From Cyanophora paradoxa CCMP329 (Eukaryota > Plantae > Glaucophyta), in assembly GCA_004431415.1 (NCBI GenBank), contig QPMI01000428.1, positions 310,001 to 374,000 on the forward strand: a stretch of DNA of 64,000 bases. Direction: 5' to 3'. Positions 1-64,000 of this stretch are shown in pieces. Below the pieces are notes generated by a model. That model was not told where the DNA came from and searched no databases. It saw only the letters and a list, made by a program, of their open reading frames with translations. Within the stretch, counting starts at the first letter, position 1; every line of letters starts with the position of its first letter. Made by a program: the position numbers and the translations under genes.

Positions 1-712
1 CGAGCGAACGCCGACGCGCGAGCTGCGAGCGACCGCGAGCGACCGCGAGCAATCGCTGTGGTGCAGGGTCGGTCACATAGAGCTGAGCAGCAGCATAACA
101 GCCCCTGAGGGAGCCGGCTTTGAGAGTCGTTGAATAGTGGGGGGGTACTTGTCGTCACATCAAATGTGTACCCCGTTCGCGAGCGCTTCGCGGGCACAGC
201 GCGAAGCCACCGCCGTGGAGCACCAGCGACAGCGACCAGAGCAGATGAACAGCAGTCCGCGACCGACTGGAGCAGCGACCGAAGCGACCGACGTACCGCG
301 GAAGCGTTGGCGGTCCGTTGCACCATCAAGGCTGGCGTCGCCCTCGAGCTCGCATCTCCTGAACACCCGAATGCGCAGGCACCGATGCGCCGCGGGCCGA
401 TGCGCCGCCCTCATGTCCTGCGAGCCAGGACTGGTGCCGCGAGCCAGTTACCGTGAGCCAGAGAGATAGAACGCTCGTAGTGGCTCTCCTGCTTCGGAGA
501 ACCACCCGCCGCCAAGTATTCCGGAGCACGCTTGATTGACCCGCGGCATCGGCCATAGCTCCTCTCACACGTGCCGCAGTGTGCTCGGATGCTTTGTGAC
601 CCTATTCTGCTGCTTAATTTTGCACAGATGCCGCCGAAGCATGTCCGTCCTCTGTCGTTTCCCAAGGGTGCGCGAACGCTGATCTGATTGTATCACTAGC
701 GTGAACTAGCGG

Positions 713-1066
713 GGCGGCTAGCCCCCCAAATTAGGGTGGACGCGACCACCAAATTAAGCTCCCCCGCTAGATCGCCCGGGTCGCCGGGCCGGGGCCCATC
801 GCCCAGGGCGCGCACAGACTCCGCGCATGTTCCTACGCCTTTATATACATGCATATAAGATAGAGCACCCCTGTGAAACTTCAGAATCCGGGTTCTCAAC
901 ACTCGGCGGGCCTTAGATCGAATTTGCCTCGGGCGGAATAGATCCGGGATCGCCGAAATTGCTGAGTTGCGAACGGTTTAGCTGGACTTAACAATAGGTA
1001 GCTAGCGACTCCGTGACGGGTCGGAGTTTCCTAGCTATAGTAGCTGGGTAAATGAGAAGGTCCTAT
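713..1066. repeat. ~354 bp dispersed repeat, copy 1 (probable non-autonomous transposon end)
   Basis: Essentially identical (one C-run length difference) to 3133-3485, from GGCGGCTAGCCCCC to GAGAAGGTCCTAT. Confidence 0.92.
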
Positions 1067-1454
1067 TTTCCATACATAAATCATTGAAATCCAACGACTA
1101 ACCGCAGGACTTGCGCGCAGGCTCGCGGCGGCCACTGCAGCTGCAGTTCCAGTTCCGCAGCGCCCGTCCCCCCGCGCCCCTTGTCCCCGTGCGCGCGCTC
1201 CACGCCCGCACGCCGTCCCCCGATGCGTGCGCTCCCCGCGCCCTGCTCCCTCCGCGGCCCCCCGCGCCCCGGCTCTGATGCCCCCCGCGGGCCCCACCGG
1301 TTCGCCGCGCCCCTTGCCCATCCTCAAGCCCCCCCGCCGCGCTCCTCGCCTTCCCCCCCCCCCCCCCCCCCCCCTCTTCCTTCCCCACCAACCCCGCCGC
1401 ATCCCCGCCCCCGTTACCTAGTCGAATAATCCTGATTGATCCTGCACCCCGCAG

Positions 1455-2330
1455 CAGGCCTCGCGGGCGGAATACCGGCGCCGAGCGGCGCCGACGCCCA
1501 GCGCCGACGCCCCTGGGGCGCCCGATTATTTCGTGCTCGGCGGCACTGCGGGACGCGGCGCGGCTCGCCGTCGAGGCCGCCCTGGACGTCCGCGGCATCG
1601 CCTTCGAGCGCGCCGGCGTCGCCCTCCGCCCCCACAACGGCTTCGGTCCGCCCCGCCCCGCCCGCCCGCCCCGCCCCGCCCTGCCCGGCCCCCCTCGCCT
1701 CGCCCCCCGCCCCGCCCTCCCCGTCCAGCCCGGCCCGCTCCGGCCCGCCCCGCTCCGGCCCGCCCCGCCGCCCCGCCCCGCCGCCCCTGCCTGCCCCGCC
1801 CCGCCCCGCCCCTGCCTGCCCGCCCGGCCCGCCCGCCGGCGCTGACGCGGGCGCAGGGGCCGGCGAGCTGCAGACGTACCTCGTGCGGGCGGGCGAGCGG
1901 GCGGGCCAGCTGCTCTTCGCCGGCGATCTCGTCGCCCAGGCGCGCCACCCGTCAGATCTGATCTGAGCTGATCCGATCTGAGCTTCTGAGCTGAGCTGGG
2001 CAGCGCGCAGGTGGCGGCGGCGCAGCGTGCGAGCACAAGGACAAGGAGAGGACGAGGTCGCAGCGTGCGAGCACAACGACGCCCCGCTGGAGGGGTACGA
2101 CGCGGAGGGGTACGGTAATTTGTGCACGTTGTACCCGCTGTAGAGTTCTCTCCTTCTGGTAAAATCCTCCGCAGGGGCTTCTCGCGGAAGCTCAACACGG
2201 GCCTCGTCGTCGGTCCGTGTACCCCCACCCTCCGAAGGGGTAGAGGGAGAAATGAAGGAGCGTGCGCGCCCCAGAGCTCGTTCTGGTCGATAAGTCGGAC
2301 ACCGCCAAGCCGGCCTTCGCCAACTTCAAC
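1455..2330 (+). pseudogene. Spliced gene fragment of unknown function lying between the two 353 bp repeats
   Basis: Exon-like segments with GT/GC..CAG boundaries (LRDAARLAVEAALDVRGIAFERAGVALRPHNGF; GELQTYLVRAGERAGQLLFAGDLVAQ; HNDAPLEGYDAEGY; GFSRKLNTGLVV). No clean start or continuous frame; an 18 bp duplication at 2021/2059 disturbs one exon. Confidence 0.45.
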
Positions 2331-3132
2331 GCCCAGGTGCGCATGCGCACGCCCCCCTGCGGGCCCTGCCCCGGCCCCTGCATTTCCGAGCGCTGGCCAG
2401 CCGGCGCCACAATCTAGTATAACTGCTCTCGCACGCCCCATGCCAATTTAGGCTTCAAATTACATAAGCTCGTTCTCATATCATCTTTCCATATCAATGC
2501 TCTTCTAACTTCAGGATTCGAAGCGCAGCAGCGCGCGTGCGCGCAGTGGCCCTGCTTTGATGATGCACGAGCCCCAAGGTGTGTCTTTCTATGGGTGTTG
2601 CGCTCGGGCTTTTTTGGCTGATTGGACGGGGTGCGAGGGGGCCAGTGTCGCTGGGACCCGGTTTTGGCTGGCGCGAGCGGATTTTGGAGTCTCTCGGGTC
2701 TGCTGCGACGCTCGAGAGCATTGGACAGCATGCCGCCGGCCGCGGCGCCGCCACGCAGAGCAGCGCGGCGCGCGGATGCGCCGGCAAGCGATGCACCTGC
2801 ACGCAGGCAGCAGCAATTTGATCCGCTTGCTGGCACACAGGAAGACGTTTCCCGACATTAGAAACAGTGAATTCGTGATAGATTAGATGCCTGCTGGGCG
2901 GCAATCAAGCGCCCGATGGAAATTTCGGTGTGGCCAACAGTCATACAAGCCCAACCCTGGCGGCCGGGAACTGCAGGCTGTTGCCCGCAGGGGGGGGGCA
3001 ATCCGCGGTTAAAATCTTGGGTCAATTCTTAATTTCGAGTCGAATAATTACTTATTATGGCCAAAATTAACGTTTTTAAGCTTTATTTCGACGCTTTTAA
3101 GCGTAATTTCGCCGAATTATACCGAAATCCGT

Positions 3133-3485
3133 GGCGGCTAGCCCCCAAATTAGGGTGGACGCGACCACCAAATTAAGCTCCCCCGCTAGATCGCCCGGGT
3201 CGCCGGGCCGGGGCCCATCGCCCAGGGCGCGCACAGACTCCGCGCATGTTCCTACGCCTTTATATACATGCATATAAGATAGAGCACCCCTGTGAAACTT
3301 CAGAATCCGGGTTCTCAACACTCGGCGGGCCTTAGATCGAATTTGCCTCGGGCGGAATAGATCCGGGATCGCCGAAATTGCTGAGTTGCGAACGGTTTAG
3401 CTGGACTTAACAATAGGTAGCTAGCGACTCCGTGACGGGTCGGAGTTTCCTAGCTATAGTAGCTGGGTAAATGAGAAGGTCCTAT
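3133..3485. repeat. ~353 bp dispersed repeat, copy 2
   Basis: Direct repeat of 713-1066. Confidence 0.92.
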
Positions 3486-3517
3486 ATATAGCGCGCGCCG
3501 TGCCGCGCCGGCCCATA

Positions 3518-4408
3518 TAGCTAGCGCTGCGCTAGCTATATATAGCGCGCGCCGCGCCGCGCCGGCGCGGCCCAGCGCGCGGCCCGGCGGCCGGTCCACC
3601 GACGCGGTCCGACGGTCCGGCGACGGACCACCGTATACGTGAGTAACGTGACGGCACGTCGCGTCGGCCGCGGTCCATGGTCGACGCTAGTACTAGTCGG
3701 ACGTCGACGTGGTCTCCGGCGACTCTCCGCTCGTCCGTCGTCGTCAAAAAATTGCGAGTGTGGTACCCCGGGCCCGGCCTGGGCAGTGGGCAGGCGCGCG
3801 CCGCCGGCCCGCCGCCGGGCCGGCGCCGGGCCGGCCCGCGCCGCGTCCCGCCGGCCGCCGGCCGGTACCGCTGGTAGCAGCAAAAGCCGGCCAGCCGCGC
3901 GGCTTCGGGGCCCGGCTCGGCTAGTGCCTGGCCGCCCGGGCGCCGGCGCCGGCCGGCCGGGCTAGCGCTGGCCGGGCCTGGCCCGGCCCTGGCCCGTCAG
4001 GCCGGGCCGGCCCGGGCGCCGGGCCGCCGCCGGCGCCGGCCCGGCGGCACGGCGCCGTGACGGCGGCCGGCGGGACGCGGCGCGGGCCGGCCCGGCGCCG
4101 GCCCGGCGGCGGGCCGGCGGCGCGCGCCTGCCCACTGCCCAGGCCGGGCCCGGGGTACCACACTCGCAATGTTTTGACGACGACGGACGAGCGGATCGGA
4201 GAGTCGCCGGAGACCACGTCGACGTCCGACTAGTACTAGCGTCGACCATGGACCGCGGCCGACGCGACGTGCCGTCACGTTACTCACGTATACGGTGGTC
4301 CGTCGCCGGACCGTCGGACCGCGTCGGTGGACCGGCCGCCGGGCCGCGCGCTGGGCCGCGCCGGCGCGGCGCGGCGCGCGCTATATATAGCTAGCGCAGC
4401 GCTAGCTA
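3518..4408. mobile_element. Foldback / long-TIR non-autonomous element (arms ~343 bp, spacer ~200 bp)
   Basis: 3518-3860 is the near-perfect reverse complement of 4061-4408, differing by a 5 nt insertion and a 1 nt change. The ends are TA-rich and there is no credible coding capacity. Confidence 0.8.
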
Positions 4409-4644
4409 CTATATGCTAGCGCTTTTTTAAAACTGGACGCAATTTTTACGGATCTTTTTAACAACTCCTAGTTAGGTAATTCAGAATTAACGCCCGGTAC
4501 CTTCGTTCGCCCTGTTCTATTGAGGTTGCCTCTTTCCTTCCAAGTTTTCTGTACCCACCCTACCTCCAGGTCGCCCTCCCGCTGTATCGTATGCTAATAC
4601 GCAATTGCCAGTGCGGCCGCTGCGGCGGCAACCGGCTGGGGTCC

Positions 4645-4721
4645 TGGGGAGTCAGTGGGGACTCAGTGGGGAGTCAGTGGGGACTCAGTGAGTCACTGGG
4701 GACTCAGTGGGGAGTCAGTGG
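4645..4721. repeat. Short tandem repeat of TGGGGA(G/C)TCAG (11 bp unit, ~6 copies)
   Basis: Directly visible; related GACTCA/GAGTCA units recur at ~61970-62010. Confidence 0.8.
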
Positions 4722-5095
4722 CCCAGTGGGGGCCGCGGCCCGCGGGCCACTGGGCCAGCTGCCAGCCTGGCAGGAGCCTGGGGGCCCGGCCGCCCGGCGC
4801 CCGGCGCCCTGCGCAGCTGGGGCCCCCGAGGCTGGGGGCCAGGAGCTTCAACTCCTGGGAGCTGCCAGCCGGCGGCCGCGGCCCGCGGGCTTGAATCGAG
4901 GCCCGATGATTCGCGATCGAGGGGCCCAGCCAATCAATATCGATATCCAATTTCAATATGTGATTCTCGATTAATTGAATAGTACACTAATAGTCTAATA
5001 CTGTACTATTACAATATTAATATTGGCTCAGCGGCTTTGCCGATCGCGAATGAATGAATATATATGATCATGCTAGTACTGTAAACGTACTAATA

Positions 5096-5309
5096 TCCGC
5101 CAGCACTTTAATTCGACAAAACCCGAAAATCCTGTCGAAAATTAGCTTCGTCCGCCAGCGTCTTGATTTCGACACCCTGCGACTTCGCCATAGAGAGGTC
5201 AGCCGCTGATACCCCTCTCTCCATACAAAGGCTTAATTCGCCAGCGTCAAATATTCGACAGCGCGAGGGTCTGGCGAATATAGTCGAAATTAAACGCTGG
5301 CGGAAATTC
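5096..5309. mobile_element. MITE-like element, copy 1
   Basis: Imperfect TIR: TCCGCCAGCACTTTAATTCGAC ... GTCGAAATTAAACGCTGGCGGA, with internal CGCCAGCGTC/TTCGAC motifs. Confidence 0.65.
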
Positions 5310-5379
5310 GTACGTTTCAGTACCGTGTCAGTACGGTACTGTGATTCTGTGAATTCGAATGCACGAATTTTCGAGTCAA

Positions 5380-5668
5380 ATTCCGACAGCACTTTAAATT
5401 TATTTCGCCAGAACCCGCCGGGCCGTTCAACGTTAACCCGAAAATCCTGGGCCCACGGCCGCCCACGGCGGCCCACCCCGCGCGGCCGCGCCGCGCGCGA
5501 CCTCGCCATGCACGAGTCAGCCGCTAGTACCCCTCCCGGGCCTGCATACAAGAGCTCAATTCGATGTTCCGAAGCTCGCCAGCGTCAAATATTCGTCAGC
5601 GCGAGTTTCTGGCGAATTATCTGCCGCGAATATAGTCGAAACTTGAAATTAAACGCTGACGAAATTTT
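5380..5668. mobile_element. Degenerate adjacent second copy of the 5096-5309 MITE
   Basis: Collinear blocks shared with copy 1 (ACCCGAAAATCCTG, GTCAGCCGCT, CGCCAGCGTCAAATATTCG, GAAATTAAACGCTG), interrupted by several insertions. Confidence 0.65.
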
Positions 5669-5882
5669 TAGATGAATCGAACCTCGGAATCCCATTACTC
5701 AGTGATATCGATGTGCGCATGCCGCATGCGCAGTACTAGTAGTAGTCTAGGAGACTAGGACTACTAGTAGTCACTAGTGCCACGGTGCCTCCCGGACCAA
5801 GAGTCCCGGTCCCTGAGTCCCGGAGTCCGGAGTCCGGAATCCGGATCATCGGATCCCCTCGCCCCGGGCCCCTACTGGTATA

Positions 5883-6143
5883 CCGTAGAGCAGGAAAATA
5901 GTGGGCCGGAAATTAGTGGACTAGAAAACTAAGCCCTCCCTTAGGCAAAATACTGGAGCCCGAAATTAGTGGACCAAAACCTTGTCAGGCTTGCATGGGG
6001 CGGTAATTGTATGGGGTACTGTATGGGGCAGCCTAGCAGCAGGGAAATACTCGAGCCCGAAATTAGTGGACTGAGTCAAGTTTTCGGTCCACTAATTTCG
6101 GGCTCCACTAATTTTCTGCGTCCAGTATTTTCCTGCTCTACGG
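5883..6143. mobile_element. Tc1/mariner-type MITE with TA target duplication
   Basis: TA|CCGTAGAGCAGGAAAATA ... TATTTTCCTGCTCTACGG|TA perfect TIR; subterminal AAATTAGTGG repeats in both orientations. Confidence 0.88.
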
Positions 6144-6545
6144 TAGCTAGCCGCTGAGCGCCGGCCTCCCCGGCCCGCCGGGCGGGCCGGGCCCCGCGGC
6201 CCCCGCCCGGGCCGCCCCAAGCATTGGGGGCTCTCTTTCGAGTCAGTTTCGACCTTCCAAAGTTCTTGCAATTTTGCAGTGCAATATTTGCGAACCATGA
6301 ATTCCAATTTTTTGGGGAGAGCCTGAGCAGCACCTATGTCACGACGGTACAACCTGCAACTTAGACTGCAAGCTAGCTCTGCGAAGGCGGGCCCCGGGGA
6401 GGGGGCGGCCAGTGCAAAACGAATTCCAAGCGAAAAACACAAAAGCTGCACGCGCGCTAAACAACGCTAATACTGAAACAGTCTGACGAAACTCCGCGAA
6501 ACAGATCGGAGACGCGGGCGGCGCCGGCGGCGCCGGCGCTCGAGC

Positions 6546-7081
6546 TCACGCAGCGGACGGCACGGGTGCCGAGCACTGCGCCGGGGGCGGCTGCTGCTGC
6601 TGCCACTTGGCGCCCGCCTCGGGGAGCGGGAAGGCCGGGACGGGCGGGGCTGGCTGGCCATGGGTCCCCGTGTCAGCCCGGGGGCCCGGGAGGGGCGGCG
6701 CGGGCGGCGACGCCGACGCGGTCGGCTGCGGGAGCCGATGGGCGGCGGGCAGGGGCGCCGCGGGGTGCGGCGGGGCGGGCGGGAGGTCCGAGGCGGCCCT
6801 GGGGAGCTGCGGGGCGGGCGGGAGCGCTCCCGCCCGCGCCGCCTCCCGCACAGGGGACTGCGACATGCCGTCCGCCATCGGCGCCGGCGAGTCGTGGTTC
6901 GACTCCGCGCCGGACCTGCTCTCTGCTCGGACCGGCGTCGCCACCCCGCCGCCCCTGCCGCTGCGCCGCCGCGCCCCCGGCCGCGGCCGCGGCCGCGGCC
7001 CCGACCCCTCGGCCGCCCCGGCCCTGGCCCCGCACCGCCGCCGGCGCGGTCGTCGACGTCGAGGAGGAGGAAGCTATCGGT

Positions 7082-7124
<43 letters not shown>

Positions 7125-10100
7125 GCGCCGTTGCGGGCCGGCCCTCAGCGAGGGGTAGAGGCGGGGGCGGCCGCGGGGCCGACCGGTGCCGCGGGCGCGG
7201 GCTACGGCGGCGGGCGATGCCGAGGTCGAGAGGCGGGCCGCCCCGGGCCGCGCCGGGCGGGGCTGCCGTCGGACCCGGACGGGGGCGGCGGGGATGAGCG
7301 CGGGGGCGGGACGGGCGGGATGGCGTGCAGCACTGCGAGCGGGTCCGAGCGGCGCGTCCGCGTCGAGGCGAGCGTCGCCGGGCCCGCGGGCGCCGCCGCC
7401 GCCGCCGCCGGCGCCGCCGGGCCGGGCGGCGCAGTCACCGTGTCCGCCAGCGCCGCCGGCGGCCGGCCCGCGTGCTCCTCGTGGCTACCGGAGGCGCGGC
7501 CGGGGCGGCGGCGGGGGCGGGGGCGAGGGCGAGGGCGCGGGGGAGGCCGCCGCCGGCCGCGCCTGCTTCGCGCCGGGCCGCAGGTCCGTCTCGAAGTCGT
7601 CGCCGAATCCGCGGGCGGCCCGCGCGCGCTTCTTGGGGCCCTCGACGGGCAGCGGCGGGAAGCGCGCCGCGAGCCGCCGCAGCTCGGGGGTCTCCACGGT
7701 CACGAACAGCGTGCAGCCGTGCCGCCCCTCCATCACGCACCTGGCTCAAGCTCAAGCTTAAGCTTAAGCTAAGCTTAAGCTAAAGAAAGAGAGGACGAAC
7801 CGCATGGAGTGGGCGTGGCGGACACAGGCGGAGCGGGTCTTGCAGGAGACGGGCCCCGAGCAGAGGAGGTGGGAGAGGGCGGAGCGGCGGTGGCACGCGT
7901 GGCAGCCGTCCACCTCCGCGTTGATCACGCCGACCTGAGGGCGGGGGCGGGCGGGCGGGCGGGTCAGCGGGGGCCCGGGCGGGCGGTGCCTCTAAGAGGC
8001 CGAGGGGGAAGGGGTCAGCTCCAAGCTCGCAGGAAGCCAGGTGGAGAGCTTGGGTGCTCAAGCTAGAGATCCGAGCGGGCGCGGGCGGGGCGGGGCGGGG
8101 CGGGGGGCCGCGCCTTGTGCTCGCGGCCGAGGTCGCGGTGGCCGCGCAGGGCCGGCGCGTTATCGAAGAGCAGGCGGGCGCGCTCGCGGCCCCCCAGCTC
8201 CTCCTCCAGCACCCCCGCCAGCTGCGAGGGGAGGGAGAGGCTCAGAAGGCGAGGAGGAGGGGGAGTAAAGAGAAGGCGCACGGCGTTGCGGTACTGCGGG
8301 CTGTTCTGGATGTCGACGACCTCGGGCCACGACTTCACGTCGTCCGGCTGCGCGGGCGCGGGGCGGGGCGCGTCAGACAGGGGCGGGGGCGAAGGCGGGC
8401 GCGTGGGGGAGGGAGGGAGGCGAGGCGAGGCAAAGCAGCTCCGGGGGCTAGCGCGGGCGAAGCTGAGCCGGGCCAGAGACCCGAGCCAGGAGCTCCCCCG
8501 TGATCCCCGGCGAGCGCCGGCCGGCCCGAGCCCCGAGCCCGAGCCCCAGGGAGGAGGTGCGAGCGGAGAAGAAGCCCCGAGCTAGAAGCCAGGCGGGGCG
8601 GAGGGCCGGCCGGCCCGAGGGGGCCCCCGGGCACCTTGGCGAGCATGATGCGGGACAGGACGCGCTGCACGTTGATCCCTGCGCGCGCACGCCCGTCAGC
8701 AGGCGATCGAACGGGGAGGGCGGCCGGGCGGCAAGCGATGGACGGAGTTCTGGAGCACTTCAACTCTAGGGGTAGGAGTCTCCGGCAGCCTCAGGGTTCT
8801 CTCTAGGGGGCGGGCGGGCCTGGGCGGGCGGGGCGGGGCGGGGCCACACCGGAGGGCTTGCAGCGGAGGATGTCGTCGGCGCGCTCGCCCGCCGCCCAGG
8901 CGTCCAGCCAGTCGCCCCACGCGAAGTTGACCGACTCCGCGATGTTGAAGCCCATGTTCACGCCCTGATCGCCACGAAAAGGCGTCAGCCCGAGCCCGGG
9001 GCGGGGCGGGGCGGGTAGCCCGATCGCAGAGGGCCCTAAACCCCTTGAGCCCGGGCTCGAGGCGGGGCGGGCCGGGGCGGGGCGGGGCATGGCGGGCGTG
9101 GGGGAGCGTGAGCCCCAGTTCGAGAACCCGTGGCCCTAAGCACTGACCAACCAACCAACTAAGGGAAGGGGCGGGGCGGGGCAAAGGCGCCCCGGGTCCT
9201 CTGTACGAGCCCCTCCCGGACCGCCGGCCCCCTCGGGGCCTCGCAGGGCGGACCTGGTGGAAGCAGCCGTAGTCGGTGCAGACGATGTCGCCGGGGCGCT
9301 GCACGAGGCGCCACACGCGGAAGCCCGCCTCCACCAGCTCCTGCGCACGCGAGGCGAGGCGAGGCACCCCGCCCCGCGTCAGAGAGAGAGAGAGAGAGAG
9401 AGATGGAAGAAGGTCCAGGCCGGCCCGAAATCTCCCCCGCCCCGCCCCGCCCCGCGCCCCGGGGCCCGCGCGGTGCACGGCTCGCCTGGGGGTCGAAGAA
9501 GAGGGTCTTGGCGGGGAGGGGCCCCTCCAGCACCGCCGAGCGCTCCCCCACGAAGTGCGGGTACTGTATATCCGAGCGGGTCAGATCAGATCGGATCAGA
9601 TCACATCAGATGAGAGGAGGGGCGCGCCTTGTCGCGGACGTAGTCCTGGAGGCGGGGCCGGTCCTCGGGCGCCAGCACGTACCACACCTGCGCAGGCGCG
9701 GGGCGGGGCGGGGCGGGGTGGGGCGGGGCGGGGCGGTGGGTCAGACCCACCGAGCAGAGCGGGCGGCGTGCGGCATGTGGGGCGGGGCGGGAAGCGCTGC
9801 CGCGGCCGCCTTCGGGCATCCATCTATCCAGCTATCCACCTATCCTCGGGCGGGCGGGGCGGGGCGGGGCTCTGGACCTTGGGGGCGCCGTAGGAGACGT
9901 AGTTGAAGGAGCCGAGCAGCTCGTCCTCCAGGTGCATGCAGAAAAACGTCCACGGCTGCGCCCGGGGCGTTAGTTGGGCGCGAGGGGGGCGGCGCGGGGC
10001 GGCGAGGAGGATAGGATACGGGGAGGATAGGGGTCCCGCGGGGGGCTCGGGTCGCGGTGCGGGAGGGGGGAGTGGGGCGGGCGGGCGGGCGTCGTCGAAC

Positions 10101-11727
10101 GGGCCGGGGAGCTAGGAGGGAAGACGGGAGCGAAGGGGCGGGATCTGGCTGCCTATGCGGGGCGGGGCAGGCGGCCGGCCGGGCGGGCGGGGCGGGCGGG
10201 CGGGCAGGCGGGCGGACCATGCCGATGTACATCCAGGGGATGTTGATGCCCGAGATCTGATCCCCCGCCCCGCCGCGTCAGAGGGCGAGGGACGAAGACG
10301 CGAGGGCGAGCTGGCGGGGGCGGGGTGGCGGGGGCGAGCTGGCGGGGGCCGCGCCTTCTCCGTGACGGCGTGCATGAGGCAGTGCGGGTCGCTGACGACG
10401 TTCTCCAGCATGAAGTCCGAGTACTTGCAGCCCTCGTTGTACGCCCACTGTAGAAGCAGTCAGAGGCTTAACTCTACCGCCGCCACCTAAGGCTATCTCT
10501 CTGAGGGCGGACCCGGGGGAAGGTCATGTTCTCGTTGACGTAGCGGGCGGGGATGTTGCGCCGCGTGGCGAGCGCGTGCTGCATCTGCGCTCCCGCGCGG
10601 TCCAGCTCCAGCGGCTCTGCGCAGAGAGCGCAGCCGGGGCCCGGCCCGCGTCAGCGGCGGCGGGCGGCGGCGGCGGCCGGCGCGAGCGAACGCGCGGGCA
10701 AGCACGGCCCGGCCCGGCGCGGCGCGGCGCGGCGCGGCGGTCGGTCGCACCGTAGTCCCGAGAGATCTCCTCGGCGATGCGAGCAAAGTCCCGGACCTGA
10801 GGGCCGCGCAAGGCGCGATCAGCCTCGGGCGCGAAGCTGCCGCGAGGGCGAGCCGCGCGGCCCGCGCCGCGGAGCGGGGCGCGGCGGCGCCGGCGCCGGG
10901 CCGGGCGCACTTGCATGTACTGCGCGTCCTCCGAGGCCCGCTTGCCCATCTCCCACTCGGCCGGGTTCATGCTGACAGTGAGCACCTGCGGCGCGGGCCG
11001 CGGTGACGGGGCGCCGGGCTACGCGGGCACGGATCCGCCGCGTTCGCACCGTGTGCGAGTCTAGCCTCTCCCTAAAATCCTCGACGTAGGGCTGCGGGGC
11101 CGCGGCAGGCAGCAGTCAGCGCCCGTCGCTTCGGTCACAGCCCGGGAACCACTCGGCGCACATGCCACGTGCGCCCCGCGACCTGGGGCATGCGCAGAAT
11201 GAACGCTCCGGCTGCGGCAAGGTCGTCGTGAGTCACCCCGCCGCTTCCCCGAGCAACGCGCCCCGGGCACGCCCGCACCTCGCATGAGCCGCGTCTCCCG
11301 GAGCCGCTTCACCACGAACTCCCCCGGCGGCTCTCCACCCTTACTTGGATACTTGAACACCGGCCCGTCTTGAATGCTGCCCTTCTTTGGGGCCGCGGGG
11401 CGATCCGCCGCACGCTGCTTTCGGAGGCCCTCTGCGGCCGTCCCGGCCGCCTTTGCCTCGACCTGCGACGAAAGGAAGCGCGATGGCGGTCCAGTCAGAG
11501 CGTCGAACGGCCGGAAAGACCCTCGTTAACGCCATCGAGAGGGTCGCGCATGCAGGGCGAAATCGAGCACCACCATCGCGGCGGAGGCCTTCTGTGTTCT
11601 GAATCGAGTGTTGATGCGTGGTTGGCTAGCATCGGCCGCGGTTGCGGCCGCCCGCCTCTGGTCCTGCCGATCCCCCCTCTTATCAGATCAATCGGCCGAG
11701 GCAAGAAGTGGGGAGACGGCACACCAT
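6546..11727 (-). CDS. JmjN-JmjC-C5HC2 zinc finger histone lysine demethylase (KDM5/JARID1-like), multi-exon, with a long Pro/Ala-rich C-terminus
   Basis: Spliced peptides: GPVFKYPSKGGEPPGEFVVKRL / GAFILRMP (JmjN-like); ISGINIPWMYIGM-PWTFFCMHLEDELLGSFNYVSYGAPKVWY ... LVQRPGDIVCTDYGCFHQ-GVNMGFNIAESVNFA (JmjC with HxE..H and the 2-OG-binding Lys); CHAC..SHLLC..C..CVRH (C5HC2-like). The start and the GC-rich tail are approximate. Confidence 0.88.
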
Positions 11728-12427
11728 CGGCAACGGCCCTAGGCGCTCTGCGCGAGGCCGAGACGCTGCGAGACGTGGCTTCCCCGCTGCTGATGACGAG
11801 GCTGCACCCAGAAACGGCGTACCCCTTGGACTGGGCAGACCTTGACGACGTGCGGCTGAGCAGCCCTTTCGCCGCCGGCCTTCGCTTCCTTCGCGCCTCT
11901 CGTTAGCGGTGCGGCTCTCAAGTCTGTGCTCAGCCACGCGCGCCTTTAGCTCGCTTGCGCATGCGTCGCGCTAGCGCTCGGTTGCGGCGCGCCCATGTAT
12001 ACGTATACGTGCGCGCGTTAGCGCTACGTTTAAGCGCGCCGGATCCCGCGCGGCCCGCGGCTGAGTCTGCACGTGCGCCACTGTGCGCGTCACGGCGCGG
12101 CGGCGTGCACTAAAGCTATAGCTAGCACTAGTACTGCAGCTAAGGGCCCTGGATTCCCGCGCGCAGCCACGGACCCGGGAACATCCGACTGGTACCGGTG
12201 CGTGCTGTGGCCCGTGGGAAGCTTGTGTAAGCTCAGGATTCAGACAAAAACTGTACACTGTACATGCAGACTCGCAAAGAAAAGAACAGACTGCTCTAGA
12301 TCTAGTCACGGATGTAGAAACGGATCTACACGGCGAACAAGAGTCGAGAAATCAGATAAAAATAGTAGCGCTAGCGCGCTAATTACAAGTGCGGGTGGCC
12401 ATGTCCGCGTTGGCGCCGGCGCTGTAG

Positions 12428-13164
12428 CTACCGCCTCCAGCGGCGGCGTCGCCGGCCGCCCCCTTCCTCGTCCTCGTCGTCGCTCTGCATGAACGACGAC
12501 GCGAGTGCGGCGGCCACCTGCCACCGCTGCGGCGCGCGCGACGCGGATCAAATTGATATCACGGCGGCGCGCCAGCGGCGGGTCGTGGGCGCGCACCTCG
12601 TTGTCGGGCGGGCAGACCTCGAGGTGCAGGAGGCCTTCCCCGTCGAGCCGCTCCTCGAGCTCCTCCTCCTCCAGCTCCCGCCGGCCCAGGCCCCACGGGT
12701 TTCGCCCGAAGAAGACCTCGCGCACGCGCGCGTTCGCCGCGTCCGCAGTTGCGTGGCGGCTGTCGACGGCCTTCACGCCGGGCCCGTGCCACGCGTGGAA
12801 GCCGTCGTCGTCGTACGCCGCGCGCGTCCAGGCGAGGAATGGCTCCTTGGGGTCGGGCGCGTCGCCCTCGGGCTCGTCCGTCGAGGCGTCGTCCTCCTCG
12901 TCTTCCAGCTCCTCCTCCTCGTCACTGTCGTCCTGCGCGGCGCTGGGCCCGCGCCGCTGCTTCTTGGACGCCGGCGCTGCCGGGTCCTCTGCGTTCTGCG
13001 ACGACGCGGCTCGGGCCCTCGGGGCGCTGCATACGCCCATACAAAAGCCGTTCCCGCACCTCTGCCTCTTCGTTGGACCCGACGTCCTCCCGATCGTCCG
13101 ACTCGCTGTCCTGTTCGGCCGGCCGGCTCGCCTTCGGCATCTGGTGGGGCTGCCTGGCTTCCAT
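12428..13164 (-). CDS. Hypothetical acidic protein (3 exons) with basic NLS-like motifs
   Basis: MEARQPHQMPKASR..; exon PASKKQRR..DEEEELEDEEDD..DSRHATADAANARVREVFFGRNPWG..LLHLEVCPPDNE; last exon RWQVAAALASSFMQSDEDEEGGGRRRRRWRR*; canonical GT..CAG introns. Confidence 0.7.
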
Positions 13165-13292
13165 CAGACGAGTTAGTAGCGATCCAACGCGGCAAGCTGC
13201 TCAGCGGCGCCGCGCACCGCTCGGTTGCAAGGTTCTTGGTGTTCTCCCGGGTACAGCGCCGAAGCCTCCATCCGCAGCCAGCGAAGTCATCG

Positions 13293-14368
13293 ATGGCTTT
13301 GAACAGCAACAGCGGCTTCACGGCCGACGAGATAAGAAAGTACTCGGAGATCGCGGCCACGGTCAAGAGGAACGCCTACGCGCCCTAGTGCGCCCCGCCT
13401 GCGTCCGCGATCCACCTTGCGCCTCCGTCCAGCGCCGCTAACCCGTACCGTGTCGACCCGCAGCTCCGAGTTCTTCGTCGGGGCGGCCCTCGGTGCGGGA
13501 CGCCCCGCGCGCCTTCGGTCGGCCCGCCTCACGCGCGCTGGACGCCCGCAGTCGGAGAAAGCGGGAAGATCTACACGGGCGTGAACGTGGAGAACGCGAG
13601 CTACCCGCTGGGCCTCTGCGCGGAACGGTGCGAACAGCGGCCCTCGCCGGGCCCCGGGCGCACTCGGGCGACCCGGCGGGCACGCGCAGGACCGCGATAT
13701 GTAAGGCGGTCAGCGAAGGCGAGCGGAAGGTGCGCCTGGGGCCCGAGGGCCGGCCCCGCGCGCCTCGCGGGTCCCCCGCCCCGCCTGCTCCGTCCTCGGC
13801 GGGAGCGCAGCCGACGCGCGGCCGCGCAGTTCCGCGGCATATTCGTCGCGACGGACCTTGAAGAGGAGTTCGGCGCCCCGTGCGGCGGCTGCAGGCAGGT
13901 CCTGAACGAGTTCGGGGAGTACCCCGTCTTCCTCGTCCGCAACGACCTCCAGTACAAGCAGACCTCGGTGTCCCGTACCCCTACGCGCTCCCTTCCCTCC
14001 CCTAACCCCCTCCAGCTCACCGTCCCCTCCCCTATTCGCAGGTCTCCGAGCTCCTCCCCTTCGCGTTCGGCCCCTCGCACCTCCTGGTCCGCACTACCCC
14101 CCCCCCCCCCGCCGCCCATCCCTGTACCCTCCCTGACCTCTCTCCCCCCCGCCCGCAGGCGATGCCGAGGACGCAGACGAAGCAGGATCAGCCGGCGCCC
14201 CCCGTCTTCATGGCGCACCACGAGTCGATCGCGTCGGAGCTGAACCGCATCCGCTCGGAGGAGGGCCTGCGGCGGCACTCGAGCTCCGCCTCCGCCTCGA
14301 CCATGTCGCTGGACGGAATGGTGATGCCCCTCGGAGGTACCAAGCGCAAGTCCGACGCCCAGGGCTGA
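13293..14368 (+). CDS. cda: Cytidine deaminase (homotetrameric CDA type) with a C-terminal extension
   Basis: Spliced: [84 protein letters not shown]; CAE and PCxxC zinc motifs are intact. Confidence 0.95.
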
Positions 14369-16297
14369 GCCTGGCCCGGCCCGTCCTTCCGATCGCAGAG
14401 CCCGCGGGCCCCGACCAGGCCCGGCCCCCGCCCTCCCCGCCCCGGCCCCCGCCCTCGTCCCCTGGGCCCTCCGCAGCCCCCCCCCCCCCCCCCCCCTCCC
14501 CCCCTCCCCTGGAACGCTGTACAGCATCCCCGCCCCGCCCCCTCCGCTCTCTTTCCCGCTCCCGTCCCTGCAAGATCTCGTCGGCTCTTCGAACTAGACC
14601 AATGGATCTAAGATCTGTCGGCTTGGGCCCGTATTCTCCTGTTCATCGCCAGCCCCTGCAGCTGACGACTTCGGATTCGCCGACGCCGGGTACACGTTCT
14701 AAACGGCCGGATACAGCCTAGCACTGCAGCTGGGCGCAATTGCAGGCCTCCGGACGGGAACCGTTGAACGCCGTGACGTGCATACGCACGCATTCAACGG
14801 CTCCCGAAGTTCGGCTTCGATTCAGCCTGCAGCTGGCCATGGCAGGTATCCGCCGTGTATATATATATATATACCGCGGAGGCGCCCTCCGGATCCGGAT
14901 CGGATATCGATCCCCGCGGGCCGGCGCCGCAGCTGCAGCGCATGCACCCCTCCCGAGGCTCCCGCGCGGCCGCGGCGCTAGCTAGCTGTACATATATATA
15001 TATGTACCGTAGTAAAATAGCTGTACATGTACATGCATATGTATACGTACACATATGCGCATGCATGGCTCTGAAGAATTGAGCCTTGGCCTCGAGCTCC
15101 GGATCCCGATCGCGAGTCCGCTGCCCCCCTTCAAGGCTCAATTTAATTATTATACATTATAAGCTTCGTGCGCGGCTCTAGGTGGTAGGATTTGCATTAG
15201 CACACAACAACAACTACTAGCTATAGGAGTTTCACATCGCCCAATTTATCTCTCCGACTAGATAACACTGAGGACCGTCAAGTGCTGTGCTCTGTCTAAG
15301 TGGCCCAGTGGTGGGAAATTCTATCTACGTCCTATATCTACAAATGGGGCGAGAGGCCGAAAGATACACAGACGCTCTACGCAGACCGATGAAGGCAAAC
15401 AGAGCGCACAAACACCCTCCAGACGTGGAAGTCCGCCCTAGGGAAGACCCACGTATAGCGGAGGGCAGGAGAGGCACTACGCCTGATCATGACAAGCAAA
15501 AGTCGACGGAAAGACCTGAGCTTCCCTGCAGGGAAAAGAACCGCCATCTAGCGACTCGACTGCGAGGAGATGAGGACCAGAACGAAATGAGAGAGCGCCG
15601 ATGAGCCCCAGCTGCCAAGCAAGGGAGCGGGGGCCGGGCGCCGTCCGCGTGTTGACGGAACACGTCGCCGCGCCAGTGTGCCACGCCACGGCTACCGCGC
15701 GTTCACTAACGCTGCGGCGCATGGCGACGTGGGCTTTGCGCGAAAGCCGCGGCCGGCCGACATTGCGGCCAGCCGACGTCGCGATCGCCGCGATCGCTCC
15801 CGCGGCACTCCGGCCCATCCTCGCCGAGCCGGAGACATCATAGAAGCTAACCCCTGACGCGCGCGCTCCTGAATCTCCTGCGGAAATGCCGGCGACAAGG
15901 CCGGCTGCCGAGGCGCCAACTCGACGCCAATTTCGCGCCGCCGCTCGGCGCGCCAGCCGCCTACCTCATGCTGGTCACGCTGAGCGACAGCGGCGGCGCC
16001 ATGAACGGGCCGCAGCCAGCCGCGCGCCGACGCGGTGGGAAATTTTCTCGTAATTTTCTCGGGCTTCTGCCACGTGCATGTGCAATCGCAATCATTTGCA
16101 TTAATATAAATATTGCAAGTTTGCATGATCATCGGATGCGAGAAGTGCACGTGTATTCAATGATTTAGCCTAGGAGATCGATATCTACGATCAACTTGCC
16201 AGTTGAACAAGTCATGCGCATTAATTCACAATCGCAAGCCTTTTGAAGCTCGGCATCGTCAGTTGTGTCGCGATCGACCGAGGGACGTCTTGATCAT

Positions 16298-17728
16298 TCA
16301 GAAATCGGCGCCGTTGACGTAAAAGTCCAAACCCTCCGCCTGGGGCCCCCGTCAGCACGAGATCTTCCACGTTCTAACGTACGGCCCGGCCCGGGCGGGT
16401 CGGGCCGGGGCGCACGGGGGCGTAGGCGGCGTCGGCGTCGGCGGCCAGGTCGGCCTCGACGGCGTTCAGCTCCGCCTCGTACTCCTCCTGCGCCAAAGGG
16501 CGCCTCGTCGTCAGTAATATTATACGTGTACGTATATATCATAGTACACGTTCTACTGGCATGCACATGGCATAAATCCGTAGTGCACTGCGGAATGCGC
16601 GTGTGGCGGACACGGGAGGCCGGGCGCACCTCGAGATCGTCATCCTCAACCGCCTTAAAGAGCGATCCATAAATGTCCCGGGGGTCCGGCATCGAATATG
16701 GGTCCTTGGTATCATCCGGATCCTGATTCTGATCCTTCGAATTCGCAGGCGGATTCGGATCCACTAGTACTGGGGCCAGGACCTCTTCGACCTCCGTAGA
16801 CGGCTCGATGCCAGCTGCCGGGTCGACGTACCTGGGCAGAACGCTCTTCCGATCAGGCTAGGCGAGTAGGCTAGGGTCGCCTAGATCTAGAATGCATATA
16901 CTGACATGCCTACTGCTCAGCGGCTGGCAGAGTTACGAAACGAATGATATAAATATTAATAGCGCCTGACTGTGTGTGTATATATATAATATCTAGTTTC
17001 CCACGGATTCGAAGCGGCGGAAACCGGCCGCCGGGCGACGGGGCAGGCCCCTTTTTATACGGACCAATACAGTGTGGTCAAGTTGTTCTCCGTGACACTG
17101 ATTTTAATGCTTCCGCCGCCTGCGAGCCGGACGGATTCAGCACGGATCATCGGATCAGCGAACCGGAAGGTCCACTGGTCCATTTCGACTGGTCATATCA
17201 TGTTATGCATATGCATGATAAAACTAATTGACGATGTATAAAGCACGCTCGATCGCGATCGTCATTTATGTGTATACGTATAGCGCGTAGCTGGAGCGCT
17301 AGCTAGATGTAGAGGCAGCAATATATATATTTATAGGCCAAGGATCCGGAGGCTGGAGCGGATGCAGGACTTGCCTTGTTTCATGCAATCGCTGCGAGTG
17401 CAGGAGGAAGAAGACGAGGCCAGGTCGCGATCGGAATTCGCAGGAACCGCTCATCAGCATGCGCGCAGATGCATATATATGCAAAAAGGCGTGTGCAGTG
17501 GTTGGGAAGAGCGCACTTCAACATTCCTTCGGCGTGGTCTTCGATCTTGCCACCATTGGGCAGGGCGAATCCGGAATCGTACACCAACCGGCCCGCGTCG
17601 TCGGCATCGCCGGCCGCGGTCCAGGACTCCACGCCGTCGACCTTCTGCCTGTAGCCCGCGTGGCACACCACCGAATAACTGCCAATGCCGGCGCCAGTGG
17701 AGGTAGGGCCTTCGAATAAGAATTCCAT
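16298..17728 (-). CDS. Hypothetical multi-exon protein or decaying gene
   Basis: Exon-like pieces with GT..CAG borders: MEFLFEGPTSTGAGIGSYSVVCHAGYRQKVDG..; ..DPRDIYGSLFKAVEDDDLE; EEYEAELNAVEADLAADADAAY; AEGLDFYVNGADF*. Middle exons could not be joined confidently. Confidence 0.45.
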
Positions 17729-18080
17729 GTCGGGATGTCCGGGATGTTCGACGGTCGGGACTCTAGAGATGCAGCGTACTACGGTAATCTTGCGTCAGAA
17801 GCGCACACGTGCACGTATACGCATACGTATACTAGGGACTCCGTATACGTATACGTAGCGCGTCAGTATAGTAGTAGGCTACGTATACGCGGGACTCCGG
17901 GTCCCGGGGAGTCCGGGAGCCCGCGGCCGGGCCGCGGCCGGTACCGGTAATACCGGTATACGTAGTAGGTCCGGTACCCGGGCCGCCTGACTCGGCGGCC
18001 TGCAGCTGAGATCTCATATATATGCGCATGCTGATCGAGAGCGGCATGCGCAGAGAGCCTGAGACTACTAGTACCCGGTA

Positions 18081-18389
18081 CCGTGTGGCACTAAATTACC
18101 GAGGCATAAATTACCGCGTTATAATTATAAATTAGAAACTCCGGCCCGAGGGTGGCCAAAATACCGCGGTACCAAATTACCGCGTTTTAAAAAACTTGAG
18201 GCTTGTATATTGGGCGGTAATTCTGGGGTATACTGTATTATAGTCTGTATATAGCCTCAGAATATAGGAACTCCCAGGAGAGAATTAACGCGGAACCAAA
18301 TTACCGCGTTTTAAAAAATTCTCGACGCGGTAATTTGGTACCGTAGTACCGCGGTAATTAAGTGAGCGCGGTATTATAGTGCCACACGG
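18081..18389. mobile_element. Tc1/mariner-type MITE with TA target duplication, related to 5883-6143
   Basis: TA|CCGTGTGGCACTA ... TAGTGCCACACGG|TA; subterminal AAATTACCGCG repeats; central AGGCTTG..GGGCGGTAATT..GGGGTA..CTGTAT block shared with the 5883 element. Confidence 0.88.
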
Positions 18390-18617
18390 TAGGCTGAGAG
18401 GCTGAGAGCCTGAGACTCGGCTGAGAGGCTGATCATGAAAGCCGTCGATCTAGATGAGGCTCTAAGCTCACTGCCCGAGTCACTGGCTCAAAAGGAGCCG
18501 TCTAAGAGCTTATGATGGCATGATCAATCATTCAATCATCAAAGTTAATCGATATCGAACCACGTACTATATAAAACGTGCACGTGCACGTTCAGTTGAT
18601 CGAACCACGTATATAAA

Positions 18618-19112
18618 TTTTGTTTTTGGTGAATTACCGGCCACAGTCGACACCAGCACTGCGGGGGCTGCCCAGGGGGCATAAAGACAAAAAAGCAAAA
18701 TAACTAAGACAAGAGCACGAAGAAAGATAAGACAAAGAGCCAAAATCGACAATAAAAACGAATCGAGACAGATCGAGAAGAGACGATAAATCGAGCAGAT
18801 CTAGAGACAGAGGATGACTGACACGAATTCGAAGAAGAGCCAGAGCTAGAGATACGTATACCATATGCATCAATATCGGAAGGAATTACATCACTATAGC
18901 TAAGAAGCGGAGGACAAATTTGAGAAAGATAAATAACAGGAAGCAGACAAGTAAGAGGAACAACAAGACGACGTGGAGGCGGAGGCGAAGCAGGACGATG
19001 CGAAAGGGCAGAGCTACGGCACGAGGTCGAGGAGGACACAGGAGGCGGAGCAGGCGGATCAAGAGCAGGCAAAAGGACAGTCAAAGGAATCACTAAAGGA
19101 ACCACGCATAAG
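18618..19112 (-). mobile_element. Retroposed insertion (5'-truncated LINE or SINE-like) with a 16 bp TSD
   Basis: GAACCACGTATATAAA at 18602-18617 and 19113-19128. The minus strand ends in CAAAAACAAAA and is strongly T/C-skewed, unlike the flanks. Confidence 0.75.
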
Positions 19113-19874
19113 GAACCACGTATATAAAACGTGGTAAAAGGCATTAAAAAAAGGCATATATATACTTAATTTTTTTAAAAGATCTACGGTGGGCGTACCC
19201 ACTCGTAGTACACAACGAGGATACGTATACAAGTCACGGTATCGGGAATCACGAGGTTTCGAAGTACAACGTATACGTAGCGGAAACAGCAGGAACCGAA
19301 CCCGGGAATCCGGGAGGTCGTAGCATATAATTAATTTGGGGGCGCATGCATGATCGATATCGAAACGCTAATTAAGCTTAAGATCGTTTTTTCCTCGTCC
19401 GTACGCGTCGTCTCTTCTCGCGATCGATATCGGTCTCTCTTTCTCTAGCTAGCGCTGCTGTCGATTAATTTTGGCTTTTTGTCTATCCCCCGGAGTACCC
19501 CCCCCCCTCACTACCTCCCCTCCCTCCCTTCCCCTGCATCCCCCGAGAATCACGGGCGACCGCAGGCGAAGCCCTAGGCCTAGCCGGCCTGGACAGGTCC
19601 GCCTACCCCTGCCCCCCGGCCCCCCCGGCCCCCTCCCCCCGCCTCGAGCTCCCCCTCCCACCCCGGGGTGGGAGGGAAGGAGGTGCCCGGCGTAAGGAAG
19701 GAGGGGGGCCCCCCTCCTTCCTTACGCCGGGCACCTCCCCCTCCTACCCGCGCCCCCTCCTCCCGTGGGGCAGGCACACTCCTCCTCTCCCTTCCCCCCC
19801 CCCCCCCCCCTCCCCCGGCCCCGGCCCTCCCCCCTCCCCCCTCCCCCGGCCCCTTGTCCCTGATCACGAGCCCG

Positions 19875-19990
19875 CATGGCAGACCGGAGGAGGCGCTGGT
19901 GGCGTTCGAGCGCGCGCTCGCGATTCAGGGGCCCAGGGCCTGCGAGGCGCGGCAGCTCGCGATCGTGCGCTTTGACCCCGTTCATATTTT
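19875..19990 (+). pseudogene. Isolated TPR-like coding fragment
   Basis: GRPEEALVAFERALAIQ matches the TPR helix-B consensus; no complete gene can be recovered around it. Confidence 0.4.
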
Positions 19991-20117
19991 CTGGCCGCGC
20001 TCAATTGCAACTTAAAGGCGACACGAAGCCAAATTAAACAAACAAAGCCGGTGTCGATATGGAACTGACGCCTTTTGGCCCGCGGCCGCCTGGGAAGCCC
20101 GCCGGTCACCGGGTCGG

Positions 20118-20629
20118 TTTTTTAATTTTGTTTTTTGCAAAATGGACGTCGCATTGATACACCACGGCACATGTATCAATGTTCTACGTGACGTGCCCTT
20201 CCGACCGGTCATCATGGCATCTATCTAGCCGAAGGTGCTAGCTAGGTGCCGGCCATGGGTCGCTCAATATGGGAGCTCGAGGTTCGCCTGAGTGGGGGAG
20301 CCATGGTTTTCGGTGATAGCCGTGACCAGGCCCGCGCGCCCACCCCTTGATCAACTCCTCCATCCCTCATGAGCCCTGGAAGTGGAAAGTCCCGCAGTCC
20401 GCCGCCCTTCCTTGCCGCCGCTCCACCACCCCTCCTCCTCCTCCCTCCGTCGCTCTCCTCCTCCTCACCTGCGCCCCAGGACCCCGATTAGTCGGTGTCC
20501 CGTTCTGTCGAGATGAAGAAGGTGGTAGGAGGAGGAGATGAGGAAGGAGAGAGAGTGGGCGGACTCTCCGGGAGGCGGCGGAAGGAGGTGGGCAGCGCTA
20601 GCGGATGCGGGGCAGGGCGGGGAGAGGAG
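20118..20629 (-). mobile_element. Retroposed SINE/LINE-like insertion with an 18 bp TSD, 3' stem-loop and A-rich tail
   Basis: CGCCGGTCACCGGGTCGG at 20100-20117 and 20630-20647; minus-strand tail CAAAAAACAAAATTAAAAAA; 10 bp hairpin CATTGATACA/TGTATCAATG at 20152-20181. Confidence 0.8.
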
Positions 20630-20723
20630 CGCCGGTCACCGGGTCGGGGCCCGGGCCCGGGCGGCGGGGCGCCGCTTTCGCTGCCCTCGAGTCGTACGTC
20701 GCCCTTGCGTCCCCCGAGGAGTG

Positions 20724-20734
20724 GCGCAGGGGCC

Positions 20735-20765
<31 letters not shown>

Positions 20766-20766
20766 T
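20724..20766 (-). pseudogene. U6: U6 snRNA fragment (catalytic core: ACAGAGA box, AGC triad, 5' side of the ISL)
   Basis: Minus strand AAAATTGGAACGATACAGAGAAGATTAGCATGGCCCCTGCGC equals the conserved U6 core. It lacks the 5' stem-loop, the 3' half and a Pol III terminator, and is flanked by a GTGGCGC direct repeat. Confidence 0.93.
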
Positions 20767-22061
20767 TGTGGCGCGGGATCCGGATCTCAACCATAAATTC
20801 TTTTTCTAAATTCGGTTGCAGGCAGTATACGTACGCGTACGCCGAAGCGCACTTCCAGCTCGCGCGCGATCTGCTGGGCACAGGAGGCGAGCCATGCATA
20901 TGCCGCGACGTCGACGCACTGCGGCGGCACTAGTTCGCGACGCACTTCGAGCGCCGAGTTTCAGGCTCTGATCAAGACCCGATCGCGAGCGCAGGAGCGC
21001 CCTGCACACGCCCTTCGCTCGTGATCGTGATCACGCAGCTGTGCCGACGTTTTCCGCAGGCCTAGGAGGCGGAGCGCGGCGCCGGCGTCCTCGGCCCCTT
21101 CGTCGAGGCCGGCCTCTGCGAGTCGCCCTCCTGGCGCTCCCTCGAGCGGCTGCTGCTGCCCCGCCTGCGCGCCCGGCCCGGCCGCAGGTACCGGTCTAGA
21201 CGCCCATGCATGCATATATACGGCCACTCGCCCGAGCTCGAGAGCAGGCTGACGCCGCTCAGCGGCGCCGGCTGGCGGGTCCTGGCCATGGCAGGACGTC
21301 ACCCAACTGACTTCGAATTCCGGATCCATGGTGCGGGATCCAACATCAGGGACGTCAGAGGAAAGGGTCACATAAAAGTGTCACATACAGGAAAGGGGAA
21401 ATTAAAGGATCAGGGACGTCAGAGGAAAAAGGTGCTAGCGCTGGACCGTCGGACCTCTGAGGAAATTTTAAAGGGTCACATACACTGCAGCTGTGAAAGG
21501 GAAAACGCATAAGCATCGATATCCTCACCCGCGTTGACGGGTAGACGTCGACTCGCCTAAAAATATACGTGCAGCCTTTGCAGATTGCTGGCTTCAACAA
21601 ATCCTTGCCTTTGGACCTAAGCTCTACACAGTACATTGCCCAGCCCGGCAGGTTTCGACCGTTTCGCTGCATGAGGAAAACGGACGAGCTGCTGAGCTGA
21701 GCACTGAGCTACCACTGGCTGCACTGAATACTCAGATCTAGAGCTGGATACTGCACTGGCTACCACTGAGCTAGCAGGAAACTGGTACTACCACTGGATA
21801 TATATACCTGAAACGTACACCGATGTTCTCATTGTAACTGGTACTGACACTGGATGCTGTACATGTTTACATGTGATGCCCTGGTGGGCTTCTTAGAAAA
21901 CACAGCTCCAAGCCCCACAGACGGCGTTCATCAGCAGAACTCGAGCCCGCAAGAATAGCATGGGTTCTAAAAACTATAGCTTCTGTGCACAAATTTCAAC
22001 GAAGTTCAACGCTAATCTAGACGATTGAAAGGAAATGTTGAAAGCAACCAACAGCCAGCTC

Positions 22062-25000
22062 TCAGGCCGAGGCTGTGGGGGTCGGAGTGGTCGGAGTGGG
22101 GGGTACCGACGCCGGTGATTCGAAGGGCAGGGACCGCGGCCGCTGCTTGGCCGCTTCACAAGCGCCGTCTTCTCCCCCGGCGTCCGCTTTGGCGGCGCGG
22201 GCAACGGCGGCGACGGAGGATCGGCGGGCCCGCGGGGCCGCCGGAGGCGTCTGGAGAAAGCCTGGAGGGGCGGCTGCCGTGTGCCCAGCTTCACGCGGCG
22301 CCGGCGACGGCTCTTCTGCCGCCTCGTGAACCGACGGGAGGGCGGCCGGCGCAGCGGCTGGGCCCTGAGCTGCTGCCGCGCCCGGCCGCGGGCTGCGCTC
22401 GCCGCTCGCCGCCGGGGGCGGGGCCAGCTGCCCGGGCCCGTTCTCCGCTGCGGGGGCGGGGGCGGGGGCGCCCCACTGGCGGAGGACGGGGAGGAGGACG
22501 GCGCGCGAGACGGGCTTCCCGATGTGCCCGTCCATCCCGCCCCCAGCGCCGCCGCCCGGTCCGCCTCCGCCGTGAACGCCGTGCACGCTGCCCCCGCCCC
22601 CCGCCGTCAGCGGCGCGGAGCGCGAGGCGCGGGGCGGGGCGGGCGGACCGACGACGGGGGTGCGGGCGGCGGGGCCGAGGCCGAGGGCGCGCTCGAGCTC
22701 GCGGATGCGGCGCGTGGCCTCCATCCCGTCCACCCGCGGCATCGCGATGTCCATGAAGACCAGGTCGAAGGCCGCCCGCCCGCCCCCGCCCGCCGCCGCC
22801 GCCCGCGCGCGCGCCTCGAAGGCGGCGACGGCCTCCTCGCCGTCCCGCGCGGTGGCCGTCGCGTGGCCCTCCTTCGCGAGGAACGCGCAGAGGACCTTCC
22901 GGTTCATCTGCCGCCGCCCCGCGCTCGGCCCCGCGCGGCGCGGCGCGGCGCGGTAGGCGGCGGGCGGCGGGCGGGGCGCACGTCGTTGTCGTCGACGACG
23001 AGGATCTGCAGCGGCGCCGCGGCCGGCGCCGCGGCGGCGGCGGGGGCGGAGGCTGCGGCGCCGGCAGACGCGGCGGACGCTTGCGCGCGGCCGGCGGAGC
23101 CGAGGGCGCGCAGCGATCTCGTCTTCCGCGCGCCGGCGGCGGCCTCGCCCGAATCGGCGGTCGAGCACTCCGCGCCCTCGGAGGTCGCCGAGGCGACGGA
23201 CGAGGCGATGGAGGCCCGGCGCGAGGGGCCGCCCGCCGCCGGCGCCCGCAGGAGTCCGGCGGGGTACGCCCACGCGGCGCCCTCCTCTTCCGGCCCCGCG
23301 GGCGCGCCGCCGGGACCGCCGGTGCCGGAGGGGGAGACCGGGGCCCGCTGCGGCGACAATTCGCCCGCTCGCGCCGCGTTCAGCGACGGGGCCGCCGGCG
23401 CCGGCGCCGGCCGCGGCCCGCCGTCCTCCGCCGCAGGCGGCCGCGGGCTGCGCTCGCCGCTCGCCGCCGGGGGCGGGGCCAGCTGCCCGGGCCCGTTCTC
23501 CGCTGCGGGGGCGGGGGCGGGGCGCCCCACTGGCGGAGGACGGGGAGGAGGGCGGCGCGCGTGACGGGCTTCCCGATGTGCCCGTCCATCCCCGCCGCCA
23601 GCGCCGCCGCCCGGTCCGCCTCCGCCGTGAACGCCGTGCACGCTGCCCCCCGCCCCCGCCGTCAGCGGCGCGGAGCGCGAGGCGCGGGGCGGGCGGACCG
23701 ACGACGGGGGTGCGGGCGGCGGGCCGAGGCCGAGGGCGCGCTCGAGCTCGCGGATGCGGCGCGTGGCCTCCATCCCGTCCATCCGCGGCATCGCGATGTC
23801 CATGAAGACCAGGTCGAAGGCCGGCCGCCCGCCCCCGCCCGCCGCCGCCGCCCGCGCGCGCGCCTCGAAGGCGGCGACGGCCTCCTCGCCGTCCCGCGCG
23901 GTGGCCGTCGCGTGGCCCTCCTTCGCGAGGAACGCGCAGAGGACCTTCCGGTTCATCTGCCGCCGCCCCGCGCTCGGCCCCGCGCGGCGCGGCGCGGCGC
24001 GGTAGGCGGCGGGCGGCGGGCAGGGCGCACGTCGTTGTCGTCGACGACGAGGATCTGCAGCGGCGCCGCGGCCGGCGCCGCCGCCGACGCGGCCGAGCCG
24101 AAGGATCCGTGGCGCGACCGCGCGGGCGCCGAGGAAGGATCGAGGGAATCCTCGGAGCGAATCGAGGCGCGCGAGGTCCGGCGCGACCCCCAGGCAGTCA
24201 CAGCCGCGGCGGAGGCCGATTCCTCGGAGGCCGAGGGCCGGCGCGACCTCGAGGCAGCCGGGGGCCCGTCCGCGGCCGCAGCCCCGACCGCGGAAGGGAC
24301 GGTACAATCTTCCGGGGCGGCGGCAGCGGCGGGTGTGGTGGCAGGGGCGGGCGGCGGGGCCTCCGAGGGCCGGAGGCTGCCGCCTCCATCGGGCGGGCCG
24401 GGTGCGGGAAGGCACGCGAGATCCTGCGGGGCCCCGCTCAAGCTCTCAGGGGCGCCGGTGGCCTCCAGGGCGCCTCCAGCGGCCCCCGCGCCCTCCGCCT
24501 CCGGGTCCCCTGCGACGGCGACCGCGTCACCCCAGCGGAACGAACGCGAAACGAACCCGCGCGGGGTCGAACACGCACCGCCCGATTGGGGCGCTCGGCC
24601 CGGCTCCGAATTCGGGGGCTCCCCGTCGCCGGAAGACAGACGTTCTCGCGTGGACCGCGGGCTACCGCTGGAATCCGAAGGGGAGGGAAGAAGAAGGACG
24701 GCGGGCGGGGGGGGGGACCCCGAGTCGGGCGGGGGAGGAGCAGCGGGCGTAAACCCGACCCCGTGGGGGGAGGAGACGAAGCGCGCGCCGGAGCAGGAGC
24801 CGGAGCCGGAGCCGGCGGAGTGGCCACCGGGCGAGCGCCTGCCTGAGAAGCTGCGGCGCAGCCCGAGGGAGATACCGGCGAGGGCGGCCGACGAGCGGGT
24901 GACCGGCGAGCGCAGCGGCGGCGCCGCCCCACCCGAGGGGCCGGCGAGGCCGCCGCCGGAGCTCGCAGAGGGGACGGGCGGCGCCACGCCGCTGGAGCCG

Positions 25001-28000
25001 CTGGCGCGGCGCGCCTCTCCGAGGCTGCCGCGGCGGCTCTCGGGGGGTACGAGAACGAGGTGGGACGAGCCCCCACTGCTGCGCCGGGACCGCGGCGGAT
25101 TCCGCTGTGGTGGCGGATCTGAGGATCTCCGCGGCGCTGCGGAGCCGATCGTAAGGGGCTTGAGAGGGGCGGCCGAGGGTCGCGGGGCGCGCGCACGGAT
25201 GTGGAAGGGTACCGAGAAGAAGAAGCGGGAGCCCTCCCCCGGGGCGGAGCGGCAGCCGATGGTACCCCCCGAGCGCTCCACGATCTGCTTCGTGATCGCG
25301 AGGCCGAGGCCGGTACCCCCCGGGTCGGGGCGGCCGCCGAGCTCGAGCGGGGCGCGGTAGAAGCGCGTGAAGAGCTGCCGCTGCGCCTCCTCGTCGATCC
25401 CGACGCCTGCGCCCCCGCCCCGCTCGGCCGTGGCGGGGGTACGCGCTCGCCAAGGCGGGTACCCCGCGCACCCTCGTCCGAGACCTCGAAGTACAGCGTC
25501 GTCGTACCCGGGGCATCGCCCCCCGGCGGCGGCTCGGCGCGGACGGTGACCTGCGGGGGGTACGTGAGAAAGGGGAGGGGGCCGGGGAGGGGTACGGGCG
25601 CGCCTTGACGGTCCCCTGGAAGCTGTACTTGCTGCGGGGTACGAAGATCAAACCGGGCGGGTGAGGGGGGGAGGAAGCGGGAAACTGGGGGTACCACGCG
25701 TTGTTGACGAGGTTGATGAGCGCCTCTGCCGAATCGCGGGGCACCGTCGGCGGGGGGAAGGCGGGAGGGGGGCGGGGGGAGGCCCCGCGGGGGGGTACGG
25801 GGGCGCACGGCGGAGCCTGTCGGGGTCGCCCTCGAGCGCGGCGGGGATCGCCGCGTCGATCTCGACCTCCATCAAGAGGCCCTTCTCTTGTGCCTGCACG
25901 GGCCAGCGGGTGCGGGGCGTCAGAGGGCGGCCTGGGCCGGGGCGGGGGGCGGGCACCTTGAGCTGGGTGATGCGGGCGGCGCCCTCGACGACGTCGTCCA
26001 CGCAGAAGGGCACCCGCCGCAGCTCCAGCTGCCCCGCCTCGATCCGCTGCGCCGAAAGACGAGGGGCCCGGGCCGGTCAGGAGGGGTGGGAGCGAGGGGG
26101 GCACGCGCGGGGACCTGGAAGTCGAGGATGTCGTTGACGAGGAAGAGGAGGTGCTCGGAGCAGCTGAGAGCGCTCTGCGGGCGGGCGGGCCGAGGCGAGC
26201 AAGCGCGTCTCAGAGGCGGGAAGGCGCCGGGCCGGGCCAGGCCAAGCCAGGCCGCATAGTTCTCCTGCAGCGCGCCGCGCCAGCCAGCACGGACCTGCAG
26301 GTTCTCCTGCGCCTCGGGCGGGATCTCGAGGTCCAGCGTCAGGTCGATCATCCCTGCCGCGGGGGCCGTCAGGAGGGGGGTTCGCGCCCCCGCAGCTGGC
26401 CCGACCCGCGCACCCATGATCCCGTTCTGATTGCAGCGAGAGGGCGGGCGGGCGGGGAGCGTCAGCGGCGGCGGTGAGAGGCGAGGGGCGGGAGCGAGGG
26501 CCGCGGCGCACGAGCGGCGTCCTGCGGAGGGGCGCCGCGGAGAGAGAAGAGACAGGCGAGTCAGCGGAGCGAGCGAACGGAGGGGCAGAGGAGATGGAAG
26601 AAGAAGAGGGGGCGGACCGCATCTCGTGGGAGACGGTCTGGAGGAACTTGTGGGAGCTCTCGGCGCGTATCCGCAGCTCCATGCGCGCCGCCGCCTCGCG
26701 CGAGACGACGTCGCTGAAGGAGAGGAAGCCCCGCCGGATGTCCCGCACCACCGGCTGCCCCCGGGGCGCCCGTCAGCCCCGGGCGGCCCTCGCGTAGCCC
26801 GGGCGGCTCGCCTGGAAGCGGGAGAGCTCGGCGAGGGCGTAGCGGGCCGAGCCCGAGCGCGTCGTCGAGGCCGGGCTCCCGTAGTCCGGCTCCGGCAGCT
26901 CCTCCTCCTCCTCCTCTTCCTCCTCCTCCTTCCGTGGGGCCTTCGAGGCCGGCCGGGGCAGGCTCTCCCGAAGGCGCCGCCCGAGGCCGCGCCAGTCCGA
27001 CCAGCTGCCCCGCCGCGAGGGCGCCGGCGTCGCCTTGCTCCCGGCCCCGCCGCCCCCGCCCAGGAGTATGGAGACCTGGGACGAGGCGGCGGCTCCGCCG
27101 GCCCGACCAGCCGAGTCTGCCGGCCCGGGCCCACCCCGGCGCCCGCTGCCCGACCCCGCGGGGCCGGCGTTGCTCGCACGGATGTGGCCCGTCATCTCGG
27201 CGGTCAGGACCTGTGTGCAAGAACGTCGGGCGCGCAGGGGGTACGGGGACCGGCGAGCCCGCTCGGGCGAGCATGCGTACCCCCAGCTCGTCCACGAAGG
27301 TCCTCATCTGCCTGTACACCTGCGGGAGGCGTACCCCGGATCGATTCATCAGAGGCCGCGGTCGGGGTACAGGATTCGACAAGAAAGAGCGCGTACCCGG
27401 TCGAGGGGCTTGGTGATCAGGACGGCGACGTACACGGCCCCGACGACGGCGAGGAGGAGCCAGACCTGCGGGCCCGCGGCGGCTCGTCGGGGGCTCGCGC
27501 TGGGGCGCCGGGCCGGGGCGCCGCGCACCGCGTTGCAGACGGATACGATGACGATGGACGTGCGCAGCTGCTGCAGGATCGCATCCTGCGGAGGGTACGC
27601 GTCTCGCGGGGCGACGGGCGGGACGATAGGCTGCGGGGGTAGGGGAACAGGAGCTCGCGCGCCTTGGGGACGGCCGTGTAGAGCCGCCAGCAGAGGTTCG
27701 GCTCCTGCGGGCGGGCGCGGACCTCAGAGCCGGCGCGTGGCGCGGGGCGGGGCCCCTGCTCTCTGCTCTCTGCTTCCGAGGCGGCGGCGGGGCGGGGCGG
27801 GGCGGGGCGCACGAAGTCGACGTGCTCGTGGACGGCGAGGTACGCGCGGCCCCCGATGCCCATCTCCTGCACCGTCCCGCCCGGGGCGCTGACCTCAAGC
27901 TGCGCCGAGCGTGAGGCGAAGTGATCCGGGCGGGCGAGCCGAGCCGGCCTTGCGTGAGGCGCGGTGATCTGAGCGCTTCAGACGCCACGGCGCGGAGCCG

Positions 28001-30276
28001 CGCACCGGGTAGGCACTAATGATAGCCTTGACCATGCCGTCGCCGCTCTCCGACGCCCTCAGCAGCCTCCCCGCCCTGCCGGCGCCCGCTGAGCCCGAGG
28101 AGGAGCGGCGGGGCGTGCGCGCGGGCGCGCAGGGCGCGGGTTCACCTGTCGACGACCAGCGACGGGTCCCCGCTCGTGGCGACCATGTGACCGGTCCCTG
28201 CGCACACGGGCCGCTCGGCGGGGGCGGCCCGCAGCACGGCAGGCCGCGCGGCGCACCTTCCTCGACGAGCATCGAGAAGCCTCCCGCCAGCTGCGCGGGG
28301 CGCCGCGTCAGCGCGGCCGCTGTGGAGCAGCGAGCGGCCTCGCGGCGCCAGCGGCGGGGGCGCGCCTTGAAGTTGACCTCGGCGGACTCGCCCTCCCGCG
28401 CGTCCCACGCCGTCGCGAGCAGGTCCGAGAGCTTCGCGAGCGACAGGGTGATCTGCGCCCGCTTGGGTCGGCAACCGGACAGGAAGGCAAGGGCGAGAAA
28501 GCGAAAGACAGCGGACAGAGATGGTGCCGATGTAGGGGGCGTCCAGGCCCTTGGCGTTGTCCGCCATGGGCGAGATCCCGCGCGTCTCCGGCACGTTCGG
28601 CACGCCCGCCGGCACGTAACTGGGCGGACAGCGCTCACGAGAGACGGGCAGGTCGGCGGGACGGAGCTGGGCGGCGCGCACGTCGCGAAGTCGCTGGGCG
28701 CGGGGAGGCTCTTGAAGGCCCGCGAGTACCTGCGAGGGCGCGCGCGGGGTCGGATCGGCCCGCCCGCCGCGCCCCTCGCGCGGGCGGGTGGAGCTCGAGA
28801 CGGGGCGCGCGCGCGCACGTCACGGAGAGGCGGTGGATGGGATCGCTCTGCGCGCGCGAGCAGACGCGTCAGCTCTGCGAGAGCGTCCGCGCCGGCGCCG
28901 GCCGCGTCGGGCGCGGACCTCGGGTGCGTCGTCCATGAACACGTTGCACCACTGCGTCTTCTCGGCGCTCGCGAGGGCCGCCGCGACGCTGCGCCGTCGG
29001 TGAGCCGCGCCGTCGCCGTCGCTGGCGGCGGCGTCGGTGGCCGGTGTGCGGCCTGGCGGGCGCACCACCCCTCCTTGTCGGGGTGCTTCGCATAGCCCGC
29101 GCGCGTCGCCTGATCGCGCGGGGCGGGCGGTCGGTGAGCTGAAGGCGGGAAGGGAGCGGGGCAGGGCGAGGGGCACGTGGAAGGTCGTTGGCTGGCCGCG
29201 AAGCGACGCGGCCCACGTAGTCGTGTGGGTGCCTGCGGGCGCGCGGGCGGGCCCGGCCGGCGTCGGGGGGCGCGGGACGGGAAGAGGGGCGCGCCGCACC
29301 GTTGAAAGCGTAGACCCAAGGGCCTATGCAGGCGGGCGAGCCAGGGGGGGTGACGGGGCAGGCCTGCAGGGCCGAAGGGATCGAATTCGAAGAGGCGAAC
29401 AGGGCGGGCGGCCGGGGCGGGGGCACTCGGACCCGGGAGCCGTACACCGTGTCGCTCGAGTTGCGCCCAAGGTACGAGATGAAGAGGCCAGTCATACCGT
29501 CCACCGCCGCCACGCTCCGGTGGCAGAACTCGAAGAGCTCGCGCCAGTGTTCCGGCCGCAGCGCCGCCTGCCGAGCGCGAGCGTCCGTCAGTGGCGCCGA
29601 TGTCGGACGCTGTCCCACGCTAGTGAACGTTAACACGCTGGCTATCGGTTTCGGTGCCGCGGAACCCTTTCTCATGCTCAGTGCTAACGAACCGTCTCGA
29701 GGCGGTTGCGCCCGCCCTTGGCCGCGAACATGGGGTTGCCAAAGTAGCCGTGTACTGCGGCGCGGCGAACGCGTTCGGCGCGCGGCCCCCCCGCGCGGGC
29801 GGCAGGCCGGGAGCAGCGCACTGGAATTGAGCGCTTCGATAGAGACTCTGCGCATGCGCGGATCGAATCAGCACGGAGCGATAGCGCCGGGCCGGGGCGC
29901 GACTTGTGCATGAAGAGGTGAGCGACGTCCTCGACGCTGCGGGCGCGGGCGACGATATCAAACACGGGACGACGACGCGTCGAGACGCGCGTACGCACTT
30001 GCGCAGCCCAAGCATGAACGTGACCACCCAGCTGAACGCCGCGGCCCCGACGACGCACAGAACGCATGTTATGATCACTATCCCGCGGATGCTCAGCCGT
30101 TGCTTGCCGGGCGGCTTCGAATTCTTCCCCGCCTTAGGCACCACGCTGCTGCCGTGCACTCCGGGCGCTCCTACATCTGCGTATACCGGCTGCTTGTCCC
30201 CGCCGGCGTTGAGGACGCGGCTGTCTCTGGATGTTCCCAGACATTCAGCTGCGGAATACGTGGGCGTCCTCTCCAT
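22062..30276 (-). CDS. Membrane-bound hybrid sensor histidine kinase, paralogue A (TM-Cache-like sensor-TM-HisKA-HATPase_c-linker-REC-REC)
   Basis: Spliced: GIVIITCVLCVVGAAAFSWVVTF (TM1); VWLLLAVVGAVYVAVLITKPL (TM2); FLQTVSHEMRTPLNGIMG (H box); QALINLVNNACKY (N box); VSDEGVGI (G1); GGTGLGLAITKQIVE (G2); two copies of ILVVDDN..FDLVFMDIAMP..CTA..GKP. A few homopolymer frameshifts. Confidence 0.93.
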
Positions 30277-30574
30277 GATGACTGATCGAAGCCGCAGCGG
30301 TGCCGCGTGGCGGAGGGGCGTACTACGTCCTGCTTTCTCCGCGTCGTCTAGTTATAGATCTAGAGAGCGAAAGCTTCATCGCCTGCTTGGCTGAGGCGTC
30401 GACAGAAGGACCGAAGGTGCGGCCCTTGGTCGTCCGGCTGGGGGCACTGCGGCACGCGTGTGCTGCAGTTGGGTGGCTCTACTTCAAAGTACTCGCCGAG
30501 ACCGGCTGCAGCCTCCAGCTGGAGTTGCTAGACTCGCTACCAGAGTCGCTGGTGCGAAGCTTCGAAGAGACAGC

Positions 30575-31006
30575 TAGGGACTACCCCTCGCCACCTTGAC
30601 AAGGTGGCCTTGAGCGCCTCACCACCTTGGCAAGGTTGCCTTAAGGTCCCGCCATAGAAATTATGCGCCATACAAATCGTGCAGCAAGCTTACAATTGAC
30701 TCGATCCAACATTAAATCTTGCATCTAATAGTCGATCGCTTCTTCAGGTTTAGTATTCCTTGTCGCGATTGGCTTGAATTAAGCGGTTTTCTACCAATAC
30801 AGCGCCAGACGGGGGGGTCAGACCGACTCAGACGTCGACGTGGTCCGCGCCAGACGGGGGGGTCAGAGCTGGCTGCTCCCACACAAAAATTTTGTATGGG
30901 CGGACCTTGCACTCACCTTGAACACCTTGCGACCTTGGCAAGGTCACCTTAAACGGCCAAAAAAGCACCTTAAACGCAAGGTGGTTCCTTGCAAGGATAG
31001 TCCCTA
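30575..31006. mobile_element. hAT-type MITE with an 8 bp TSD
   Basis: GAGACAGC|TAGGGACTA ... TAGTCCCTA|GAGACAGC (TSD 30567-30574 and 31007-31014); many subterminal ACCTT/AAGGT motifs. Confidence 0.9.
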
Positions 31007-31520
31007 GAGACAGCAGCGATGGGGGTACCGGTACGCTCAATAGCGGGCGGTTTGATCGAACGCTTCGGCCTGCCGACCTGCCCAACGCCGGCTGTGGCGC
31101 GCACATACGTAGAGCAATCCACCCGTAGAACACCTGCCCCCGGCCAGCCGAGCGACCAGACGCACGTACGGGCGGTCGCCGCCGGTCGGGCTATCGAGAC
31201 GTCAGCCGCCGCCGACCCACCAGTGTAGCCAACTTCAGAGGCCCAGTCACCACCGCTGCAGCGAAGAAGCGTGGATCGCGGCCCGGCTTCGCCAGTTTTC
31301 CGCCTTGGTCCAGCCTCCTCGGCGGCACCCTCCCCGATGGGGCAGGCGATGAAGCTCTCGTTCTCGATAACCATACGATTCGGTGAATGCAGGACGTAGT
31401 GACGCTCCTTCGGTATGCACGCGGGCTCCGGACCGGATCCGGCTCGATCTCCCTAGGCATCCGATCGATATCCGCGGCCGGTCCAGTTGCACGGGCCCGG
31501 TGACACTCCGCGGCGGCCAC

Positions 31521-34500
31521 ATGGAAAGGACGCCCACGTATTCCGCAGCTGAATGTCTGGGAACATCCAGAGACAGCCGCGTCCTCAACGCCGGCGGGGA
31601 CAAGCAGCCGGTATACGCAGATGTAGGAGCGCCCGGAGTGCACGGCAGCAGCGTGGTGCCTAAGGCGGGGAAGAATTCGAAGCCGCCCGGCAAGCAACGG
31701 CTGAGCATCCGCGGGATAGTGATCATAACATGCGTTCTGTGCGTCGTCGGGGCCGCGGCGTTCAGCTGGGTGGTCACGTTCATGCTTGGGCTGCGCAAGT
31801 GCGTACGCGCGTCTCGACGCGTCGTCGTCCCGTGTTTGATATCGTCGCCCGCGCCCGCAGCGTCGAGGACGTCGCTCACCTCTTCATGCACAAGTCGCGC
31901 CCCGGCCCGGCGCTATCGCTCCGTGCTGATTCGATCCGCGCATGCGCAGAGTCTCTATCGAAGCGCTCAATTCCAGTGCGCTGCTCCCGGCCTGCCGCCC
32001 GCGCGGGGGGGCCGCGCGCCGAACGCGTTCGCCGCGCCGCAGTACACGGCTACTTTGGCAACCCCATGTTCGCGGCAAAGGGCGGGCGCAACCGCCTCGA
32101 GACGGTTCGTGGGAGCGAAGTGCGAATTAGAGCGCTGCCGCATCGAAATGGATGGCGGGGGGCGTCACCTGCAGCTAGAAGCGCCGCTGACGGACGCTCG
32201 CGCTCGGCAGGCGGCGCTGCGGCCGGAGAACTGGCGCGAGCTCTTCGAGTTCTGCCACCGGAGCGTGGCGGCGGTGGACGGTATGACTGGCCTCTTCATC
32301 TCGTACCTTGGGCGCAACTCGAGCGACACGGTGTACGGCTCCCGGGTTCGACCCCCGCCCCGGCCGCCCGCCCTGTTCGCCTCTTCGAATTCGATCCCTT
32401 CGGCCCTGCAGACCTGCCCCGTCACCCCGACCGGCTCTACAGCGTGCCAGAGCCCTTGGGTCTACGCTTTCAACGGTGCGGCGCCTCCTTTGCCGTCCCG
32501 CGCCCCCCGACGCCGGCCGGGCCCGCCCGCGCGCCCGCAGGCACCCACACGACTACGTGGGCCGCCTCGGACCGCGGCCAGCCCACGATCTTCAGCGTAC
32601 CCCTCGCCCTGCCCCGCTCCCTTCCCGCCTTTGGTTCACCGACCGCCCGCCCCGCGCGATCAGGCGACGCGCGCGGGCTATGCGAAGCACCCCGACAAGG
32701 AGGGGTGGTGCGCCCGCCAGGCCGCACACCGGCCGCCGACGCCGCCGCCGTCGGCGACGGCGCGGCTCACCGACGGCGCAGCGTCGCGGCGGCCCTCGCG
32801 AGCGCCGAGAAGACGCAGTGGTGCAACGTGTTCATGGACGACGCACCCGAGGTCCGCGCCCGACGCGGCCGGCGCCGGCGCGGACGCTCTCGCAGAGCTG
32901 ACGCGTCTGCTCGCGCGCGCAGAGCGATCCCATCCACCGCCTCTCCGTGACGTGCGCGCGCGCGCCCCGTCTCGAGCTCCACCCGCCCGCGCGAGGGGCG
33001 CGGCGGGCGGGCCGATCCGACCCCGCGCGCGCCCTCGCAGGTACTCGCGGGCCTTCAAGAGCCTCCCCGCGCCCAGCGACTTCGCGACGTGCGCGCCGCC
33101 CAGCTCCGTTCCGCCGACCTGCCCGTCTCTCGTGAGCGCTGTCCGCCCAGTTACGTGCCGGCGGGCGTGCCGAACGTGCCGGAGACGCGCGGGATCTCGC
33201 CCATGGCGGACAACGCCAAGGGCCTGGACGCCCCCTACATCGGCACCATCTCTGTCCGCTGTCTTTCGCTTTCTCGCCCTTGCCTTCCTGTCCGGTTGCC
33301 GACCCAAGCGGGCGCAGATCACCCTGTCGCTCGCGAAGCTCTCGGACCTGCTCGCGACGGCGTGGGACGCGCGGGAGGGCGAGTCCGCCGAGGTCAACTT
33401 CAAGGCGCGCCCCCGCCCCCGCCCCCGCCCCCGCCGCCGCGAGGCCGCTCCGTAGCCGGCGCGCTGACGCGGCGCCCCGCGCAGCTAGCGGGAGGCTTCT
33501 CGATGCTCGTCGAGGAAGGTGCGCCGCGCGGCCTGCCGTGCTGCGGCCCGCCCCCGCCGAGCGGCCCGTGCGCGCAGGAACCGGCCACATGATCGCCACG
33601 AGCGGGGACCCGTCGCTGGTCGTCGACAGGTGAACCCGCGCCCTGCGCGCCCGCGCGCGCGCCCCGCCGCTCCTCCTCGGGCTCAGCGGGCGCCGGCAGG
33701 GCGGGGAGGCTGCTGAGGGCGTCGGAGAGCGGCGACGGCATGGTCAAGGCTATCATTAGTGCCTACCCGGTGCGCGGCCGAGCGCCGCGCGCGCGCGCCT
33801 TGCAGCGCTGCGCCGCGGGGCGGGGCGCCTTACGCCCTTCCCGCCCGCCCGCTTTTCCGCAGCTCGGGGGCGACGGCGGGGACGACGGCCTTGTGCAGGA
33901 GATGGGCATCGGGGGCCGCGCGTACCTCGCCGTCCACGAGCACGTCGACTTCGTGCGCCCCGCCCCGCCCCGCCCCGCCGCCGCCTCGGAAGCAGAGAGC
34001 AGAGAGCAGGGGCCCCGCCCCGCGCCCCGCGCCGGCTCTGAGGTCCGCGCCCGCCCGCAGGAGCCGAACCTCCGCTGGCGGCTCTACACGGCCGTCCCCA
34101 AGGCGCGCGATTCCCCGTATCCCCAAACGCCCCTACCCCCCTTTACCCTCCGCAGGACGCGATCCTGCAGCAGCTGCGCACGTCGATCATCATCGTATCC
34201 ATCTGCAACGCGGTGCGCGGCGCCCCGGCCTCGCGCCCCGGCGCCCCGGCGCGAGCCCCCGACGAGCCGCCGCGGGCCCGCAGGTCTGGCTCCTCCTCGC
34301 CGTCGTCGGGGCCGTGTACGTCGCCGTCCTGATCACCAAGCCCCTCGACCGGGTACGCGCTCTTCCCGTACCGTCGAACCATGTACCCCGACCGCGGCCT
34401 CTGATGAATCGATCCGGGGTACGCCTCCCGCAGGTGTACAGGCAGATGAGGACCTTCGTGGACGAGCTGGGGGTACGCATGCTCGCCCGAGCGGGCTCGC

Positions 34501-37500
34501 CGGTCCCCGTACCCCCTGCGCGCCCGACGTTCTTGCACACAGGTCCTGACCGCCGAGATGACGGGCCACATCCGTGCGAGCAACGCCGGCCCCGCGGGGT
34601 CGGGCAGCGGGCGCCGGGGTGGGCCCGGGCCGGCAGACTCGGCTGGGCGGGCCGGCGGAGCCGCCGCCTCGTCCCAGGTCTCCATACTCATGGGCGGGGG
34701 CGGCGGGGCTGGGAGCAAGGCGACGCCGGCGCCCTCGCGGCGGGGCAGCTGGTCGGACTGGCGCGGCCTCGGGCGGCGCCTTCGGGAGAGCCTGCCCCGG
34801 CCGGCCTCGAAGGCCCCACGGAAGGAGGAGGAGGAAGAGGAGGAGGAGGAGGAGCTGCCGGAGCCGGACTACGGGAGCCCGGCCTCGACGACGCGCTCGG
34901 GCTCGGCCCGCTACGCCCTCGCCGAGCTCTCCCGCTTCCAGGCGAGCCGCCCGGGCTACGCGAGGGCCGCCCGGGGCTGACGGGCGCCCCGGGGGCAGCC
35001 GGTGGTGCGGGACATCCGGCGGGGCTTCCTCTCCTTCAGCGACGTCGTCTCGCGCGAGGCGGCGGCGCGCATGGAGCTGCGGATACGCGCCGAGAGCTCC
35101 CACAAGTTCCTCCAGACCGTCTCCCACGAGATGCGGTCCGCCCCCTCTTCTTCTTCCCTCTCCTCTGCCCCTCCGTTCGCTCGCTCCGCTGACTCGCCTG
35201 TCTCTTCTCTCTCCGCGGCGCCCCTCCGCAGGACGCCGCTCGTGCGCCGCGGCCCTCGCTCCCGCCCCTCGCCTCTCACCGCCGCCGCTGACGCTCCCCG
35301 CCCGCCCGCCCTCTCGCTGCAATCAGAACGGGATCATGGGTGCGCGGGTCGGGCCAGCTGCGGGGGCGCGAACCCCCCTCCTGACGGCCCCCGCGGCAGG
35401 GATGATCGACCTGACGCTGGACCTCGAGATCCCGCCCGAGGCGCAGGAGAACCTGCAGGTCCGTGCTGGCTGGCGCGGCGCGCTGCAGGAGAACTATGCG
35501 GCCTGGCTTGGCCTGGCCCGGCCCGGCGCCTTCCCGCCTCTGAGACCCGCTCGCTCGCCTCGGCCCGCCCGCCCGCAGAGCGCCCTCCGCTGCTCCGAGC
35601 ACCTCCTCTTCCTCGTCAACGACATCCTCGACTTCCAGGTCCCCGCGCGTGCCCCCCTCGCTCCCACCCCTCCTGACCGGCCCGGGCCCCTCGTCTTTCG
35701 GCGCAGCGGATCGAGGCGGGGCAGCTGGAGCTGCGGCGGGTGCCCTTCTGCGTGGACGACGTCGTCGAGGGCGCCGCCCGCATCACCCAGCTCAAGGCGC
35801 CCGCCCCCCGCCCCGGCCCAGGCCGCCCTCTGACGCCCCGCACCCGCTGGCCCGTGCAGGCACAAGAGAAGGGCCTCTTGATGGAGGTCGAGATCGACGC
35901 GGCGATCCCCGCCGCGCTCGAGGGCGACCCCGACAGGCTCCGCCGTGCGCCCCCGTACCCCCCCGCGGGGCCTCCCCCCGCCCCCCTCCCGCCTTCCCCC
36001 CGCCGACGGTGCCCCGCGATTCGGCAGAGGCGCTCATCAACCTCGTCAACAACGCGTGGTACCCCCAGTTTCCCGCTTCCTCCCCCCCTCACCCGCCCGG
36101 TTTGATCTTCGTACCCCGCAGCAAGTACAGCTTCCAGGGTACCATCAGGGCGCGCCAGTTCCCCTCCCCGTCCACCCCTCCCCCGCCCCCTCCTCTCACG
36201 TACCCCCCGCAGGTCACCGTCCGCGCCGAGCCGCCGCCCGGGGGCGACACCCCGGGTACGTTGACGCTGTACTTCGAGGTCTCGGACGAGGGTGCGTGGG
36301 GTACCCCCCTGATGGGCGCGTACCCCCGCCACGGCCGAGCGGGGCGGGCGCGCAGGCGTCGGGATCGACGAGGAGGGGCAGCGGCAGCTCTTCACGCGCT
36401 TTTACCGCGCGCCGCTGGAGCTCGGCGGCCGCCCCGACCCGGGGGGTACCGGCCTGGGCCTCGCGATCACGAAGCAGATCGTGGAGCAATCCGGGGGTAC
36501 CATCGGCTGCCGCTCGGCCCCGGGGGCGGGCTCCCGGTTCTTCTTCTCGGTGCCCTTCCGCATCCGTGCGCGCGCCCCGCGACCCTCGGCCGCCCCTTTT
36601 GAGCCCCTTCCGACCGGCTCCGCAGCGCCGCCGAACTCTGGGGAGCCGTTAGTGCGGCGGTCACGGCAGGGGAGCGTCACGTCGTCCCACTTGCTGCCGC
36701 CGCAGAGCCGCCGCGGCAGCTTCGGTGAGGCGCGCCATCCCAGCAGCTCCATCGGCGCGCTGTCCGTCCCCTCTGCGGGCTCTGGCGGCGGCGTCGGAGG
36801 CCTCGCTGGCCTCTCTGGCGGGCTGGGGCTGCCCTCGCCGGTCACCCGCTCGTCGGCCGCCGCCGCCGCCGGGGCCGGGGCAGGGGCCGGCGCCCGCGGC
36901 TCGGGCGGCAGGCCCCACGGGCTTCAACGCACTTTCTCCGGCAGGCACTCGCCTGGGACCCTCGCCCTCGCCGGCGCCGGCGCGCGCTTCGTCTCCTCCC
37001 CCCACGGGGTGGGCTTCGTCGCCGTGGCTCACGCGGACGACGGGGCCGGCGGCGGCGGCGGCGGCGGCGCCGGCCCATCCTCTCCTTCGCTCCTGGCCGC
37101 GCCGCCCCTTCTCTTCCTCCCTCCTCCCGGGCCCACCGCTAGCCATAGCCCTCGGCTTCAAATTGCTTTGGACGCTCCACCGCACCGCCGCCGCCGCTCA
37201 GACCCATCGCCGCGGCACGCGCCGCCCGGCGGCGCTGCGCGGGGGGGCCGCCGCCGCTCCGACCCGCCCCCAGGCCATGCCGCGCCGCCGACGGCAGCAG
37301 ACGGTGCGGGTTCTGATACGCGGCAAACGTTCTCCGTGGGTCTACGCGTGACGCGGCCGCAGGGGACGCGGCGAGCAGCGGAGACACGGCGAGCGCCTGC
37401 GACGCCGAAGAAGACATGGAGGGGCACAGCGGGCTCCACTCCCCGGTATCTCCTCGCGCCCCAAATCTAAACACCCGGGCTTCTTCTTTGACGCCCATGT

Positions 37501-39850
37501 TTCAGGCGGCCGAGGCCGACGCGCAGCCGCGCGGCGCCGCGCGCCTGTCGTCACTACTCGAAGCTGAGGCTGAGTCAGCGACTGCGGACGCGAGCAACGG
37601 CGGCGGCGGCGGCGAGGACGGCGGCGGCGGAGAGCAGCCTGCGACGCGCCTGAAGCTCGAGGCGCCCACGGAATCGGACCAGCGGGGGTCGCGCCGGCCC
37701 TCGCGCGCCTCCATTCGCTCCGACGATTCCTTCGTTCCGCTCGCGGCCGCCGCCGGCGCCTCCCCGGCGCCCGCGCGGTCGCGCCACGGATCCTTCAGCT
37801 CCGCCGCGTCAGCGGCGGCGCCGGCCGCGGCGCCGCTGCAGATCCTCGTCGTCGACGACAACGACGTGCGCCCCGCCCGCCGCCCGCCGCCCGCCGCGCC
37901 CCGCGCCGCGCCGCGCGGGCCGAGCGCGGGGCGGCGGCAGATGAACCGGAAGGTCCTCTGCGCGTTCCTCGCCAAGGAGGGCCACGCGACGGCCACCGCG
38001 CGGGACGGCGAGGAGGCCGTCGCCGCCTTCGAGGCGCGGGCGCGGGAGGTGGGGCGGGCGGGGGCGGGCGGACGGCGTTCGACCTGGTCTTCATGGACAT
38101 CGCGATGCCGCGGATGGACGGGATGGAGGCCACGCGCCGCATCCGCGAGCTCGAGCGCGCCCTTGGCCTCGGGCCCGCCGCCCGCACCCCCGTCGTCGGT
38201 CCGCCCGCGTCTCCCCGCTCCTCGCGCCGCGCGCCGCTGACGGCGGCGGGCAGCGTGCACGGCGTTCACGGCGGAGGCGGACCGGGCGGCGGCGCTGGCG
38301 GCGGGGATGGACGGGCACATCGGGAAGCCCGTCACGCGCGCCGTCCTCCTCCCCGTCCTCCGCCAGTGGGGCGCCCCCGCCCCCGCCCCCGCCGCAGCGG
38401 AGGCCGGGCCCGGGCAGGCGGCTCCGCCCCCGGCGGCGAGCGGCGAGCGCAGCCCGCGGCCGCCTGCGGCGGAGGACGGCGGGCCGCAGCCGGTGCCGGC
38501 GCCGGCGGCCCCGTCGCTGAACGCGGCGCGAGCGGGCGAACCGTCGCCGCAGCGAGCCCCGGTCTCCGCCTCCCGCCCCGCCGGCGCGCCCGCGGGTCTG
38601 GAGGAAGGCACCGCGTGGGGGTACCCCTCCGGCCTCCTGCATGCTCCGAGCGCGGGCGGCCCCTCGCGCCGGGCCTCCGTCGCCTCGTCCGTCGCCTCGG
38701 CGGCCTCCGAGGGCGCGGAGGGCTCGACCGGTGATTTGGGCGACGCCGCCGCCGGTGCGCGGAAGACCCGATCGCTGCGCGTCCTCGGCTCCGACGCCGG
38801 CGCCTCCCCGGCGCCCCCGCGGTCGCGCCACGGATCCTTCAGCTCCGCCGCGTCAGCGGCGGCGCCGGCCGCGGCGCCGCTGCAGATCCTCGTCGTCGAC
38901 GACAACGACGTGCGCCCCGCCCGCCGCCCGCCGCCCGCCGCGCCCGCGCCGCGCCGCGCGGGCCGAGCGCGGGGCGGCGGCAGATGAACCGGAAGGTCCT
39001 CTGCGCGTTCCTCGCCAAGGAGGGCCACGCGACGGCCACCGCGCGGGACGGCGAGGAGGCCGTCGCCGCCTTCGAGGCGCGCGCGCGGGCGGCGGCGGCC
39101 GGCGGCGGGGTACGGGCGGCCTTCGACCTGGTCTTCATGGACATCGCGATGCCGCGGATGGACGGGATGGAGGCCACGCGCCGCATCCGCGAGCTCGAGC
39201 GCGCCCTCGGCCTCGGCCCCGTCGCCCGCACCCCCGTCGTCGGTCCGCCCGCCCCGCCCGCCCGCCCCCGCGCCGCCGCTGACGGCGGCGGGCGGCGGGC
39301 AGCGTGCACGGCGTTCACGGCGGAGGCGGACCGGGCGGCGGCGCTGGCGGCGGGGATGGACGGGCACATCGGGAAGCCCGTCACGCGCGCCGTCCTCCTC
39401 CCCGTCCTCCGCCAGTGGGGCGCCCCCGCCCCGTCCCTCGCAACGGAGGCCGGGCCCGGGAAGGTGGCCCCGCCCCCAGCGGCGAGCGGCGAGCGGAGCC
39501 CGCGGGCAGGCGCGGCAGCAGCAGCTCTGGGCCCAGCCGCAGCGCCGGCCGCCCTCCCGTCTGTCCACGAGGCGGCAGAAGAGCCGTCCCCGGCACCTCT
39601 CGAAGTTGGGCACACGGCAGCCGCCCCTCCTCCGGGCTCTCTCCTGGCGCCGCCGGCGGCCCCGCGGGCCCGCCGCGCCTCCTTTGCCGTCGTCCCCGTC
39701 CCCTCAACGACCGGTGACGCCTCCGAGGGGGCCAAGCAGCGGCCGTGGTCCCTGGACGCTTTCGAGCTGGTACCCCCCGCCGACAACGCCCCCGGGGCCC
39801 CGCAGCTGTTGCCGTTGTCCTCCGCCTCCACCGCGTCCGGATCCGCTTGA
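31521..39850 (+). CDS. Membrane-bound hybrid sensor histidine kinase, paralogue B (same architecture as A, inverted)
   Basis: MERTPTYSAAEC.. start, with the same H/N/G1/G2 boxes and two receiver domains; largely the reverse complement of 22062-30276, introns included. Confidence 0.93.
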
Positions 39851-40809
39851 TTTACAATGCCTGTCGAGCGCTAGCTCAAGTCTTCTTTATGCTTCCGGCA
39901 ATCTTTTATGCCTTTCTTTCAATTCGATTAGAGATTTTGCACAGTGTACATGTTGTTGCGAGTTTCAATCACCGGCATTTCTCAGCCGCTTTTTCTAGCG
40001 TCGACGTCTTTGCAATTGTACCTTTTTGTTGCTAATGGACGGTAGTGTGTGCAGCAGATCTATACATACGTATGTACATGCACGGATTAATTCAATGCAT
40101 GCGTGCACGTGCACCTTCGAATTCTCCATTTCTGGGCGCGCGCGCGGCGATTGCCATGCCCCTGGGCTGAATTTAGATCTGTCACTCTGCTGCGCATGCT
40201 GACCAGTTCCTGCGCCGCGCCGCAGCGCTAGCATGCGCGCGCAGCTAGCGCTAGCGCTGATATCATCGATATCGATCAATTTAGGCGGCCTGCGGGGGTA
40301 CAGCAGAACCAACCCGTAGCTGGCAGGCGCCGCCGGCAAGCGCCAGCCTGGCAGGCGGCGGGCGCCGGCGCATGTCTGCTGTGCGGCTCCTCTGCCAACA
40401 TGTGCGTACTACGCCGTGCATTATGGCCCGCGCGCGCGCGCCGCATGCGCATGCGCGCACCGTCGACGTCCGGCGCCCGGCGCTAGAAGCCTAGAACGCG
40501 CCCAAGACATCGACATCGATTACAAATGACTGAGGCCTTTACTAAGCCGAGCTGCTCCGACTCTAGATCTGCGCCGCATGATCTCTGTTCATATGCATCC
40601 ACCGCGCGTCCGACCGTCAGACGCTATGAGAGCGCGTGCGTGCTCGCCTTTCGTACCCTGATCGGGAACGTGCAGGTCGGGTGCGGCGTCATCGTTCACG
40701 CGCGCCGCTAGCGGCCGGGGCGGCACCCCCGGCCCGGCCCGGCCCGCGCATGGACATATGCATGACTTCGAATTCGCAGCGGTCGCTGATGCATCGCCTG
40801 CCTTCGCGC

Positions 40810-41356
40810 AGCGAACGTCGCGCTCCGCAAGCAGAGTTCCAGGCAGGAGCTCTGCAGGAACGGCGACATCAAGCCCAAGGTAGCTAGCCGGCTGGCTAGC
40901 TTTGCTGCTCTGACCTGCGCTGACGTCGACCGATCTGCGCACGTACACGCAGGTCTACGCCATCCGTCTGCTCGGTGCGCCGCGCCGCGCCATATATCGG
41001 TACCCCCCACCCCTCCCCGAGACGCCCCTGACGCACGCGGCGGCCGTGCGCGTGCGCAGCGAACCGAAGCATGTGCTGGAAGTGGTGGCCCGGGTCCACA
41101 AGGCTCGAGGTCCGGTGCCCCGAACCCGTCCCGCCGTGCCAGGCACGCCGGGCCGGCCAGGGCCCCTCCCGCCCCTTCCCAACCCCCCAACACCCTATCC
41201 CCGCTCGCCCTCTCCTCTCCGGGGGATCCTACGCCCCGACCCGGCCGTGCCAGGCCGCCGAGCCGACCAGGGACCCTTTAGCTTCCTCCTCCGGGTTGCC
41301 CCTTTTAATCAATTATAAGCGTGGCTTCCTCCCAAGTCCCCTTCCGAAGCCACCCT

Positions 41357-41388
<32 letters not shown>

Positions 41389-42772
41389 ACCCGCGCACCG
41401 CCGAGGCCTCGGGGCGGGGCGGGGCCGCCGGGCGGTGCGGTCCTCGGGCCTCTATCCCCCTCTCGCCTTCTTCGCTCCCTCCGCACCCCGCACCCCTCCC
41501 TCAACCCCCCCCCCCCCCCCCATCCCGCGCAAGGCCTCTCTTCTCAACTCCCCCCCCCCTCCTCCGCCCCTTCCCCCGCGCACTTCGCCCAACCGACGGG
41601 CGCGGGGGCGGCAGGTCACCGACGACTGCAAGAGCCTGGACGACCCCCGCACGCACTTTGCCTTCGACACGAGCATGCGCATCCACTCCGCTGTGTGCGC
41701 CCCGCCCCGCGCTGGAGCCCATCCGCATCCCCCGCTTCTAGCCGCCGCCTCTAGATTCTGCCGCGCCCGCGCCGGCGAGGGATTCGCCGCCCCGCCCCAC
41801 CCACCCCGCCCCGCCCCGCCTCGAGACCTCGGGGGTCCGCGGTTCGCTCTCTCACGCCGCCATCGTCCGCCGCAGGAACGCGAAGGAGTACGGGTACGCG
41901 TCCCGCAGCTCCAGCCTTAGCTCGGCCGCCGAGCGCCGCTCGCGATCACGAACGCGACGCCAGCGGCCCCCAAATGACCCGCGGCGCCCCGGGTCCGGGC
42001 CCCGGCCCTTGCGCGGCCCCGCAGGATGTGCGTGGACCTCTCCTCCGCCAAGTACAAGACCGGCGACATCGTCAAAGGCGGTGCTCCGAAATTCCCCGCC
42101 CCGCCCCGCCCCGCCCCGTCGCCGGGCGTCGAGCGGGCGGCCCGGCGGGCAGCGCCGTGCGGGGAGCAGCCGACGCAAAAGTTCCTCCCCAACCTCAACG
42201 TCTTCCGCAAGACCTTCCCCGGCTGCCCGGGGGGTACCGCCAAGCCGTGCGCCGCTCCCCGTGCTGGGCCGGGGCTGTACTGTACCCCTCCACCTCCGCC
42301 TCCCCGGCCTCGCGTCGACGTCAAAGCCGCCCGCAGGATCAAGTATTACCCGTCGGCCTACGGGCGGATCCTGCTCCTGAACAGCCTCACGAAGTGCATC
42401 GGGGTAGAGGGCAGCTCAGGTGAGTTCGAGGGTACCCACAACCTCGCGGTCGACGAGTGCTCCCCCGACCTCAAGGATCAGGTCCCGTACCCCCCCCCTT
42501 GGATCTCCCCCCCGGCCCCTTTCCGAGGAGCTCTCATTGTCCAGGAGTGGTAGCTGGTGCCCGTACCCCCCAAGACTCTCAAGTACCGTCACGCGGACGA
42601 CTCGGCGCTCGAGTTCGAGGAGGGGAACATGGTGTGGGGGGTACAGGGAACGGAGGGCGCCCTCGAAATCGAGGGGGACGGCACGGCGGGGGCGGGCGGG
42701 GAGGGGTACGGAGAGGGCTACCCTGCCCTCGCCCTCGCGTTTCTTCCAGACGACTTTTCGAATTTGAAATAG
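40810..42772 (+). CDS. Ricin-B (R-type) lectin beta-trefoil protein, with an in-frame TAG near the end
   Basis: Spliced: VYAIRLL-ANRSMCWKW..-VTDDCKSLDDPRTHFAF..-MCVDLSSAKYKTGDIVKG-APCGEQPTQKF..-GRILLLNSLTKCIGVEG..LAVDECSPDLKDQ-EW: three C..C..QxW-type subdomains. The 5' exons (possibly from ~40530) are unresolved. Confidence 0.65.
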
Positions 42773-43210
42773 ATTCGATCGCGAGCTCCTCGTTCCAATA
42801 GATATAAATTAGTAAATAGTACTGTGGGTTATAGCGCTAATCTTCTGCCCCCTGGCCCGACAACTCTACATAAAAAAACCCAATACAGATAACAATATTA
42901 ATACAGTAGTCCTCTTACTGTTGAAGGCAAGACTAGTACTGTAGACTCGTTGTTTCGTATCTTGCGGCTGCATGCGCAGTATTGATTACATGAATATTAT
43001 GCAGAAGCGCCTATATATGCGCGCTGCAAATTTGGGAGCCCGCGCGCTGTCCTACTTGTAATTTCCCTCCAGATTGTAATCAAATTACACGTACACATAA
43101 TATCGTCCTAAATTAAATTTTCTTCCTACTTTGTCCTTACGCAGAGCTTATGCATGCGCGTCTTTGCGAGACACAGCCTGGCAGAGCCTGCAAAATGCCA
43201 CTCGTGTTCA

Positions 43211-46200
43211 TTACAGGTCATGATCGACGCCATTCAGCCGCGCCCACTCGAGCGTCACAGAAGGCACGAGGTCGGACAGCTGCTGGCCGCTCCGCCTCGC
43301 CAGGGCGGCGAGGACTTTCAAATTGGTGCGGAGGGACGCCTTCACCTCCTCCAGCGGGGCTCCCGCCTTGACGTGCTGGCGGGGGTCCCACGGGTCCCGC
43401 CAGTTCGCTGCGATCGCGAGCGTCAGCGTTCGGGCGTCATCGTAAGAACAAATGTTCAAATTTAATTGAGCAGGCACACCCCACTGCAGCGGAGGACGAA
43501 GACAAGACGTGAACGACGGGCTCGTTAGTAAGAACGCGGATATTCAAACACTGACACGACGTCTACCGCGGCGCACCTTCGAGTGGACGAGCAGGGCCGC
43601 CGGGTGGCGGGCGAGGATCTCCCAAGGGCGGTAGGGGAAGATGCAGTGGTTCAGAACGAAGGTCGAGTACTGCAGGCGGTGCTGCGAATTCGAAGAGCGC
43701 CCATTCAGTACAGATTAAAATTAGATAGAAATTCAAATAAACGATCTGCTGGATCGATATATATCTCATTATGATCAATCACCAGCATAGTCTGGGCGAC
43801 GGGCCAGTTCGCGGGGTCGCGCGAGAACTGGTAGACGGAGTGGTCGAAGCCGCCGTTGCCGCCGGAGCAGCCCCGGGTGCGGACATGGCCGGCGGGGCCG
43901 TAGAAGCCGCGGACGCGCTGGAGGTAGTCCTTGAAGCCGATGTCCGAGGCGGCGTACATCGCGTTGCCTGATAGAGAAAATTCGCTCATGGTCAGCAACA
44001 ATCGAGCGCACGATTTACTTTCCATTATTATTGAATATCTCTGGATAAAAGATCCGATTGCGATCAATATTATTAAGATTAATCTTGCGCGCATGGGCAC
44101 CGTTGATGTGGAAGTCGGACTGGGCGTAGGGGCCGGAGCACTGCGAGACGCTCCCCTTGACCCAGAAGCCCCCCTCCCGGCTCTCCTGCGCGCCGCGCGC
44201 TCGCGTGTTAGCGTTATTCTCAGGCATCATTTCAACGTCTTAGATTCGCACCTTGATCAGGCCGTCGAGCCAGTTCCGGCGAAGGGGGCGCACGTCGGGC
44301 TGCGTCGTTCGGCACTTATTAGCCGCTTTGCAAATTGTGCACGGAGAAATTAAAAACATTAAATGAACATCATTCGTTAACGTTAATGATTCTATTTAGC
44401 TATAGGCGCTTTGTAGACGGAGACGGAGTTTAAAGCTTTAATCTCAGATGGACCTCGGAGCTTTAAAGCTTGAAGCTTAAATTAAAGCTTAAAGCTAAGA
44501 TTAGGTGCCGGCGCTCCGTACACTGAGCTTTGAAATCAGACGGACCTCCATGAGGAAGACGGACTCGTACGAGGCGAGCGCCGGAGTCTCAAACATATGG
44601 TAGAATTGGATGCACGTCCCTGATTATATATAAAGGGCGCGGGACAGCCGTCAATGCGAAGCCGAGGAAGCTGTGGGCCGCAGCAGAGGCGGCGGCAGAC
44701 CATCTGGGTGCGCTGCGCCAATCGCAAGCATCGGATTGCGCAGACGGATCGCGGATGGGATTTTAAAGCGAAACTCCAACAACGAGTGTCTTACAGTCGA
44801 GGTGCGGGGGGATGTTCCTCCAGATGAAGCGGATGTCTCTGAAGCACGCCCGGGCGTCCGAAGGGATGGACTCCAGGAGTTGGCGGCGGGTCTTCTGCGA
44901 CGGGGACAGGTCCGAATTGAAGTAGAAAACCTGCGACATTACGAAGAACGAACGGCGTGACTTTCAATTTGAATATGGGTCGATCAAACACATATAAAAG
45001 CCTTGGTTTTAAGGCCTCGTGTAAGATAAAGGTCTTCAACATCACGAACGAGCAGCGTTACGTTCTACTTAAATTTGGGTCAATTTTAGCATAAAGGCCA
45101 CACATATAGAGTGGGTCACATATAGATATATAATATAAATTTGAAAGCATCTACCAAGTCGGCGTCCAGATTCGTGGAGGAGCACGGGAACTTTTTGTCT
45201 GTATTTGGGTAGCCTAGTAGTAGATTCGATATAATAAAGGTCCTTATAATAGGTTTTATCATGGAATATACTAAGATCCTCATAGAATATAATAAAGGCG
45301 CCTACCAAGTCGGCCTCCAGATTCGTGGAGGAGCATGGGAACGCGAAATTGTCCTTCCACGTCCCCTGCGCCCACGACAGCAGGGCGACCTGACGAGGGC
45401 GTTTAAATACTCTCAGATTAGAATTTTAGATCATAAAGGCGCGGCTTGCCTGGTCCTTCACGAACGGCCTGACGACCGCCAGCTGGCGCTTCTGACGGGG
45501 AACAATTGGGGTCTCCCAGGTGCACATGGGCGCTGCTTGTGTGGGTTTCGAGCTTTGTTCGGAGGCAAGGGCATCTTCGCTCTCAGATGCGGCGTAATCC
45601 GCCGATTCGAATTCTCCCCTTGACTGGCACCGAGAAATCCCGAGTTCGAGGCTGACGCTTGCGCTCGATCGCGAGTTCGGATCCCGAGATTCGAGCTCGA
45701 AGGCGATGACCGATCCCGCCTGGACACGAATAATTGCGTTCAGGTCCGCATCGAAATCTGAAAGCCGATCCAGACCGCATTTAGTCAGCATACATTTAAA
45801 TTTTCAAGAAGACCAGCTGACCCGCAGCTGGGTCCGTCTCGCCACTCTGCAGGAGCCGCATCGAATCTGTAGAAGGAGCGCGCCGCGTTCCGGCGCCGGC
45901 GCCGGCGCCGGCGAACAGCCTCCAGACGCCTCGAGCTCCTTTTTCGCCTTTTACCGACCCGCTGACCCGGTACAGGCCGCTGTCCAAGTCGATGGGCACG
46001 TGATAGAGAATGACGGCCCTGCACTGCGCCGAGGCCACCATCTGCGCGCAGTGTCACTGATCATGAATGAAGCCAGGAATACGTAGGGATAATATTTCGC
46101 CGTCGGTTGTTGAAGTAACTGGTGCATTCGCACCTGGCTACGTACGGGAGTCTGCAGGAAATTGGGGGCTTTGATGACCACGCCATACCGCGACCCATCC

Positions 46201-46737
46201 CAGCAGCCCGCCCTGCGTCAAATCGCTGTAGTTAGTTCGATACGATTACAATGCGTACTCTTGCAAGGAATGTAAGCACCAGTTTTCCGTTCCTGTCATC
46301 TGTTCATTCAGCAGACGGAACTCCGTGCCTGCGCGATCGGCACTCCAAAGCGAGGCGCGACCAGGCTCCGCGAAATTCTGAGGGAAGCATCAATTTGGAG
46401 ATCGTGTTAGGAAACCCCAATCCTGCACGTCGCCCAGTGACACGCCGCAAATATTTTAATTGAAGCTCACCAGCATCGAGTCCATGTTGGACGGCCAGCT
46501 GAAAAGCGACAGCCACACATATCCGGAGCCGCGGTCACTGCCAGTTGCAGCAATTTCGTCGCTCGCAAAAGCAGTATTCGACGCTGGCCCTGGCCCCGGT
46601 ACATGCGCGAGAGCCGGAATGCCATATTCCGTCGCTAGCGCTGTATCGATATCTGTCTGGGTCGCACGCGCAACCGTCGCGGGGGAGATCAAGTCCGCTT
46701 CTATCAGAGCAAGGCAAGCGAAAAGCGCGAATGACAT
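43211..46737 (-). CDS. Putative secretory-pathway GT-A-like glycosyltransferase / conserved hypothetical protein
   Basis: Hydrophobic N-terminus MSFALFACLAL; spliced C-terminal domain LAVVRPFVKDQ..FPC..VFYFN..ACFRDIRFI..GTCIQFYHMF..YESVFLMEPDVRPLRRNWLD..FWVKGS..HINGNAMY..FDHSVY..HRLQYSTFVLN..LLVHSK, with an ExD motif after a hydrophobic strand. Function is inferred. Confidence 0.6.
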
Positions 46738-47777
46738 GAGCCGCCGCGCGCGCGAGGCTCCTTCAGCAGGCCGCTTTCCAGCAGATCTAGACGACCCCGC
46801 TCCTGCGCGCGCATGCGGAGACGTGAGCGATTGCACACGTTCTCGGAAGCTGTAGCTCTAGCTATAGATCCACTGATCCGGACTGGAATGTGATGGCGCG
46901 CCGCAGCGCGCACTCACGATCATCTTGATCAAAGTAAACGCGCTGATTCCAGTCACAGGAGCCCCAGACTGCAGCAGCGCATGCCTCTACACTAATAAGC
47001 TAGCCGCCGAGCGCTAGATATAGCGAGCGTGCTCGAGCGCGCTAGCGCTGCAGCTGGAATGTCACTGAGTCATCGCGCGCTCATGATCATCTAGATCTCG
47101 GCGGTTGCAACTGCAGCTGAAGCGCTAGCAGCAGCAGCAGCATACATACGTATATATAAGTCGACGTCAGAAGTGGTTCTATTTTAGCAGCTGTCAGCCG
47201 CCAAGCTTGAAGTGGTTTAAACATCGGAAATGAATCGAAGTGGTTCTAGAGAACACGCACTGCGGCATGTACACGCCGTGACGTCAGAGTAAATTAAATA
47301 CTTCTGCGATTGCGCGGATTCACACGCGACACTGTGGCATGCGCCTATATAGCTATATAGCTAGCAGATGGACGAGGTTCTACGAGATGCACGCACGCAG
47401 TCGAGATGTTTTGCTACGTTCTTCTCAGAGTTTACCTCGCGATCGTAGCATAAAATTTGCTCGAATAGCCTAGTAGGTCCGGCGCCGGCCACGCAGGAAG
47501 TGGGCCCCCCGGCCCTCCCCATGGCCACATCATCGTTTTTACTGATTGTACATGTACACCGACCATCGGACAACTCTAGCTGAAAACGACCAAATCTTAA
47601 TTATAAGAACTGATCATAAGGCGACAGTACGTCTGACAACTCTGATCATGAAAACCAGAACCACAACAGGGCTTCATACCGTCGCACATATATATAAGGA
47701 CCGGAATAGCTTAAAGATAATGATAAAGCCTGTTTCCGCCATTAATATTCATAGGCTTTGTAAGCCTCGGCCCGGCC

Positions 47778-50700
47778 TCACAAGCGGTAGGCGTCTCGGA
47801 GTTGTTCGAGGGATGCCCCGAACGAGCTCGAGGCGGCGCCGGCGCCGGCGCCCCGCTCGAATTCGAAGCCGCGCGGGGAGGCCCCCCGCCCGGCCCTGGC
47901 GGGACTCGCCCGCAGCTCGTCTACCGCGGCGAGCAAATCGCCCAGTGGCATGGGGCCCGCGCCGCCGCCGCGCCCCATCGCGCCCATATGCATGGACAGG
48001 GGCTGCGGGGCCTCGATCCCGCGCGGCGAGAGGGCGTCAAAAGGCCGCGGGGAAAGGAGCGGACGAGGGGAAAGGACGGCCGCGGGCCGAGGCGAGAGGG
48101 CCGGCCATGGGGAGGGGCCCAGGGCCGGCCGCGGGGAAAGGGCCGCCCTGGGTCTGAACGAGCTCGAGGTCGGGGGCACGTGCACGTACGGCGCATGTGC
48201 GTCCGCGTACTCGTCCCCGCCGGCGGAGGCGAAGCTCGTCTCAAAGCCCGGCGGGGATCCGGAGGCCCGGGGCCCATCCCGCACCTCCTCCAGCGCGGAG
48301 CGCAGGTCGGGCCCGAGCCCCACCGCCGCTGCGGCCTCCGCCCCGCCCACTCCGTACCCGTACTGCGGCGGAGGCGGATTCGGGGCCCAGTAAGACGGCT
48401 GCGGAAGGGCGTAGCGGTCTGGAGAGAGGGGGTGGTCGTGGGCGGAGGGCCCCACGTCGTAGTAGGCGGCGCTCCCGGGCTCGTAGCCCGCGGGAGGGAA
48501 GGGCGCCGGCGCCTGGGGGTACGGGTGCATGGGCGCCGGCGGGCTCTGCTGGGCCGCGCCGGCGCCGCGGAAGGGAACGGCTGCGAAGGGCCGCGATCGG
48601 GAGGAGCGCTGCTGCGGGGCGCCGCCGGCGGGCGTGGCGGGGGCTGCGGCCCACGACCAGAGGCTCCGCCGCCGCTCGCGATCGGGGCGGGTCTCGCGGA
48701 AGGCGGAGACGAGGAGCAGGGCGAACGAAGCGACGAGGAAGAGAAGCTGGAAGACGGCGAGGGCGACGCCAACGTTGCTCTGCACGGCGGACGAGACGAG
48801 CGGGATGAAGACCGCCGCCAAGCTGCGGCCGGAGACGATGAGAGATTTGGAAATTCGGAGATTCGGATCGGGGCGCACGCGGTGGCGGTGTGGATCCACC
48901 AGGCGAGGGCGTGGAGGCGGCCGGGCCAGCCGTGAAGGCCGAAGGCGGCGGGGAGTGAGGCGAGGAGGACGGCGAGGACGGCGGGTGCCTGCGCCTGGCG
49001 CTCCTGCGCGGCCCAGCCGTGGATGGCAGCGATGCAGACCGCCGCCGCCAGCTTCCGCAGCGCGCTGACGAGCTCGAACACCGGCCACCCCGCCGGCACG
49101 CCCCTGCGCATCCACATTCAGCGGGCAGAGCGCGAGGCGCCCTTAAGATCTCTGCGCACTCGAAGAGGAGGCCGTAGGTCGCGCGCCAGCGGAACCGCTC
49201 GAGGCGGTCCGCGGCGCGCAGCGCCCTCCGCAGCTCCCGGTCGTCAGCTGCGGCCGCCGCGCCGACACCGACGCTGAAGCTCGCCTCGCCTGCGCCGGCC
49301 CCGGCAGCGGATTTCGCGGCGAGGGCGCCGGCGCCGTCGTAGCGGAAGGGGAGGGGGGACCAGCCGTAGTGGCGGGCGGTGGCCCGCCAGACGAGGGCGG
49401 CGAGCCACGCGAGCCAGAGGCCGACGCAGACGACCATCGCGACGGGGCCGAGCGCGTCGCGCAGCGATCGGTACTTGTCCGTCGCGCAGTCGGCCGTCAG
49501 ATCGCTGCGCAGGAAGTAGCGCCCGCCCCCCAGGTGCCAGCACCCGTACAGCTGCGAGACATTGACGTTCATCGAGACGGTCATTTCGCGAGATGTAAAT
49601 TAGAGCACCTGGAATATCTTGGCGTAGGTCATGGGGACGACCCACCAGAGGAGGAGGAGGAGGGACCCCAGGACCGTCGGCCACACGCTGAAGACAACCT
49701 CGCGATCGCGAGCGGCCGCGGGCGGCTGCTCCGGCTCGGCTGGCGCCGTCCCTGCTTCGAAATTCGTCGGAATCGAGCTTAAGAGAAAGCTGAAGGCAAT
49801 GGGCGAAAAACATCGATGCTGACCCTCGGGTCCGCGCTCCTGCTCCTGCTCCCCTCCAGTTCCGGACTCTCCGGCGGTCCGGTCGCCCTCGGCCGGCCGC
49901 GGGCGCCGGCTCCGGCTCCGCAACTTCTTCGCGGCGGGGTCCGGGGCGCGGAGCCGCCAGATGTAGAAGGGCGACAGCAGCGCGAGCAGCACCGTCGCGA
50001 GGAACATGCCCAAATAGAACCTAGCACATCGTTCGAAATGAAACCAGAAATCATTGTATACGTAGAACTAGACTTCAGAGCGTTAACTGCAAATCGAAAC
50101 TCAAGGCGCACCCGACTCTGCGGAAGACGGGCTCGTCGCCGCCGCCGAGGACGCAGTCGACGGAGACCGCCGACGAGAACGGATCGTACAGCGCCCCGTG
50201 AACCCTGCGCCGCGAATATCAGAGTTAGTTCGGATATCAGGATATCAGGATGAAAGAGGTTCGAATTCGAGACGGGATATATTCGCGGATACCTGAAACT
50301 GACGGCGGCGCCAGCGGGCCACCGCACGTCCATCCTGCCCAGGATGTGCATCGTTTGGCTGCGGCCGATCATGAGATCGGAAACAAATGTGTACAAAACT
50401 GTTTTAATTCTTCGCAATCGACGAAAGCGCTTCATTCTTTTTTGGAATCGCAGCGAAATCGTGGACTTCGACGTCGACGCACATGTGATCCACGAAGACG
50501 CGGAGAAGAGGCACGAGAGGGAGGGCGTCGGCTAAGGCCGCGGCCGGCGTCGCCGTCGCCGTCGCCGTCGCCGTCCCCGTCGCCGTCGCCGCGGGCAGAG
50601 GAGACTTGGGCCGCGGCGCCGACGCCGACGCCGAGCGGGGCGGCCTGCGGAGGGAGACGGCGACGGTGGCGGCCATCATGTAAAGCAGGCCGAGGTAGAC

Positions 50701-53700
50701 GACGAAGAAGAAGGCGACGCCGCCGCCCGTGCCGCGGAAGCCCGTGCACGGGACGCAGTTGAGCGCGTCCACGCGCCCGTAGCCGGCGTCGCACGCCGTG
50801 CACATCGGGCCTGCCGCAGTGCAGGAAAGGGAATTCAGTTCGAACTCGAGAGCTCAAATCTACGTATACATTAAATATTGTTACGGACCGGTGTAGCCGG
50901 GCTTGCAGGCTCGGAAGCCGACGGAGGAGCTCGAGGAGGGCGGGGGCGGGGGCGGGGCGAGCACCAGGTCCTGCGCCAGGCGGCGCCTGGACGCCGATCC
51001 CGAGCCGGAGCCCGAGGCGGAGGCGGAGGTCTCGACGGTGGCGCAGGCGTCGGTGAGGCAGGGGAGGAAGAACGAGGGGTCGTAGGGCGAGCTCCAGAAG
51101 CCCAGGGACGCCTCCGAGGCGGCCCCGGCGCCCCCGCCGCAGGCGCCGCCGTCGGGGCACGCGCTGCAGATCTTGCCGCGGCTCTCGGGGAAGGCCCACA
51201 GGCTGAAGGTCCCCGGCGGGCAGGTGTAGCAGCTAAACTCGTTCGGCAGCTGCACCTCCCCTGCGTTTATATATGTCACAAGATAATAGAAGGATACGAT
51301 TGAGACGCGGTAGCCTCGCACCGGCCCGGCAGGGGGCGAAGGCGACGTCGAAGGTGCGGGAGAAGGCGGCGGGCGGGGGCAACGAGGCCGAGTCACGGTC
51401 CTCGGGCCACGAAAGGTTCGCCATCCGGGCCTAAAGAAGGACAATAAGCTTAAGAGCATATTAAAAGGGAAAAGCTAAGGCCTTTACAATTACAGACCTC
51501 GACGACGATGGCGGCGGAGGAGCCCGGGTGCCATAGGACGGAGAGGCGCGGGAGGGAGGCGACGCCGGCGCGCGCGACGGCGGCGCCCTCGGACACGACG
51601 GGGAGCACGAGGCCCGAGGCGGCGGGGGCCGGCGGCTGCAGCGGCGCGACGCGCGCCGCGAGCGTCGACTGCCCGTCCTCCGCAACCACGCTGCCGAACA
51701 GGTCCGTGCTGGAGAAACCGTCCCGTGTCAGTCAAGTTTATGCTAATGTTACTTAAAGTCGCGTTGATGGAAAGCGCGTTGATGTTAACGTTCTTTATGT
51801 TCTAAATCTTTACTTACAAAGTCGCGTTGATGGAAACAGGCTCGCCGCTGCCGAGGATGGGCGGTAGACCGCCCACGTCCGCACGGACGGCCCCCGAGGC
51901 GCAGCGGGGCCCGTAGGAGCCCGCCCCGTCCGCGCCGCCCGCGGCCGCGGCCGCGCCGGACGCGCAGACGCGCCAGAGAGTGCACGCGGGGTCGAGGGGC
52001 CACCGCCCGCCCCAGAAGAGCGTGCCGCCCGCCACACCGGCTGCGCACGGGAATCTGCCATCAGGTACGAAGAGTATTGAATCCGCCTAGCCTCTTGAAT
52101 AATATTCCCAATTATCTCCCTTAATAAATATCGCGAGGTGGCGCCGCGCGCTAAGACATTAGCGAGCACGGACCCTGGTTGGCGTCGAAGAGGGCGGCGG
52201 GGTCCTCCGGCAGGCGCAGCTGGGCGCAGCCGACGCCGGGCCCCGCGTACAGCGCCGCCCCGTAGCGCGCGGCGGCGTTGGCGGCGAGCCGCGCGTCTGC
52301 GGCGAGTGCCAGCTCGCCACCCGCCCCCTCCAAGGCCGCCGCCCCTCCGAAGGCCGCCTGGTTCGACCGCTGCGGCGCCTTACAAATTGAACCGATATAA
52401 ATATAACAGATTTTGCGCACGAGGGTGACGCCGGCGAGGGAGGCGCGGGCGCCCTTCGCGGAAACGGCGCCGCCCGCCTTCGCCGCCGCGTTGTCCGAGA
52501 GCGCCCCCCGGAGGACCTCGAGGGATGCGCCCTCCCCCGCGAAAACGCCCCCGCCGCGGCCGGCGCGGTTGCCCGACACGTCCGAATCGACGAGGGCGGC
52601 GGACGCTGCGAAGGCGACGGCGACGCCACCGCCGGCGACGCCCGCCGAGCAGCCGGCGACGCGAGTGCGGTTGAGGCGGAGGACGGCGCCGGCCCCTTCG
52701 GCGTGCGCGCCGCCGCCAGCGTCGGCGGCCGTGCAGTCGGACAAGCGCGAGTCGACGAGCTCGAGCTTCGCCCCGCCCGCCACGACCGCCGCCCCGCCTC
52801 GGTCCGCCGCGCAGCGGTCGAAGCCGCAATCGAGCACCTGCACGCGGGCGCCCTCCGCCGCGAAAATCGCCCCCCCGTCGCCGCCCGCCGCGCCGCAGTC
52901 GGCAAAGGCGCAGCGGCGAAGCGTAACGTCCCCGCCTCGGACGGCGACGGCCCCCCCGCGGGCGGCGGCGGCGGCGCCCTCGAAGCGGCAGTCGGCGAGG
53001 TCGGCCGCGCTGTGCTCGACCGCGACGCAGGCGCCCTCCGGGGCCGTCGCGTTGAGGCAGGTGAGGTTGGACGCAGCGAGGCGGGCCCCGCCGCGGGCCG
53101 CGACGGCCCCGCCGGCACGCCGACGAAGAGGCAGTCGCGGAGGGCGAGGCGGGCGCCGCCCTCGGCGAGGACCGCGGGGCCCGCGGCCGCCTCGCCGGCG
53201 GGGGCCCCGCCGAGCGCCACGAGGCCCTCGACGTCGACGTCGGCAGAGGCGCCGGGTCCAGCCACGAGGCACGAGGCGGTGCGGAGGCAGCGGAGGCCGC
53301 GGACGGCGGCGGGCCCGCGGAGGGCGACGGCGGGGCCGGCACCGCCCTCAGACTCCACGCCCTCCACAAGGACGACGGAGGAGGAGAAGAACGGCGACGA
53401 CTGCGGCGGCAGTGATGGGGGATCAACTAGCACGCAGGGGCCCGCCACGCCCGCGCAACGGAGGCTGCGGACGGACGCGGGGCCGCGGAGGGCGACGGCG
53501 GGTCCGGAGCCGCCCTCCGCCTCCACACCCTCCACAAGGACGACGTCGACGGAGGAGAAGGACGGAGACGAAGACGGCAACGACGGCAGGGACGCGTCGA
53601 CTCGCACGCACGGGCCTGACACGCCCACGCAGTGCACGCCAGCGACGGCCACGCTGGCCTGCACAGAAAAGTTTAGAATAATTACAAATCAAAGAAGAGA

Positions 53701-56700
53701 GCGGGCGCCAGCGCACTTCGCCGGAGGCGGCGACGTCGATTGCGGCATCGGAAAAGGCGCCGCGGACGGCGGAGACGTTCGTTGCAGAGAGGGAGCCGCC
53801 GGCGATGGTGAGGGCGATCCCTGCGGCTGCAGATGCGCCTCGGACGAGTGCGATGTCCCTCAGAGCGACGCTCGCGTTGGCGAAGTGGGCGTCGAGGAGG
53901 CGGCGGGCGGCCCCCGCGAGGGAGCCGGGGCCGACGGCGACCTGGCCGGACGCCGCGGCGAGGCGGAGGGCGGGGCCGGCGTCGGGGGCAAGTGTATTTT
54001 CGATGGCGAAGCGGGCGAGGACGAGGGCCGAGGCCGACTCGAGGGAGACGGGGCAGGCGAGCCGGTGGGCATCGAAATCGAGGAGGGCGGCGCCGCGCCC
54101 CGCGGACAGGGCGAGGCCGCCGGCCGCGACGTCGGCGAGAGAGATGCGCTCGGCGCGCAGGTCGGCCCCCGCTGAGACGGTGGAGACGGCCGCCGAGCGC
54201 GCCCCGCGCCACTCGACGTCCTCCACCCCAGCGCTCCCGCCGGCCGCGAGGTCTGCGAGTGGCGAAGACAATAAAAATTTGATTGAAGCTCTTTGAAGCG
54301 GAAGAAAATTGTTCACCAAGGGAGGAGCAGCCGGAGAAGAGGGCGCGGGCGAGTGACAGGTCCCTCCCCGCGTAGACCGCGAGGCATGCCGGCGCGGCCT
54401 CGAAATCGGCCGTGGCCGCCGCGAAAGTAATGTCGGCGAGAGCGGCGGAGGCTGCACCGAGAGAGGCCAGGCCGCGTGCATTCGCGGCAAGGTCCATGAC
54501 CGAGACGCCTTCCAGGTTGACGGCACTGTCCGCTTCGAATTCGCCGGCGTCTGTCTGGGCGTCGATGGCCCAGCCGGGGCCGGCCGCCGACTCAAGACGG
54601 AGGCCTGCGACGGACAGGCTTTGCACGCCGCGGGCGTAGAGCGCGGCGCCCGCCTCGGCGGCGCGGACGGCGGCGAGGCTGCAGTTGACGAGGCGGAGGG
54701 CGGAGGCCCCCGCCGCGTGCAGGAAGCCGCCCCGCCCGCCCGCCGCGTCGCGCGCGTCCGCGTTCTCGAGCACGAGCGTCGGGCCCGGCGACGATCCCGA
54801 CGGCCGCACTGGCGCCGACAGAGCAGCGACAGCGGCAGGGTCCTGGATCGCGGAGCTGGTGTCCTGCTGTCGCCCCACGTACACGCCGCCCCCGAGCGTC
54901 GCTGCAAAAATAGTTGAACGATTAATTAGTCGCGAAACATGACACCGAAAGCATTTTATCGCCCGCTTTGTTATCGTAATTCGTTATCGCGAGCCTCCCT
55001 GTGCTCTCGCAAAGCAGATCCTGTACACATATTGCAATTTCGTCGCCGGTCCATCTGATATCGATCGTGAAAAGGAACGGCGACGAACCTTGAACGGCGT
55101 CGAAGGTGCAGCCCGTGCAGGTCACAGTCGCGTTGCCGGCGCCCCGCACGTGGAGCGCGCCTCCGGCCTCGGCGGAGAGCTCCCGGAACGCGACCGTCTC
55201 GAGGTCCGCCCCGCTCTCCTCCAGCGCCAGCGCCCCGCCCGCCGCCACAGAGGCCGCATGCGCACCGGCGCCTGATGCACCGCGAAACTCGGAGTCGGAG
55301 ACGCGCAGGTGCGAGCGGAGGGCGGCGAGGGCCCCGCCGGCCGCCGCCGCCGTGTTCGCTTCGAAGAGGCACGCGGAGAGGGTCGCTGTGGAGTTGGCGA
55401 TGTGAATCGCACCGCCGCTGCCCGCCCTGTTCCGCTCGAACCTGCATGCGCATGCGCACGACCACGCCCTTGATCAGCAGCTGTAAATTCGTCAACGCCG
55501 AACAGAGCTGCAGCGGATCCGGACCTGCAGTCGCTGGCAAAAAGGGACGCGCTGGCTGCGCGGATGGCCCCGCCATCGCCGTCGCCGGCGACGTTGTCGG
55601 AAAAGCGGCAGCGGGCGAGGGTCGCCCCCGTCCGCTCGAGGAGGAGGGCGGGGCCGCGGCCGCCCTCGAAACCGCAGTCGGCGAGGTCGGCGGAGGCCGT
55701 GCGTGCGAAGCTGGCGGCGGGCGAGAGCGAGCCGCCGAACGAGACGGACTGCAGTACGGTGGAGGCGGCGTCGGAGACGGCGAGGGCGCCGCCGCGGCCG
55801 GCGCGGGCGGCGCAGCCGTCGAACCGGACGCGGCGGAGCGAGAGGCGCTCGACGGCGGATGCGACGAGGGCGCCCTGCACGCCGCTCACGCCCTCGAAGG
55901 AAACGTCAGCCAGCGCCGCTTGCGCCACGGAGCGGAGGCGGAGGGCGCCGGCGCTGCAGTTGGCGAAGGCGGCGCCCTCGAGGGAAGCCTCCGCCAGGCC
56001 TTCCAGTGCGAGCGGGGCGGGTAGGGCGCGGAAGACAAGGCGGCGGAGGGCGAGGCGGGTGCCGTTGCCGAGCACGCGGAGGGCGGCGCCACCGCGGAAG
56101 GCAAGGCTCGCGTTTTTGTTTTCGCCCGAGCCGGCGGGCGCCAGGACGAGGGACGCGGGCCCGGCGTCCGGCACGTGCAGGGGGGCCAGGACGTGCGGCG
56201 CGGCGGGGTCCACGGACGGCGGAGGGGGCAGGAAAGCGAACTCGAAGGCGGCGCCCGGGGCCGGGAGGCGGAGAGCGACGGCGAGGGCGGAGGAGACGTG
56301 GTCGGGGTCGAGGAGGGGCCGCAGGGCGGAGCCGGTGCGGGCGCCCGGCGGGCCGATCGGGTCCAGCGAGACGAGGAAGGGCTTGTACGCGGCGAGGAGG
56401 CGGGCGCGGAAGAAGAGGGGCGGGGGCCCCGCGGCGGGCGCGGGGCCGATCTGCTGGAACTGGAGGAAGAGGGGACCGCCCCCCTCGAGGGCGGCCGAGA
56501 GGCCGTCGGGGGAGGCGCGCAGCGGGAGGGGCGGGGCGGCGGCGGAGCTGCCGTTGAAGGCGCGCCAGCGGGCGGTGCCGGAGGGGGGCACGCCGTCGGG
56601 GGGTACGTGGAGGAAGAGGCGGGCGGCGCCGGGGTACTCGAAGAGCCAGCCGCACTCGCGCGGGGCGGCGGCGTCGGCGGAGGGGGCGGCGGCGAGGAAG

Positions 56701-57113
56701 GCGGGGTTCGAATCGGGCCTCTCGAGGGCCGCGCAGCCGGCGGCCGCGTACTGGTACCCGTCCGTGAGGAGCTGCGGGGGGTACGCGTCGCCGGCGAATC
56801 GGATTTCGACGGGTACGAGGCCGGGGCCGGCCGAGGGGGAGACGGGGGCCGAGACGGCGAGGGCCGCAGCATCGGCAGGCCACTCCAGAATGGCTGCGGC
56901 CCGCCCGCCGAAGAGGACGCGGTCGACGGCGCGGCGGCGGGCCGCGAAGAGGGCGTCGCCGCGGAGGGTGACCGCGGCGCCGCCGGAGACGAGGCCCACG
57001 GCGGGCGAGGCCCCGAGCAGCCGCTGCGCCCCGGCGCCCGCCGCGATCGCCAGGAGCAGCAGCAGCGCCGCCCACAGGCGTACGGGCCACGGCCCGAGGT
57101 GCGTGCGAGGCAT
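47778..57113 (-). CDS. Very large cell-surface protein: signal peptide, IPT/TIG, CUB-like segment, Pmp/parallel beta-helix repeats, Cys-rich stalk, multi-TM domain, Pro-rich tail
   Basis: MPRTHLGPWPVRLWAALLLLLAIAAGAGA; SPAVGLVSGGAAVTLRG (IPT); repeated GGA(I/L/V) and FxxN-like motifs (FSDNVAGDGDGGAIRA, VSGNRAGRGGGV); CYTCPPGTFS..CSACPDG..GFW..CKPGYTGPMCTAC; FLRSDLTADC; YGLLFE..FELVSALRKL plus several hydrophobic helices. Confidence 0.85.
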
Positions 57114-59189
57114 CTGGGGACGGCCGCGGCCGCAGCGTGGCACAGGCGACGTGGCACAGCAGCGCGGAGGGCTCCGGATCCTCACCGAAAACAGAAACAC
57201 CGATTGCAAGTACAGATTGCAATCGAAGTCGCGGATCGCCAATGATGAATGTTCAATGCGGGGTCGCGATCGGGGTCCAGTTAGACGACCTCGCTGCAAA
57301 GATTGTCATAATAAAAACAGATCGAAAATTTGGGGGAGGCAAGGCAGGCTTAGGGGGGCGAATCTTTGTAGATTACCCTGGGTGGGCTTATAAAACCATA
57401 CCCCCATACCCCGGGGCAGCCATACCCCGGGGGCAGGGTAGGCGGAGGCTAGGCTTAGGGCAGGCCTAGGGGGTGCAGGGTTGAGCCGGGGAGGCAATCC
57501 GAGCCCGGGGTCAGCTGCAGGAGGGCCGGGGAGTACAGGTGGGGCCCGGCACGCTTACGGCCGCGGCGCAGCGAGATCTAGAGGCGGTGGCCATGGCACT
57601 GCGGCGCCGGCACAGCGACGAGCAAACTTGAATTGTGGTACAGCACAGAGGCGCGCACCGGTACCGAGGCTCCGACCAGACAGGCTGAGACAGCAGGCTG
57701 GCGCTAAAAAATCCGGTGCGAGCTCCAGGCGAGCTCGAGGCTCGTTGGCCCTTCGTGATAAGTCATCTGGAGCATGTGCATTGATCATCATCGATTTTTG
57801 CAATTGCAATTGACCGCGCGCACGTCAGGCTCGTCGACGTCGACAGCGCTTTCGCTTGCTATCATGGCATATCTATAGGCATAAGTTGCCGCATAACGAG
57901 AGATTGAGCTAGATTCGACCACCGCTTGAAGCAGGCAATTACAAGCTCAAGCGTGGCCATGATGCCATGATGCGTGGCCATGATGCGTGGATCGCCGAGA
58001 TCTTAAGCATGATCATGATCAGATAGCGCTGCTTACATCGCCGCTGGATCTATATCCGATGATCTGGCGCTGCGCATGCGCTATGCCAAGTATGCATGCA
58101 TGACATGCATATATATGATCATCGGATGCTGCATCTCACCTAGCTATATATAGGAATCAGAGACTAGCTGTAGGATGCTCGAAGTCGAATCGAAGCGCTA
58201 GCTCAATTGCAAGGCCCGCAAATTACTAAGTTATAAACTTAAAAGTTACTTAAGTTAGAATCACAATGCGAGCTCCCGGTCGCGCGCTGCCAGCTGATCA
58301 TGCTCGACTCGGTGCGCACACTATTATGCATGCACATGTATAGTACGTACAGCTACGATCGCGAGATGCGAGCGAGCCTAAAGGTTGGAGATGCTTGTAT
58401 ATGGATACGGCATGTACACTCTGAGAGGGCCTGAACTTCGGAAGCTGGGCGGCAGCCTGGGCCCTAGGCCCGGCGGCCTGCAGCTGCCGGCGCCAGGCTG
58501 GCCGGCAGACTGCGGCAGTGCCCGGCAGTGCCGGCACTCAGCGGCACTGGCAGCCGCACTGCCGGTGACTGCAGCTGCCCGGCAGACCGTCGGACGGCGG
58601 CAGTGCACTGGCCGAGTCTGGCCAGTGGCCCCTGGGCCGGGGGCCGGCAGCTGCAGTGGCCGCGGCCCGCGCGGCCTGCCCGGGGCCGGCGCCGGCGCCG
58701 GGCCGGCGGCCAGCTGCAGGCTGGCGCGATGGCTGAAAAAATTGGTCGATCGCATCATCGATTCGCATAATCGCTCAGTGGATTAATATTCGCCTGATTC
58801 GCAGTGATTCCTGAATCGCCAAGTCGCAGGAAATATTAATTTCGCACTGGGAGCACTGCATGCGGCACTAATGCGCACATGAATGGCATAAATCAGCTAA
58901 TAAATATTTAATTCTGGTATTTAGTTCGCTTTTTTCGGATTGATTTAATTGAATCATTTATTAATTTGTTTTTGGTGTTGTGCGGCTCTGATGGGCGGCT
59001 TGACGCCGGGCCCCGCCGTCAAAATTAATACTAGTACACGACGTACGCTTAAATTGTGGCGTAGTTTTCGTTTCCTAGTTTCGCTGGCCATGGGGGGGGG
59101 GGGGGGGGGGGGACGAAGGGAGGGGGAAGCGAGGCGGGGCGCGCGCGGGGGGCCCGGCGGCCCCTCGAGCTAACTTTCAGGCTTCATGA

Positions 59190-61263
59190 TCAGCTGAACT
59201 CGAGGCAGGCGGACTGCCAGGCGGTGGCGACGCGGGGGACGTCGGAGGCCGAGATGCCCCCTACGGCCACGAGGCGCGGGCCCACGGCGGGGCAGGCGGC
59301 GGCGAAGGCCGGCAGGGCCGGCGCGGGGGCAACTCGGCGTCCCGCGCCGGCTCGAAGAGGGCGTCGAAGCCGCCGGCGACGTGCAGCGCGCCCAGAATGC
59401 CCCGCCCGCGACGAAGGCGGCCGCCGCGGCGCCCGCGCCGGGCCATGGGCGCCAGGGGCACCACCGCGGCTCGGGTCCGCGAGGTCGATCACGAGGAGGT
59501 CGGCGAGGGGCCCCGCCCCGTCGAAGCCGCCAGCGAGGAAGACGCGGCGCGTGCCCGGCTGGGCGGCCGCCGCCGCGTCGGAGCGCGGGGCGGGCAGGTC
59601 GGGCCCCGGTGCCCAGCTGTCGGTGAGGTAGCTGTAGACGTCCGTCGCGGCGGAGGGGGCGCCGGCGGGGTCGACCCCGCCGGCGAGGAGGACGGCGGAG
59701 GCGGAGGGGACGTGGGCGGCGGCGAGGCGGGCGCGGGGCCGCGGGAGCGGGGCCGGCATCACCGTCCAGCGGTCGGCGGCGAGATCGTAGGCCAGCACGC
59801 GGGGGTCGGGGCCCGCCGGCGAGAAGCCCCCGAACGAGAGGAGCAGAAAGTCGCCGCCGGCCTCGGCCGCGCGCAGGGCAGCCTCCCACACCTCCTCGGT
59901 CCCCGCGCCCCCTCCGCCGCCGCCTCGCCCCCGCCGCCGCGTGCAGCGCCGCCCGCTGCGCCGCCGACAGCCGGACGCACGCCGCCGCGCCGCCCACCCG
60001 CGTTGTCGGCGCCGCGCTGCCGGATCTGCGCAAGGTCAAATCGAATTAATATTGCATCGCGATCGGCTCGTACTCAAGGCTTGGCGCCCGGTTTAATTAA
60101 TGTGCACGTGGTTTCACAGCGCATATTGAGTGATATTCTTATATATATAATCGAGTCTCGTAGAGCATTGATTGAGAAGATCGTATGCAAATTGAATTAA
60201 ATTGTCATGAGAAGGTCTAGGCGGCGCGGGCCGGGCACCGCCAGGAGCCGGCCTCGAGGACGCGGACTGAGGCGACGGGCGCGTCGTGGAACCCAAAGGC
60301 AACCACTGCCACCTGCGAGCGCGTTTGTAATTGAATTTAAATATGTTGTTGAGGGGCGCGCGGCGCGGCGCGGCGCTAGCGCTCGTGCGCGCCTGCGCGT
60401 CGCCGTCGTCGAAGGCGCAGGCGGACGCGCCGGCGATGCCCGACGGCTCCACGAACGTGCCCCGCACCGCCCACGCCTCGCCCTCGGGGCCTGCCGCGGC
60501 CGGCGCAAGAATTCGAAGCGTCAAACAAACTCCTGGGGGCCGGCCGGCGCCGCGGGTCCTGAAGAGGGGGGGGGGGGGGGGGGGGGGGGGCGGCGAGGGG
60601 AGGGGGGGAAGAGAGAGGGGGGGGGGCGCACAGGCGGCAGCGGTCGTGTTGGCGACGCAGCCGGCGGGGCTGTGGGGCGCCCCGGCCAGGCAGCGCTCCC
60701 CCGCCGCGCAGTCCCGCAGCTCCCACTCGCCGCCCAGCCCTGCTGGCCATGGCCCCGGCCAGGGTGAGGACAGCTGAGCGTCGGGCGGGCGGGCGGTGCG
60801 CGCGTGCGCACCCCCGCGATCGGGGCAGGAGGCCTCAGTGGCGGGGCCGTCGCAGCGCGGGGCGGCGCCTGCGCGGCATGCCTCGCGGAAGGGCGGCTCG
60901 CACGAGCAGGCGCCCGACGCGGCGTCCTGTCGGCAGAGCAGGCCCGCGGGGCACTGCTCCCGCCGCCACCCCCCGGCGCCCGAGCTCCCCTCGCCTGCAG
61001 CTGACGCTCCATAGTTAATATCAAGAAACCGCCATCCGCGCCGCGATCCGCGCGCCGCACGGGGGCCGCGCACCGTGCCCCGCTGCGATCGGCACGCACG
61101 CTTCGATCGCATCGCACCTGCAGCGCACGTCTCCGACTGTGCACTGAAGCTGAGGCTGCTCGATCTCCGCGCCGGATGCTGCACATTCGACTGTACGTGT
61201 GCATGCGATGATCATGAGCGCCAGCTGCAGCATATGCATGCGCAGCTGCGCATGCAGCGACAT
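59190..61263 (-). CDS. Secreted Cys-rich, kelch-repeat protein (apparent frameshifts)
   Basis: Hydrophobic leader MLQLALMIIAC; Cys-rich repeats (CPAGLLC..CSC; CAAGERC); poly-Pro linker; kelch blades SFGGF..LAYDLAADRW..PLPRPR, LLAGG..VYSYLTDSW..LPAPR, FLAGGFDG, HVAGGF, VAVGG. Confidence 0.75.
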
Positions 61264-63526
61264 CCGTGGCCGGCCTTGAGCTCTGCATATAAGTATGTAT
61301 GTACTTATCATCGTATACGTATGCGTATTCTCAGAGTCTGCTTCTCATGATCATTGCAATTGCCTAAGCTTCGCATGCACGCAACACGGATGATCGGCTG
61401 TCCAGAAGACCTAGAGAGTCCGTTGTTGAGTCAGTGAGAGCCCCCGGGGCACGCTGAGACGGCTGAGCAGCATGCATATGCCAGCAGCTGCCACTGCCTC
61501 AGGCTGCCTGCCAGTGCAGCCTGCATCATGCTGCATGCGCAGTGCTGCTCGCGCGGCGGACAGCCGCGGACTCGCGCCGGCCGCGGCTGCCGCATCACTG
61601 AGTCATCGGCCCGCCGCGCCGCGGCGGCGCATGCGCATCCAGGATGATGCAGCAGTGCCCTGCGCATTTCGAATTCGATCGCGAATTGTGACTCGATGCC
61701 ATGATGATTCTGAAGGACTTGGGAACTTCGGAAGCTCACGCTTGTTGGCCGTGGCCCGTGCACGTGGGGCGCTGGCATGAGGGCTTCATGACTAGCCTAC
61801 CTAGCTAGACCTAGAGCCTCCACCGGTACCGGCCCTGCAGCGCGCGATTATGCAAAATTTATAGGCTAGCTAGCTAGCTGGCCCCGGCAAGCCAAATTAC
61901 GATTAATGTTATAATTAGGATTCAAACGTGCGCATGAATGCGCAAGCCTTAAAAATGAAATTGTAACTCCGTGACTCAGTGAGTCACCATTGACTCACCA
62001 ATGACTCACGAACGGTACTGCCGTACCCCCGGACTCCGGGACTCGCTTAGTTCGAATTCCGGGCAGTGTTGCCAAGTTGATTCTCTTATCATGATTCATG
62101 AGTGATTCATGGCCGCGGGCGCGGCGCGGCGCCGACGCCCCGCGGCCGCGGGGCCGGCGCGGGCCCCGCGGCCGCGGCCCGGCGGCGGGGCCGGCGCCGG
62201 CGCCCAGCTGCAGCGGCCGCTGGCGGCCCGCGCCGCGGCGCGCCGCGGGCCGGCGGCCGGCCGGCGCCGCGGGCGCCGGTGATCGCGATCACCGTGGCAC
62301 GGATCCCCGCACGATTCGCGATCGATCGCGCGTGCCGGCGGGCCCGGCGCCGGCGGGCCGCGGCCGCGGGCTCAATCGACGTACGCGTCGACCGGACCGG
62401 TACCGGTGGACGGCGGTGGTCTGGTAGTACCGGCCCGGGGCCGATCAGCTTCGAATTCGCATCGCCGAGTCGGAGCATGATCGGTTATACGCGTACGCGT
62501 AAATATGTATACGTAGCCCTACGTGTACGTACGGCGCACGCACGGCGCTCGGTAGAGCACGCGTACGCGTACGTACACGTTTAAAATTTTTAACGTATAC
62601 GCGCGCGTGCTGCAGTTGGCCGATGGCCATGGCTGAGGTACAGCTGCAGTTGCGCCGGCGACCAGCTCTGTATACAGCTCATGCCATGCATGTGATGATC
62701 GCAGATATGCTCATGATCGTGCGCGGGCTACTGCAGCTAAGTCTACGTATACGTATACGGATATGATCTTCGGAGGCTGATCTCTCGCGATCGGATCCCC
62801 GTTGTCGCAGTGCGTGTGCCGCACTCTTATACTCCAGGTCGCATGATCTTATACTCCAGCTAGCGCTGCAGGTCCAGATTACACCCCTAACGTTAACGCA
62901 GCGACGGATCATATTCACGATCAACACCTGACATATGCATCGATATCGAGGTCCGGCGCTCATAAGATTGCCTGAGGCCCAAGCCCGCGCGTAAGGCGGC
63001 TGGGCTGATTATGCAGGTTTCGAGCGACTGCCGTGCACACGTACACGAAATCTGATACGTATACGGAGAGCTGCCTGCGGCGGGGGCATGCGCACTGCGG
63101 CAGCTACAGGTTTGTGGCCCTACTCAACCATGACCGCTGCATGTTTGATTTCTTGCAGCTGGTCATGAGACTCATCGTGGAAGCAGCTAATATCATATGG
63201 CATCGATTCCACGAACCTCCAAGATCCGTCAAATATCATAAATGCACACGATCTCACATTCTTGTTCAGAGTGCTCTAGATCATGTGCGCTGACTTCTAA
63301 ATTTCGCTGCGCTTCAAACATCCTGTCCGTTTTTGGTGTTGACTTGCGCCAGTTAGCCCTGCAGCTGGTATCAACGATTGATTGCCCCTAAGTGCATATT
63401 TAATAAACTGACTTGAGCTTATTTTATTTCGGTGCTCTTTTTTCGTTCACTCGCGGTGTACATGTGTAACTGCACAAGTGCACGCCCCACTGACAATGAG
63501 TCGGCTCCGAAGAGTTCTAGATTTCG

Positions 63527-64000
63527 ATGGCGAGTAAGTCGCTTCGATTTCTGCTGGGTGCTGTCCTCGTCGCTTTTGCACTTGCAATTGGTGCGTCGCT
63601 CTTTATTTGTATATTTAAGCAGCGCACCTCGCGTGGGTGAAATTTAAATTATCGATATCCGCGCAGGCCTAGGGCCCGTGCCCGTGGCCGCGCAGGGACA
63701 ATCGCAAGTGCGGCAGTGCTCGAGCGTCGGCGCGGGCGACGAGCTGGCGCGGCTATGCGAGTGCAGCGCGCCGGGCGGGGCGGACTTCGTGCTGCGCGTC
63801 ACGGCAGCGACGAACGAGACGCTGCTGACGCGGACGGCCAAGGGACAGCTGCAGGCGATGGTCAACTTCGTCGCCTCCGGCAACGCCTCCGCCTCGGTCG
63901 CGGGACTCGAGATCCTGGCCGTCCTCACGGGCTCGGCCCCCGCCCCCAACGCCCGCCTCTGCGTCATGCTCCGACCCGCCGCCGGCGCCGGCGCCGCGCT
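63527..64000 (+). CDS. 5' part of a secreted or surface protein (runs off the window)
   Basis: MASKSLRFLLGAVLVAFALAIG|GT..CAG|LGPVPVAAQGQSQVRQCSSVGAGDELARLCEC.. open to the window end. Confidence 0.75.

Follow-up and report, generated by a model that had tools for sequence, protein, structure and literature searches.

A palindromic pair of hybrid histidine kinase genes in Cyanophora paradoxa with an identity mosaic best explained by gene conversion between the arms

The window analysed here, a stretch of 64,000 nt of the Cyanophora paradoxa genome (contig QPMI01000428.1), contains an imperfect palindrome of 17.8 kb whose two arms are two annotated genes. The arms run as an inverted repeat from 30277/31520 outward to about 22200/39700, with an identity of 91.5% (7999 aligned columns; 546 gap columns), and leave a spacer of 1242 nt between them. 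The left arm carries tig00020603_g11806 (22062-30276, minus strand; protein P0002, 1847 aa, 37 annotated exons) and the right arm tig00020603_g11807 (31521-39850, plus strand; protein P0001, 1816 aa, 41 annotated exons). These two database proteins, the only ones returned by our protein searches, could be placed exon by exon at 100%, and their ends coincide with those proposed by a first-pass annotation of this DNA. Transcription is divergent, outward from the 1.24-kb spacer. The mapping and the domain matches described below bear out the initial view of the locus as two hybrid histidine kinase genes inverted head to head in a eukaryote. Unless otherwise stated, coordinates below are those of the right gene (plus strand), followed by those of the left copy (minus strand).

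The arm comparison identifies the spacer (30277-31520), the divergent promoter region of the pair, as the inner part of the palindrome, where divergence is strong. Positions 30322-30431 and 31342-31414, which adjoin each ATG, are still 77-82% complementary. The region had been described at first as about 1.2 kb of shared upstream DNA; it is not identical between the arms, being a strongly diverged continuation of the palindrome. Since inverted similarity has been retained beside both ATGs, the palindrome appears to be old. Short hairpin words and a 21-nt direct repeat are also present in the spacer.

Is the palindrome a genuine feature of the genome? Two haplotypes joined into a chimera, or an artefact of hairpin reads, would produce a similar picture from one gene only, and the assembly paper gives 34.7 Mb of 'duplicate' sequence compared with the previous assembly, with 18.5% of reads multi-mapping. 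However, a hairpin artefact is argued against by the differences between the arms, which include introns that cannot be aligned, many indels and a diverged linker of 1.1 kb. Mis-joined haplotypes, a possibility raised by the first-pass annotation itself, are argued against by two observations: the genome is reported to be probably haploid, as favoured by k-mer and SNP analysis (PMC6704402), and neither the spacer nor either 3′ flank is related between the arms, as alleles would be (save for the 77-82% similarity near the ATGs). Moreover, the palindrome lies inside one contig, with unique flanks on either side. We consider an artefactual origin very improbable.

In both arms the gene product consists of a sensor of about 355 residues enclosed by TM1 and TM2, then HisKA and HATPase_c, and, beyond a long disordered linker, two receivers in tandem. 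Hydropathy reveals exactly two hydrophobic segments, TM1 (aa 59-92; 31695-31796, left copy 30001-30102) and TM2 (aa 447-482; 34171-34349, left copy 27400-27570), between which, N-terminal to the transmitter, lies a module of the ~250-350-residue type. This extracytoplasmic sensor (aa 93-446) is encoded by exons 1-19 (31797-34170, left copy 27571-30000). The HisKA/DHp region (exons 23-28; 35104-35721, left copy 26032-26649), whose coding sequence includes micro-exons of 10 nt and 13 nt, gives a Pfam match over aa 665-727 (E=3.8e-18); its H-box is read across the exon 23/24 junction and contains the phospho-acceptor His672 (35125-35127). The HATPase_c (CA) domain (35923-36561, left copy 25201-25830) is matched by Pfam over aa 774-895 (E=8.1e-26), and its N, G1, F and G2 boxes are readable in the translation. 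It is followed by a low-complexity linker (36566-37760) that can barely be aligned with its left copy (24135-25196), and then by the receivers, where the best stretch of the Response_reg match (E=4.4e-34) covers aa 1541-1667, with Asp1601 and Lys1659 present in the second receiver of the right gene. Judged by these sequence features, the products of both genes are membrane hybrid histidine kinases. If the pair works as bacterial and plant sensor kinases do, a ligand outside the membrane would control autophosphorylation of His672, which would be followed by phosphotransfer to a receiver Asp.

The nature of the sensor is less obvious. Its nearest language-model (Atlas) neighbours are dCache_1/MCP-like_PDC_1 clusters, at 0.95-0.96 for the whole sensor and for its first half alike. 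Conversely, in the HMM search suggested by the first reading, neither a dCache nor a HAMP profile matched: Pfam at E<=10 returned no family for the sensor except a spurious Med3 (the PF02743 and PF22673 profiles and CHASE, PF03924, were all unmatched), Pfam gave no canonical HAMP domain, and comparison with PDB sequences gave no match. Two AlphaFold2 models of the sensor, built from a 2-sequence alignment, have pLDDT values of 32.6 and 34.2. The description of the sensor as Cache-like thus agrees with the language-model neighbours and not with profile or PDB sequence searches, and on the former features the fold is probably that of a double Cache (PDC) module. The same succession of a TM, a 350-residue periplasmic module, a second TM and a transmitter occurs in bacterial dCache_1 sensor histidine kinases and chemoreceptors (PF02743/PF22673), but the Cyanophora genes are eukaryotic and each interrupted by about 40 introns, and their products have two receivers and a long disordered linker and lack the Pfam, PDB and canonical HAMP matches. 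The plant cytokinin receptors AHK2/3/4 are CHASE hybrid kinases, in which a PDC-type sensor between two TM is followed by the kinase core, a (pseudo) receiver and a true receiver. We regard the Cyanophora pair as membrane hybrid kinases of this eukaryotic kind, although without a CHASE match in the sensor, and with receivers that are recent tandem duplicates of each other whereas those of AHK2/3/4 comprise an old receiver-like domain and a receiver. Only one histidine kinase was listed for this alga in the published survey, which used the 2012 assembly (PMC6324907); the locus contributes a further pair of membrane sensor kinases, each with a probable Cache sensor.

The four receiver units of the locus are 97-100% identical over about 650 nt, introns included, and their variants are shared partly within an arm and partly between arms. 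Only the second unit of the right gene (R2, 38886-39400, plus strand; Asp1601 at 39140-39142) is intact as assembled. In the first (R1, 37842-38345, plus strand), one nucleotide that the other three copies have is missing after 38052, which breaks the frame ahead of the phospho-acceptor Asp, and the P0001 model skips this portion. The two left units, L1 (23526-24054, minus strand) and L2 (22470-23005, minus strand), each have a 1-nt gap within an exon, at 23726 and 22539, respectively. These copy-specific breaks, together with gene models in which the annotators had to run through introns or leave out the exon with the Asp, could mean that the left copy, or both first receivers, are decaying, the right gene being the one that works and its partner a partly converted pseudogene kept healthy-looking by conversion. 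However, each break is a single base in the G/C runs of a four-copy repeat, where the PacBio RSII/Quiver polishing used for this assembly (PMC6704402) is least reliable. Furthermore, the other 33 exons (2.7 kb) are free of frame breaks in either copy, and dN/dS values of 0.27-0.48 point to constraint on both copies, or to very recent conversion. Decay seems to us quite unlikely, and the frame breaks in three of the four receivers may be assembly errors; a read-level check is needed before the gene models are used.

How alike are the two arms along their length? Over the first 33 exons and 32 introns, identity is a mosaic with abrupt tracts, as the first-pass annotation had noticed. Indeed, 18 of the 33 exons and 13 of the 32 introns are identical between the arms, while exons E6, E7 and E17 are 14-19% different and introns I4, I13, I16 and I18 23-44% different. 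Divergence is far from uniform, with a variance-to-mean ratio of about 14 for differences per 100 nt. Exact identical runs, introns included, reach 550, 447, 388, 358 and 341 nt; in 5000 permutations the longest run never exceeded 295 nt, and the three longest summed, 1385 nt in the real arms, never exceeded 542 nt. The longest homogenised tract (34382-36139, plus strand) extends over about 1.76 kb from the HAMP-like linker to the N-box; in this length, which comprises 10 exons with their introns, there are 6 single differences. Taken together, exons diverge less than introns (2.7% versus 6.5%, p=7e-11). As the long exact runs take in introns, they argue for gene conversion and not for purifying selection. 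Arm-to-arm gene conversion, proposed from the outset, is, judging by this pattern and the permutation test, the best explanation of the mosaic.

Not all of the sequence has been homogenised. Most of the sharp divergence islands are located in introns or linkers, and four of the sharpest are purely intronic. Intron I4 (32105-32210, left copy 29568-29692) is 34% different, with a 19-nt indel, I13 (33405-33484, left copy 28291-28365) is 23% different, and I18 (34103-34155, left copy 27586-27662) has no detectable similarity between the arms. A further island (33770-33892, left copy 27873-28005) combines I16, which is unalignable between the arms, with the first ten codons of E17, where eight consecutive codons differ and one codon is inserted or deleted. 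The intronic islands could reflect recent sequence replacement instead of old remnants; we found no donor sequence for them within the window. The island that runs from E6 to I7 (32412-32663, left copy 29110-29363) corresponds to aa 179-218 of the sensor. Here the exons are the more divergent part, with 18.8% differences in E6 and 14.3% in E7 against 1.5% in I5, 6.2% in I6 and 6.0% in I7, that is, 20 differences in 120 nt of exon versus 9 in 198 nt of flanking intron (OR 4.2, Fisher p=0.0005, for a post hoc pick among about 30 exons). From sequence data, such an exon-over-intron peak is suggestive of what would be expected if selection resisted conversion at this place.

A comparable situation is found in the red/green opsin duplicates, which have been homogenised by conversion apart from a one-exon divergence peak between low-divergence introns. 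This exon-5 peak has been interpreted as a functional difference, in the ligand or chromophore-tuning part, that selection maintains (Teshima and Innan 2008; reviewed in PMC3924837). Applied to Cyanophora, an adaptive reading would have conversion keep the core of a functional kinase pair interchangeable, for heterodimers and a shared pathway, while selection keeps the ligand-facing patches different, giving two specificities. Beside the E6-E7 signature, 21 of the 31 amino-acid differences of residues 1-895 fall in the sensor (p=0.003), and the DHp dimerisation helices are identical but for one residue. In low-confidence models, the aa 179-218 patch follows the second strand of the first module and precedes the helix ahead of the third strand; the corresponding region of Cache domains presumably borders the pocket.

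Several observations weigh against this reading. The analysis of dN/dS by domain gave no general sign of diversifying selection: the ratio is 0.38 overall, 0.48 for the whole sensor, 0.39 for E6 and E7 and 0.64 for all three exon patches together, so neither E6-E7 nor the three patches show an excess of amino-acid-changing over silent change. It rises above 1, to about 2, only in the ten codons of the Gly/Asp-rich stretch of E17. The Nd:Sd ratio of the patches does not differ significantly from that of the ATPase domain (p=0.16), which itself has 9 replacements. Moreover, equally sharp islands occur in I4, I13, I16, I18 and the linker, and the left gene, as assembled, lacks an intact receiver. 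The locus also departs from the opsin case in that dN/dS is below 1 in Cyanophora and similar peaks also occur in its introns; furthermore, the opsin sites are functionally proven, while the Cyanophora pair is known from its sequence. Of the initial description, the four listed peptide differences are all present in the translations, and the claim of near-identical transmitters holds for the DHp and not for the ATPase domain. Similarly, differences are concentrated in the sensor within residues 1-895, but the great majority of those found over the full-length protein are in the linker and tail. In one of the four peptides, the trailing 'VP' is intron sequence.

We therefore judge the adaptive reading unlikely. 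Its most specific form, an opsin-like two-component receptor with an interchangeable dimerisation and signalling core, in which selection would block conversion over some 40 residues of the first Cache module (aa 179-218, among them a Cys-flanked loop) so that two related ligands could feed one pathway, possibly through heterodimers, is in our opinion rather unlikely, and we use 'paired receptor system' as the name of a hypothesis. If the exon 6-7 peak were maintained by selection, it would mark ligand-specificity residues in an otherwise unrecognisable eukaryotic Cache sensor and make ligand hunting tractable.

The whole pattern is, with high probability, best explained by an old duplicate pair with a converted body, leftover islands and a mainly neutral mosaic. 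The duplication would be old: between the arms, the DNA upstream, the linker and a number of introns either differ by 20-45% or cannot be aligned. Most of the gene body, introns too, would then have been overwritten by repeated rounds of non-reciprocal recombination between the arms, and the same conversion process would have acted among the four receiver units. The leftovers would be the sharply bounded islands, either unconverted or replaced, and the mosaic would thus be mainly a neutral by-product of concerted evolution. For 'hypervariable patches' in inverted pairs of C. paradoxa, a conversion mosaic should be the first reading.

This organisation recalls sex-chromosome palindromes (P1-P8 of the human Y, and X palindromes), which also have inverted arms around a unique spacer and whose arm identity is maintained by intrachromosomal gene conversion, non-coding DNA included (PMC3723533, PMC8981503). 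By contrast, the Cyanophora locus is about 1000 times smaller, with one gene per arm, its arms are only 91.5% identical and keep sharply bounded unconverted islands, and it resides in a probably haploid unicellular alga. It would offer a clean and small glaucophyte example of concerted evolution, with conversion operating simultaneously at two levels, from arm to arm of the palindrome and within the set of four receiver units.

The palindromic pair of kinase genes is confirmed. An inverted-repeat search of the 20-42 kb part of the window gave 29 arm pairs that assemble into a single large imperfect palindrome, the innermost pair lying at 29641-30277 / 31520-32156 and the longest (1809 nt at 99%) at 25572-27380 / 34373-36181. 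When the left arm was reverse-complemented and globally aligned to the right one, similarity extended outward from 30277/31520 to about 22200/39700 and no farther, with 91.5% identity over 7999 aligned columns and 546 gap columns. The G+C content is 75-81% in the palindrome region versus 52-60% in the flanks.

When the frame-2 ORF at 31521-33452 was searched exhaustively with HMMER, a single protein matched, P0001 (1816 aa; EukProt EP00741 Cyanophora paradoxa, tig00020603_g11807.t1), and a word search of proteins with this ORF gave no match; as the query was genomic and held only about 200 real residues, the absence of distant relatives is weak evidence. Word searches with the P0001 sensor found its partner P0002 (tig00020603_g11806.t1, 1847 aa) and no other sensor relative, within length limits that could hide shorter ones. 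Spliced exact-match mapping placed both proteins at 100%, P0001 on the plus strand at 31521-39850 (41 exons) and P0002 on the minus strand at 30276-22062 (37 exons), which identifies the window as part of C. paradoxa contig tig00020603. The locus ends 22062 and 39850 of the first-pass annotation are thus the stop codons of the two genes. A survey of eukaryotic histidine kinases, based on the 2012 assembly, counts one kinase for C. paradoxa (PMC6324907); both genes are therefore missing from that literature, although they are present as predicted proteins. The available part of the genome paper's supplement text does not list g11806 or g11807 among its entries, and our literature search gave no paper dealing with palindromes or gene conversion in Cyanophora.

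The database proteins were taken as reference gene models, and the CDS joined from coordinates was used for dN/dS only. Kinase exons read by hand are consistent with these models; the introns measure 60-120 nt, their donors are GT or in some cases GC, their acceptors are (C)GCAG, and the exons include micro-exons 10 and 13 nt long. Models built by dynamic programming recovered most exons but over-used GC donors and took the divergent intron 4 as coding, and were superseded by protein mapping. The donor of intron 28 is GC in the right copy (35797) and GT in the left copy (25956), and a second confidently placed intron has a GC donor at 36150, which suggests that GC-AG introns are tolerated fairly often at this locus.

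Could the palindrome have arisen during assembly? A hairpin-read artefact predicts identical arms without a spacer, whereas we observed diverged arms and a spacer. Mis-joined haplotypes predict a common promoter and common 3′ flanks, which is not so at this locus; the C. paradoxa genome is reported to be probably haploid (PMC6704402).

We aligned the copies segment by segment from exon 1 through exon 33, together with the 32 introns between them, the stretch where both models are collinear. Eighteen exons and 13 introns are identical, and the differences are clustered in islands: intron 4 (34% divergence, with a 19-nt indel), exon 6 (18.8%), exon 7 (14.3%), intron 13 (23%), intron 16 (44%), exon 17 (16%), intron 18 (34%), and exons 31 to 33 in the ATPase domain (6-15%). 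Past exon 33, the linker is hardly alignable. The longest exact runs shared by the arms measure 550, 447, 388, 358 and 341 nt, while permuting the 238 differences 5000 times gave no run above 295 nt. Purifying selection cannot explain these runs, since they take in introns, and gene conversion can; the arm-to-arm conversion claimed in the first-pass annotation is thus well supported. The duplication itself looks old. The spacer beside both ATGs retains an inverted similarity of only 77-82%, with indels, and introns 16 and 18 have no detectable similarity between copies. When the window was searched for sequences that could have donated the scrambled intron islands, all matches were of low complexity. 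At 30590-30640, 30802-30867 and 30916-31007 the spacer also carries repeated short hairpin words (CACCTTG-n-CAAGGTG type), roughly symmetric about its centre, as well as an exact direct repeat of 21 nt with copies 45 nt apart; promoter motifs, insulator motifs or relics of the original palindrome centre are possible readings of them.

In P0001, Pfam places HisKA at aa 665-727 and HATPase_c at aa 774-895, and matches Response_reg twice. The hydropathy profile shows two membrane segments and no more, one at aa 59-92 and one at aa 447-482, separated by a loop of about 355 residues. This loop had been described as Cache-like, and dCache and HAMP were to be sought by HMM search; Pfam returned no match for the sensor at E<=10 and detected no HAMP domain downstream of the second membrane segment. 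A PDB sequence search with the sensor loop was likewise without match, and tblastn against plasmids gave no useful one. However, the language-model neighbours of the sensor are bacterial dCache_1 and MCP-like_PDC_1 clusters (scores of 0.95 with the entire loop and 0.96 with the first half alone), and on this one kind of evidence a Cache-like sensor is probable. AlphaFold2 with the two-sequence alignment reached a pLDDT of 32.6 for the sensor with its membrane helices and 34.2 for the first module alone.

Among residues 1-895 the copies differ at 31 amino acids: 21 in the sensor, 1 in the cytoplasmic linker, 1 in the HisKA (DHp) domain and 8 in the ATPase domain (aa 790-895; 9 with R895H). This excess in the sensor reaches significance (binomial p=0.003), so that the proposed concentration of differences in the sensor stands in part, although the ATPase domain has its own share and four of the sharpest islands are intron sequence only. 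The transmitters, taken as near-identical, are so in the DHp domain but less so over the ATPase domain with its diverged exons 31 to 33. Since a single residue separates the DHp helices of the two copies, a heterodimer prediction is not distinguishable from that of a homodimer.

The first-pass annotation saw in this pair an adaptive paired receptor, with signalling modules kept alike by conversion while ligand-facing patches diverge. We regard this as a minority possibility, and a rather unlikely one. The sensor excess speaks for it, as do exons 6 and 7, in which 120 nt carry 20 differences, as compared with 9 over 198 nt for the three introns that flank them (OR 4.2, p=0.0005, in a comparison picked post hoc among about 30 exons). 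Against it, besides the intronic islands, exons are less diverged than introns overall (2.7% versus 6.5%, p=7e-11). The dN/dS ratio is 0.38 overall, 0.48 in the sensor, 0.39 in exons 6 and 7 and 0.27 in the ATPase domain; it is about 2 in the first ten codons of exon 17, a Gly/Asp-rich stretch adjoining an unalignable intron. Exons 6 and 7 thus form the sole pattern that would fit selection against conversion, and it is only suggestive. The same signature, exon divergence above that of the flanking introns, has been described for exon 5 of the red/green opsins (PMC3924837). In the low-confidence models (pLDDT 33-34), the patch encoded by exons 6 and 7, aa 179-218, is a coil of the first module, placed between strand two and the helix that precedes strand three. 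In Cache domains, this region borders the pocket, and we infer that the patch might border a ligand pocket here.

In each gene the receiver unit occurs twice in tandem, with a repeat period near 1045 nt (R1 and R2 in the right gene, L1 and L2 in the left one). The four share 97-100% identity across about 650 nt, two introns included, and some variants are common within an arm, others between arms, a pattern that points to a second level of gene conversion among the units. Copy-specific single-base gaps occur in their G/C runs at 38052, 23726, 22539 and 23523, and three of them break the frame as assembled. Those in R1 (after 38052), L1 (23726) and L2 (22539) lie inside exons and account for the odd annotated models, in which introns are read through or the Asp exon is skipped. 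The assembly was produced from PacBio RSII reads with Canu and Quiver and corrected with Illumina data (PMC6704402), and the gaps may well be polishing errors in a four-copy repeat, or else real decay. Antisense to the receiver region runs the longest stop-free frame of the locus (703 aa, 37502-39613, minus strand), which is expected by chance at about 80% G+C; the 'bidirectional ORFs' reported for the C. paradoxa genome call for caution in this light.

Left of the kinase locus, the window holds a hairpin-like inverted repeat at 3518-3860 / 4061-4408, with arms 100% and 99% complementary and a loop of about 200 nt, and a 300-nt direct repeat at 723-1022 / 3142-3441, its copies 100% identical and 2.4 kb apart. 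These could represent a mobile element, a further small palindrome or an assembly artefact. Finally, 1.3 kb past the stop codon of the left gene, positions 20724-20786 (minus strand) match the 5′ two-thirds of the Rfam U6 snRNA model (positions 1-66 of 105) at 45.8 bits, versus a gathering score of 44, and this looks like a truncated U6 copy.
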